From Callorhinchus milii (lineage: Eukaryota): a stretch of DNA of 64,000 nucleotides. The notes beneath the pieces were generated by a model, which was not told where the DNA came from, did no database searches, and worked only from the letters and a program-made list of their open reading frames with translations. The stretch covers positions 30,630,001-30,694,000 of the forward strand of contig NW_024704742.1 in the NCBI RefSeq assembly GCF_018977255.1, given 5' to 3'. Position 1 is the first letter of the stretch. The number at the start of each line of letters is the position of its first letter. The position numbers and the translations under genes were made by a program. Shown in pieces: positions 1-64,000 of the stretch.

Positions 1-276
1 TTACTGTGTATTTTGTGGTAGCCAAAGTGGTAGCCAATTGCGCACAGCAGTATCCCACAAGCAGTCGTTTTTTTGGGAGGCTTCCTACTCCCGTAAAGCA
101 ATCCACCAATCGATTAACAACCGGGTTCCTACTTCCTACTAGGTAAACAAAGGCGGATAGAGTAAGGAAACTTGCCTAAGGTTTTCCCCGCCTGGGAATT
201 GCCTAAGGCTTCACCCCCCCACGGGTCCTCTTACTTGCAAGGCGAGTGAGCTAACCACTACGATACAGGATTCCAC
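1..276 (-). mobile_element. tRNA-derived CORE/Deu SINE, long form (3' part outside window)
   Basis: Reverse complement starts GTGGAATCCTGTATCGTAGTGGTTAGC (tRNA head) and continues into the body shared with 33265-33667 and 25585-25950. Confidence 0.85.
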
Positions 277-1649
277 TATAATGTAAGTCAATTAGAATAG
301 GTCAAATGGAGATTGTTAAAGTTGACGAATAGGAGAGACTGAAGAGGAGAGACTGGCGAGAATGAAAGAACCTTGAATCGTCATACCTCCTTTTCAAATC
401 GCATCTACATAATCCTTACAATTGATACAGTGCTTTTCACATTGGGATGAGGTCTTGAAGCTCCTTACAGGATATGCCTTAAAATGCAGTCACCTTGTAT
501 TTTGTAGGTGAATGTACAGGCATATTGTATTTAATTTGCTTATATTGGTTATTTGTGATAATTATTACAGCAAGACAGACACTCTATTATTGTTTCATTT
601 GGGTTTGTTACAGTCAGATTGGGGTTTCATGCAGTCATACTGATTGGCTGAAAACATGCCATACTGCCCAATGTCAGTCCACTGAAACAGAAATGGTCCT
701 GATTTGTGCTGCACTTTGCGACCCTCAATGATATGATAAGGCGCTATGTCAAATGCAAGGATTATTATTATTTATCATTATTAATCAAAGTAATCTCTCT
801 ATACCCTACTGCAGTTTTGCTTCAAAATGTCTCACGAATATTAAATTCAACTGCAGTAATCTTCTGCTATAGTATAAACAAGTAGTTATATAAAAATATA
901 TTTACCAATATTGACATAAATGTACAAAGGATGCTGGATCACAGTTAAATAATCAAGCAATTTATGATTTATTAGTTAAAATAAATAGTGTTAACGGAGG
1001 TGTATATTTGTTTTAAGCAATCATTTCTGAAATAGCTTTTTGATCTTTGAGTGTGCCTATTTAACATCCTGCATCACAATTATTCCAAGCTATAAAAAAA
1101 ATCTGTAGGCATCACCTTGTGCTGAATGACAACTGTTCTGTACAGTATTAGGCATCTCTCATTATCTACTATGTTCCTGCAACACTGTTAACATATTCAC
1201 ATAGCAGGAGGGCTGGCTGAGCTCCGCAGGTAAACTATCTCTTATTCAGGCCAGAAATGGTCTCAGGGACACCGACACTATTATTAACTAACAGAACATT
1301 AGCAAATCTCTTTACGCTACTCTAAAGATCAACAAGATTGTGTTTGCAACTAAATAAATCGGTGTTCATAAGAAACATCTCTTTGGTATTCTCTACGTAT
1401 TGGTTTTACATTTGCCGTTCACAACTTTTAGATCCATGATTTTATCATGCGTTATTCAACATAATTTCCACACAGATGCACATTTATTATGAAACTACCT
1501 GCACAAGGATCATATACATCCATCCATCAATTATCATTGCCATGAAAATTTTAACCATCATCAGATCAGGCACCACCTTTTTAATAGAAATAACTAGCCG
1601 ACAGAAAAAAGCTTCACCATTATCTGTCTTCCTTCCCATTCCTGATCCT

Positions 1650-1970
1650 GGTCTGCCTAGCTCAGTTGGTATCACTCTCACTCCCAAGTCACAAGGTTGT
1701 CCACCACATCAAACCCCACATCGGGATTGAGAGCTCACAATTTAGGCCAACACTCCAATGCAGCGTGCTTCATGGTCCTTCAGTGAGACTTTAAATCAAG
1801 GTCCTTGTCTACCAGTTCAGTTTGCTGTTAATGATCCCATGGCAATATGCAGAAAGAAAAAAGTGCTTCTCTTGATTCTGGCCAACAATCCCTCAGCTAA
1901 AATTTGGTCATTCACTTCATTGCTGTTTGTGGAACATGGCAAATTAGCTGCTGCATTCATGAATAAATAC
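1650..1970 (+). mobile_element. Old DeuSINE (SacSINE1-like), degraded
   Basis: gctcagttggtatcactctc head, then gatcccatggca and ttgctgtttgtgg body motifs shared with 42679-43085. Confidence 0.7.
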
Positions 1971-3129
1971 ACAGAACCAGCACTATTCTGCTTATGCCAG
2001 GATTCTGCTCCCCAGTAACAGAAAGTAATGAAACTGTATTAGGAGATAGACTGATGTCAGCCTTCCTAGCAAAAGAGCTTCATCAGCTACGAAACCAGAG
2101 TGTACATAAAGCCTTGGGAGAGATGGTGTGAAAAGATGGGAGGTATATACATATATATATTGAGTAAGAATAAGGGAAAATGGGTGGCTAGCAGATGTGA
2201 GATGTGGTCCTGTCAAATTGTTTTCCTTCTAATAAATGAGCAAGTAAGCGATGAGCAACTGTCCAACTACCTGCTGCGATAATACAACCAATTCCATGTT
2301 CATCTTAATATTCTGGTTTCAAAAGTATTCTCAATTTTTGATTTTCTAACACTATATGTATTCAAATACTTATCCCTAAGGCATTCATTGTTGTTTTGAG
2401 AAACACAAATCACTGTATAACTGCTTTACCACTCATGGGATGTAAAATTGTCTCACTAAGCAAGAAAAGATCTCATTACTCATCACAAATACTTTGGAAT
2501 AGATTCTATTTTACAATGGCCCAGTTTTTCTGAAATACAATAATGAGGAATGCACAGGAAAAAAATCACACAGAGGAATAGAAACGGTGAGTAAAAGAGA
2601 GCGCTACTACGAGAGACAAAAGACAAAGAAATGCAGGAGAAACGAAAATCAATGAAATGAACATTAAGGAGTCATAGTCAGCTCTACACATCCATAAATT
2701 AAAGCCAGGAAAGAGAATCCAATCCCAGCAAAAACAGTTGATGCTCTTGTGATTAAATTGCTTAAAGAGGAACTAGATATTTACTTTGAGCAGAGTATTG
2801 GAAGTCAGAGAACTAATAATCCTTACATGTCGTAAATCACCTTTCATGGCGGGAGGACGTCTCAAAGTACTTCAAGGTACATACTGTATTGCAAAGTTAC
2901 TGTCCATTGTGGTAGACAAATATGGCAGTCAATTTGCACACAGTGATGTCGCACTGGATAAATGGATAAATGTATGAGATGTGGAAATTCTCCACGATGG
3001 TTTGTTCACTGCTGGGGCAGGGGCAGAAGAAAGAATGGTAAATGTGGAGGAAGAGAGAAAAGTGGCAGATCTCCATTAAGGCTGACAATGAAAAGTGTAA
3101 TGAGATTGGAATGCAGCAATAAGTGTTAG

Positions 3130-3580
3130 AAATAGAAACTAAATGGTGTAATCTTACAGTATACAACCAAGGAGAAAAATCTAGGGATATATGTTAATTG
3201 CTATTCAAACCTTCAACACAATGTGCTGCAATGGCAGGCAGAGACTATACAAGATTTTAAGGGGCACAACTGGAGGGATAGAACATGAATAGCAGATAAT
3301 ATTAATAGGAATGGGCCAAGCACTGGTACTGGTACAGCACTGTCTACAGACTTGATCTGCCTTCATCCCATTGTGTGCAGATCTAGAAGTTGTTACAAAT
3401 TGACATCCTAGATTTGGATGAGCCAACACACCATAACTATATTAATAGCATTGGGCATCTGAGTTATGAGGAGAGCTTGCAGTAGATGAAAATGTGAAAC
3501 ATTGAAGTAAAGATGATTGAGGGTGATCTTATTGGAGTTTTTCAGATTCTATAAGGTTTAGACAAGTTAAGATTCGAAAA
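3130..3580 (+). mobile_element. CR1 LINE fragment, highly decayed
   Basis: Remnants of CR1 ORF2 C-terminal motifs (gagttatgaggagagc, gattgagggtgatcttattggagt). Confidence 0.55.
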
Positions 3581-4691
3581 TGTCTTCTTCAGTATGGTCA
3601 AGAGGTCATGGCCTCAGACTACGAAGTAGACAGTTTTGGTTTAATTATTTTTAAGGGGGTAATAATCTCTTCCAAAATACTAATAATAACTTGGTCACTG
3701 AATTTTGTGGGACAGTGCTGTGTGCAATTGGCTGCCGCGTTTCACCCACAAAATATACAGTCTATCCACTTTACGGTATATTCTGTGAAGCATTTTGAGA
3801 TGTTTCAAAAACGTGATAAGGCACTATATCAAATGCAAGGGTTATTATTTTTTTCAAAGGGGGCATTCTCTATTCGGAAAAGTTAGCTCAGGGAAGTGGC
3901 AGACTGATAACGCAATTGCCAGAGGTAACTGATTACTTTTTCTCACAGTGAAAAAGGGACAAAGGGCCGTGAGATCCTCAAATATGAATAAACCAGCCAG
4001 ATGAACTATAATGGGCTTTCATATCTTTCCTAATGGATATTCTGATGTTTTTGCTTTATTAGCATGTAGAATCCAAAATAAAGTAGATTTTTGTGTGGTC
4101 TGTGACAAAATAGACTTTAATGGGGACAAATAATCTTTTCTTATTCCATAATGTATGATCTTAATTAGAAGGAAGCATTTTAGGTGAGGTTTCACTTTCA
4201 CTCCGCCATCTACTGTGACTGCAGCCCTTTGAGTGTGAAAATTGACAATAACTGAAACAATGCAAATAATACATGAGAGCTACATTATCATACGAGAACA
4301 TGCTGCCATTATAGTCAGTAAAAGTGCCGAGTGGGTGTATTGTATAACGGATCGGTCATAGCATACAGTATTCCAACTACTGAATGAACTCTATGCTCCT
4401 CAAATCTGCAAATGAATCAGAAGTAGCAGATATGAAAATGAGTTTTGCATATTCCTCTTATGTATTGACCAGATTTAAAGTAGGCAACAAATAATGGCTA
4501 AAACACTAAGATTTTAACCTTTCATTTACACGTGTTCGGTACAATTTACATTTTCGCATCTCCACTATTATGTCACACAATTGTGATTTGGGAGTAAATT
4601 AAAACTTGAATACCTGTACACTACCCATTTAATGGGCAAATGCCTTATTGTCCAGCATAACTGTATCATTTTAGATGCAGGACATAATAAA

Positions 4692-4856
4692 GATAATAAT
4701 AATAATCCTTGCATTTGATATAGCGCTTTTCACGTCGGGAGGACGTCCCAAAGCGCTTCACAGAACACACTGTAAAGTGAATTGACTGTATATTTGTGGG
4801 CGAATGCGGCAGCCAATTGCGCACAGCAATGTCCCACAAGCAGTCGTAGATTGAAG
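4692..4856 (-). mobile_element. Young SINE, 5'-truncated, with L2-type loop in the 3' stem-loop
   Basis: Near-identical to the 3' half of 12793-13117, with a (TTA)n tail and ACGTC-CTCCC-GACGT hairpin. Confidence 0.9.
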
Positions 4857-5508
4857 ATACTTAAGATATTAATAATCATAAGTACACTACTTCAACAAAT
4901 AGCCTTTTACTTCACATACTTAATAAATTGTCTTTAATGGAATTATTTAGTCAAATGCATTATGAAAATACAGTAGATTTAAATGTTGCAATGCTTCTTT
5001 GTTTTGCAAATTTTAATGGTTTCAGTTGAAGTCAATGATAAAAAGCATTTTTATTGGATGTATTTTTGTCAATTTTGATACCTACAGATTAAACAAACTG
5101 GTCTGGTGCCAAACTATAAGCTAGCCAGATTGCTGCAATCTTGTGCTGTGAGTGAAGCTAAAGCACTAATAGTTTCTGCAGGCATCAATGGCATAGATAG
5201 TAATCATTCTTCATCCGCTCTACAAAATAAATATAATCAAATTAAATTGTGCAAAGTAGCATCAATGTACTGATACATACATAATTAAGAAGGGAATAGA
5301 AGGATATAGAAGAAGTCAATAGGAGGAGTGAGGGGTTTGTATGGAGCATAAACACCGGCACAGACTGGCTGAGCCAAATGGCCTGTTTCTGTGCCGTATT
5401 ACTCTTATGAAACTATTTAGAAGAAAATTCACCTGCACTACTCATGGCATTGCTTGTATAGTCACCCTGGCATATAATTTTTGTGCAACTTTTACGACAT
5501 TACACCCA

Positions 5509-5876
5509 TGGGGATAAATTCCACTTGGATCTAGATTTATCTTTATTTTCTTAGCATTTGAGTACGTCCAGAGTTTGATAAATTATTGAATCCAGTCTTT
5601 TTTGGGTACATACAGTTAAGGACCAATAAAGTCAATTCTCACTGTTAAACAACTATTTTTTTTCCCGAATTTAATTTTTAAAATCTGAATTCACTGACGT
5701 ATTTTGGTTTCCATCTCTGTGCACACTGCTGGAAACCCACCTGCCGACAATGTTGGATCCCGGGAATATACTCAAAAGCCAGAAATAGTAAGCCAAGTCA
5801 GTGGGTGTCCCAATGAGAGAGATAATCAGGATATTCCCAAATAAATAAATCCCAACTTTCATTGAATCTATCCCCA
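5509..5876. mobile_element. Possible MITE remnant
   Basis: tggggataaattc (5509-5521) and gaatctatcccca (5864-5876) match 12/13 as inverted termini; no clear TSD. Confidence 0.35.
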
Positions 5877-6364
5877 GGAAAGGAATGTTAACCCCCCCAA
5901 TTTTTTTCTGCTTGTTTGGATATAAAACTTGAAAAGGTACAAGTTTTTTTTTGAAAAACTAGCGATTTTTACATAAATTGCATAATACACCTACACACAC
6001 ACAGTAGAACAATAACAATTTTACATTTTTATAATGCCTTATACACTTGAATGCCATCTCAAACTGTTTCGCTAAGCTGATTGGGAGCCCATGATGGGGG
6101 TGGAGGGGAGCTGAGGAAGGTCTTCAAGTGGGCTTTACAGGTGGGGAAGAAAGATGGAGCGAATCTGGGATGGAGTCCCGGAGAGTGAAAGAGAATGGCT
6201 GAAAGATTGCCCACTGATGGTAGGGTAGGGTGGGGTGGGACCGGGGACATGAAGCAGAAGATAGAAGGTTTAGAAGGAAGCAGGCTAAGCGTGTATTGGG
6301 GTGGGGGGTGGGTGGTGGTCAGTTGAAACAAATTCCCTGCAGTCAGCACTTCCATTTTCGAGGC

Positions 6365-7168
6365 TGAATCAAGGCACTGGCAGAATTAGCATCCACGGAT
6401 GCACACTCCACCTCACCAAGCCAGTCAGGAACCTGAGCGTCTTGTTCAACCTTTAACTGTCCTTTCTCCGCCATATCTGTGCCATGAGCCACTCTGCCTT
6501 CCCCCACCTCTGCAACATTTCCCGACTCCGCCACTGCCTCACCCCTCAGGCACCCGAAACTCTCATACATCCATTCGTCATCTCAAGGCTCAACTACAGA
6601 AACTCTCTCGTTGTCGGTCTCCCCAACTCTTCCCTCCACAAGCTGCAGATCATCCAGAACTCTGCAGCTCATGTTCTCTCCCGCACAGGGCTCTGTGACC
6701 CCTTCACCCCCACCCTCGCCTGGCTTCACTGGCTCCCCATCCCTCAGAGGACAGAGTTCAAAATCCTCATCCTCGCTATCAAGACCCTCCATGGCCTTGC
6801 CCCCTCCTACCTCTCTGACCTGATAACCCCCCATCAACCTGCCTGCTCCCTCTGTTCAGTAAGCTCCGGCCTGCTCCATGTCTCCCTCTGACCTTCCTTA
6901 CCATCGGCAGCCATGCTTCCAGCCTTTCTGCCCCCACCCTTTGGAACTCCATCCCTCAATCCCTTTGCTTCCTCCATTGCCTCCTTCAAGGCACGACTCA
7001 AGACCCTCCTTTTCAACCATGCTTTCAGCCACCCTCCTACCTCTCCCTCATCCCATCCCTGCCCCACCACCACGCTCAGGTCCTGATCCCCAACTGTTCA
7101 GCACCTTGGGACGTCCTCCAAACATGAAAGGTGCTACACAAATGTAATTTTGTTGTTGTTGTTGTTGA
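6365..7168 (+). mobile_element. L2 LINE 3' fragment (family A)
   Basis: ORF 6484-6891 has L2 ORF2 C-terminal motifs (SRLNY..LQIIQNSAA..LHWLPI..FKIL); ends in gggacgtcctcc...aaatgtaattttgttgttg. Confidence 0.95.
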
Positions 7169-7319
7169 ACTCGCTCTGCTCTACATACACCCACCCACAG
7201 CTCAAGTCCCACATCACACAGTTCACTGTGAGTGTCTGGTGCACAGCCCACAAAGCCTTGGCGTAACGCAGAGATAATCGCACTACACAACAATTCAGTT
7301 GCTAACCATCCATCCTCAT

Positions 7320-7536
7320 TTATTGGTATAGAAAAAACAGTTTCTGGTTAGAAGAAATAAAGATTTTTTTTCCCTTCAGCTGACAAGTGCAATTTTGGGC
7401 TGTCGGGATGGTAATATTTTGGCCTGTTTTGTGATTTATATGATGTGGATTTGGCTCTGGTTTCTGATTATCTTCAGAAAACGGCTTGTTATGTATTTCT
7501 ACTTGACACAAAATGTCAGTTCTCACAAAAGGATTA
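7320..7536 (-). CDS. Speculative terminal coding exon of unidentified gene (NPFVRTDILCQVEIH...LFFLYQ*)
   Basis: Acceptor TTTTTATTTCATAG, open frame to TAA with overlapping AATAAA, and phase-2 compatible with 8303-8449. No homolog recognised. Confidence 0.2.
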
Positions 7537-8302
7537 CTATGAAATAAAAATGGAGATAATTATTCTCGTAAATCTAATTTTATGTTAATTTTTATATTTG
7601 TATAGATTATGGAGTGAAAATCATCGTCCAATGATTATAAAAATAATAATAAAAATAAAAATAATAATCCTTGCATTTGGTATTCGGTATTTCACATCAG
7701 GACGATGTCTCATAACAGTTTACAGGATTTACTGTAAAGTGCAGTGACTGTATGTTTGGTGGGCAAAATAATTACCACAGCTTCATAATTTCCACCCTTT
7801 TGATATTTCAGTCAGTGTCTGGCTGCAGGTGAATCCACAATCTCTTCTCCTCACTTTATCACTCCTTCCAATGAACTTCCTGCCTTAAGAATATATCATC
7901 GCCAGTTGCCAGGACATGAGCCAAACTCAACACACCCATGTCCAGACAGCCACTGAGATATGGGTAAGGAATTTTCAATTATGTGATAATATCATTCATA
8001 AAACGCTTCTGTTTACCTAGCAGTACATTGGAACCCACTTGTTAGTCGATTGGCAGATCGCTTTCTGGGTGTTATAATCCCTTCAACAATACGTTGTTCA
8101 CTCAATCCACGACTGTTTGTGGAAAACTGCTGTGCACAATCGCGCTATGCCCACAAAATATAGTCAATTCACAGAGACTACACCTCAACGAAAATTATCA
8201 CATCGCATTTTTCATCCCTGTTAACTTTCTGCAGTGTTTTGAATGTGACTTTCTAAGGCTTATGTTTCTGCTAAATAAAAAAAGTAGAAGAATCTTCCCT
8301 AC

Positions 8303-8449
8303 CGTTCTGAGTCCTTATTTGCAGGTGGGCTGAGCAAACACATTCCATAAATTATGTGAACTACATAATTCCTGTTTTCACCTGGTTCAGCAGAAAACCT
8401 AGTTTCTTTAGTTGACTGGCACCGAGCCAACAATGTTGCACAAACAGTC
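8303..8449 (-). CDS. Speculative 147-nt internal exon (TVCATLLARCQSTKETRF...KDSER)
   Basis: Acceptor TCTTTCTTCCTCTGTTACAATAG, donor ACG|GTAGGG, open in phase 2-2. The first ~22 nt resemble SINE body, so it may be coincidental. Confidence 0.25.
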
Positions 8450-8625
8450 CTATTGTAACAGAGGAAGAAAGACTTTCTTGTCTTTAAAGAAAAATATGGA
8501 ACAAATCGAGGTTAATCAACTTCATAACAAACTTAATTATAATGAAAGGATTTTTTTTCCCTGTGACTCAAGCAACAAGCTTCACAGTTTATAAATCTTG
8601 CCAGAACTAGCACAATGTATGGGCA

Positions 8626-8847
8626 AAAACAGAAGTCGCTGGGAACACTCAGCAGATCAGGCAGCATATATGGAGAAAGGAAAGTGAGCCAACATTTTGG
8701 GTCCACGACCCTTCGTCAGAACTGGCAATGCGGGTGCAGAGTCTCACTTTCCTTTCTCCATAGATGCTGCCTGACCTGCTGACTGTTCCCAGCGACTTCT
8801 GTTTTTGTTTCAGATTTCTAGCATCTGCAGTATTTTGCATTTTGACT
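8626..8847. mobile_element. Penelope-like element remnant: two inverted pLTR pieces with 11-bp TSD
   Basis: ATGTATGGGCA at 8615-8625 and 8848-8858. Inside are inverted copies of tagatgctgcctgacctgctga..gttcccagcgacttctgttttt. Confidence 0.9.
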
Positions 8848-9031
8848 ATGTATGGGCATTTGTATACACTGTGCATACATTAATTTATGTAAGGTACAGG
8901 TATAGGAATGTATAGGAACATCCAGTTTAAAAGGTACAAAATGGCAAGAACTCAAGTTATTCATGCGTTGCTCCAAAATTGCCATAATTGAAGTCGCAAG
9001 ATCTATTCAGTTTAATGCTCATTTTTCCATC

Positions 9032-9290
9032 GTGGAGTGCTGTAGCTCAGTGGTTAGAGCACTCGCCTTGCAAGTGAGAGGCCTAGGTTAGATTCCCAGC
9101 AAGACGAAACCTCGGGCAAGTTTCCTTGCTCCACACGCTTGATAATAATCCCTCAAGNAAAAAAATAATAAATTGGTCACTTCAATCCACGACTGTTTGT
9201 GAGACACTGTTGTTCGCAATTAGCTGCCACATTTCACCCACAAATATATAGTCAGACGTGAAAAGCGCTATACCAAATGCAAGGATATCA
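9032..9290 (+). mobile_element. Young tRNA-Ala-like SINE (internally deleted)
   Basis: gtggagtgctgtagctcagtggttagagcactcgccttgcaag head with A/B boxes, plus family body and tail. Confidence 0.9.
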
Positions 9291-10047
9291 TTTTTTATAT
9301 ATTAATGTCAGCAAGCCACTCGACTAAAAAGGACATTACAACCTAATCTGTTCCCTCCCTGTACAGTTACAGATGCACAAAACCAGTAGAGGGTAGAGGG
9401 ACAAGGTCCAGGANGTAGTAGCGCCCCCTACTACCCAGAAGGTTGGGAACAATTAAGCCTCCATATATAGCTCTGGCCAAAACCAGCAAACTAAGCATAA
9501 ACCAGGATTTGCCCCACTGAGCTCCAGGTTTGTAAACTGCAGCTCTATTCACTACCTCACCAAGCCTTTCCCTCCTCCCACCCTGCAACAGCATCTCAAT
9601 AGCAAAATAGACCTATCTGTCTTCCATCACCAACTATAGAACCCACTCAATAAAGATCTTAATTCATGCTATGTTTCCTGCTGATAGCAGCATTCCTAAT
9701 TGAACTCTCCAATTAAGAACTTATCCACTGGTTCATCTTCAGGGAAACTGAAGCAGAATCAATCTTCTCTTACAGTTACAACAGATACAGATTTGAACAG
9801 ATTTGTTCAAGAGATTGAAAAGGGATCAAAGTTTGGATGTCACTAGACTTGGTGGGAATATTTCAATACAACATGGTCACGATAGGAGCGGCTGCAGCAT
9901 TTTGTCTCTGTTCCCACCTGGATTAGGGATCCAGGTAACCCTCTCCAGCATTACAGCACAGCAGAAACTCTATATACTTCTGTAACAAAACCAGAAGTTG
10001 TTGGGAACAATCAGCAGATCAGGCAGCATCTATGCAGAAAGGAAAGT

Positions 10048-10087
10048 GAGTCAACGTTTCGGGTCCACAACCGTTCGTCAGAACTGG
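10048..10087 (-). ncRNA. Minimal type I hammerhead ribozyme motif in Penelope pLTR
   Basis: Reads AGTT-CTGACGA-ACGGTTGTGGACCC-GAAA-CGTT-GACT: intact CUGANGA/GAAA core, stem I AGTT/GACT, palindromic AACGTT, imperfect stem II. Confidence 0.6.
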
Positions 10088-10113
10088 GGCATGTTGGGTG
10101 GGCGAGGCTTTTA

Positions 10114-10874
10114 CTAAGCCAATCAGGAACCTGGGTATCTTGTTCGACCCTGAACTGTCCTTTCTCCCCCACATCCACTCCATGACCAGCACTACCTATC
10201 ACCATCTCTGCAACATTGCCAGACTCCGCCACTGCCTCACCCCTCAGGCTGTAGAAACCCTCACTCACGCATTCATCACATCAAGGCTCAATTACGGAAA
10301 CTCCCTCCTCATCAGCCTTCCCAACTCTTCCCTTCACAAGCTGCAGATCATCCAAAACTCTGCAGCTCGTGTACTCTCAAGCACCAGGCTCCATGACCCC
10401 ATCACTCCCACCCTCGCCCGACTCCACTGGCTCCCCATCCCCCAGAGGATCGAGTTCAAGATCCTCATCCTCACCTTTAAGGCCATCCATAGCCTTGCCC
10501 CCTCCTGCCTCTCTGACCTGCTGACTCCCTACCAACCTGCCCGCTCCCTCCGTTCATCGGGCACCAGCCTGCTCCATGTCTCCCGCCCGACCCGCCCTAT
10601 CATCGGTGGCCAGGCTTTCAGCCTCTCTGTCCCCACACTCTGGAACTCCATCCCACGGTTCCTTCACATCGCTTCCTCTCTTGCCTCCTTCAAGGCCGGT
10701 CTCACGACCCCCTTCTCTTCGACCGTGCCTTTGGTCTCCCTCCCACCTCTCTGCCTTCCCTCACCTCTACACCACCCCTCCCCAAAGCTCGGGCCCCGAC
10801 ACCTGACTGTTCAGCACTTTGGGACGTCCTCCCGATGTGAAAGGTGCTCTATAAATGTAATTATGTTGTTGTTG
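10114..10874 (+). mobile_element. L2 LINE 3' fragment (family A), relatively young, nested in Penelope
   Basis: 262-aa ORF with RNLGILFDPELSF..LHWLPI..GGQAFS motifs and a (TTG)n tail; Penelope sequence resumes on both sides. Confidence 0.95.
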
Positions 10875-11911
10875 TTTAAGGGCTAACAGAGAGGGGGGGT
10901 TGGAGGCAGGGCAAGGAAGACAAAGGAGAAAATGGGGTAGAGGGCAGGGGATGATGGGTTAAAGGGGTGTTAATGATGCAAACCAAAGAAAGGATTGCAA
11001 CAAAACAGGGGAATAGAGTTGTTAATACTGCAGAACAAAAGGGTGGGGGGGAAGATTGCAACAAAATAGGCAGCCCAGAGAGAAAAGGTATGTCTGGGAC
11101 CAAGATGATGTGGGTAATGGTCACAGAAGAGGGGGAAGGGGAAGGTGAGCTGTTATGGTCTGAAATTGTTGAAATCAATATTGAGGCCAGAGGGCTGTAA
11201 GGTCCCCAGCAGATAAATGAGGTGCTGTTCCACGAGCTTGCGCTGTGGGTCATTGAAACAGTGTAGGAGACCGTGGATGGAGAGGTGCGAGTGGGAGGGA
11301 GAGTTGAAGTGGCCTACAGTCTCCTATGCTGTCACCAATGAGTCGATCAGTCAGTCACCACATTCCTCTCCTCTGGAATTCCCTTCCAAAATCACTTAGC
11401 CTCGCTACTCCTCTCCCAGCTTTTAAAAAGACCTAAAAGACCTCGCTCTTTGACCATGTCTGTAATTATCTCTAAATGTATCTAATTTCTTGCTCGGTGT
11501 CCAGCGCTCCAATTGTTAAATTCTTTTGACATCTTTCACATCGTTGATACTAAACTGATGAAAGTTGTTGTTTGCCATTGTTAAGTGAACCTGCCAAAGT
11601 CCAGCGAGGTTCAGTATCTCCCCTCCACAAACTCGTCATGTTCGCTGATGGCCGCACACTGGCAACAACGATAATGCACATGAGCCAGCTTTTCGTCCTT
11701 CATAAACTCCAGCTCACAGAGAAATCAACAGACCCTCTCCACTCCTGCATCAGACTCTGGACTTGCATTGCCTCATTGCTTCCCATCCTCCCCAGAATCC
11801 AATGGGTCTCCAACGGACTGTCTTCCTGACCTCATCCAGACCTCCAAATCCCTTCATGCTCTTTCCCCAATCTGCCTCAGCAATCACTTCTAGTCCTCAT
11901 AGAGCTACAGT

Positions 11912-12210
11912 GCTTAGTGATCTGTAGCTCAGTGGTTAGAGCACTCGCCTCACAACCGGGAGACCTGGGTTCGATTCCCGGCAGGGCGAAACCTTCAGCG
12001 AGTTTCCTTATTCTACACGCCTGATAATAATCCTTCAAAAAAAACTTTAATCCACATCTGTTTGTGGGACACTGCTGTGCTCAGTTGACTATCACACTTT
12101 GCCCACAAATATACAGTTGATTCACTTTACAGTCTCTTCTGTGAAGCGCTTTGAGACGTCTAGAAGAAGTAAAAAGTAAAAAAGCACTGTATCAAATGCA
12201 AGCATTTATT
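11912..12210 (+). mobile_element. tRNA-derived SINE inserted in an old L2
   Basis: tgtagctcagtggttagagc...ggttcgattccc boxes and family body. Confidence 0.85.
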
Positions 12211-12429
12211 TCCTTGCCCATATCCTCTGCTCTTCCAACTCAGGTCTACTACTCGTTCCTCGCCCACTCCTCCCACCAGGCAGAAGCATCTCAATAAGAT
12301 ATTAGATTAATTTATTTTCTATCACCAACTATTGAGCTAATTCAACAAAGCTCTGAATTCATGCCAGGCTCCCCTCCGTGAAGAAGTTTTCCTCCTTGTC
12401 TTCATGTCTTCAAAGCCTCCTAAAATACA

Positions 12430-13520
12430 ACTGCTTAGGAAGCTTGTAAAAAACTAGGATGCATGGGATTAATGGAAAGGTAGCAATGATATCTTAACTA
12501 CCAGAAAGGTAGGTAACGGATAGAACGTCGGTTAAAGGATAGGAAACATAGGCTGGAAGTACAATCTTGTTATTCACAATAGAGAGATGTAATTAGTGGT
12601 GTCGTACAGGGGTCAGTGTTAGGACCCTACTTTTCTCCATTTGTATAAATGATCTGGATTCTGGTATAAGGGGTATAATTTCTAAGGTTGCAGATCACAT
12701 GAAAATAGGGAGTGTAGCTAACAATAAAGAAGATTGTAAGAACTTCAGCTGGACAAACTATCAAACAGTTAATAGAATCTTATAGAATCTTCGTGGAGTC
12801 CTGTAGCTCAGTGGTTAGAGCACTCGCTTTGCAAGTGAGAGACCTGAGTTGAATTCCAGGCAGAGGGTGAAACCTTGGGCAAGTTTCCTTACTCCACACA
12901 GAGCCTAATAATAATCCCTCCAAAACAAAACAATAACAAATTGGTCATTTTCAATCTACGACTGTTTGTGGGACATTGCTGTGCGCAATTGGCTGCCGCG
13001 TTCGCCCACAAATATACAGTCAATTCACTTTACAGTGTGTTCTGTGAAGCGCTTTGGGACATCCTCCCGACGTGAAAAGCGCTATATCAAATGCAAGGAT
13101 TATTATTATTATTATTATAGATACGGATATAGAATCTAAAAGCAAAGAGATAATGCTAAACTTATATAAATCGTTAATCAGACAACAGTTGAGTCTAGTA
13201 TTGGTCACCCCACTTTAGGAAAGACATCAAGGTGATAGAGGGGGTGTAGTGGAGATTTACTCGGATATTACCGGGGTGAGTAGTTTGGCCTATGAGTGGA
13301 GACTGGAAAAACAGAGACTTCTTCCACTGGAACAAAGAAGATTGAGGGATGACCTGATAGAGGTCTTTAAAATTTTGAATTTTTATGTAGTCAAAAACAA
13401 ATATGCCCTTCAGGCTCTATAGTCAATAGGAGAAATTCTTTCCACTCATCAGTAAGTCAGTAATTAGAGAGCATCAATTTTAGATAGTTAGTAAATGAGT
13501 TAATGGGGAGGTTAGATTTG
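12430..13520 (+). mobile_element. CR1 LINE RT fragment split by a SINE
   Basis: agtggtgtcgtacaggggtcagtgttaggaccc (GVxQGSVLGP) and a decayed FADD motif; continues after 13118 with tggtcaccccactttaggaaagac. Confidence 0.85.
12793..13117 (+). mobile_element. Young full-length SINE (short form)
   Basis: tRNA-Ala(TGC)-like head, ccttgggcaagt CORE-like piece, Deu-type 3' body and (TTA)n tail; near-identical to 63354-63667. Confidence 0.95.
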
Positions 13521-14682
13521 TCATTTGAAATCTTTCATGGGGATGGACAGAGGAGCCTAGATACAAGGTTAATCAAATTCACTTGTATAGTATGAATTTG
13601 TGACTAGCATAGTGTGACATGCTTCAGTGGTTGTGATTAGAGCTGCACCGTCATGTTTGAAGAAAAGGTTCAGTGATTAATATGCTAACGCTCAATACCA
13701 CAAAGGGGATTTAACTTCTTTGCTAATAATCTCATGTTTTTGGATATTGCACTGACTTCTAAAATAAACGATCATCATAAGTTTCAACCCTTTGACCGAT
13801 GCTTTCTTGGACTTACAGCCTAGGCTACCACATTTTTGGCTTATCCATTTGCATTTGCTTTACTAATCTGAGAATTTCGCAAATAGTAAAAAAAAAGCTG
13901 TACTGACTTATCACGTCAAAACATCTCAAAGCTCTTTGAACAATGTCGCAGGATCTTGAACGGCCACCTGAAGACAGCCTGAAGGGCATATTTGTTTAAA
14001 GTTTTATTAGAAAGACAGCACCTCGAGTAACATAGCATTCCCCTCTCCCTCCCACCCATTCCGCACTAAAGTTTCAGCCTGGGCTATTACCTCAAATCAC
14101 TCCATAATAATAATAATCCTTGCATTTGATATAGCACCTTCTCAGAGATATCTCAAAGCGCTTCATATATTGTAAAGTGAATTGACTGTATATTTTGTGG
14201 ACGAAACTCCATGGTCTGGAACGCACAACTTCCTGAAGCAACCACCTGAACAGATGGTCCCCTGATTTAACATCTCATGCGAAGAATCGGACCACCAATA
14301 ATGCAGCCCCCCACTCCCAGCACTGTGTTGGAATGACAACCTAGACTGTGAGCTCAAAGTCCGTATATAGGACTCGAAACCACAACCTTTGGACTCCTAG
14401 GCAAGACCCCTGAGGCAGGCTGACACCCTATGATTTGAGAAATAGCACTGCAGCAAGGGAAGTTTCAGAATGCACAGACACTACAGCTGTGGGAACAATT
14501 TAGCAAATTCAGGTTTCAAAAAATCAAATAGGTGCATTTTGTTTTATAACTGATAAACATTCACATCAGGGAAAATCAGTAAAACAAAATAGCCTTAATG
14601 GTCCTTCAATATTAGGACCTCCCCCTATCTAAAGATCCTTCTCTTACACTCCCATTCCCAGCTGAAGATCAGAGAAACTCAC

Positions 14683-14688
14683 TGCGGG
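14683..14688 (-). CDS. Candidate 6-nt microexon CCCGCA
   Basis: CCCCTGCCCAG|CCCGCA|GTGAGT, with an 88-nt AG-free pyrimidine-rich tract, TACTGAT branch point, and UGC just before the acceptor. Confidence 0.5.
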
Positions 14689-17399
14689 CTGGGCAGGGGG
14701 AAGGTATGAAATTCAGAGCAAAACAGAACATTGCACAGAACAAACAGAACAATCAGTATTTAGGTGAAAGTATGCAACCTGCTACAACACACTGGGGAGC
14801 TTAATCAAAATAAAAAAATCACAGCAGCACAGTTTAGAAAGCCATCTCATCCGATTCAGTGTGTAACACATGAATAAGGCTGTTTCTTCCTGTGCAAAAT
14901 ATATTTCCTTTTGAACATAAGGTCAATAGGGGGGGAAGGGATTCTTCCCATTCACGTCAAGCTCACCCTGTGAACCATAAAAGAAAGCAGCGGGAGGCTT
15001 GTCAGACAATGGTCACATTGGCAAACCATGCGGCTGTGGCTTTTAAATTCCAGCAGAACCCCAACTCTACGGGACCCCGGAGAGCTCTTAATGATCTGCG
15101 CATAAAACTCTCCGGGAGCAGGGGGCAGCCCTTCGGAACGAGAGGAGCATAAGTAGATATAAGCAAGCATTAAACAGCATTGTAAACAAAGGGCATTTTC
15201 CATGCAGATGTGATTTGGATACCCTGAAGCACGGTGATAGGTTTGTGTAAGACACCTGGCTAAACCCCAAAAATGTAACCAAGAGGTTTCAATTAATTTT
15301 GAACTGTTATAGTGAAGACTTTGACATGATATTCATGCGACAGGACCACTAACGTAACCAAGATGCAAGGAAAATAAAGATATTCATTTTCTGCCATATA
15401 TTAAGATGTGGGTAGAGATAACTGGTATTTGCAATATATTTTAGCAATTTTAGGACAACTTTGTAGGACTACCGGCAGAGAGCGGAGGGGTGGGATTGAT
15501 TTGGGTAGCTCTTTTTAAAGCGCCAGCACAGACATGATGGGCTGAATGGCCTCCTTCTGTGCTGTATAATTCTATAATTCTATGATGTTACATGGAGTAG
15601 AAGATTTTGTCTTGATTTAAGGTGTACTCAGAATGAAACAGTACATTCTCAGCTTTAGTGCCAAACACTGTGTCAAGACAGATTATTTAAAGGACAAAAA
15701 AAAGCAGCGCAAAATAACATGCAGAGAACGAGTATTTGTATTTGTGAAAACAATTAATTTACCGTGTTGTAATTTAAATCTCAGCCACAGCGAAAGTCGA
15801 GAGAAATAATTTCTCACTGCGGTAAATTGATCTAACACTAAAAGCAGATTTCTGTTTCAATAAACAGCAATGACTGAAGAGACATCCTGGATAGTGTGCA
15901 GAAGGAATGAATTTATCAAATTGGCAGATTTTCTCTGAAAGCTGTTCATCATTTCTAAATATTAAAAAAAATACACCACCACATTCCTGTCTGCATTCAA
16001 TTAAATTGTGTCGGTGCCAACCATTGTAACGCTGACATTTCAAAGGAAGACTGCACAGCTTATCCTCTTTGGAAGTCCATAACCGAAGCAAGCAGAGGCT
16101 GGCTTTTGTTATTAATTTAAAAATCAGCAAAAAAATTGACACATACTATATAGTCCTACAGAATTCAATTCCTTAACAATTAAAATACAATGTTTCTTCT
16201 ACCTGGAAGTGGGAAGAACAAGACCGACCCTCGAAGTAAAAAAGTTTGGAGCTATGAGAAACGTAGAGAAGCTTTAATCTCAACAGCCCAGAGAGAAGGC
16301 AGCTGAAGTGAACCTCACTGAGATATATAAATATTACATGCTGCAGAGTAAACGAAAAATGTTGCTTCCGTCAATACTGGGAAAATAGGACATGAATTAC
16401 AAGTAGTGATGATCGGTTTTAAAACAAATGGTAAGGCTTTTTTACTCAGTGATCAGTACAGTCAGACACTATTAGACAGCACAGATCCATTTATATATCG
16501 CAAGATCAGTTCAGAAGAAGGCCCTTCAGCCCATCTGAACTCATTCCTCCAGAACACCCACCCTGACATTCTCCCATCACAACATAGAGATGCTTTTTAA
16601 ATGAGTCCTAGTGTCTTGGGCTCAACCACCCTTCCTGGCAACCTGCTCCTGTCAGCCCTCAGCTTGGGTGAACAGTGGACCCGCACTTTAATGGAACATG
16701 ACCTTGTTAGAACACGGCATCTCGTTTTATGACCCAAAACATCACATTATATTGAGGTTGGATTGCACTTGGAACAATCTGCCAGATGAGGCAGAGTAGC
16801 AATGCTCAAAATGGAGCTAGACCTTCAGGCTCTTCTCACCCTTGACTTCTATTGTGGTCTTGTGAGATGGACCGCTAAATAAATCAGGAAGTTCCTTTGA
16901 GCTCCTGCTCCCGGTGAGGTCGAAGAGATAAATTATAAGATGGTAGTTAAAGAGAGATAAAGAAGGAAATTTAGACGCAGCGAGTTCCAGAATTTAGGGG
17001 CATAATGACTGATGGTGGTGTGGAGGGGATAAGCCAAATGGGCATACAGTGGGCTGTGTTAGCTAACCAGAGAATGCACTGGGAACTAAAGTTCAAGGGA
17101 GTTACACACAAGGTGCTGCATACATTCAAGAATAGGAGAAACATGGATGGGATGGAAGCTGCAAGAGAGAAATCGAAAGAGACCTAGGGATATTCTTTGA
17201 ATCGTCACTCACTATGTCCAAATCGTGTGAAGCAGCAATAAACAAAGCATACAAGACAAAAACATAGGAACAGGGAAAGGCGATTCAGTCCTCTAAGTCT
17301 CTTCTTCTAGTTTATTAGATCGTAGTAGATCTTTCAATTCCTCATCTTTTCTTCTTACAAATCTGGGATTTATATTAGGTTAATTTTATGAGTTACAAA

Positions 17400-17945
17400 A
17401 ACAACAACAACAAAATGACATTTACAGAGCGGCTTTCACTTCGGGAGGACGTCCCAAAGTGCTGAACAGTCAGGTGTCGGGGCCCGAGCATGGGAGGGGG
17501 AGGGGTGGTGGAGGGGTGAGGGAAGGCAGAGAGGTGGGAGGAGGACCAAAGGCACAGTCGAAGAGAAAGGTCTTGAGACCGACGTTGAAGGAGGCAAGGG
17601 AGAAAGTGATGCGAAGGAACCGTGGGATGGAGTTCCAGAGTGTGGGGACAGAGAGGCTGAAAGCCCGGCCACCGATGGTAGGACGGGAGACATGGAGCAG
17701 GCCGCAGCCCGATGAACGGAGGGAGCGGGCAGGTTGGTAGGGAGTCAGCAGGCCAGAGAGGTAGGAGGGGGCATGGCCATGAGATGAGGACGAGGATCTT
17801 GAACTCGATCCTCTGGGGGATGGGGAGTCAATGGAGTCGGGTGAGGGTGGGAATGATGGGGTCACGGAGCCTGGAGCGTTGACTCTCTTGAGCGGAGAGT
17901 CAATGGAGCATGAGAGTACACAAGCTGCAGAGTTTTGGATGATCG
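17400..17945 (-). mobile_element. L2 LINE 3' fragment (family A)
   Basis: Reverse complement of the 10114-10874 type (GGRAFS..LKTFLF) with tail. Confidence 0.95.
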
Positions 17946-18074
17946 TTAATATGTATTTAGTTATTTAGTTAATATTTGTTTAAGCAATTACTATTTGTGG
18001 AAAAACATTCATACTGGAAAAACAATAGTAATCTTTGCATATGATGCAGTGTCTTATCACATCATCAAATGTTA

Positions 18075-19620
18075 TTTTTTTGGGGTCAGTCTGACACATG
18101 AGGAAACCCATCACCATGCATAAGAGTATCCAAACCAAGCAGAGATTTTCATGCATCCCACCTAGATATGGAAATCCCGGAGATAGATTGTTGGAATGGA
18201 ATGAGCACTCTCTCCCTGGAAGGACGATCCTGCTGACCTAATTCTGGAAAGTATTAGACACAGATTGGCAAGAACCAAGGCTTGGGAACCTCAAAGTGTG
18301 TGTCGGGGTACTGTTGGAGTCTAACCAGCTAAAACCTCATAGATTGCCATTAATATTGCTGTCCAGCAAGCTTTCTCTCTGCTTGTCCAGCTAGACCCAC
18401 CCTACCTGTTAGAGCTTTGGCTTGCAGGGTTAACAGGAGCTGAGTGGTATGATTCCCTGCCCCCAGTGTCTGGTGCATCCTTCCAGGTCCTGTTGATGAG
18501 CTAAGCTGGCTGTGCTGTCAACAGCAGTGCCCTGGAATACTGCAGACCCACCTGGCTCAGGAACCGGACTACCGAGAACGCCACAGAGGGCTGGCTCGAT
18601 TCTACCATTCCACTGCCAGTTCAGCTCCAAGAAGACCCTGCTTACCTCCCCACCAAGGAGTATAATCACTAGTTGGTCATCGACATCCGACAAGCATGGG
18701 TTGGAGCCCTCACTGGGGGGATGGTAGGTACAAGGAACTCCCTGCAAACTTCCCGGTGGGCAACGCACCTCAGCATGAAATTTACAGGACCTTTACAGGA
18801 CAACTTTGTGAAGTGCCAGCCACCTTGATGTTTTTGAGGTCCATGTCCAATGCAGCGTACCAGGTTTACTCAGCACCAGCTGCTTAATCCAGGTCGTCTT
18901 GCCAAGAGCCTTGTCAAATAGACGTGCCCGCTGCAAAGCCGATTCCTCCTTCAGGGTGCTTAGCAACAGGTCAGTGGAGACTGGAGCTCTCCCTCCCTGT
19001 AGCCGCTTTGCCACAAATCCACCTCACTGCTTGATCCTGGACTTTGCAGATGGGTTGGAGGAAGCCTCTCTGCTGCATCCCTAGGAACTTAGGTCCATAA
19101 AGGAGGACTATTTGCACACTGGTCTTGTTTGCCACAAGCTTGACCTGCGTTGGGACCTTGCTGTCCTTGAAGAGGGATGAGCATAACCAGAGTGCCCTTT
19201 GCCCCTTCTCAGCGCGATCCTTCAGGACAGTGTCCAGGGTGAAGTTGGTGTCCACCACGACCTCAAGGTACCGATAAGAGTCAACAATTGGGACTGATGC
19301 CCCTTGTATCTTCCAATCAATTCCCTCAAAGTTTTCCCTTGGGCCGTGAAGAACCATGATTCCGCACTTGGGGGCACCCACCATCATGTCCCACTGGTTG
19401 GCCCAGTGTTCAAGATGGCAGGTGCAGTGCAGAAGGTCCACAGGTGAGTCCACCAGCAGCACAATACCACCCTCAAACAGAAGTGCCGCAATCTTGTCAG
19501 AGGGGCCTGGAACACAAACACCAAGTCTTTCCCCTTCGATGCCATCCAACACGTCATTGATGAACACATCAAACAGGGTGGGTGACAATGGGCAGCCTTG
19601 CCTTACCCCCCTTTCCAGAA
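18075..19620 (-). mobile_element. 5'-truncated non-LTR retrotransposon of a non-CR1/L2 clade (RTE/RTEX-like), dead RT
   Basis: ORF 18971-19630 has RGVRQGCPLSPTLFDVFIND, catalytic FADD decayed to FEGG, KCGIM and YRYLE. The ~350-bp 3' region ends in an A-tail and recurs at 39183 and 62283. Confidence 0.85.
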
Positions 19621-19734
19621 GATATCTCAAAGCTCTTCATAGCATTCACTGAGAATTGCAATGACTGTATATTTGTAGATGAACGTGGCAACCAATTTGC
19701 GCACAGCAGTGTTCCTGAAAAAGAATATTCATTT

Positions 19735-20090
19735 TGTGTTCAAATCCATTCACTCCCTAGCACCTCCCTACCTCTCCGAACTCCTCACTCCTCAATCCAC
19801 CATCTGGCGCCTCCGCTCGACTGGCACCTGCCTCCTGCTCATCCCTCGCACCCTCCGCCCCACCATTGTTTGTCATGCTTTCAGCCACTACGCCCCAAAA
19901 CTCTGGAACACTCTCCTTCAATCCCTTCGCCTTGCCACCTCTCTCCCCTCTTTCAAGTCCTGCCTGAAAACGTTGCTTTGACCGTGCTTCTGGCCCCCTC
20001 CCACTGGCTCGGATTCAGGCTCCAACACTGTTAAGTGCTCTGAGACCCTACCCTGTGTGGAAGGCGCTATATAAGTGCAAGTTGTTGTTT
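19735..20090 (+). mobile_element. L2 LINE 3' fragment (family B)
   Basis: FKSIHSLAPPYL..AFSHYAPKLWN; tail gtgtggaaggcgctatataagtgcaagttgttg. Confidence 0.9.
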
Positions 20091-20167
20091 TTGGAGGCAC
20101 TCGCTAGTTCATGTTAAAGTCTATTCATTCTCTGATTTTAATTATCACCTTGAATGTGTTATGAAAT

Positions 20168-21019
20168 ACCAACAAGATTACATTTGTATAGCACCTTTCA
20201 CATTGGGAGGACGTCCCAAGGCACTGACATTGTACAGCATTTCAGACCCGAGCTGGGGTTGGGGGGATAAGGGAGGGGAGGGGAAGGGGGGTGGCTAATG
20301 GCATGGTCGAAGAGGAGGGTCTTTAGGCGGGACTTGAAGGAGGCTAAGGAGGGGGCGAGGTGGAGTGACTGGGGGATGGAATTCCAGAGATTGGGGGCAG
20401 AGTGGCTGAAAGCTCTCCCGCCAATGGTGGGGCGGGTGGGTCGGGGGACGTGAAGCAGGCCAGAGCCAGCTAAGCAGAGGAAAGGGAACCAACAACAACA
20501 ACAAATTTACATTTGTATAGTGCCTTTCACATTGGGAAGATGTCCCAAGGCGCTGGACAAACAAGAGTTCGGACCCGAGCTGAGGGTCGGGGAGGATGGA
20601 AATGCTTGATACAAACCAAATGGGGAGAGCACGTTCCTAGACTAATAGCCTATTTGTATTGTGTCACAAATTGGCATTTATTACAGATCAATCACAGGAA
20701 CCAAGCAAGTGTAAATACAACACAAAATTACATTTGTTAAGCGCCTTTCAAATTGGGAGGACTTCCCAAGGCACTGAATAGTCAGGGAATAGGACCCCAG
20801 CTGGGAGTGGGTGGGGGGTGTTGGGGTCAGGGAGTGTGGAGGGCAGAGAGAGTAGGAGGGTGGCTGAAGGTATGGTCGAAGAGGAGAGTCTTGAGGCCGG
20901 CCTTGATGAAGGCAAGGGAGTGAGTAAGGCGAAGGGAATGTGGGATGGAGTTCCAAAGGGTGGGTGCAGAGAGGCTGAAGGCCCAACCGCTGATGATGGG
21001 GCAGGCTGGCTGGGGGACA
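20168..21019 (-). mobile_element. Three short L2 family-A 3' fragments (~20168-20487, 20488-20600, 20715-21019)
   Basis: Each begins with caacaa..ttacatttg..cctttca..ttggga tail in reverse orientation. Confidence 0.85.
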
Positions 21020-21154
21020 CCTAAATACTGATTGTTCTGTTCAACATAAATATATTGTAGTGGGAAGTTACCCACTCCACTTGCCATCTCAGAGTACAAT
21101 CTTCTACCTCTTTCCCCATTGATATTTGTCTGGCGCTGCAAAGCAGGCATTGAC

Positions 21155-21410
21155 TCATCTTTAACTCATCATCCCCTGCCCTCTACTGCATTTTCTCCTT
21201 TGTCTTCCTTGTCCTGCCTCCCCCCTCTATGTTAGCCCTTAAAAGCCTCTCCCTCCCAACATGCCCACGTTCTGACGAAGGGTCGTGAACCTGAAACGTT
21301 GACTCACTTTCCTTTCTCCATAGATGCTGCCTGACCTGCTGAGTGTTCCCAGCGACTTCAGTTTTTGTTTTCAGAATTCCAGCATCTGCAGTATATTGTG
21401 TTTTGCAAAC
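21155..21410 (+). mobile_element. Penelope-like pLTR fragment
   Basis: Matches the 9985-11317 element; ends ccagcatctgcagtat. Confidence 0.9.
21269..21305 (+). ncRNA. Minimal hammerhead ribozyme motif in Penelope pLTR
   Basis: GTT-CTGACGA-AGGGTCGTGAACCT-GAAA-CGTT-GAC. Confidence 0.6.
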
Positions 21411-21429
21411 ATTATTATTTTATTTTTTT

Positions 21430-21715
21430 ACTGGGTCTGGCCTCCTCCTTGTCCCCCGAATCCTCCGCTCCAACTTTGGCGGCCGTGCCTTCAGCCACTA
21501 CGCCCGGAGGCTCTGGAACTCTTTTCCTCACTCTCTTCGCCTCGCCCCCTCTCTTCCCACTTTCTGGTCTCGACTGAAGACCTTTCTTTTCGACCGCGCC
21601 TTTGGTCACCTTCCTCCCCCTCCCCCTGGCTCGGCCCTGGGACCCGTTACTGTGAAGCGCTCTAAGACTCGTCCACCGTGGAGGGCGCTATATAAATCCA
21701 AGTTGTTGTTGTTAT
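21430..21715 (+). mobile_element. L2 LINE 3' fragment (family B)
   Basis: GGRAFSHYARRLWNS..LKTFLFDRAF with tail. Confidence 0.9.
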
Positions 21716-22389
21716 TATTATCATAACATTGAATGAACAGTGTCATTGCCTGCAAATCATGTCATTAAAGTTAGGAGTTTTGTTACACTGCGTGGTTATC
21801 TTCGGGCACTCTTTACGGACTCTTTACAGATATGAATTGTACTGTAATATTTTTCAATAGGCTACATGTTGATGCAATATCATGAGGCATCTTATAAATG
21901 TGCTTCAAAGCATCATGGTGACTAGTTCATAGCCCCGCAAGAAATTTTAATTCACCTACAGTCAATTGCATTCCCATGTCTACAAGGGGGAGAGCTCTAC
22001 TATAAACTGGCTGTCATATGAGGAACAGATAGTTCTGAAGGATTGCCTGTCTATGCATGGACAGTCATTGGGTGACATGTATCTGAAGAGAAGCACATGC
22101 CAGACATTCAACATTTACATTGATGAGATGGATAAAGTGGCCATGACTGTGAGCAACAACAATTCTCGAGACACATCTGAGTTTCGATGGCACACACGAT
22201 CGACCATGAAATCTCTGTAAAATTTAATTAGTCAAGAAACTTCTGTAAAAAATGTAATTCAACATTTCACATCATTTACCCTGGGAAGGCTAAGGGTTCT
22301 AAGGAAGTAAGTAGCATTTTCATAGGAGTATATTCATCGCAGTATAGACAGGGTAAAATTGACTATGGATTTTACTTCCAGTCACTATT

Positions 22390-23170
22390 CAACAACAGCA
22401 ACTTGCACTTACATAGCACCCTCCAAGCAGGATAGCATCTCAAAGCATTTAACAGTGGCAGATCCCAACTCCGAGCCTGGGGGAGGGGGAAGGGACCGTA
22501 AGCATGGTTGAAGAGAAAAGTTTTTTGGTGGGTCTTGAAAGAGAGGAGAGAGGGGCCAAGGCAGAGCGATTGAGGGAGAGTGTTCCAGAGTTTTGGGGTG
22601 TAGTGGCTGAAAGCGCGACCTCTGATGGTGGGGCAGAGGGTGTGAGGGACGAGCAGGAGGCCGGTACCAGTTGAGCGGAGGAGCCGAGTGGTGGATTGGG
22701 GAGTGAGGGGGTTGGGGAGGTAGGGAGGTACCAGGGAGTGAATGGATTTGAACACGAGTGTGAGGATCTTGAAGTCGATCCGGTCGGTAATGGGGAGCCA
22801 GTGGAGCCTGGCCAGAACTGGTGAGATGTGGGTACAGAATTTGGTCCGGGTCAGTATGCGGGTGGCAGAGTTTTGAATGAGCTGGATCTTGCGAATGGTG
22901 GAGCTGGGGAGACCAGCGAGGAGTGCGTTGGAATAATCCAAGCGGGAGGTGACAAAAAAGTGACAAAAAGGTGATCGAGGGTTTCGGCTGCATTTGGGGT
23001 AAGGTACTGTCGGAGGCGAGCAATGTGGCAGAGGTGGAAGAAGGCAGTCCTGGTCAGGAACTGGAATGTGGGGGAGGAAGGACAGCTGGGGGTCGAACTG
23101 GATGCCTAGGTTGCACACTGGTTTGGTAAGTCTGAGCGAGAGCCCAGGGAGGTTGAATAGTTCAGATCTG
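22390..23170 (-). mobile_element. L2 LINE 3' fragment (family B)
   Basis: NLGIQFDPQLSF..SRLDYSNALLAGLP..LHWLPI motifs and tail. Confidence 0.95.
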
Positions 23171-23239
23171 TATTCAGTAGTTCTTATGGAAAGAGCATGA
23201 GTGTTTGCGTGATCAGCTGTGGTGCCTATGGTTGAACAC

Positions 23240-23376
23240 TCCACTGTCACTTATTGTCCAATTTGATGCACAAGGTGGTCACTTGGAACTAAGTATCAAG
23301 AGTGCTGCAAGTGCTCTTGATACTTAATCCCAAGTGACCACCTCGTGCATCAAATTGGACAGTAAGTGACAGTGGA
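23240..23376. repeat. 137-bp palindrome (63-bp arms, 4 mismatches, 11-nt spacer)
   Basis: 23240-23302 is the reverse complement of 23314-23376 at 59/63 positions. Confidence 0.95.
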
Positions 23377-25532
23377 ACTGCATGAGTGCTTTGGTTCAAG
23401 AGGTACGTAAGGTTGACAAAGCCATAAAGAATGCTTCATGTTGAAGAAATATTGCTGGTAATTGGTGTGGAATTCAAGTTCCCAAGCCATGTATTCAGAA
23501 ACCCTGCCTCAACCATTCCATCGCATTTTGCCATGATCTCAAGGAGCCTGAGATGAGGTGCAGACGGAAGCCAAAGAATGTTTTTTTTAAGCAGGTGATT
23601 CAACTAAAAGTATCTGGCATGTGTCACTGCAAAGCTGATAGGTGGGGAGAAGTCCAGAAAATGTATGGGTTAATGAGCATTGGGATTTGTCAAATGTACA
23701 CTGCTGGCACTCTTAATGTATGGATTTAAGAATATACGTTGATCGCTGATAGAAAATGGTAGAAAATGCAATTGATCCAATGCAGTCGAATCTACACCAT
23801 GTATAGCAACCTCCTGTATCAGCATCATACTTACAATAGGTGGAGGGAGGTTATGAACAGTGGCAAGATGGAAACGGGTGTGCAGCTCAAATACTGTGTA
23901 ATGGCTGTATTTGTGAGCTGTTTACAAATTGCAGAGAGAAAAACAATGAAATGTCCTAATTTCTATGGATTATAAAGGAGCATTTGATCAATACAATAAT
24001 TCAAGATCTACATTTCCGAGAGATTTTCTTTCACTTTCATACAAGGCAAGAAAGGATCAGCAAGCAAGCTTGGCAACAAAGATCAAAGTCAGAAAATCAA
24101 TCACATTAAATTAGGCATTAATGGTATTGTTGACATTTTCAAACTAAACTGAGGATCAGAAATAACATGGTGCCTGCTGGCCAGACTTGTCAAACGTAGC
24201 AGTTTTACTCCTCTGCCACCACCCAATTCCAATGGAAGCAAACATTTTCATTTTACCTCAGCCCTTTCTCTCATTCTTTTCTCTCAAAAATCTGCCTCCA
24301 TCTCTCAGAACAGGGACCTTTCCAACTGCCTTTGGGCTAACAGCATCTCACGAAGTACAGGGTAACTCAGTTATAGCGCTTGGTGCATTGAGGCCACAAA
24401 CTCAGGCTCTTAAAATAAAGAGCAAAAAATGTCTGACTTCCAGTTGTGAGATCGATGTTGATGTCCCTTCCTTCACATGGTGAGCCTGCTCAGTGCTGTG
24501 CTACCGCAAAGTGAAGCGACATTACCGGTGACCTGGTGACCCAGAAGGTGGACACTTTTTAGTGCAGGGATGCCAGGCATTCTGCACACAAGAAGCCGGA
24601 AGGAAGCATACTGCACATCCTTAACTCTTGGTGCATGCAATTTTTTCCAAATTGCTTTGCAACAGGACCCTCTAATTTCCATGCGGCTCTTATCTGTCTG
24701 TGTCTCATTGTGTCACACACCTTTGCAGCACTATGCAGCGCATTTGTGCTAAATTAAAAAAAAAGTTTTTATTAAATTTAATATTTATTAAATCCAACTG
24801 CTGGTTTGGGCATCCTATACACAGGACACCTCCATTAAAAGCAAACTCACACACTAGAGTGGTACATAATAACAGGAGGTCACCTTATATTACACCATTG
24901 AGACAGAATGAAACCACAGGGGAGCTTCAGTTGTAATTGGAGGGCTACAAAAACCACAGAAAAACTCATGAATAATAATATTTAACAATATTTCCAAAAT
25001 ACATACTGGAAGCAATAAGTTTCACTAACCTTGCAATACGCTCAGTTTTAAGCATAATTTAGTCTACTTAACTGGTGAAAATATTTATTAAATCCAACTG
25101 CTGGCTTTGGCATCCCATATATAGTCCTGCCCTTGACGGCATAGCTTTTATAAGTTTACAGAGCAAAGTAGAAGCATTTGCCATCGATGAAGAAAAATAT
25201 CTGAAACGCAATTGAGTACTAAAAATAAGATCTGCCAGCAAACTCAGACTTGGTATATTCGATGCACACTGGAGGTTTCATTATTATCTGATTACAGACT
25301 TGGTTCTAATAATCACCTAAAAAGACTAGAAATTTCAGCACTTACCAATTGCAACAAAAAATATTCCTACAGGAATAATCAAACTTTGCTCATACATTAT
25401 CCTATCACTCACAATTTTATAAAACAAGGGCTCTGTGAATTCCTATATACGAAGGAGGTAAATTTATTTCTTGATTTCAGTCAAGCATTATTCCTGCCAA
25501 GTAATTAATTTACTGCTCACTTCTGCTGTTAG

Positions 25533-25950
25533 AATCCTTGCATTTGATGATACTAATAATCCTTGCATTTGATGATAATAAAAATAACAATTCTTGCATT
25601 TGATATAGCACTTTATCATGTCATTGAGACGTTTCAAGGCACTTCATATTGTAAAGCGGACTGACTGTGTATTTTGTGGGTGAAATGCAGCAGCCAATTG
25701 GGCACAGCAGTGTCCCACAAACAGTCGTGGATTGAATGACCACTTTTTTTTTGTCTTTTTTTTAAAGGGATTATTACCCCCAGAAAGCGATCCACCAATC
25801 GACTAACAACCGGGTTCCTAGTTACTGCTAGGTAAACACAGTTGTGCGGAGTAAGGAAATTTGCCTAAGGTTTCAGCCTGCCTGGGAATCGAACCAGAGT
25901 CCTTTCGTTTGCGAGGCAAGCACGCTAACCACTATGCCACGGAAATCCAC
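25533..25950 (-). mobile_element. SINE long form with triplicated 3' terminal motif
   Basis: Family body plus aat(c/t)cttgcatttgat three times at 25533-25604. Confidence 0.9.
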
Positions 25951-26334
25951 AATGCCTTTTACTTTGGTTTAGGGAGGAGGGACGTCTCAAGGCGCTTCAC
26001 CAGATTGTAAGGTGCTTCATTCTAAAGTGTAGTGAGTGTTTCTCTTTTAAGCAAACAAAATCAAAGCTCTCAATCTGACAAAAGAACTACAAAAAGCAAC
26101 CAATCCCAGTTGAATTGTTCTGCATTGTTGGAATCGAGAACTTTCTTTTTCAAACAATTGTTACCTAAAATATATTTCAGATAACAATTCAATAATTTTA
26201 ATAGCCAACAGCAAGAAATATTCCTCCTGTGATACTGGCCGCTCTGTGTATGATATATTTCAGTCCAATTGCAAGACTGCTGTGAGCTTTACAAGAAGAG
26301 TATTTTTTTAAGAGCCTTAAAGGGTAGAGCAGAG

Positions 26335-26772
26335 ACTCAGAGACTAGAGGAACTGGGATTTTTTCCTCTGGAACAAAGAAAGTTGAGCAGTGACCTGAGA
26401 GAAGTCTTTAAAATTATGAGGGTTTTTTTGAAAGAGTCACTAGGGAGAAATTATTTCTACTGGTGAGTCACTGACTGGAGGGCATCAATTTAAGCTAGTG
26501 AACAAACAAGCAAATGGGGTGTTTAGGAGAATTTGTTTCACATGCAGAATGGTTAGGATATGGTAAGTCCTACTGGGGGGAGTGGTTGAGGCAGAGTCCA
26601 TATTAGTTGTGAAAAGGGAACTAGATAGATATCTAAAAAAAAGGGGTAAACTCCAGGGTTATGGGGAATGCGCGGGTAAATGGGACTGAAAGTATTGCTC
26701 TTTAAAAGAGCCAGCGTAGACATGATGGGCCGAATGGCCTTCTTCTGTGGTCTTTAATTTTTTATGGTTCTA
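26335..26772 (+). mobile_element. CR1 LINE 3' end
   Basis: RLEELGFFPLEQRKLSSDLREVFKIM and the CR1 3' hairpin gatgggccgaatggccttcttctgtg. Confidence 0.9.
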
Positions 26773-28139
26773 TTGCTTGTCATCATAAAGAAGATTTAGT
26801 GTGAGGATCTCATCCTTTAAATCTCTTTATAAAATTGAACTATAACACATACAGCAAATAGCCACTGAGCTACCACTTTATGGAAACAACACAAGGCCAG
26901 GCAGTTCTTAGTGGTTACAATACAATACAAAATTACATCTGTAAAGCGCTTTTCACGTCGGGAGGATGTCCCAAGGCGCTGTGATTACCTGCATCTACTC
27001 CCTCCCAGTTAGATACAAAGCAGCCTCGTTCATTGTTATGTTGTGTAATTCTACTTCCTGATGATTCCACTACCCCGATTGGATACATCAAATATTAATG
27101 ATCCTTGTATTTGATATCACAAGATCATATGATTAGTTTGGATGAAGAAGGCCCTTTGGCCCACTTTATCTCTTCTCTAAGGAAGAGATTCCAATATAAT
27201 ACATAAAAAAGCTGGAGATTGTGATGGGAGGATGGTATTTTGGAAGAATGAGATCAAATGGGGCAAAGGGTCAACTTCATCAAAACCAATCCTGTGATCT
27301 TGTGAAATTATTTACTTCACACGGGTATTGAATTTACAGATTTTTTTCCAATGTATCCATTCAGACTGATGTGATTTTACAACAAGCGCCTGATAGGTAA
27401 GGACCATTAAAATTGTTTTTTTTTAAACTATTTTCACTGCAAAATATCTGGGTTGTTTTGATAAAATAAAAAAAGGGTTTCTCCCTAATTAGATTTTTAG
27501 TGTTCAGGAAGGTGGGCGCTATGTGATTTCAGTTGGGCGCATGCGAGGACTTTTAAGAACTTGAGAAAAACACCTTCAAAGTTTAGACAGAATTCAATAA
27601 GTTGCCAAACTCTGAAAGGCTACAGAGTAAAAAAAATTCCCCTCCTCCCTGCTTGTGTTTTTAAAATTCACCAGCATCATTCCTAGATTGGAATAGGAGA
27701 AATTATATTAACTATGTTCAAAGTGCTCTTAATGTATTGACTGGCATATTGCATTGGCGGTAAGTGCTGTAGGTGTTACAATTGCTGACACTGTATAGCA
27801 AGACCCCCTCATCCTTGACTTAAAACAAAGAACCCTATAGTGTGACTGTTCATTCCCCCTCTGCCCCAATCGGTTATGATGTAGAAAGTGTTTTTGCAAC
27901 ATGTGATATGCAACAATAACAAAAAATTGTATGGATAAAATGGTCTCTGCCATCACTTCTATAAGGCTCAAAAGCATAAGTTTCTATACTACCTCTTCAT
28001 AATTGCAGAATACTAGAATGTGTCATGAAATTCTGGCTCTACTTCTTCAACCATCCGCCACACACTTCTTTGTTTTGCTGCAAAATGTAATAAACAAAAT
28101 ATAGTAGAATGCCATTATAATGTAGGTTTCCCCTTACAA

Positions 28140-28535
28140 GGGGTAGCACACCACCTCTGAGTAATAAGGTTGTGGGATCAAGTCCCAAGTTAGGTCTTTG
28201 AACTCATATAGTGTAAGTTGACACTGCAGTACTGGAAGAGCACTGTATTTTAAAAGGTGTCGTTCCTCCGATGTGACATTTAAACCGAGGCGCAATCTGC
28301 CTGTTTTCTGGATACTAAAGATTCCACAGCATTATTCAAAAAGAGAAGGGGAGTTTCTATCCACTGGTCTCCTGGTCGACAATCCCTCAGATAAAATTGA
28401 TCATTCACTTCATGGCTGTTTGTGGGACATGGGCTGCCACGTTCATCTACAAAATGGACAATTACTACACTTTGCAGTCAATCCTCTGAAGTGCTTTGAG
28501 ATGTCATCCCAACGTGAAAAGGTGTTATATCAAAC
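28140..28535 (+). mobile_element. Old DeuSINE (SacSINE1-like)
   Basis: ctctgagt..aaggttgtggg head, ttaaaccgagg body and shared tail. Confidence 0.8.
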
Positions 28536-30810
28536 AATTTGAAAATGCTGTATTGTAATGGCCTGATGTGAATATGGTGTACTGCAGTGGGTAGATGTGA
28601 ATATTGTGTATCCTGAACCCCAGCTGCTCTCTCTATTGTATTGCAGATCATCATTCAGATGCAGCACTACTGCTGATTTAAGTGCAAATTTCTTGTGCTC
28701 ATTTTCAGTTCTCAATGGCGTAAAATAAGTACATTTCAAATGCAGCAAAGGATACTCAGCAATCAAAGGGTCTATTCACACATTGTAATTTGAAGAAATT
28801 GGTTTTAGGATTTCTTCTGAAAAAGCAAATGACCCTTTCCAATGGGGATTGGTAATTCAATTCCTACATTGCCATCTTCTTCTCCTCCCTTGCCACACTA
28901 CTTTGCTTTCCAGGCCAGATAGAGCAGTACCTTTTCATAATGCAGAGCTTTCAATACAAACTCAGGTTCTGAGCTGCCCTTTGCATTCCATGATGACGGT
29001 TCAGCTACGCACGGTCTATGATTCTCAGATTGATTGTAGAGTTCAGTGCAGTGTTTAGTGCTATGTCTAAAACCAGAAGCCCCAAACATCGCTTTGCTCA
29101 GGCTTAAGGCCGACAAATTACAATTTAAAGTTATGCTGAAATTTAGGAAAATTCTTATATTTACTCTTAAATTGGAACACGGATTCCAAGACTGGAATTT
29201 AAAACCAATGTTCTTAAAGCTAAAACCTGAGAATTTTAAGGCTTCAGATCAAGGTGGAACAAGGGAAGAGGGGCGCCATAGTAGAGGTGGGGGGGTGGGG
29301 GTGAGAGGAAGAGAAGAGGGGTGGAAGGTTCAAAAGACAGATGTAGTCTGGCAAATCCAATAGACTATGTTAACAACCAGTTGTGTTTGCTTCACACAAA
29401 GTAAACTGTTTTGGATTTTCGGGTGCTTTTCTGCAAGATCCTGTTGACAAGCTTGTGTTGTGAAAGTGGCTGTTTCAGCAGGTGCTGTTGGTTTTATGGC
29501 TTTGAACCTACTCCAGAATCTACTTTAGCACCAATCGATTGCAAACCACGGTAGCCTTGGGTGCGGGAAATGAAAGCAGTTTCAGAGAAAGATTAACGTC
29601 AGCACATGAAACAGCCGAAGGACTCTGGCATCACATACTTGCCAAGAGCACAAATAAACTTCAGTGAAAATACTGGACAAAGTGGACAAAATCCAGCAGC
29701 CTCCTGTTTATTATAGGCCCACCATAGTCATGACTGGGCTGTTAGGTGCTATAGTCCCTGATGTGCTTTACAGTAAGTTGCTGAAAGAAGTGTAGGGCAG
29801 AGACACAGGGTTATCACCCAATTTCCATGTGGTGAACTTCCTAACCTCAGTGAGGAGTTGAACATCGCTGAGGTCCTGGGAAAGAATGAGTAAGAAACAG
29901 TGCAAAGAGACTTGATTCAATCTTGCGCCAAGGCAGCAGAACAGGATGATGTGAGGTTAGGGTTAAGGCCCAATTTGCCTGTTCAGGAGGATATTAAAGA
30001 TGCCATGACACTATTCCAAAAGAGAAAGGAGGTTTTCCTAGTGTCATGGGCAACAATCCCCCCGCCCCAATAAAATTTATCATTCACTGTTTGCGGAACA
30101 TTGGTTGCTTCACCCATAAAAATACACAGAACCTCAACTTTATAGTAAATCCCGTGAAGCGCTTTAAGACGTCTCAATGCAAGGATTATTATTATCAATA
30201 TCATCGAAGCCAGCTGACAGGAAATACTGTTCAAACAGCTTCAGTTGAAAAAATTAATGCAGCTGATACAAGCGGATGTGAGTACACAGCTCTGAAAAGT
30301 AAATGCTGTGGCATTATAGTTGAATCAAACTCCATAAGTTAACAGGTTTGCTGTTAAGAATGATATGAATCTTAAAAGAATGCTATGTGCATCATTCAAG
30401 TCTTGAAATTCATTAATTGGATCTCAACATTGTCCTTTTGTTGTTAATTCCTTTCAGATTAAAACCTGAAATGATCTTGGCTTTCTGCTCTTTCACTTGA
30501 CAGAGGCAGCTATACTAATAATACCTTCAGGGAATCATTTCTCCACACATCCTTCTGGATTATTTCACTTGGTTTTAAACTTGCTCCTTGGAGTAGCAAA
30601 CAGATATTCCCAAGAATTCATTACATTTCTCTGCCTGCCATTCAAACATGCACATCAGATATCATCCCAATCTGAGTGAGATGCAGACATCTGCCAGGAG
30701 AAGACACACCTCACAAACATTTCAAATGCTTCTGCATTTTCCAAGTTCACTTGGAAATTCATTAAGATACTATGTCTTCTGAACCACTTTAAAAGCAAGC
30801 ATGAAATCAC

Positions 30811-31131
30811 TGGAGTCCTGTAGCTCAGTGGTTAGAGCACTTGCTTTGCAAGTGAGCGATCTGAGTTCAATTCCAGGCAGAGGGCGAAACCTTGGGCAAG
30901 TTTCCTTACTCCACATGCCTAATAATAATCCCTCCAAAAAACAAAACAATAATAAATTGGTCATTTTCAATCCATGACTGTTTGTGGGACACTGCTGTGC
31001 GCAATTGGCTGCCGCGTTCGCCCACAAATATACAGTCAATTCACTTTACAGTATATTCTGTGAAGCGCTTTGGGATGTCTAGAAGACGTGAAAAGCGCTA
31101 TATCAAATGCAAGGATTATTATTATTATTAT
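30811..31131 (+). mobile_element. Young full-length SINE (short form)
   Basis: Near-identical to 12793-13117 and 63354-63667; TAGAA loop. Confidence 0.95.
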
Positions 31132-31139
31132 TGTTGAAC

Positions 31140-31597
31140 CCTGAAAGATGGTCGAATTCAAGATCCTCATCCTCACCTACAAGGCCATTCACGGCCTTGC
31201 TCCCTCCTACCTCTCTGACCTACTATCCCCCTACTTACCTGCCCGTACCCTCCGTTCCTCTGGCTCCGGTCTGCTTCACATCCCCGCCCCAACCGCCCTA
31301 CCATCGGTGGCCGGGCCTTCAGCCTCTCAGCCCCTAGGCTCTGGAACTCTATCCCCCAGTGCCTTCGCCGCCTCCTCCCTTTCCTCCTTCAAGGCTGGTC
31401 TCAAGATTTTTCTCTTTGACCATGCCTTCAGCTCCCCTCTCGACTCTCTACCCCCTCCTCGCTCCCTCCCTTCCCTCCCCTCACCCTGACCATTTCCCCC
31501 CTGCTCGGGTCCTGACCCAATGGTACAGCTCCTTGGGAGGTCCTCCCGACGTGAAAGGCACTCTATAAATGGAATTTTGTTGTTGTTGTTGTTGTTA
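31140..31597 (+). mobile_element. L2 LINE 3' fragment (family A)
   Basis: EFKILILTYKAIHGLAPSYL and (TTG)n tail. Confidence 0.95.
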
Positions 31598-33264
31598 ATG
31601 TTGAGGCAGACATAGATTAGTAAATATGATTTCCACAAAGGGCTTTTAATTTTCTACGTGAAGCATATGACAATAGTATAAGTTATATTTAATATATATA
31701 TACATTACAAATTTCATATACATACACATACCGCCACACCTGTATTTATACAGTAAATTTACAAAACAAATGTCTCTCAACCTGCTGCACAACATGAGAT
31801 TAATTCAAAATGACGAGAAATTTATGTAGACATACACGGCAGATAATTTGAGTTAGCAAATGTCTACAAATAACGAGAACGGGAGTAGTCAATCTGAAAT
31901 TTTTGAGGGAACTGTGCATGGGGGTGGGGGGTGAAGGGGACTAAAATATTAGCCAGGATAATCAGGAGAAAACACCTACTTTTCTTTGAAATAGTGGTGG
32001 TGTCCCTGAACGTTCACTTGTATCGCAAGGTTTGAATTCATTCAAAAGAGGGAAAGATGATTAAAGATAGATCTGCAATAATACTTGTATTTAATAATCC
32101 TTGCATTTATATTTGCTGATAATAACACGGTTTCTCATGTTAAAATAACTCATGTGTTGTGAATGTCCTGTAGGCAAACACAACAGTGCACTCTACCATT
32201 AACCAACTTTCCCTTAGATAAACAGAATAGGGGAAATTATTCTCATATAGCACATTAAAGCAACTTTGACTGAATAAGTGCAAATGGCACAGATTTCTGC
32301 AGCATTTTCTTCATTCGTGCCGGCAGCAAATTAGAATAAATTATGTAAATCTACTCTTCCTAATTTGGCATAATCTATTGCACCACAGTTTTCCCACCTG
32401 AACACACGCTCAGTAAAACATGGGAAAAAGCTGGAGGTCATTTCCAACAAGCTGTTTGCTGCAAGAATGAAAGCATTTGAGTTTAAATCATCTTTATTGT
32501 GTTTTTTGAACTCATCCAACACAACATTAATAACTCCAATAAAGCCATTTGATTATGTTAATGCGGGTGGTTTTATAATCTTTTGAACTACAAAAAACAG
32601 CATCCAAATCCAAGTAATACAGAAATGTCACTTTTCATTGAGAAAGAAAGCCTAGGGCTCCTTTAATAATCCTTTTATTTGATCTAGTGCCTTATTTCAT
32701 CGTCAAAACATCTCAAAGAACTTCACAGGATTTTTACTGTGAAATGTAAGTGAAGTGTATTTATTGGAGAGCACATCCAACAATGCAATACAACTTTACA
32801 TTGATATAGCGTCTTTCATGTCAGGAGGATATCCCAAAGCTCTTAATAATTATGGTTGGGCATCCGAACTGAGGGTAGGAGCTAAGGGTGATGTGGATAT
32901 TGAATATAGGCACTTATTGGAACCACATGTTGTGCAAACAAGAAGGTTACAAGTACAAATTCCATTCCGTGCTGTTGTCAAACTAGTAACACTCATCCTC
33001 AGTGCTCATGACTTTCAATGAGTTAAAAACCGCCTGGATTCCCCCTTTCTGATCACTTCTCAGGATATTGCTCTATCTGCTATAATATGGATTGCTGGAC
33101 AGCCAGGAATTTTCAGCAGTTTTCTGAACGGACATTATGCATTTGGTGTGTGCCTTTTATCGTGCCAAATTAACACTGAATCATTTCAAAGCCCTTCACA
33201 AGTAATTACTGTCAAATGTAATGACTGCTTTTGTAAGAAAATGTGACAATCGGTGAAATTCAAC

Positions 33265-33667
33265 AATAATAATAATCCTTGCATTATATAATTATATAAT
33301 TATATAAGGTGTATAGCACCTTATCACGTCTTCGAGATGTCTCAATGCGCTTCACAGAATATACTGTTAAGTGAGTTGACTGGATATTTTATGGGTGAAA
33401 CACGACAGCCAATTGCGCACAGGAGTGTCCCACAAACAGTCGTGGATTGAGTGACCCATTTATTATTATTATTTTTTCTTGAAAGAGTTATTACCCCCGG
33501 AAAAGCAATCCGCCAATTGACTAACAACCGGGGTTCCTACTTACTACTAGGTAAACAGAGATGTGTGGAGTAAGGAAACTTGCCCAATGTTTCGCCCTAC
33601 CGGGAATCAAATCCAGGTCTCTCGCTTGCAAGGCAAGTGCTCTAACCACTGAGCTGCAGGACTCCAC
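33265..33667 (-). mobile_element. Full-length SINE, long form
   Basis: tRNA head, ttgggcaagtt..ctctgtttacctagtaagtaagtagg segment, Deu-type 3' body and tail. Confidence 0.95.
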
Positions 33668-35927
33668 CCATATTTCTGTATCATTTGGGTTTGGATTCTG
33701 CTTTCCGTAGTTTAAAGACTACAAAAAGAACCCACAAACAGCCACAGTGTGGATGACTACTCAATTGAGAGTTTGTTGGCTGAGATACTGAAAAAAACTC
33801 CTTTCTCTTAGCGCCGTGGGATTTTTGATATCTACCTGAACAGGCAGAGAAGGCTTTCATTTAACGTCTCATCTGAATGCTCACCATCTCTGACAATGCA
33901 GTATTCCCTAGCAACCGTACTGACACAGCAATTTTCTTCACTCTGCAAACACTGGCCTGCTTCATGCCCCTTCCTATCCACCTCACCATTGTTGGGTGAG
34001 CTTTTAGCCAGTCTGCCCCACTCTCTAGAACTCCATCACAGAATCCTCAGACTCGCTCCCCAAAACCCCCATCCGCATTCAGGATTCACGAGCTAATCCT
34101 GTAATTTAGACCCATATATGAGGTTCAGCAAAGATTTCATCTCTTTGAAAGTAAATTATTTAAGTCAAACTAGCAATAAGTTGAAGGTCAAAGATAATGA
34201 ATTCTGCTTTTGAAATTGAACCATTAATTCACTTATAGTATTTTAGAATATCATGTGTATCTGTGCCAAGGTATCTCTTACCAGCTATGGAAGGTCATCG
34301 AAAGTCTCTATGACCATGGCTGGCCGAATCATCCCTCTCTTACTTTCTAACTGAAGAGCAGAATGTTGATTTGGGAAGGTGGCTGTGAGCTGTTTTAGCC
34401 TTCAGTGAAGCTCACCACTTGCTTTAGCATCACCAGGTAATTGGGTTCTCTGACTCGACAATTACAGAGATGAAAGAATAAGAGTTGACTTCATATCACT
34501 ATCCTTGCTCCAAGGGAGGAAAGAGAAATAGGAAAGAAGAAATCAAGTAACTACTGAAGAACATAGGAACATAATAATAATAAACAGGAGGAGGCTCTTC
34601 AGCCCTTCGAGCCTGTTCCACCATTTCATTAGATCATGGCTGTACTTCAACTAATCTTTTCAATTCCAAGGAGGATCCTTCAAGAAGGATCTCAATAACC
34701 AAGTGACGTAGAGTCAGGTCATGATAAAAAGTATAGGGACATTGGTGACCTGCACTGCAGGGTTTTGCAGCACAGGTCACCCATTTGATCTTGTCTTTCC
34801 AGAGAGACAATCCTACGTCCTCCCAATAGTTTTTGTGAGTGTTTAAGGGAACCCAAAAGTGATGTGCTTTATGTCTACTTCTCCCATTTACACTGCCGTT
34901 AACCCAGCAAGTGCTGTTTCAAACCCATGGAGCATCAAGTAAGGAAACTCATTCCATTACATTCACATTGAATTACAAGTTGAAGTTGATCTTCTATTCC
35001 AGGAATTCATTGCTAGTTTCTCACGTTGAACATTACTCATTGGCATTGTTTAACCACTGCTTTTGATTGCAGTGTAACAACTGTTCTCCTGGGAAATTAG
35101 ACTGATAGTTAGATTTCTCTTTTCAAGACGCACTTGTCTGAAAGTATTGTAATTATGCTGGCCTGCTGGAACATTATAAGTTGTCCACAGAGATAAAGTT
35201 GACATTATTAGTGAGAAAGAAAATATCTGAAGTCCAGACAATTAGAAATGAGATGGGAAGACAAATTTTCTGTGAAATACTTTATTGTCAAAGTCTATAA
35301 AGGAAGAATTAATTAGGATTGTTAAAAGGGAGGTAGATCTATTGATATATATTGGAGAGTAAGTGTAAATAAGTGTATTAGAGATATGATGATAATAATA
35401 ATAATAATATTCCTTGCATTTGATATATGATAATGGGAGGGGAGAGATCAAAAGATCTGTAATGAACTAATAAACTGGTAAATAGGCTGATTCGCTCACT
35501 GACCTCCTCCTCTCCTATGTTCCTAAAACATTGTCTCTTTTTCTGCTCAATGAAGCACTAATAAAATTGGTCACTCCATTCATGGCTGTTTGTGAGCCAC
35601 TGCTATGTACAAATTGGCTGCCATGTTCACTTATAAATACACTATCACAACATTTCACAACAAAATCCTGTGATGAGCTTTGAGACTTCTCGACCCCATG
35701 ATGGGACACTAAATCAAATGTAAGGATTATTATCAGGGCCACTGGAATGCTGAGCTCCATGAACCTCCAAGTCCAATAGCAGCCACAAACCGAGCTCTGT
35801 GACACAGAGGAAGGGGAAGTCAAAGCAGAGGCCAGACCAGGAGCAAAGAGGCATAAGCCAGTGGGGAGAAAATTAGGAAACATATTGAACACAATAAAGT
35901 TTTAAAAAGCGCATTCCAGGGAGATTA

Positions 35928-36480
35928 TCTATACTAATAAAACGATAATGTCTGTCTGTCTGTCTGTCTGTCTGTACTTCAAGAAGGATATCAATAACCG
36001 ATCGACATAAGGCATTATTTATACTGCATCGGAAAGAGCTTACAACTGAGAGTGACATGGGCATATTTGTTTTTGTGTATCGTTCATAAGTTATGTCCTA
36101 AAATGTATTTCAGTTTTGTGTTTTTCGCTGCAGTTACACCTGGTGGAGTCAAAGTGGCGCTGTGGCATTGTGCGTCACAGAGCACGAACGTATGCACACG
36201 CTGCAGTTACACCTGGTGGGCGAGTTGGCTTACCGTGGAGCTGTGGCATCCTGTGTCAAACAGCACGCTCGTAGCCAAGCAGTAGTAGAAACAAAATAAA
36301 GAACACAGATGAAGTTAAGCCTTGGCAACAACAACAAAATTACATTTTTAAAGAGCCGAATCCTCCCATAGGAGTCCTCCCAGATGAGTAGAGATAAAGA
36401 TGAAATGTCTGTCTGTGTGTCAATCTACATTCCATATTGGATCCTTTGGTTGCAAGCGAAGCTGCAACGGGTTCAGGTAG
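35928..36480 (+). mobile_element. Non-autonomous Helitron (553 bp)
   Basis: A|TCTATACTAATAAAA 5' end, (TGTC)n tract, subterminal hairpin TTGCAAGC-GAA-GCTGCAA (36450-36467), GGTAG|T 3' end (CTAG variant), inserted between A and T. Confidence 0.85.
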
Positions 36481-37007
36481 TATACTAATAATGACTATAC
36501 AATTCTTGCATTTGATGTAGCAATAATGCTACTATTGAAAATAAAAGCCTACTTTCAGCATTATTCTGAAACCATTATTAAGCAATGCGACATGACAATA
36601 AGAAAACTTACTCTGGTCTGCATACTGGCAAAAATCTGAACATCAACACACCACATACGCAATTATTTCAAAGTATCCGCACAAATAGCAAATCTTATTG
36701 CATGCGCTCAGTCTCTGAAGCTCTGTACAAAAATATGTCATTGCAACTATCTGGAATCCAGAGCTCTATATAAGTGAAAGTTGTTGTTGTTGTAGCTCTC
36801 TCCCCCCATCATCCAAAAAAACCCTCTAAAAGCAGTAATAGATGCACACAATAGAGACAGTGGAGCAAAAGGAAGCTCAAACTGCCCACTGTTAAAATAT
36901 ATACTGTACTATACTTCCAATTAGCAAAATGAAAGTAAAAATGGAGAGCTAAGTTCAGACAGATTCAAGTACATGATCTGAATGAACAATGAAAAGAAAC
37001 TGTTCAC

Positions 37008-37028
37008 CTTCTAACTTTATCTTCTTGG
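37008..37028 (-). CDS. Candidate 21-nt microexon CCAAGAAGATAAAGTTAGAAG (xKKIKLEx or QEDKVR)
   Basis: 65-nt AG-free U-rich tract, AACTTGCGTCAG acceptor with UGC, purine-rich exon and AAG|GTGAAC donor; frame-preserving. Confidence 0.6.
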
Positions 37029-38719
37029 CTGACGCAAGTTACAGAGAAATGATACAAAACAGAACAATACACAGAAACAAAAAACGTGGCAAATACTGTG
37101 TAAATTAATAGTAATGCGGCAATGCATTTGAGAATTCGCACAAGATGAGTTGGTTTTACATTAGTTACGTAGGAGGGAAACATCCAGATATTCTAAAGTA
37201 CATTTGCAATTGTTATCTATTCGAGTTATGCTGTTTTAATTAAGGCACAAGACACACAGTAGTTGAGCTGTACCTGTGAGGGGAGATAAATTAGATACCT
37301 TTTAAAGTCTCACTGGAGAGTTTATCATCATAAATCTGGTGCATTCCACTGTTGTTTAAGATTAAGATCTATAGCTTGCCTTCAATATGTGAGTCAAGAG
37401 AATAAAAAAGCTCAGAAGGATTCTCCCATTATTTTTGTTTCCGTCTTGTGTGACACCTTTAAACATTGCCTTAGCCACTATATTCCTACCTAAAAGTAAA
37501 TTGGAAGGACAAAGACTAGCAAACATTTGAAAGATCATTGTTTCACTGGCTCTATGTAGGTCCAGTAACACGAACATATGGACGAGATTACTGCATTGCG
37601 GGCACAAAAATGCTGCTGGAAACAAAACATGATGTTAGTGTTGATGTTGATCCTACCCCACGTGAAAGGCGCTATATAAATGCAAGTTGTTGAAGTTGAT
37701 CCTGCACCAATTGAACGTCTTTTTGTAGTTCAGAAACTTGTGNAAAAAATGCAACCAACTTTGAATGGTACATTAAACTTCAAAGAACAAATGTAGAGGT
37801 TGTAAGGTGTAAACCAGGCTATGGAAACGCTCGTCTGTGAAATAAGATAAGACAACATTTCTGACAGCAAGTCTGCACACAAAGAGACGAGACACAGATG
37901 AGAGAACTGGCTACTTGTTCCAATTGGAATTTGCAGTTGAAACCACACTTTGAATCTGCTAACTTTTATATTTAGATTTTTGTTATTTTATTCTTTTTAC
38001 TCAATCCTTTATTATTCTGTGCTGTAGATGTAACATACAGATGGAATTGGTTGTTCACATAGCTGTTTGTGGGACAAATAAGCAAAATTGGCTGCAACAT
38101 TCGCCTATAAAATTGCAAATCATTACGCTTTGCAGTATATTCTGTGAAGTGCTTTGAAACATCCTATATTTAATGATTCTTATTATGTACATGATTTTCT
38201 TTTTAGTAGGGCATTAATGAAATTATAATTGGAAAACAAAACTGCTGAGATTGCTCATATTTTATATTGTCTGTTCCAGCCCAGTGTGAGCTTGTTGATT
38301 GCACAGAGGGTAATTAACAACAGAAACAAGTTGCCAGGAAAGGAGATTGAGGCCAGGACACAAGAGTCAATTAAAAAAAATAGCTGGATGCTGTGATGGG
38401 AGGACAGCATGGTGGGTAGTCTGGAAGGTTTAAAAAAAATTGCAAATTGTGTAACCTTGATTTTTCTGCAAATCTCTCTCAAAATGGATACATCTTCCAG
38501 GAGCCACAAATATGATTTGTTGGCAGTTTGAGAAGGACCATTAATGAGGTGAGAGAGGGGGTGAATCGGAGGGATAGTGGGATGGAGTTCCAGATATCAG
38601 GAGCAGATAGGCTGAAAGCCTAACCGCTGATGGTGGAGCAGGTAGGGCAGGGATGTGACCTCAGTTTAACGTCTCATCCAAAAAGACAGCATCTCCAACA
38701 ATGCTACAATGTTGGGGCA

Positions 38720-39010
38720 GGTACTCGCCTCGCAAGCGAGAGACCTGAGTTTGATTCCCGGCAGGGCGAAACCTTGGGCAAGTTTCCTGACTCCACACGC
38801 CTGAAAATAAACCTTCTAGAAAAAAAACGATAATAATTTGGTCACTCAAACCACAACTGTTTGTGGGACATTGCTGTGCGCAATTGACTGCCGGGTTTCA
38901 CCCACAAATATACAGTCAATTCACTTTACAGTCTATTCTGTGAAGCGCTTTGAGATGTCTCGAAGACGTGAAAAGCGCTATATCAAATGCAAGGATTATT
39001 TTATTATTAA
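38720..39010 (+). mobile_element. SINE short form, 5' clipped
   Basis: Family body and tail; TCGAA loop. Confidence 0.9.
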
Positions 39011-39182
39011 GTGGTATGGAGCCTTACACAGGACAAGTTCCCATCACCAATATATCCACCACTGTGAAAACAGCCTAGAGTTCCTGTAATTCAGGCAAAG
39101 CAAGTAGAGAGCTACTCACTTAATGCATTTTGTTAATATCATGTTGAGAAATATTTCTCTTGTTCGATATTCTTTGGATTTA

Positions 39183-39582
39183 TTTTTGGTCAACAGGGTG
39201 TCTGACAAACACGGAAACCCATCACTATACTTAACAGTATTTAAACCAGACAAAGTTCCACATACGCATGCCACCCACACATGGCCATTTCCCTGTGTCT
39301 GGAATGGAATGTGCGCTCTCTCCCTGGATGGACGCACCCTGTTTAACTGATTCCACAGAGTACTATGCGCAATCCAGAGAGTATTAGATTGGCGAGGTCT
39401 AAGACTTGGGAACCCCAGAGTGTGTGATAGGGTACTGTTGGAGTATAACCAGCTAAAACCACATAGCTTGCCATTGAGAGGAGTGCCTGGCAAGCTTCTT
39501 GTTGTTTGTCAAACTAGGCCACACTACCCATTAGGGCTTTGCCTTGAAGGGTTAACAGGAGCTGAGCGGGAAGAATCCCTGC
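39183..39582 (-). mobile_element. 3'-end copy of the RTE/RTEX-like LINE
   Basis: Aligns by eye with 18085-18460 (tctgaca..ggaaacccatcac, ggaatggaatg, aaccagctaaaacc, gggttaacaggagctgag). Confidence 0.85.
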
Positions 39583-40269
39583 TCCCTCTTGGAAATGATT
39601 CTGCTGGGGGAAATGTGAAGAAACTCTCTATAGAGAGACGGCTGTGAGCTGTTCCATTATGCTCTATACTTTTAATAATAATAACACTTTCAATAACAAG
39701 TTAACAATAATAACCCTTAACAATAATAATAATCCTTACATTTGATATAGCACCTTTACAGAATATTGACTGTATATTTTTTGGGGCGAAACGCACCAGC
39801 CAATTGCGCACAGCAGGTTTCCCACAAACAGTTGTGAATTAAGTGACCAAATTATTATTATTTTTTTTTGAAGGGATTATTACCCCTGGAAAAGTGACCC
39901 ACCAATCTGTCAATATGGTACAGGATTCCACAATCCTTGCATGTGATATAGTGCCAATAAAATTGAAACAACTCAAAGGGTTCACAGTTTAATGCTGTCA
40001 AGTGTGGAGTGTGGAGGACCCGGGTTCCATTCCCGGCAGGTCGAAACATTAGGCAAGTTTCCTTACTCCACACTCCTCTGTTTACCTTGCAGTAAGTAGG
40101 AAACTGGTTGTTAATCAATTGGCGGATTGTTTCCAGTGGTAATAATCCCTTAAAAACAATGTAGTCACTCAATCCACGACTGTTAGTGAGACATTGATGT
40201 GCACAATTGGCTGGCCCGTTTCACCCTAAAAAATATACAATCAATTCTTTTTTTTCTGCCCCTGGAAAA

Positions 40270-42420
40270 ATATCTGCTCCCTCTTACTATCCATGACCTC
40301 ATCCTGGATGAGCACATCGATATTCTTGGGTTTACGGAAACCTAGCTCTCCCCTTGTGACCTCTTGTTGAAGCCTCACCTCCTGGCTACACTTTTCACCA
40401 CACACCTGTCCCAACCTCATTTCCTAAGCTTCCCTTGGTCTATCCCCTTATTCCTCTGGCTGTTTCGCCTCCTTTGAGCACTTAACACTTACCATCCCTC
40501 CTCTCTCTCCCTCAAATTTCTCCTAGTTTACCACCCCACCCTCCCGCTCCCACCCAAACCTCGTGGCTCCTTCCTCACTGATATCTCGTCCCTCCACTCA
40601 TCCCTTTCCTTCTGCACTGAATACTGCTCATAATGAATGATTTTAACCTCCACTTTAATTCCCCTTGCACCATCTCCTCGGATTTCACTGCCATCCTCTC
40701 CTCCCTAAACCTTACCCTCCACATCAACTCGCCGACCCACAACAGTGGCTACTCCCTCGACTTCATCATCACACATGGCCTTACATTTCCGACCTGTCCA
40801 TCATGCACAAGGCCATTTCAGACCACTTTCTCATCTCCGCCTCCTCCCACACCCCCCTCCCCTCCTTCAAGCCCTCCACCATTTTTTTTCTGCACCTGGA
40901 AAAAGTTTTCCCCGAGTCCCTCACAAATGCCCTCTCTTCCTTAGACCTCCTATCCCTCTGGTCCTCCACCCACAGCGATCCTAATGCAGCTGTCAAGCTG
41001 CTGAATGACTGTCTCTCCACAACCTTCAATTCCCTGGCTTCCCTGAAATCCAGGGTTGTTTCCAAACCCACCCGCTCCCCCTGGTACAACAGTTATCTCC
41101 GCTCACTTAAAACACAAACCCGGATGCTCGAGCGCAGATGCAAATCTGGCCTCACGATTCACTGCCAGCTGTGGCTCGAGCATCTCCACACCTACCGCCT
41201 CTCTCCCTTGCACAAGCGAAATCTGACTTTTACTCCAAAGTCATCCTGGAGGCAAACAACAATCCAAAGATGGTGTTTTACACCGTCCATCACCTCCTCC
41301 TAGTGATCATAGACTTCTTCGCCTCAAAGATTGAAAACATCCACTTGGCTGCATTGTCCTTCCCCCACCCCCCACCCATGTTCCCTTCCACCCCTCCCAG
41401 AACTTGACCACCATCTTGTCCCTCTGCCACGGCTCCTGCCACTTCCCCCTTCCTTACACTCTTTTGCCCCCATTTCTCCCTCCTCCCACTCAACCACAAT
41501 CACACGCATGAAGTTCACCACTTGATGCCTCAACCCATCCCCACCCAGCTGCTGGTCACTCAACTCTCCTCCTCTCCTCCCTGCTGGCCGACACAGTCAA
41601 CCAGTCTCTCTCCTCAGGCTCTGTTCCACTACCAGTGAAATCCGCTGTCATCACACCCCTCCTCAAAAAAACACCCTTGGCCCTCTTCTTTTCCTTATCT
41701 ATATGCTCACTCTGAACGATGTTATCCACAGACAGGGGGTAAACTTCCACATGCATGAGGATGACACACAAATCTATTGTAAAAACAACTTCAAAATTAA
41801 GATTGAATACACTGATTTGGGGAAATCTGGACACTGTAAATTGCAAAGAAATAGAGTATATGAAGTGGTGGAATTTCTCTCCATGTATTTGCTTTCTTAT
41901 CAAATCAGAGCCCCACATTGTTAAAAACAACAACTAGCATTTATACAGCGCTCTTCAAGCGGGAGGTGACACATCCCTAAGCATGCACAAGGGATTTGGC
42001 TGCATTTGGGGTAATATGTAATCGGAGGTACCAACTCAAGGTCCACCGATGTTCTATCAGCTTGTCTAGCAGACATCAGGGCTTGGATGAGTGCAAACTT
42101 CCTACAGCTGAATATGGACAAGACAGATGCCATACTCCTTGGCTTCCATCAATGTCTTTACTCCTGCGGATCTAAACTCATCAGCCTCCCTGGGTTCTCC
42201 CTCAGACTCCCCGAACCAGTGCGCAATCTAGGCATCCAGTTCGATCCCCAGCTGTCCTTTCTCCCTCACATCCGGTCTCTGACTAGGACCACCTTCTTCC
42301 ACCTCCACCACATTGTCCGCCTCCGACGGTACCTTACCCCAAATGCAGCCAAATTCCTCGTGCATGCTTTTTGGCACCTCCCGCTTGAAGAGAGCTATAT
42401 AAATGTAAGTTGTTGTTTTT
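40270..42420 (+). mobile_element. Longer L2 relic including APE endonuclease region, with multiple deletions and an inserted inverted duplication
   Basis: ILGFTET, NDFNLH, SDHFLI (APE), SPWY, HEDDTQIY (decayed YADD), NFLQLNMDKT, RNLGIQFD. Confidence 0.9.
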
Positions 42421-42678
42421 AACATTGTGGGACTCTAATTTGATAAGAAAGCAAATACATGGAGAGGAATTCCACCACTTCATATAATCTATTTCTTTGT
42501 AATTTACAGTGTCCAGACTTCCCCAAATCAGTGAATTCAGTCTTAATTTTTAAGTTTTTTTACAATAAGAATCCTTGCATTTAATATAGCGTTGTTTTGA
42601 AAGAACTTGCAGAAGTTCAAAATTCAAAATTAAGGTTGCATTTTGCAATTCGGTAAATTCTACCCATTAGAGTATTGG

Positions 42679-43085
42679 TGTGTCAGTTTGGCTCAGTTGG
42701 TAGCACTCTCACCTCTGAGTCAGAAGATTGTGGGTTCAAGCCCCATGTCGGGACTTGGAACTCACATCGTCTAAACTGACGCTCCAATGTAGTGCTGGGT
42801 GGGTGTGCACTGTTTGAGGTACCGTCCTTCAGATGAGAAGTTAAACTGAGGTCCGGTCTGCCTGTTCAGGTGGACGTTAAAGATCCCATGGCACACTATT
42901 CGAAAAGATAAGGGAGTTTCTCCCGGTGTCCTGGCCATCAATCTCCCAAATATGTTTTTCATGGCTGTTTGTGAGACATTGTTGTGCATTGGCCCACAAA
43001 ACAGTCACACCACTTTACAATACATGCTGTGAAGGTGCTTTGGGTTGTCCTGCCAACGTGAAAGGCGTTATATCATATGTAACGG
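42679..43085 (+). mobile_element. Near full-length old DeuSINE (SacSINE1-like)
   Basis: ggctcagttggtagcactctcacctctgagtcagaag head; gtggacgttaaagatcccatggcac and ctcccggtgtcctggcca Deu body. Confidence 0.9.
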
Positions 43086-43530
43086 AATTATTGTTATTTC
43101 TGTGCTTCACACAGGAATTCTGCACATTAGGAATGAGTGAGATGTCTCGGTGCACTGACCCTGTGACAGGTTAAGGCAGCCACCAACAGGATTTGATAGT
43201 TCTGCCCAAAATCAATAATGGTTAAAGGCTGTAATATCATTTCAAGTTGTAATGTCACAAAGCTTCAGCCGAAGAACTGCAATAAATCTGTCAGACCGCG
43301 GCAACTTTAAACAAATAGAAAAACAAACACGCGCTAATCAGATCTCAGGTGCACAAAGTCGGCCCGAGTCACCACTGAAGTAACCATCATCAATAATAAA
43401 GGGAACGATGCTCCCTCAGCAAGCTAGCACAAATTTGTCCACAGAAAGGGAGCGACTTCTCAGACTGGGCAGCACAATGTATTTTGCTGGAAGGAACACT
43501 ACATCATACAAAAAGCAATCTTAAACCTAC

Positions 43531-43571
43531 CGCAGCTTCAACATGCACGCTTTTAGAATTGTAATTACGTC
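43531..43571 (-). CDS. Candidate 41-nt exon (DVITILKACMLKLR) or alternative first exon (MLKLR)
   Basis: 67-nt AG-free region with a (CT)n tract, CCCAG acceptor and GCG|GTAGGT donor; TATAAAT ~20 nt upstream of the acceptor; CpG-retaining unique context. Confidence 0.35.
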
Positions 43572-43796
43572 CTGGGTTTGTTAAAGTGATTTATAGCGAG
43601 GCAGGGAGAAGTAATGCAGAGAGAGAGAGTAGGTGTTTTGCTGTTCTCAGAGCTCGTGTGACAATACGATTCGTGGACGAGACTCGAGGCAGTGAAATCT
43701 CAGTGTGAAATTCTCACTCTTGCTCCATGCCAGAGCTCGCAGTCTTGATCGAGCAACAATCTATTTTCTACATGTGACAACTTTGCGTATATAGTG

Positions 43797-44051
43797 CAGG
43801 ATGACCAAACTCCCCTATTTCCGGGGCAGTTCCTGGATGAGATATTGAGGCTGCACCTTCAGCCACAACGCCCCAAATCTCTGGAACAGTTTTCCTCTCT
43901 CCCTCCACCTTGCCCCCTCCTCCGCCCTTCAGGTCGCTCCTGAAGACTTTCCTCTTCGACTGTGCCTACGGTCACCTACACCCACCGCCTCCCCCACCCT
44001 CCCACCCGGTTCAACATCCCCAGATTTGGCTTATCAAACTTGGTCATCCTA
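43797..44051. mobile_element. hAT (Blackjack-type) MITE containing an L2 fragment
   Basis: TIRs AGGATGACCAA / TTGGTCATCCT; 8-bp TSD ATATAGTG (43789-43796) / ATATAGAG (44052-44059). Confidence 0.85.
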
Positions 44052-44379
44052 ATATAGAGGTGATTGGCAATGGAGAAAAAGTAAGGTGTGAAGATATAAT
44101 TATGACACCAAACAATTTTTAAAACATTAGCATTATTAAATAAATTAAAACGGAATATATTGTTGCCATAACAATGCTGACCGTTATGTAAGTGAGACTG
44201 TCTGAAATGCGGGAATACTGTGCTTTCCTATTTATTTTCAGTGCATTAATGACAATTTGTAACTCCACACTAACATAGCACAGGCACATTCATCATATCC
44301 ATGTAAACAAGAACCTAACTTGACCACTCCCAGTTCTGTGCCCTCCTTCACTGAAAGTCAGCACCACCCTCCCGCCCCA

Positions 44380-44608
44380 TATTCTGTACATTACCACAAC
44401 CCCTTTGTACATTAAGCCCCCGTTTGCAATGCTCCATACGCTACCTTTTGCCCCCAACCAATGCTCTGTACATGAACCCTCTGTAAACTAATACCCCTCA
44501 TTCTACACTAAACTTTGCTCTCCCCCCCACACAGTTCACTAACCAACTGTACACTAACACTCCTCACCACACACTAACCCTCTATCCTCAGCGCTCTCTA
44601 CGCTAGCA
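44380..44608. repeat. Degenerate minisatellite, core ~CTGTACACTAAC
   Basis: About ten variants of ctgtaca/cactaac separated by C-rich spacers. Confidence 0.65.
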
Positions 44609-47600
44609 TGTATATAATGAGGCGTCTGGCATTGACTGAGAACATATTTAGTTGATGCCTGCAACTGTTTCCCTAATTTCCTAAAGTATGTCTTGAGATT
44701 GGATAAGAATTACAATGCCTTTATGAGGTACCATAGCCAAAGATTTATATAAATTGACTGTGCAGCACAATTCATTTTCTTTAATAAAAGATTCTGTGCA
44801 ATTTTGATGGAGATTTATAGCTCTGCTTTCTAAAAGCAAATTTTCCCATTTTTTCATCTGCTGGTTCAAGGTTGTATAATCAGAGTATAAACCCTTGCTC
44901 AATGCTAGAGGATGAATTAAATTTCTATGAAATAGACCCATTAAAAATAATTCAGTGCAAGAAAAGCTCCAGCCAGGGGTGTAGTTCATGTAAATATGTC
45001 TACAAAAAAAGGTTTCTAATTTAAAGTTAGCAACAGGCTGTAAAAAATATTGGGTTTTCCTTACACTGTTCTCTATAAATAATAATCTTTTGCTTCAGAA
45101 TGAAAAAAACACTATTTTTTGGCCATCGGGACAGAAGTTCACCCACTGAGAGAAAGGGTGGGAGAAACTAGCTACAACAACAATGACAAAAATTTGTACA
45201 GCACCTTTCACATCGGGAGGACGTACACGACAATCCCTGCTGCTGTTGACTTCTCCTTTTTCTATTTAACATTTATATTATTATTATTATAAGACATTCA
45301 TTCAATAGTGTCATAATAATCCCTGAATTTGATATAGCGTCTTATCGCGCTGTTGAGACGTCTCAAAGTGCTTCACAGAATATACTGTTAAGTGAATTGA
45401 CTGTATATTTTGTGGGCGAAACTCAGCAGTCAATTGCTGCTAGGTCCCATAAACAGCATAGGTGAATGACCAATTAAGGAGGATTGTTGGCTAAGGCACT
45501 AGTAGAAACTCCCTTCTTTTTTTGAATAGCATCATAGAATCTTTGATGGCTACTTGAAGGACAGGTAATACAAGGCTTTAGTTTACATCCAAAGAATGGC
45601 AATGGAACACTCCCTTGTTACCACACCAGGTCATCAGCCTTGACTATGAGCTAAAGCCTCAATTTGGGACTTGAATCCACAGGCTTGTTAAAAGGGAAAC
45701 AATTGCACTTTAAGCAGTAGTTCCCCAAAAGAATCAATAGCTGAAAAATGACTGTAAAGTGTCTGATTGTTTACCAGTTATTCATTTATCAAAATATTAC
45801 TTTCTGCCTATTGGGAATATTGCACTTGTTGCTAAGCTGTTCACTTTACATAATGTTTGTTCATTACACAATGGGATGCACTGAGGGAGGGAGTATGAGG
45901 AGCAATGCTGTACATAGATGCACATAGTTCATGAAGATAATTAGATTTTAGCTTTTTAGTTGGTCTCTCGTGCTCATTTAATTTTCTGAACTGCAGAAGG
46001 ACAATAAAGGAAAAATTGTCTTTTCCAACAGAAACCATATGGGATGAGCAGAAGCGAGATCCCACTGCAGAGATTTGCATTCTGGCCTCCTCTCTGTTCT
46101 GACCTGTTACAGCAAAAGGTGAACAGCAACAGGTCACTTAATCTGCAATATGAATAATAATCCTTACATTTGATGCAATGCATTGCACATTGGAAGGATG
46201 TCTTAAAATGCTTCACGGATATACTGTTAAGTGGAATGACTAGGCAAATACAGTAGCTAATTTGCATACATAAATGTCCCAGTAACAGCCATGAAGTAAA
46301 TTTTATCTGGACTCATAATGTAATGTGGATGACAAACCTGGGAGGTGATAAATTGGCACTTTGTGTCCTGCTTTAAAATGGGGAGGTTACAAAAGGCAAG
46401 ACCTTAACACTGGCTTTGAAAAGAGGAAAAAAGTTACTTTGCAAACTCCATTTTTCCATCTGCCAAATTCCTTCCCAGCCTGATGTTTCCTGGCTGTACT
46501 GTTCGTTTCATTTTCTTCCCTTCCCTCTTGCTATGATTTTACCTTCACCAACATGCCTAGGCAGAAGGCATTTTAAAATCCCCTGTAAGTTCCATTCAAT
46601 TCTCCAAGTGGTGCAGCACTCAGACGATACTTGTTGCATGTTCAGATCCCAGTCTGTGTTAAATGAGTAGGGCCAGATCAGATTGACCTTGTGTGGCCCT
46701 GACACCAAAAACATTTGTGGGTCCCATTTTCATGTGCTCTATTTATAAGTAATGGGCTCAGTGGCAGATTGGTTCCCCAAAAGGCCTCAGGAATGTGAGG
46801 TAAAATTGGGGTGCCAATTCTTCGGTCCAATCACAGGGGGTACTCGGGAACCAATCACGGGGAATCTCAGAAAATTTCCCAATTTCACATATCGGCAGTA
46901 TAAGTCCGCAGCTAAATGTCCCCTTTGTGAGCGTGGGCCATTGGCCCCATTGTTAATCCGTGACTGTGAATGATCTGATCGTACCTTAGGGTACCTGCTA
47001 ACATGCTACAATTCGGCTCTGTACCCATTAGGCCATTAAGCGGACTACCTGAAAATAACTACAAGACAATATGAAAAAGTCAAACGGTTGTCACAAGATA
47101 TTGGGAAAAGTACTGACTTAGCACAGTAGAGCTACTCTTGCTCTTGTGTATTTAATTAAATTGTAATTGAAAATTGATTGGATTTCCTTGCAGAGAGAGT
47201 TTGTCAGTATTAAACCATGTACAAGAGGGCATGCAATGGCTTCCACAACAGCATGCTGTGTGCATAACCCAAAAAGGAAAGATAACTCAAATAGAAACTG
47301 CATGACTAGGGAAAACGAAAAGGGGGGAAAATAACTGTCCTGAGCCGCTGTGCCAGGAAATCAATTGGCAATCAGAAGAGAAGGAATATGCCATTCATGG
47401 CACTAATCTACATAATCTCTTGACCTTTAGGGTACTGAAGATGATTGGAGAGCTCATTTTTATTCAGGGCATGTTAATATGAAAGTCTTTCCTTTATTTT
47501 CAGCCTCCAGTCTATTGACTAGATGGAAGCCAGTCCTGGCTAGAGAAACTGGTATAATGAAATATTTGGTATCTGAAGACAGGAAATTCTTGATATTTGC

Positions 47601-48407
47601 AATTCATGAGGCGGCTAAACAGCAAAATCTGAAAACAGTGGAGCATCAATCTAAATGGCATGATTTTAATTCCAAAGAAATTTGGAGGTAATATGTATTT
47701 TTTTACTTTTGTTTTCACAGGAGCCAATCCTACATTGATCAATGATTTGCTGCTTCCAATTTCAATACGCATTATGTTAGATTATTTAATTCCAAAAGGC
47801 AGCAGGTTTTCTGAGTTGCAGCATTAAAAGACAGAAACATAATTTGAAACATTATTTTGAGATTGCTGATGTTGCAGAGAGCTTGTGATTAAGCATGATC
47901 ATTCACCTTGATAAGGCATTCGCATCAGCAATCATAGGTGACTGCAGATTCACTGCTTGCAAGAAGTTCACTTCAAACAGTCCATCTGAATGTAGCAATT
48001 TGTGCTCTCTTAACAAATATCTGAGCTCAAAATTGCAATATTTCTAAACACATACAAATGTGTCTTGAAATACCCAAACCGAGCTGAAAAGCCCTGCGTG
48101 CCTCCATCGGGGATTCACTTGAAAATGTTTGATTCCTGAAAACAGCCTTTCTGAGGTTATTCAGGGAAGGGAATTTCTCCTAGCGTCAACAATCCCTCAG
48201 ATAAAATTGGTCATTGACTTCATGGCTGTTTGTGGGACAATGCAATGCGCAAACTGGCTGTCCATTTGCGCACAAAATACACAGTCATTACATTTTACAG
48301 TAAAGTCATGTGAAGTGCTTTCAGACGTCTTGATCACATGATAAGCGCTATATCAAATGCAAGGATTATTATAAGTGCCACTGGAATGTTGACATCCATG
48401 ACCTGCC

Positions 48408-49010
48408 AACAACAGCAACAAAATTATATTTGTATAGTGCCTTTCATGTCAGGGGGACGTCCCAAGGCACTGGACAGTCGGTGTTTCGGACCCGAGCTGA
48501 GGGTCGGGATTGGGGAGGGTAGAGGGCAGGGGGGGAAGGAGGGGGATCGAAAGCACGGTCGAAGAGGAGGTTCTTGAGATGGGTCTTGAAGGAGGCAAGG
48601 GAGGGGGCGAGGCAGAGGGACTGCGGGATGGAGTTCCAGAAGGTGGGGGCAGAGTGGCAGAAAGCCTGCCCACCAATGGTGGGGCAGGCGAGGCGGGGGA
48701 CGTGAAGCAGGCCGGAGCCCGCTGAGCAGTGGGAGTGGGCAAAATGGTAGGGGGTTAGGAAGTCACAGAGGAAGGTGGGAGCAAGGCTATGGAGGGTTTT
48801 GAAGGTGAGGACCAGGATCTTGTACTGTATCCTCTGTGTGATGTGAAGCCAGTGCAGTTGGGCGAGGATGGGGGTGTTAGGTTCAAGGAGCCTGGTGCAG
48901 GAGAACACGGGCTGCAGAGGTCTGGATGATCTGCAACCTATGGAGGGAGGCGTTGGGGAGGCCAACAAGCAAGGAATTTGCATAGTCAAGCCTGGTTGTG
49001 ATGCATGCTT
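48408..49010 (-). mobile_element. L2 LINE 3' fragment (family A)
   Basis: LHWLHITQRIQYKIL..GGQAF..LKNLLFDRAF and tail. Confidence 0.95.
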
Positions 49011-49534
49011 GTATGACGGGTTTTGGTGGCCTAATTCCAATAGCAGCCATGACTTAATTTCTAGAGTAGTTTCATTCTAGACGTAAAATAAATGAAGACT
49101 AGGTACAGTCTGCACTGTATGTATGAACATGTTATATGCAAAACAAAATGCATGGTTGTAATGCAATGAATACTTAGTTACTCAAATCCACTATTTATGA
49201 AGTGCTGGAATATAATTCAGCAAAATTGGATTTGAATTCCAGCCTCAAGCATTATTTGAGCTCATTGATTCTCCACATGCACATTCCTTCAATCCGCAGG
49301 AAGGCAGCTGTGAAGGAAAGATCGCCAGTAGTAGTTCAGCACATTTCTAGGCTGACTCTAATACGTTACTGGGCTGTCCTTCAGCTGAGACGTTAAACCA
49401 AGGTATCATCTGCTTATTCCGGTGGATGTTAAAGATCCCATGGTATTATTCGGAAAAGAGAAGGAAACTGGTACAGAACACAATGGGACGAATGGCCTTC
49501 TTCTCTGCTGTAAATTTCTGTGCTTCTATCATTC

Positions 49535-49980
49535 TGTGCGCAATTGGTTGCCGCATTTTGCGCACAAAATACACAGTAACTACTTTACAATGTATTCCTT
49601 GAAGCACTTTGAGATGTCTCGAAGACGTATTAAGACGCTATATCAAATGCAAGGAATATTATTTTTATTATTATTATGATAAAAAACTTTGCATTTGATA
49701 TAGCGCTTTTACGTCTTCAAGAGGTTTCAGAGCTCTTCACAGAATATACTGTAAAATGAATTGATTGTACATTTGTGGGAGAAACACAGCAGCCAATCGT
49801 GCCCAGCAGTGTCCCACAAACAGTCGAATGACCAATTTATTACTGCTTTTTTTTCTTGAGGGATTATTATCAGGCTTGTGGAGTAAGGAAACTTGCCCAA
49901 GGTTTTGCCCTATCTGGAATCAAACGCAGGCCTCTCGCTTGCGAGGCAAGTGCTCTAACCACTGAGCTACAGGACTCCAT
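49535..49980. mobile_element. Tail-to-tail SINE pair (+ partial 49535-49678; - full 49685-49980)
   Basis: Two family copies meeting at an AT-rich tail. Confidence 0.9.
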
Positions 49981-50529
49981 TCTTTGGCCTTAGGAGTGTG
50001 AGGTATTACACGCTGTCAAAGGCAATGGAAGTATCCACATTGATGAAACATGAATCACCAAACGCAGAGGTGTACTCAAACTAATCAACAGTCGATGCTG
50101 ATAAAAGAAATTGAAAATCCTAAAACATTTCTATCAATTTATTTTATTAAATGACAAGCGTACTCTTCAAGGCAAAGGGGGAGACACAAAGGGGGAGAAG
50201 TAAAGAGAAAAAGGATAAAAACAAGGGCAAATTTCAATCCTATAACTCAAAGGAACAGCTCACCACGAGAGGGGAATCTTGAACAGTTTTATGAATGTCA
50301 CTTTGACGCAAACAGTGTCAATAGCAGAACATCTAACTTGCGACAGATTGTTCTTTTATACAATATATGCATAGAATCATAGAATTACACAGCACAGAAG
50401 GAGGTCATTCAGTCCATCGTATCTGTGCCGGCTCTTTGAAAAGAGCTACCCAAATCAATTCCACTCCCACTACTAGTTGAATTCTGAAGGGATTTGGGTT
50501 TATTACAATTTTATAACAAATGTCACCGA

Positions 50530-51240
50530 AATCTTTCTTTCTTCTCCTTTCTTTCTCACCATTCCCTCTTTGAACATCTCCAATCCGGCTTCCGTGCTGC
50601 CCATAGTACGGAAACAGCCCTGGTCAAAGTCACTGATGACATTATTATAATAATAATCCTTGCATTTGATATAGCACTTTTCACATCTTCTCGACGTCTC
50701 AAAGTGCTTCACAGAATAGACTGTAAAGTGAATTGACTGTATATTTGTGGGTGAAATGCTGCAGCCAATTGCGCACAGCAGTGTCACACAAACAGTCGTG
50801 TTTGAAATGACCAATTTATTATTGTTTTATTTTCTTGAGGGATTATTATCAGGCGTGTGGAGTAAGGAAACTTGTCCAAGGTTTCACCCTGCCGGGAATC
50901 AAACCCAGGTCTCTTGCTTGCAAAGTGAGTGATCTAACCACTGAGCTACAGGACTCCACATGCTTTATTTGGAAAGAAGATGAACATTTGTGTCACTTAA
51001 AAAATTACATTTGTACTTGGAGTGAGCGCAAAGGAATCCTTTGGGTATTAATTCAAGACATTCTGAACATCTGTGATCAGGGTTCCCTCTGCCTCCTTGT
51101 TCTCCTCGACCTCTCTGCCGCCTTCGACACTGTCGACCACTCCATCCTCATACACCGTCTCTCCTCTTTACTTCATCTTCGCGGACCTGCCCTTGCCTGG
51201 TTCGATTCCTATCTCTCACCCACCTTCTCCACTTTGTTGC
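50530..51240 (+). mobile_element. L2 RT-domain fragment split by a SINE-containing insertion
   Basis: QSGFRAAHSTETALVKVTDDI ... DILNICDQGSLCLLVLLDLSAAFDTVDH. Confidence 0.92.
50644..50959 (-). mobile_element. Full-length SINE (short form)
   Basis: Family head, body and (TTA)n tail. Confidence 0.95.
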
Positions 51241-52221
51241 CTCTAATAGGTTCTCCTCCAGCTCCCGCTGTAGTGACCCACAAACAGTCATGGATTGAGT
51301 GACCAAATTTTTTTTGAAGAAGTTATTACCCCCGGAAAAACGATCTACCAATCAACCAACAAGCAGGTTCTTGCTTACTGCTAGATAAACAGAGGAGGGT
51401 GGAGTAAGGAATCTTGAATGAAGGGTACTATATAAATGCAAATTATTGTTGGTCAAATGATGCTTTTCCAGATGATCCTGCCTAAAACAAGCTTAAACAT
51501 TCTCGACCCAGCTTGAAAGTGCTCCAGAGTCTTAATTCAACACAAATTGGTATTAATTCTGTACCTTCACCGGCAGTGTAGCCAGCATCTATTACGAGAC
51601 CTCCCACCACCCATAGAGTACACAAAACTAACATGATGAGCAGAGCAAGCACAGAGCCATTCACATTTCTCCCTTGTGCATGGTATTTTTATTTATTCCA
51701 ATGCGTCCAGTTTTCTTTCAAATCCTCTCCCAAAGCTTCTTTTATTAATGTGCAGCTGTAATCGAACACTGCTGTTGCATAAGGCATTAAAATTAAACAG
51801 TTGACAATTTATCTAAAAGAAACTATCGAAAGCACTGAGGAAGCAAAAACGTGAGAAAACCTTAAAACTGGAAAAATAAAAAACTTTCTACTGAAAAATA
51901 AGGCATAGCTGTTCATCTGAAATGTACAAATCTTAGTTCATACAGATTTTTTAGTAGTTTTGATACTGTCAGTCAGAGGCCAACCCAGGCTCCTTTTGGC
52001 ACCATAATGTTTGTAACTTACTCACTCAAAGTAAGTTACTCAGCTGATATTCTCTCTCTTTTTGTAATGGCCGTGTTTTGCTTTCTCTTACTCTTTCTTC
52101 CCTTGTCTTTCTTTGTTCCCTTTCTCCTCAACCAGTCTCCACAACACTGAATAACTACATGGTTACTAAAAATCTTGACCGTTTTAAAGATGACTGGCCA
52201 CTAAAAAGTACATACGAAGTT

Positions 52222-52625
52222 TGCCTGGCTCAGTTGATAGTACCTTGGCCTCTGAGTCAGACATGGGTCCCACGTTGGGATAGTGCAAACAGTGCAATGC
52301 TGGAGAGGATGCTGCATTGTCGGAGGTGCCATAATTTAGTCGAGACGTAACCTGAGGTCCCGTCTTCCTGTTCAGATGCATATTAAAAATCCCATATAAC
52401 TAATCAAAAAGAGAAAGGATATTCTCCCAGTGTCTTGGACAACAATCCCCCAAATAAATCCCTCACTTCATGGCTGTTTGTGGACATTGCTGTGCACAAA
52501 TTGGTTGCCACATTTGCCTACAATTACACAGTCACTGCACTTTATTAATAAATCATGTGAATCGCTTTGAGATATTTTGATGAAGTGATATGGCGCTATA
52601 ACAAATACAAGAATTATTATTATCT
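52222..52625 (+). mobile_element. Old DeuSINE (SacSINE1-like)
   Basis: ggctcagttgatag..ctctgagtcag head and tgcattgtcggaggtgcc body. Confidence 0.8.
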
Positions 52626-55349
52626 ACCTCTACATATCATCTTGTTTTCAAACACAACAACTTGCATTTATATAGGGTCCTTCATACGGGGTAGCATCTT
52701 TGAACGCTTAAATTACAATAGATTACGTTTCAATAGAATACAAATCCCTTCAAATTACTCTTGCTGGAAATCAGGTGTAACAGTTCTTGTTCTTTAGCCA
52801 AAAAAGGTTTTATGTAAAATATGGACAGTAATTGCACTTTAGCTGATTACATATCATTTGTTTGTGTCATCTTTCACTGTGAATTGAGTATTGTATAATA
52901 TGTTTAGTGTCACATTAAGAATGGGATTGATATTCTGAACAAAATAGGTTTTGGGCAAGGTAAATCATGAAATACTTATCACTATGTTGATCTTGGTCTT
53001 CAAGCGGTGAAGTCAGAATCATTGCGAGCTTTATCAGCGTTCACTTTCTAAGTATTGATCTCTTATAATCAGCTATATCCAATTTAAGAACAGTTTTATT
53101 TTGTTTGACTTTGTCAGTAAGATTTGATGCATATGTAAAACAAATGGTACTGAACAGGAAAATTAAATCAAACCAGAAAAACAGTACATTGTGCATTTGT
53201 AATTTGAATTTTATTGTGTAGTGTTGTCACAATCATTTTTCGTATTTACATTTCAGGCGTATGAACCAAGCAATGATTAGGCCCCTTTACAGACTGCCAA
53301 AATCCAGCAACATTAAAATTCAGGTTCAACATCAATGAATTAAACATTTGTAGACACATTAACTACTCTGAAATATTCCAAGTTGATTTGTATCTCTAGA
53401 TTTCACTTACAACACCACAATTTGAAAGCAGGTAAACTGCAAATGTACTGCAGTGCAAATGTACTAAGTAGAATTTTAAATCAATAGCCATTTAAAATTG
53501 TCCTGATCACAGTGGCAGTGACATGAAATAGTCAAATTCAGTATTGTCTCTTTACATTAATGAAAACAATATTTTATTGCTTCTAATCAGCCGTCAGGCC
53601 TGATCAGGTAATGGTTTCGGTAACTGCTTGGGACAATGAGGTAAAGTGACCGAGCCCGACAGCGCTGTGTGAGAAAGAATTGTTTAATATTTCCAATTTC
53701 ATCATCGTCAATACTGTCAAAATTGTCTGGATTAAATAAATGTTACATGTGCCACAACCAGAAAAACATCCACAACCACTCAACAGTTGACATTAGCTCC
53801 TCAAAGTCTTCAGCAAACACCTGTCTAATTTTGATGGCACATCCTATCATTTGGAATGTTCTTTTGTAGGAAATTGTGGACTTTGAGCTGGTTACCTTGT
53901 TTACTGCTGCTTCACGCTGTTTGGACATGACCTGTGACTTACACCTCTAAGTCTCTTTCAGCTTCCTCATTGTTCGCTTCTTTCCTGTCCATAGACAGGA
54001 GAGATAGACATTGTGCCTCTGTTTTACTTCCTTTTTGTGGTACCATTTGACTGTATTAAACTTCATCTACCAATCATCAAGACCTACCTCTTTAATCACT
54101 CTTTCTGTCATCTCTCCCCTCCCTGCCCACTCAGCTCTACCCCCGGCACTGGTACCAAACCAGTATTGTCAAGCACCTTGGGACATCTTCCCAATGTAAA
54201 TTTGTAATGCGTGTTCCATCATTTCAGGTGCACCCTCTCTTTGTAAGATCTTAGCTGCCTGCTTTGATTCCAAAGGATCCTCTATCAGTATTTTAAAGTC
54301 CTGTATCCTGTATCCTTCACTCAAGGTTGCCCCCACACCATTTCCAATGCAATCTGTGAGCCGTTTCTTCTCAAAACATCTCATAAGGTAACAAGATTGG
54401 TTTGGATGAAGAAAACCTTTCTGATCTCATCCTTCCAGAACCATACCCCTATCACAGCATCAAGCTGCTTTTTAAATGTGTCCAGTGTCCTAGCCTCAAC
54501 CACTCTTCCAGGCAACCTGTTCCAGTTATTGATCACCCTCCCCCAAATGCATCCATGTCCTTCTGAAAGTATGGTGCACTCAAAAAACTGCACACTATGT
54601 TCCAAAAGATGGTCCATTTCCCACTCCACCGCCTGTGATGTACAACAGCAATGAAACACAGACTCAGTTGCAGAAGAGGGAAGGTGAACAGAGAGTTCAG
54701 ATGTAACTACTTTATTTGGAGAGTGATTTAAAAAGATTTATGGTAGAGGCAGATTATGACAGTGTGCACATGAGGGAGCCAGATAACTTCTTGACAAATA
54801 AGTTATTTAAAGGGTATCAGAGAGGTAGTGAGGAACTAGTTATGTTTGAAAAACATATCATGTTTTCAAAGTTTGGGACCATCCAGATGCTCTCCAGCTT
54901 GGCACGCCTACATTCCTCCAACACTTCATTCTGATTGACAGTCAAATGCCCTTGAGATGCAGCATAGAATTTGATCAGCTTTGTAAGCACCAGCTTCACA
55001 TTGACTGGGGACCTTCAATGAATGATCAGTCAGATTTAAATCCTTTCTCTCCTCTGTTTCTGCTGATGGACGGCCCTTCATTTTGTACATGATCACTGTT
55101 TCTCGTTCCACTATACATTACCTCTGCATTTGAATCTCTCCGTCACTGCATAATTGAAGTACATATTTTTCATCAAGATGAGTGACTATGATAATGCTTC
55201 GACAATAAATGTTCAAAACCTTTTATCTCACAGCTTTGCATTGTTTTTTCATCTGCATTTCTATTTTGTGCATGTCAGATTATGTGCCATGCGTAAACCA
55301 TGTTTAAGGTCACAGCTTCCCTTAATTATGTCATTAACAATGTCATGAA

Positions 55350-55691
55350 TCATGTAATAGTAACATTTGATATAACACCTTATCACATATTTGAGAAGTC
55401 TCAAAGCGTTTCACAGAATATATTCTACAGCAGATTAAATGTATTTTGTGGTCAAACACAGCAGCCAATTGTGTACAATGGTGTCCCATATTCAGTCATG
55501 TATTGAGTGACCCAATTTTTTTTGAGGGATTATTACCCCAGAAAGCATTCCGTCAATCAACTAACAACCGGGTTCCTACTTACTGCTAGGTAAACAGAGG
55601 TGTGTGGAGAAGGAAACTTGCATAAGGTTTCGCCCCCCAGGAATCCAATCCAGGTCTCTTGTAGGCAAGGCGACCACACTACGGGACTCCA
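55350..55691 (-). mobile_element. SINE long form, degraded
   Basis: ctaacaaccgggttcctacttactgctaggtaaacagagg segment and family body. Confidence 0.85.
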
Positions 55692-55799
55692 TGTTATGTA
55701 ATGAACAAGACTGGTTAATTTCAGCCTTGAAAGTCCTTTTTCGTTTGATCTTAATCATGTAATTAAAATAATCTGTAATTTCCTCTGTCCACATGGTTT

Positions 55800-56222
55800 A
55801 TACCTGTGGACAACCCATACCCTAATTGTCAGCCTGCCTCACAACAAAACTAGCTGAAACCCTCATCCACACTTCTTGTGTGGACTGTTCCAATGCCCTC
55901 CTTACTAGTCTCCCCAGCTCCACCATACACAAAATTCAACTAATTCAAAACTAACTCTTCCCCTCCATTCCACAATCGGTGGCCGCACCTTCAGCCACTA
56001 CGCTGCAAAACTCTGGAACACTCTCCGTCAATCCTTCCGCCTTGCCTCCTCCCTCCCCACTTTCAAATCCTGCCTAAAGACCTTCCTTTTTGATCGTGCT
56101 TACGGTCACCTCCCCATTCCCTCTCCCCCTTGCTTGGTTTCAGACTCCACCACTGTCATGTGCTCCAGGATGCTACCCCGTGTGTAGGACTCTATATAAA
56201 TGCAAGTTGTTGTTGTTGTTGT
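55800..56222 (+). mobile_element. L2 3' fragment (family B)
   Basis: ttcagccactacgc..ctctggaac and (TTG)n tail. Confidence 0.85.
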
Positions 56223-59177
56223 TAGCAGGCTCTGAGTCATAAGGTTGTGGGCTCAAATCCCACGTCTAGACTTTGAACTCACATAGTTTAACTTAACACT
56301 CCAACATTGTGCTGGGGCAGATGTGCTGAATTGTTAGAGGTCTAGTCATTAAGCCAAGGTCCTATCTGCTCATGACATGATTCAGAAAGAGAAGGAGTTT
56401 TTTCTGATGTCCTTGACCACCAATCCCTCAAATAAAATTGGTCACTAATTCCATGGCTGTTTGTGAGACATTGCTATGTGCAAATTGCCTGCTGCATTCA
56501 TCTAGAAAATATACAATCACTACACATTCCAGTAACACTTTGTTCAACATGCTGTTACACAACTTCAAGGTCTTCACCCTCATCTATAAGTTTTTTCACG
56601 TCCTGGCACCTCTCTGATCTTTTCCTGCTCGCCCCCACCATTCAACTAACTCAGATCTGCTGCAAGTCTCCCACCCCAAGCATTGATGGCCAAGCCTTCA
56701 GCCACTATGCCCCTAACCTTTGCAAATACCTCCCTCATCCCTTCCGTCTTGTCCCTTCTCAACCCGTCTTCAAATCCCACCTTAAAATCATCCTCCGACC
56801 ATGCCTTCACTCACCTCCCCCGACCTCCGCTACCCTCAACCCTTCCTCCTTACTCAGCATCCAACTCTGCTGATGTGAAGAACTCCGAGTTGCTCTTCTA
56901 CATGAAGGGCCCTGTACAAATGCATGTTGTTGTTGTTCTGGTGTGGGCTTAGGAAGTATCCCATTGCGAGGCAATACGAACACCTGGATTGCTCCAGAAA
57001 AGATCCTAACCTTATCCACTGCCTGCAGCACAGACACTTTACATTAGGGGCAATTACATCTTGATCAAATGTGGGAATAAGTTAGGAAGCTGTGGATCCA
57101 AATGTTTGACTTGTCAATAGCAACCTGGAACTCACCCAAAGCTCAAACATATCATAAATGAAGCACGATTATGAATATGCTCCATGCAACATGATCAGTT
57201 ATCTGTGCATTCAGAAAGCTGAATGAATACAAGGGACCTTTTCTCTCAATGTCCATCAAGCTGAATGATGTCCCTGCTTGTGAATTTAACAATTTTTGCC
57301 TTTTGCAGTGTCAATGTTTAGCACTCCCAGGTCCCAGAAATGCCCTCCCCATCTGAACTTCCATTTTCAACACCATTTATCTTGATGGCTGGAGTGTGAT
57401 TGGCAATTTAGTCCTAATTGTGCCAAATGATGTGGCGTGTGCTATGGATCGCGTCCAGCGGAAATTGGATTGAAACCAGCAGCTCTCATTGCATAAAAGA
57501 CAATTTATTTGCTCAAATTTATGACCCTCAGCAGAATTACTCAGATCCTTGTTCTGACCTTCAAATTCCTTCACGGTCTCACCCATCCTTCCACATGCTG
57601 TCTCGTCCAACCCTAACCCCCTCCAGTACCCTCTGTTTCTGCTCTATTGCTCGTTCCTTATTCTCTTGGTCTCATTGGAAACCCAGCCTTCAGCCATTCC
57701 ACCACTGGAACTTTTCCAAGCAGCTTCACTACTACCTTCAAAACCTAATTCAACCATTGGTTATGGTCAATGTCCTTAATTCTCTCTTCCTTCTACCCTG
57801 CTCAGTGCTCTCTATTCATATTTATTAAGTGCTTTCTACAGGATAGATGCAGTTTCTACATGAAACATACAGTAATAAGTGCATGTTGTTAGAGCTAAAT
57901 CTTCAAGTAATCATCAGTTTGGCCTGGATTCAAACCCAGGCAATACTTCAACTCCGGGCTTTGAACCCATCATTAAATTTTCCTTTTAATTTCTTTTCTT
58001 GCATTGCTTTTATTTATATTTGAACCAGAATCCATATTACCTTTCCAAAGGGAACTAAACAAATAATAATCATAATCCTTACATTTGCACATTTCACGAA
58101 AGGAGGACATATCAAAGAGCTTCACAGGATTTTACTGTGAAACATAGTGACTGTGTGTTTTGTGGGTGAACACGGAGACAATTTGCACACAGTTGTGTCC
58201 CACAAAAAGCCATGGAGTAAGCAATAGGGGTATTGGGAAAGGGTAAGTAAATGGGACTGAAAGGATTGCTCTTAAAAGGACCAGCAGAGATACATGGGCC
58301 AAATGGCCTTCTTCTGTCCTATATATTTCTATGTTTCTAAATAATAAAAAGTCTGGAGGGGTTGTTCTAGAGCTTGTCATTCTTGGACATGTTCTAGAGT
58401 GTGCCGTTACTTTACTTTAATAATAATAATTTAGTCACTCAATCCATGACTGTTTGTTGGACATTGCTGTGCGCAATTGGCTGTCATGTTTTGCCCACAA
58501 AATATATAGCCAATTCACTTTACAGTATATTCTGTGAAGTGCTTTGAGACATCTCGAAGACGTGATAAGGCGCTACATTAAATGCAAGGATTATTATTAT
58601 TATTTACTGGGACAAGTTCAGAAGAGAATTCCCCGCTCTGTCTCACTCGCCCCAGTGTCAGCACAATGGTTTGTCCTGAGGCTGATTGAGTTTTCCACAG
58701 ACTTTGTTCTCACCAAACTCTGGTTGAGTTATGCTGGTATTCCACACAACAGAAGATAAAGCAGTGAAAACAAAGATGTCCATGACAAACAGCCAAGGTC
58801 ATTCTACCAAAATGAAGGAAGGGTGCTGTTCACCTCCAGACATATCAATGACTAAAGACAGGTTTGGATCATCCTCATGGCTGCAGATAATTTTAAAATT
58901 GCTGATGGCTTTCTTTCGGTCAATCGGACATCAAACACTGCCATGCTTAACAGTATCCAAACCAGTCAGAGTTCCATAATTGCCTTTCCAAGTCCTGCCA
59001 ACAAACTAGGCTGTCTGCTCTGTTAAAAGCAGTGCATTGGAGTACTGTGGACTTGCCTGACTTAAAAAACCTGACCACGGAGTCCTCCACAAAGAGTGAA
59101 CCAGATTCTGATATTCCGTTAATTATAGTTATCACAACACAATATAATAATAATCCTTACATTTGATATATTGTACA

Positions 59178-60015
59178 AGACAACAACAACTTGGATTTAT
59201 ATAGCGCCCTCCACGCCAGACGGCATGTCAGAGCGCTTTACAGTTTCGGATCCCGGGACCGAGCCAGGGGGAGGAGGGTGACCAAAGGCGCAGTCGAAAA
59301 GAAAGGTCTTCAGCTGAGACCTGAAAATGGGAAGAGAGGGGCGAGACGAAGGGAGTGAGGAAGGCAGTTCCAGAGCCTCGGGGCATAGTGGCTGAAGGCA
59401 ACGGGTGCTGTTTTGAGGAGCGCAGAGACTTGAATACGAGGATGAGGATCTTGAAGTCGATCCTCTCTGGGATAGGCAGCCAGTGCAGTCTGGCAAGGAC
59501 TGGGGTGATCAGGGAGCGGAGTTTCGTCCGGGTGAGAATGCGGGCAGCAGAGTTCTGAATGAGTTGGAATTTATGGATGGTAGTGGATGGGAGACCGGCG
59601 AGGAGGGCGTTGGAGTAGTTCATCCGAGAGGTGACAAAGGCCTGGACCAGAGTTTCAGCGGCTTTTGGGGAGAGGTATTGGCGTAGACGGGCGATGCAAC
59701 GTAGGTGGAAAAAGGGGGTGCTGGTAAGGGACCGGATATGGGGGAAGAAGGAAATTGGGGGTCAAACCTGACGCCTAGGTTGCGTACGGGTTCGGAGAGT
59801 TTTAGGGGGAGGTCGGGTAGGTGAAGAAGGTGAGATCTATGAGATTTCAGTCGTTGACGAGAGCCGAAGAGTATGGTTTCCGTCTTGTCAACGTTCAGCT
59901 GAAGGAAGTTTGCGCTCATCCAGCCCTGGGGTCTGACAGGCCGGCTGACAGAACATCAGGGGACTGGGGGTCGCAAAGAGGGGTGGAAAAGTAGAGTTGG
60001 GTGTCATCTGCATAC
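59178..60015 (-). mobile_element. L2 LINE fragment (family B) from YADD to tail
   Basis: MYADDTQLY, NFLQLNVDKT, RNLGVRFD, LHWLPIPERIDFKIL. Confidence 0.95.
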
Positions 60016-61744
60016 ATGTGTCATCTGCATACAATTTACTTCATTAAGACGTCTCAAAGCACTTCACAGAAAATACCATAAAGTGAATTCACTGTATATT
60101 TTGTGGGCAAAACGCAGCAGCCAATTGCACACAGCAGTGATCCACAAACAGCAGGAGATTGAGTCACCAAATTATTCTTATTTTTTGAAGGGATTATTAC
60201 CCCCAGAAAAACGATCCGACAATCGAAACAAACCCCTTTATCCCACAGTGAACAGACTTCTTTCAGTCCATACGATTTAACAAGCAACAAGATTGTACCT
60301 TGTGAACTGGAGAGTGGCTACAGCCAGAAATTGCTTCATTAATAAAGGAAATATTACAGCTTTTGCAAACAAAGATCAGACGCTTTCGAATAATCCATAT
60401 GAACAATGGATTGTCAGTTCAGGTTTGAAGCCATCACTGGCAGTTTATGTAGGCAAAGTGTTGAATATTTCATGGTTTGCTCTCCAAACGCTTATCGATT
60501 TCATAATATCAATGTCCTTCATAATGTAATATTAAAACGTATTTCAGCGTTTTTCCCTGGAGGCTCAGTTAACAAAAGCACTGTCAAACATTAGATTGAG
60601 CCACAGAAAGCGGGCTCAGACATGAGGAATGATCACAAGGGTGCCTGCAAAGAGGAGTCAGCACCTTCATGGGAGAGAATGGAAGAAATTGTAGCTAGGC
60701 AAATGCAAACATATTCATTTTGTGGTGGGTGATGGACAGGCTCAAGCAAATGATGTTTGCCGAAGTTCAATTGCTATACATTTTCTCTACAATAACCACT
60801 TTGCTAAAAAAAATTATCTCTGCAAGCTCTGATTGTAGTGTCCTTTGCATTTTTTTTTACTTGCCTCAATTCTCAAATTCTAATTTTATATTTCAAATGG
60901 CAGCCAGATATCATCTAATAATAATGATAATCCTTGCATTTGATCTCATCACTGAGTGTGACAAATATTGAGACCTTGCAGTCTATTACTGGCAATTAAA
61001 GCACTGCTGATGTCTTTGACAGCACCAATTCTCACTTGGCAATCGTCTTAATGATCATTTTGCTCTAGGGCTTCTCCAAGCACTGGAAGCCACTGCACAT
61101 CGAGAACACAAAGCACGTCAATTTTTGCTGAAGGAAGAGTGACAGGCATTTGCTGGTTTAAGATGCAATTCAAGTACTCAGATACGCTACACCACATGAA
61201 AGGCACTATATAAATGCAAGTCGCTGTTGTTGTTGAAATGGATAGATGGAAAATTTTCAAAAATGGTGGAAAAAAATATGCATCTGAACAGATTAATAGG
61301 TCTCTAAAGGATAGAGGGATTAAGGGATATGGGGATAAGGTGGGCAGATGGAGTTGGGTTAGATCAGCCATTATCTTATTGAAGGTAGGGCAGGCTCGAG
61401 GAGCCGAATGGCCTATTCCTGATCCTAATTCCTATTTTCCTCTTAACTCTTCGCAGACCTTCTTGAGCTTAGCAGACGTGAGCAAAAATGATTTTCCATA
61501 AATCTTTTGTGTTACAAACTATAAATGACAGGTAGATAAATGTGAAGAGTCATCGAATACAGTGTTTCTCAATTTATTGCATTGTTTAAATTGTCCAAAG
61601 AAATATTGGATGACCAGCTCGTTGTTAGTTCAGAAATGAAACAATGTTTGCTGAGGTACTAAGAGCTCCTTTCAGATCAGTGTATGGGTTGATGGGAGAC
61701 TCAATGAGGCTATTCTATCCCAATCACAGAAGGAGGGAGGGGAG

Positions 61745-61810
61745 GGAAGGGGAGTAAGGCAAGCTTGTCCACTGTAACCCAACTTATTCGATGTATTCAT
61801 CAATGATGCA
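61745..61810 (+). mobile_element. Old RT fragment related to the RTE/RTEX-like LINE
   Basis: Translates RGVRQACPL*PNLFDVFINDA. Confidence 0.7.
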
Positions 61811-62282
61811 TCGTATGGCAATGCAACATTGATGAACTTAAACACCCCAGTTGATTGTGCTTCCACAGTCTTCTGGGACCAAGGAGGCAAATGGATGCAT
61901 GAATGAACCAGGGGAAATAAAATTTACTAACAAATGCTCTACATATGGATTCATGACGACTGTGCTCAACAGAGGAATAAAACATGAAGAAACTCAACAC
62001 ACCAAATCATTTCAGTTCTGCTCATTAGGATCCAGAATGGCTTCAACCATATCCATGTCCCTGTTTCCCAACAGTAGACGACTAGGGAATGGCTGCACTG
62101 TTGGTGTATTCAAGAACAACTCTCATTTCCCCTTGCTAGACCATTATGGATCCAAGCTTAAATAATAAACACATCAAGGTTATTTTCCCCCACTCCCTTT
62201 CCCCAATGGGATCAGTAGGGATCAGTCCTGCTACAACTTCCAAAGAATATATAATAAATAATTATAAGAATAACAATCCTTG

Positions 62283-62556
62283 AGCCAGGTATCTGACACA
62301 TGTGGAAACGCATTACCAGGCTTAAGAGTATCCAAACACAGTCCACCTACACATGGAAATGCCAGAGATAGATTGTTGGAATGGAATGCGCACTCTCTCA
62401 CTGGAGGAAAGCATCCTGCTTATCTAATTCCAGAAAGTATTAGGCGCAGGTTGGCAAGAGCCAAGGCTTGGAGACCCAGAGTGTGTGTTGGAGTACTGTC
62501 AGAATCTAACCAGCTAAAACTGCATAGCTTGCTACTGATATTGCTTTCTGGCAAGC
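62283..62556 (-). mobile_element. 3'-end copy of the RTE/RTEX-like LINE
   Basis: Aligns with 18085-18370. Confidence 0.85.
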
Positions 62557-62779
62557 ATCAGGTATAGCGCCTTATCAGATCAAAATATGTCGAAGACATC
62601 TGCCTGGCTCAGTTGGCAGCACACACACCTCCGAGTCAGAAGGTTGCAAGTTCAAACCTCACATTAGGATTTTGAACTCAATAGAGATGCAATTGTTTTT
62701 CTACTCAGATTTACAGGAATCTGATGCCCCTCCTCAACAAATTTACATAAGTCATTCCTGAATAAAGAGATCCTTTCAC

Positions 62780-62818
62780 CTGTAATGTTGCTGCTCCAGT
62801 CATATTACTGATGATTGT
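62780..62818 (-). CDS. Candidate 39-nt exon (TIISNMTGAATLQ)
   Basis: Long AG-free pyrimidine tract, ACAG acceptor and CAG|GTGAAA donor; open only in phase 0. Confidence 0.35.
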
Positions 62819-63353
62819 CTGTTATGACATGGGAAAGTAACAGCAAGTGAATGAAAAGGAGGAGTTACTTTTTTTACTTTGTGAAGGGCCAAGGTCAAAA
62901 AAGAACAACATAGTTCTGAGCAAATTGCCAGATATACCCTCCTACTAGTTGGTTCTGTTCCTTTACCAATATTATTCTTCCTTTTGCTCTAGAGGATGTA
63001 CGTGATGTTGTGACTGGAAGAGAATGTGCAGCTGAAGATAGAGACAGATGGAGTTAAGAATGCTAGATTTACAGCTGACAGAAGGCACAATGGCAGTATA
63101 ATCATCAAATGAAGTTCACACTACAGAAAAGGTGTTCTGATAAATCGTTCTGATGCTACCTCCTCCACTATAACGATCTGCATAGAGTTACAAAGGGCGA
63201 TGATAAAGCACAGAAACAGGCTATTCAACCCAACTGTGAAAAGGTGTTATATCAAATGCAAAGATTATTATAACTAATCCACGCGAGCCTCCACCCCTTC
63301 TGTTCCCCTCACCTCTATTTCCTTCTTCCTCACGTATGCGACAAGTTTATTCT

Positions 63354-63667
63354 TAATAATAATAATCCTTGCATTTGATATAGTGCTTTTCACGTCTTCT
63401 AGACATCCCAACGCGCTTCACAGAATATACTGTAAAGTGAATTGACTGTATATTTGTGGGCGAACGCGGCAGCCAATTGCGCACAGCAATGTCCCACAAA
63501 CAGTCGTAGATTGAAAATGACCAATTTATTATTGTTTTTGTTTTTTGGAGGGATTATTATTAGGCGTGTGGAGTAAGGAAACTTGCCCAAGGTTTCGCCC
63601 TGCCTGGAATTGAACTCAGGTCTCTCACTTGCAAAGCAAGTGCTCTAACCACTGAGCTACAGGACTC
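63354..63667 (-). mobile_element. Young full-length SINE (short form)
   Basis: Near-identical to 12793-13117 and 30811-31131. Confidence 0.95.
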
Positions 63668-64000
63668 TTAAAAACATTAAGTACATTGATCTGCTTTGAT
63701 CTAATTCACTGATCTGATCTTTCCTTACACCCTATAATTTATTTTTTATTCATCCAATTCCCTTTTAAACATCTTTGTGGTATGGCCTTATCAAAGTTAT
63801 TAAAGTTTCAAAGGCACTCAACTGAAGAAACGCATAAGATGAAACATCCAATTATTCAGAACCAACCTAATGAGCCAGATATTGGAGGCACACAGATTTA
63901 TTGTGTCTTACAGTGAGTCTTAGCAGCTGATGTACCCATGCCCATCTAAAGAGCAATACTACTTCAAGGCCATTCACTGCAAGTCCCAGCTCACGCTAAT

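Follow-up and report, generated by a model that had tools for sequence, protein, structure and literature searches.

The 24-nt sequence at positions 21018-21041 of the 64,000-nt window analyzed here (Callorhinchus milii, GCF_018977255.1, NW_024704742.1:30,630,001-30,694,000, forward strand) is the exact reverse complement of positions 14743-14766, and is probably a neutral DNA-copying scar made during the integration of an L2 retrotransposon fragment (probability of approximately 0.6). The most likely source of the copy is local templating of 5' extra nucleotides as the L2 inserted, a process akin to repair-mediated duplications. The features on which this reading is built are as follows.

14683-14688, minus strand: candidate 6-nt microexon with a CAG acceptor, a GTGAGT donor, an 88-nt AG-free zone and TGC directly before the AG
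14743-14766, minus strand: proximal arm and putative donor, unique intron sequence with the best branch-point motif, TACTGAT (A at 14753)
20712-20717, minus strand: 3' copy of the target-site duplication, adjoining the L2 tail
20718-21019, minus strand: 3' end of a 5'-truncated non-LTR retrotransposon with a TTG-type tail, 302 nt
21018-21041, minus strand: distal arm and putative inserted copy, of which 21020-21041 is non-L2, with an inner TAAATA at 21022-21027
21042-21046, minus strand: 5-nt filler that repeats the final 5 nt of the L2 tail (20718-20722)
21047-21052, minus strand: 5' copy of the preferred 6-nt target-site duplication, TAAATA, just past the 24-mer

The inverted match, whose arms are separated by 6251 nt, exceeds chance expectation. 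In 40 simulated sequences of 64 kb (order-3 Markov), the longest exact repeats that were not of low complexity measured 15 to 20 nt, and none reached 21 nt. An ungapped search allowing up to 7 mismatches returned only the two sites in the window. The preliminary description was correct that the inverted copy is exact and, within the window, that the 24-mer does not behave as a repeat; the match stops at both ends. In seven exact matches of at least 21 nt, one arm or both lie outside the repeat mask, and five of these have an arm in a repeat family. Both arms lie outside the mask in the two others, namely, the pair described above and 13395-13416/13976-13997, which served as an internal control. 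Rfam gave eight matches in the window, all of them tRNA-like SINE heads and none at either 24-nt arm.

That the 24-mer is a piece of an unrecognized dispersed repeat, a chance match or an assembly artifact is very unlikely. Repeats make up approximately 35% of the window, and among the 19 contig pieces listed none extends across the distal junction, both of which would favor such an origin. The simulations and the lack of a third copy in the window speak against it, as do the coherent duplication and microhomology at the junction. Read depth points the same way. Four read runs (X4 to X7) of 24 were compared with the window at 80% likeness, and in run X4 the bin holding the proximal arm (14585-14861) had a depth of 22.4 and was among the three lowest of 30 bins, with unique single sites at 10 to 12 and repeat bins at up to 1.6 million. 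Reads of two other organisms gave 0 and 3 short matching pieces at the same likeness. Repeats dominated the read comparison, and the absence of a difference at either arm (among 40 of 832 difference rows) and of a joint that skips the L2 (among 15 of 6692 joints) carries no weight.

The anatomy of the distal junction carries most of the argument for a scar of integration. The retrotransposon fragment is 68 to 75% identical to six same-type copies in the window, and a longer sister copy encodes the C-terminus of a fish LINE ORF2 (best hits, 41 to 46% identical). From its tail and these C-terminal features we take the element to belong to the L2 clade. The distal arm abuts its truncated 5' end, as had been proposed, and the shared positions 21018-21019 (1 to 2 nt) fit the L2 consensus as well as they fit the 24-mer, which constitutes a junction microhomology. 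Between the two copies of a 6-nt direct repeat lie, in order, 5 nt of filler, 22 nt of backward copy (the partner stretch of 14745-14766, 6.3 kb away), the 1 to 2 shared nt, the truncated L2 and its tail. If the hexamer at 21047-21052 is the true duplication, 27 non-LINE bases (21020-21046) separate it from the start of the L2, and 22 of the 27 match the proximal arm in inverted orientation, 6.25 kb away. A hexamer this close is expected by chance in approximately 0.7% of cases. Because this hexamer and the one at 20712-20717 enclose the L2, the 24-mer and the filler together, the copy most likely came with the L2.

The preliminary description had instead suggested, from a possible duplication taaatac near 20711, that 20 nt of the match were older than the L2. 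This heptamer is present, its exact place being 20712-20718, where the last C can equally be L2 tail; the third TAAATA at 21047-21052 had been overlooked, so that two candidate 5' copies (21047-21052 and 21022-21027) compete for one 3' copy. The greater age of the 20 nt is disfavored, since a 6-nt duplication that is no worse takes in the whole 24-mer and since the L2 would otherwise have had to insert precisely at a pre-existing scar and lengthen the match by 4 bases.

Most elements of this junction have counterparts among L2 elements of zebrafish. Approximately 40% of ZfL2-2 copies carry 5' extra nucleotides (PMC2666801), which are mostly copied from flanking DNA, while other junctions show 1 to 2 bp of microhomology (PMC4245944, PMC4760211); target duplications of the L2-clade ZfL2-1 range from 1 to 8 bp with a peak near 5 (PMC4245944, PMC2666801, PMC4760211). 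The Callorhinchus fragment shares with ZfL2-1 and ZfL2-2, so far as these texts describe them, the truncated 5' end, host-copied non-LINE bases at the junction, a microhomology of 1 to 2 nt and a short duplication, which at 6 nt lies close to the zebrafish peak. The template, in contrast, is not flanking DNA but lies 6.25 kb away and is inverted. Somatic templated insertions of human L1 are comparable in that the cDNA leaves its RNA and copies genomic DNA at integration, with templates of under 250 bp that typically lie within 15 bp of the site (bioRxiv 2024.08.27.596794), whereas the element here is an L2 and its putative donor is 6.25 kb distant.

Repair-mediated duplications (PMC2671141) copy DNA over a few kilobases; their junctions show microhomology, filler and, in some cases, a duplication, and the copied DNA has included splice sites. 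The inverted 24-mer resembles them as a short same-chromosome copy, kilobases from its source, of a kind that can be inverted and can carry splice signals, and the distal junction displays the breakpoint features of that class (1 to 2 nt of microhomology, 5 nt of filler and a 6-nt duplication). The definition of Pace et al. 2009 nevertheless requires at least 50 bp, a donor within 5 kb and a position inside a split element, and copies scarcely occur more than 5 kb from their donors; the copy described here measures 22 to 24 nt, has its donor 6.25 kb away and sits at the end of an element. It would work alike while falling outside the published limits, and this distance, which is also far for a templated insertion, counts against a scar of integration.

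In the mechanism that we propose, the truncated L2 cDNA would have paired through 1 to 2 nt at its free 3' end with intron DNA at 14765-14766, been lengthened by 22 nt on this donor, gained 5 more nt and then been joined to the 6-nt target overhang. The microhomology sits at the cDNA end, which argues for the plus DNA strand as the template and makes nascent RNA, a template that we considered, appear disfavored. More speculatively, since the donor holds the target-site hexamer (TATTTA on the plus strand at 14757-14762, inside the proximal arm), the overhang may have served to open the donor duplex, pulling the donor to the break. The presence of the target hexamer inside the copied piece has a probability of approximately 1.1% by chance, and weighs against the proposed scar unless the two are mechanistically linked.

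The coincidence with a branch point must also be accounted for. The A of TACTGAT lies inside the proximal arm, as had been claimed, and a donor drawn at random within 7 kb would reach into the 100-nt acceptor zone in approximately 0.9% of cases and cover the heptamer in 0.13%, which we count against a neutral scar. A constrained donor would, however, keep the match perfect for longer, so that the copy gets noticed; such donors are computed to be 3- to 100-fold enriched among surviving perfect 22-mers. Estimates of the divergence of the L2 range from 5 to 19%, the latter from the window consensus at non-CpG positions, and depending on the estimate an unchanged neutral 22-mer has a P of 0.33, 0.13 or 0.007. 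This too counts against neutrality, and a perfect copy beside a diverged L2 (P about 0.13) leaves a small chance of selection.

Across the window, local copies are not enriched at the 5' flanks of elements (4/66) relative to 3' flanks (7/72) or random stretches (39/600), which counts against a scar of integration, in a comparison blurred by unmasked repeats. An inverted pair at the 5' end of a SINE, 32571-32626/33672-33726 (56 nt, 80%), was not counted, because an old repeat family may account for it.

Only one further unique perfect match of at least 21 nt occurs in the window; it displays the same scar anatomy, and no splice signal was found near it, which supports a neutral copying origin for the pair at the L2 junction.

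13388-13426, plus strand: internal control scar, made up of 3 filler nt and a 22-nt stretch (13395-13416) that is the inverted copy of 13976-13997

Direct repeats of 7 nt (starting at 13388 and 13420) flank this copy and its filler, and comparison with a sister repeat copy at 26340-26526 identifies the whole as an insertion. The donor arm of this pair already varies, since run X4 and the window disagree at 13984. The control was rejected as a second case of a 5' junction, its inserted arm lying inside an old repeat between the direct repeats. Its arrangement fits the split-element pattern of repair-mediated duplications, yet it is shorter than the 50 bp stated there (PMC2671141).

The control also shows that such copies form in this window without an L2 junction, which counts against integration as the source of the distal arm and favors a stand-alone, neutral repair-mediated duplication separate in time from the L2. 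This alternative is unlikely, although it deserves more weight than the other rivals. The shared hexamer could have let a break end prime on the donor and copy 14 nt from it, the L2 entering the duplicated hexamer later; alternatively, a later break at the 5' end of an old L2 could have been patched with the copy. Priming on 6 nt of homology would explain the hexamers on either side of the 14-nt core, and a younger age would account for a perfect match beside a diverged L2. Two separate events would nevertheless have to hit the same few bases, which we roughly estimate from L2 density to occur on the order of 0.1 to 0.2%, and that the match runs on for 4 nt into the L2 junction has a probability of approximately 0.4% by chance unless it was again templated. 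The later-patch version, moreover, has to treat the hexamer at 21047-21052 as a coincidence of 0.7% probability.

A scar of L2 integration would be ordinary in kind, while widening the range of donors for templated 5' additions of L2 to some 6 kb. DNA copying would then produce short, perfect, inverted matches to splice signals, which would be noticed preferentially where the donor is constrained. If the pattern is general, the target-site hexamer in the donor would show how a distant donor becomes chosen during integration.

The putative exon that gives the proximal arm its interest is a good candidate by its sequence motifs. The A of TACTGAT lies 65 nt ahead of its AG, and the candidate displays the features of SRRM3/4-type microexons (bioRxiv 2024.09.17.613571): a length of 3 to 27 nt, in frame, a distant strong branch point, a pyrimidine tract, UGC before the AG and a good donor. 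A strict set of microexon motifs gave two hits in the window and none in 100 simulations, with criteria picked after the candidate had been seen. No flanking coding exon was found within the window, where Pfam over 12 frames gave a single hit, to a reverse transcriptase fragment, and no host-gene exon; papers and supplements yielded no match to a host gene, and searchable mouse and zebrafish microexon tables held no whole 6-nt entry equal to the candidate or to guessed variants of it.

Pairing of the two arms in RNA, over the best branch point of this candidate, is physically possible according to the computed energies. The duplex of the 24-nt arms is predicted at -36.3 kcal/mol (-40.3 with flanks) at an opening cost of approximately 3.9 plus 3.6, and the next-best partner in the window reaches only -19.9. 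It is conceivable, although quite improbable, that a neural microexon had its branch point copied backwards into its own intron by L2 integration and that this accidental 24-nt antisense now tunes inclusion. Whatever its origin, the distal copy would then be a cis antisense element kept perfect by selection, which we consider very doubtful; transcribed 6.3 kb ahead of the branch point, it would pair over TACTGAT, block SF1/U2 and lower inclusion of the 6-nt exon, which is no less remote a prospect. The preliminary description had left the choice between a templated insertion and such a gating duplex: the junction anatomy best supports the former, and the latter is improbable, energetically possible as it is. 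Besides the energy and the position of the duplex, the A-over-T excess on the plus strand (z = 4.0) fits a minus-strand transcript, and the older age estimates of the L2 make so perfect a match somewhat unlikely. One arm is, however, a lineage-specific insertion junction rather than conserved intron, and the match is without the mismatches, G-U pairs or compensatory changes that would hint at long coevolution. Equal or far stronger pairings are common in the same intron (-36.8 for the control pair and -208 to -409 for nearby L2-L2 pairs), and the exon is itself a candidate only. Were the duplex to gate the exon, a long-range RNA splicing structure would have been born in a single mutation, without stepwise coevolution of two arms. 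This one-step birth of a splicing switch could be a common route in L2-rich genomes, where constrained splice signals would be the donors that stay perfectly matched.

A literature search returned no paper combining long-range RNA structure, complementary regions, branch point and microexon, which is not proof of absence. Validated long-range pairs, such as that of DST (9.4 kb, -25; PMC8052449), cover a range of spread and energy that includes the pair described here, which also lies within the size limits for paired conserved complementary regions (PCCRs): 24 nt (at least 10), -36.3 kcal/mol (-15 or lower) and 6.25 kb (less than 10 kb). As in PCCRs and Alu pairs, inverted complementarity lies within an intron over less than 10 kb and could pair near a cassette exon. 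PCCRs, however, require both arms to be conserved among vertebrates, which is unlikely for an L2 insertion junction, and conserved complementary regions overlap branch points approximately 20% less often than random (PMC8052449), whereas the pair described here covers one. Alu pairs, for their part, form long repeat-repeat duplexes, in contrast to the short copy of a splice signal in this intron.

The repeats of the window, about 35% of its length, are TTG-tailed LINE 3' ends and tRNA-headed SINEs, and no ordinary coding exon was found in it. The forward strand shows an excess of A over T (z = 4.0), which is weakly compatible with a minus-strand gene. The elements considered are the following:

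14683-14688, minus strand: 6-nt candidate microexon. It has a GTGAGT donor, its AG is preceded by TGC, the AG-free zone spans 88 nt and TACTGAT stands 65 nt upstream.
14743-14766: proximal arm, the putative donor, lying over TACTGAT.
21018-21041: distal arm, the inverted copy.
20718-21019, minus strand: 5'-truncated LINE at the distal arm.

Judged from sequence, the 6-nt exon is plausible, and its features resemble those of SRRM3/4 microexons as far as these are described in bioRxiv 2024.09.17.613571. The strict microexon motif set, picked after 14683-14688 had been seen, gave two matches in the window versus none in 100 simulations. Comparison with the searchable mouse and zebrafish microexon tables revealed no identical 6-nt entry.

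The proximal and distal 24-mers are exact reverse complements spaced 6251 nt apart, with identity stopping abruptly at their ends, and no third copy with up to 7 mismatches was found in the 64-kb window. Across 40 simulated windows, exact repeats reached at most 15-20 nt, which indicates that the 24-nt match is not a chance product. In a mapping of whole-genome contigs the bin of the proximal arm had a depth of 22.4, one of the three lowest among 30 bins, where single unique sites had 10-12 and repeats up to 1.6 million; this low depth places the proximal arm outside any long multi-copy element. That the 24-mer is a repeat fragment, a chance match or an artefact is very unlikely. The feature is real and most probably belongs to a known class, that of locally templated insertions.

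In minus-strand orientation, the distal arm is organized as follows:

Unique flank, the hexamer (21052-21047; TAAATA on the forward strand), then 5 filler nt.
22 non-LINE nt, then 21019-21018 (1-2 nt common to the 24-mer and the LINE consensus).
LINE body with its tail end at 20718, the hexamer repeated (20717-20712), then unique flank.

We take the LINE to be an L2 from features of its tail and C-terminus; a longer sister copy has protein matches only to fish LINE ORF2 proteins, the best being 41-46% identical. Pieces of this LINE also occur in Callorhinchus milii records. The preliminary description paired the 3' hexamer with an inner copy at 21022-21027, so that 20 nt would predate the L2, and overlooked the outer hexamer that encloses everything. 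The chance of a hexamer inside the copied piece is 1.1% and that of one just outside is 0.7%; either pairing entails a coincidence of about 1%. The older-20-mer reading makes two further demands, an L2 landing at exactly that spot and a match extended by 4 nt, and we therefore prefer a single event that would have produced the distal arm, the L2 and the outer duplication.

We give a probability of about 0.62 to a templated insertion made during L2 integration. The truncated cDNA end would have paired over 1-2 nt at 14765-14766, been extended by copying 22 nt, and received 5 nt before joining to the target overhang. More speculatively, the common hexamer may have steered donor choice: the overhang would have opened the duplex, letting the cDNA prime on the strand so displaced. 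Available accounts of zebrafish L2 describe 5' extra nucleotides in about 40% of inserts (PMC2666801), largely copied from flanking DNA via annealing, with 1-2 bp of microhomology in others (PMC4245944, PMC4760211), and target duplications near 5 bp (PMC4245944). The templates of human L1 are described as typically at most 15 bp from the site (bioRxiv 2024.08.27.596794). Repair-mediated duplications, as described in PMC2671141, show microhomology, filler and sometimes duplication, include splice sites among the copied DNA, and have donors about 1.2 kb away on average and scarcely beyond 5 kb. The focal donor distance of 6.25 kb is long compared with both the zebrafish L2 extras and these duplications. 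Local copies occur at 4/66 element 5' flanks versus 7/72 3' flanks and 39/600 random places, unmasked repeats blurring all three, and this lack of 5'-flank enrichment counts against copying during L2 integration.

Besides the focal pair, the window contains a single unique exact match of at least 21 nt, the control pair 13395-13416/13976-13997. Compared with a sister copy of the repeat, the segment 13395-13416 is inserted sequence, flanked by 7-nt direct repeats and with 3 filler nt; the whole (13388-13426) is a 22-nt inverted templated insertion with a 7-nt target duplication inside an old repeat fragment, presumably CR1-like. No microexon-like site was found near this pair. One sequencing run, X4, differs from the window at 13984, within the control donor arm. 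The control pair is the same type of scar as the distal 24-mer and supports a neutral copying process, yet it has no LINE junction and thereby also strengthens the alternative that the focal copy arose in a separate repair event independent of the L2, which we regard as possible but rather unlikely.

The preliminary description also proposed an RNA duplex gating microexon inclusion. The 24-bp duplex of the arms (−36.3 kcal/mol; about 7.5 for opening both arms; next-best partner −19.9) is energetically able to form, and validated long-range RNA pairs extend to 9 kb (PMC8052449). However, the control pair (−36.8), a SINE-SINE 25-mer (−33.7) and nearby L2 pairs (−208 to −409 kcal/mol) pair comparably or more strongly, so the focal energy is ordinary for this window, and among conserved complementary regions branch-point overlap is about 20% below random (PMC8052449). 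The perfect copy beside a diverged L2 keeps the idea alive: the element is 19% from the window consensus, which overstates its age because two sister copies 91% alike are equally distant from that consensus, and the probability of an unchanged neutral 22-mer is 0.33, 0.13 or 0.007 when based on private, well-conserved-column or all differences, respectively. So do the low odds of a random donor covering the branch heptamer (0.13%) or the acceptor zone (0.9%), but survival bias toward constrained donors restores 3- to 100-fold of these odds, and readers preferentially pick out branch-point overlaps. A working splicing switch at the distal arm is, on balance, very unlikely.

Further microexon-like sites occur in the window. 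On the minus strand, the 21-nt site 37008-37028 has a 65-nt AG-free zone, TGC, a weaker donor (GTGAAC) and an upstream tract similar to that of the 6-nt candidate; two frames are open and the third has a stop. A third minus-strand site, of 15 nt (2515-2529; AG-free zone 72 nt, weak donor), may be noise, the loose pattern that finds it giving 0.74 chance matches per simulated window. It would be unusual for a 64-kb stretch of intron to carry three in-frame tiny exons. On the opposite, forward strand, the 24-nt site 46561-46584 meets the strict pattern, with an 80-nt AG-free zone and a GTAAGT donor.

Other duplications were also observed. The inverted duplication 41775-42014/42380-42591 (about 220 nt, more than 90% alike over most of its length) comprises an L2 tail and about 170 nt of unique flank, and encloses an L2 fragment. 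A unique 40-nt direct repeat (24780-24819/25080-25119; 92.5% alike, spacing 300 nt) is probably a further local copying scar, and a 56-nt inverted match (32571-32626/33672-33726; 80% alike), with one arm at a SINE 5' end, represents either an old templated addition or a repeat family that escaped masking. A hairpin at 23240-23376 (63-nt arms, 94% complementary, 11-nt loop) lies 70 nt outside the L2 of 22390-23169, on the side of its 5' end. Finally, 18971-19636 on the minus strand holds a 221-aa open frame whose product matches reverse transcriptase (PF00078, E 5e-9), in an element of a lower-copy non-LTR family (run X4 depth 2000-5000).
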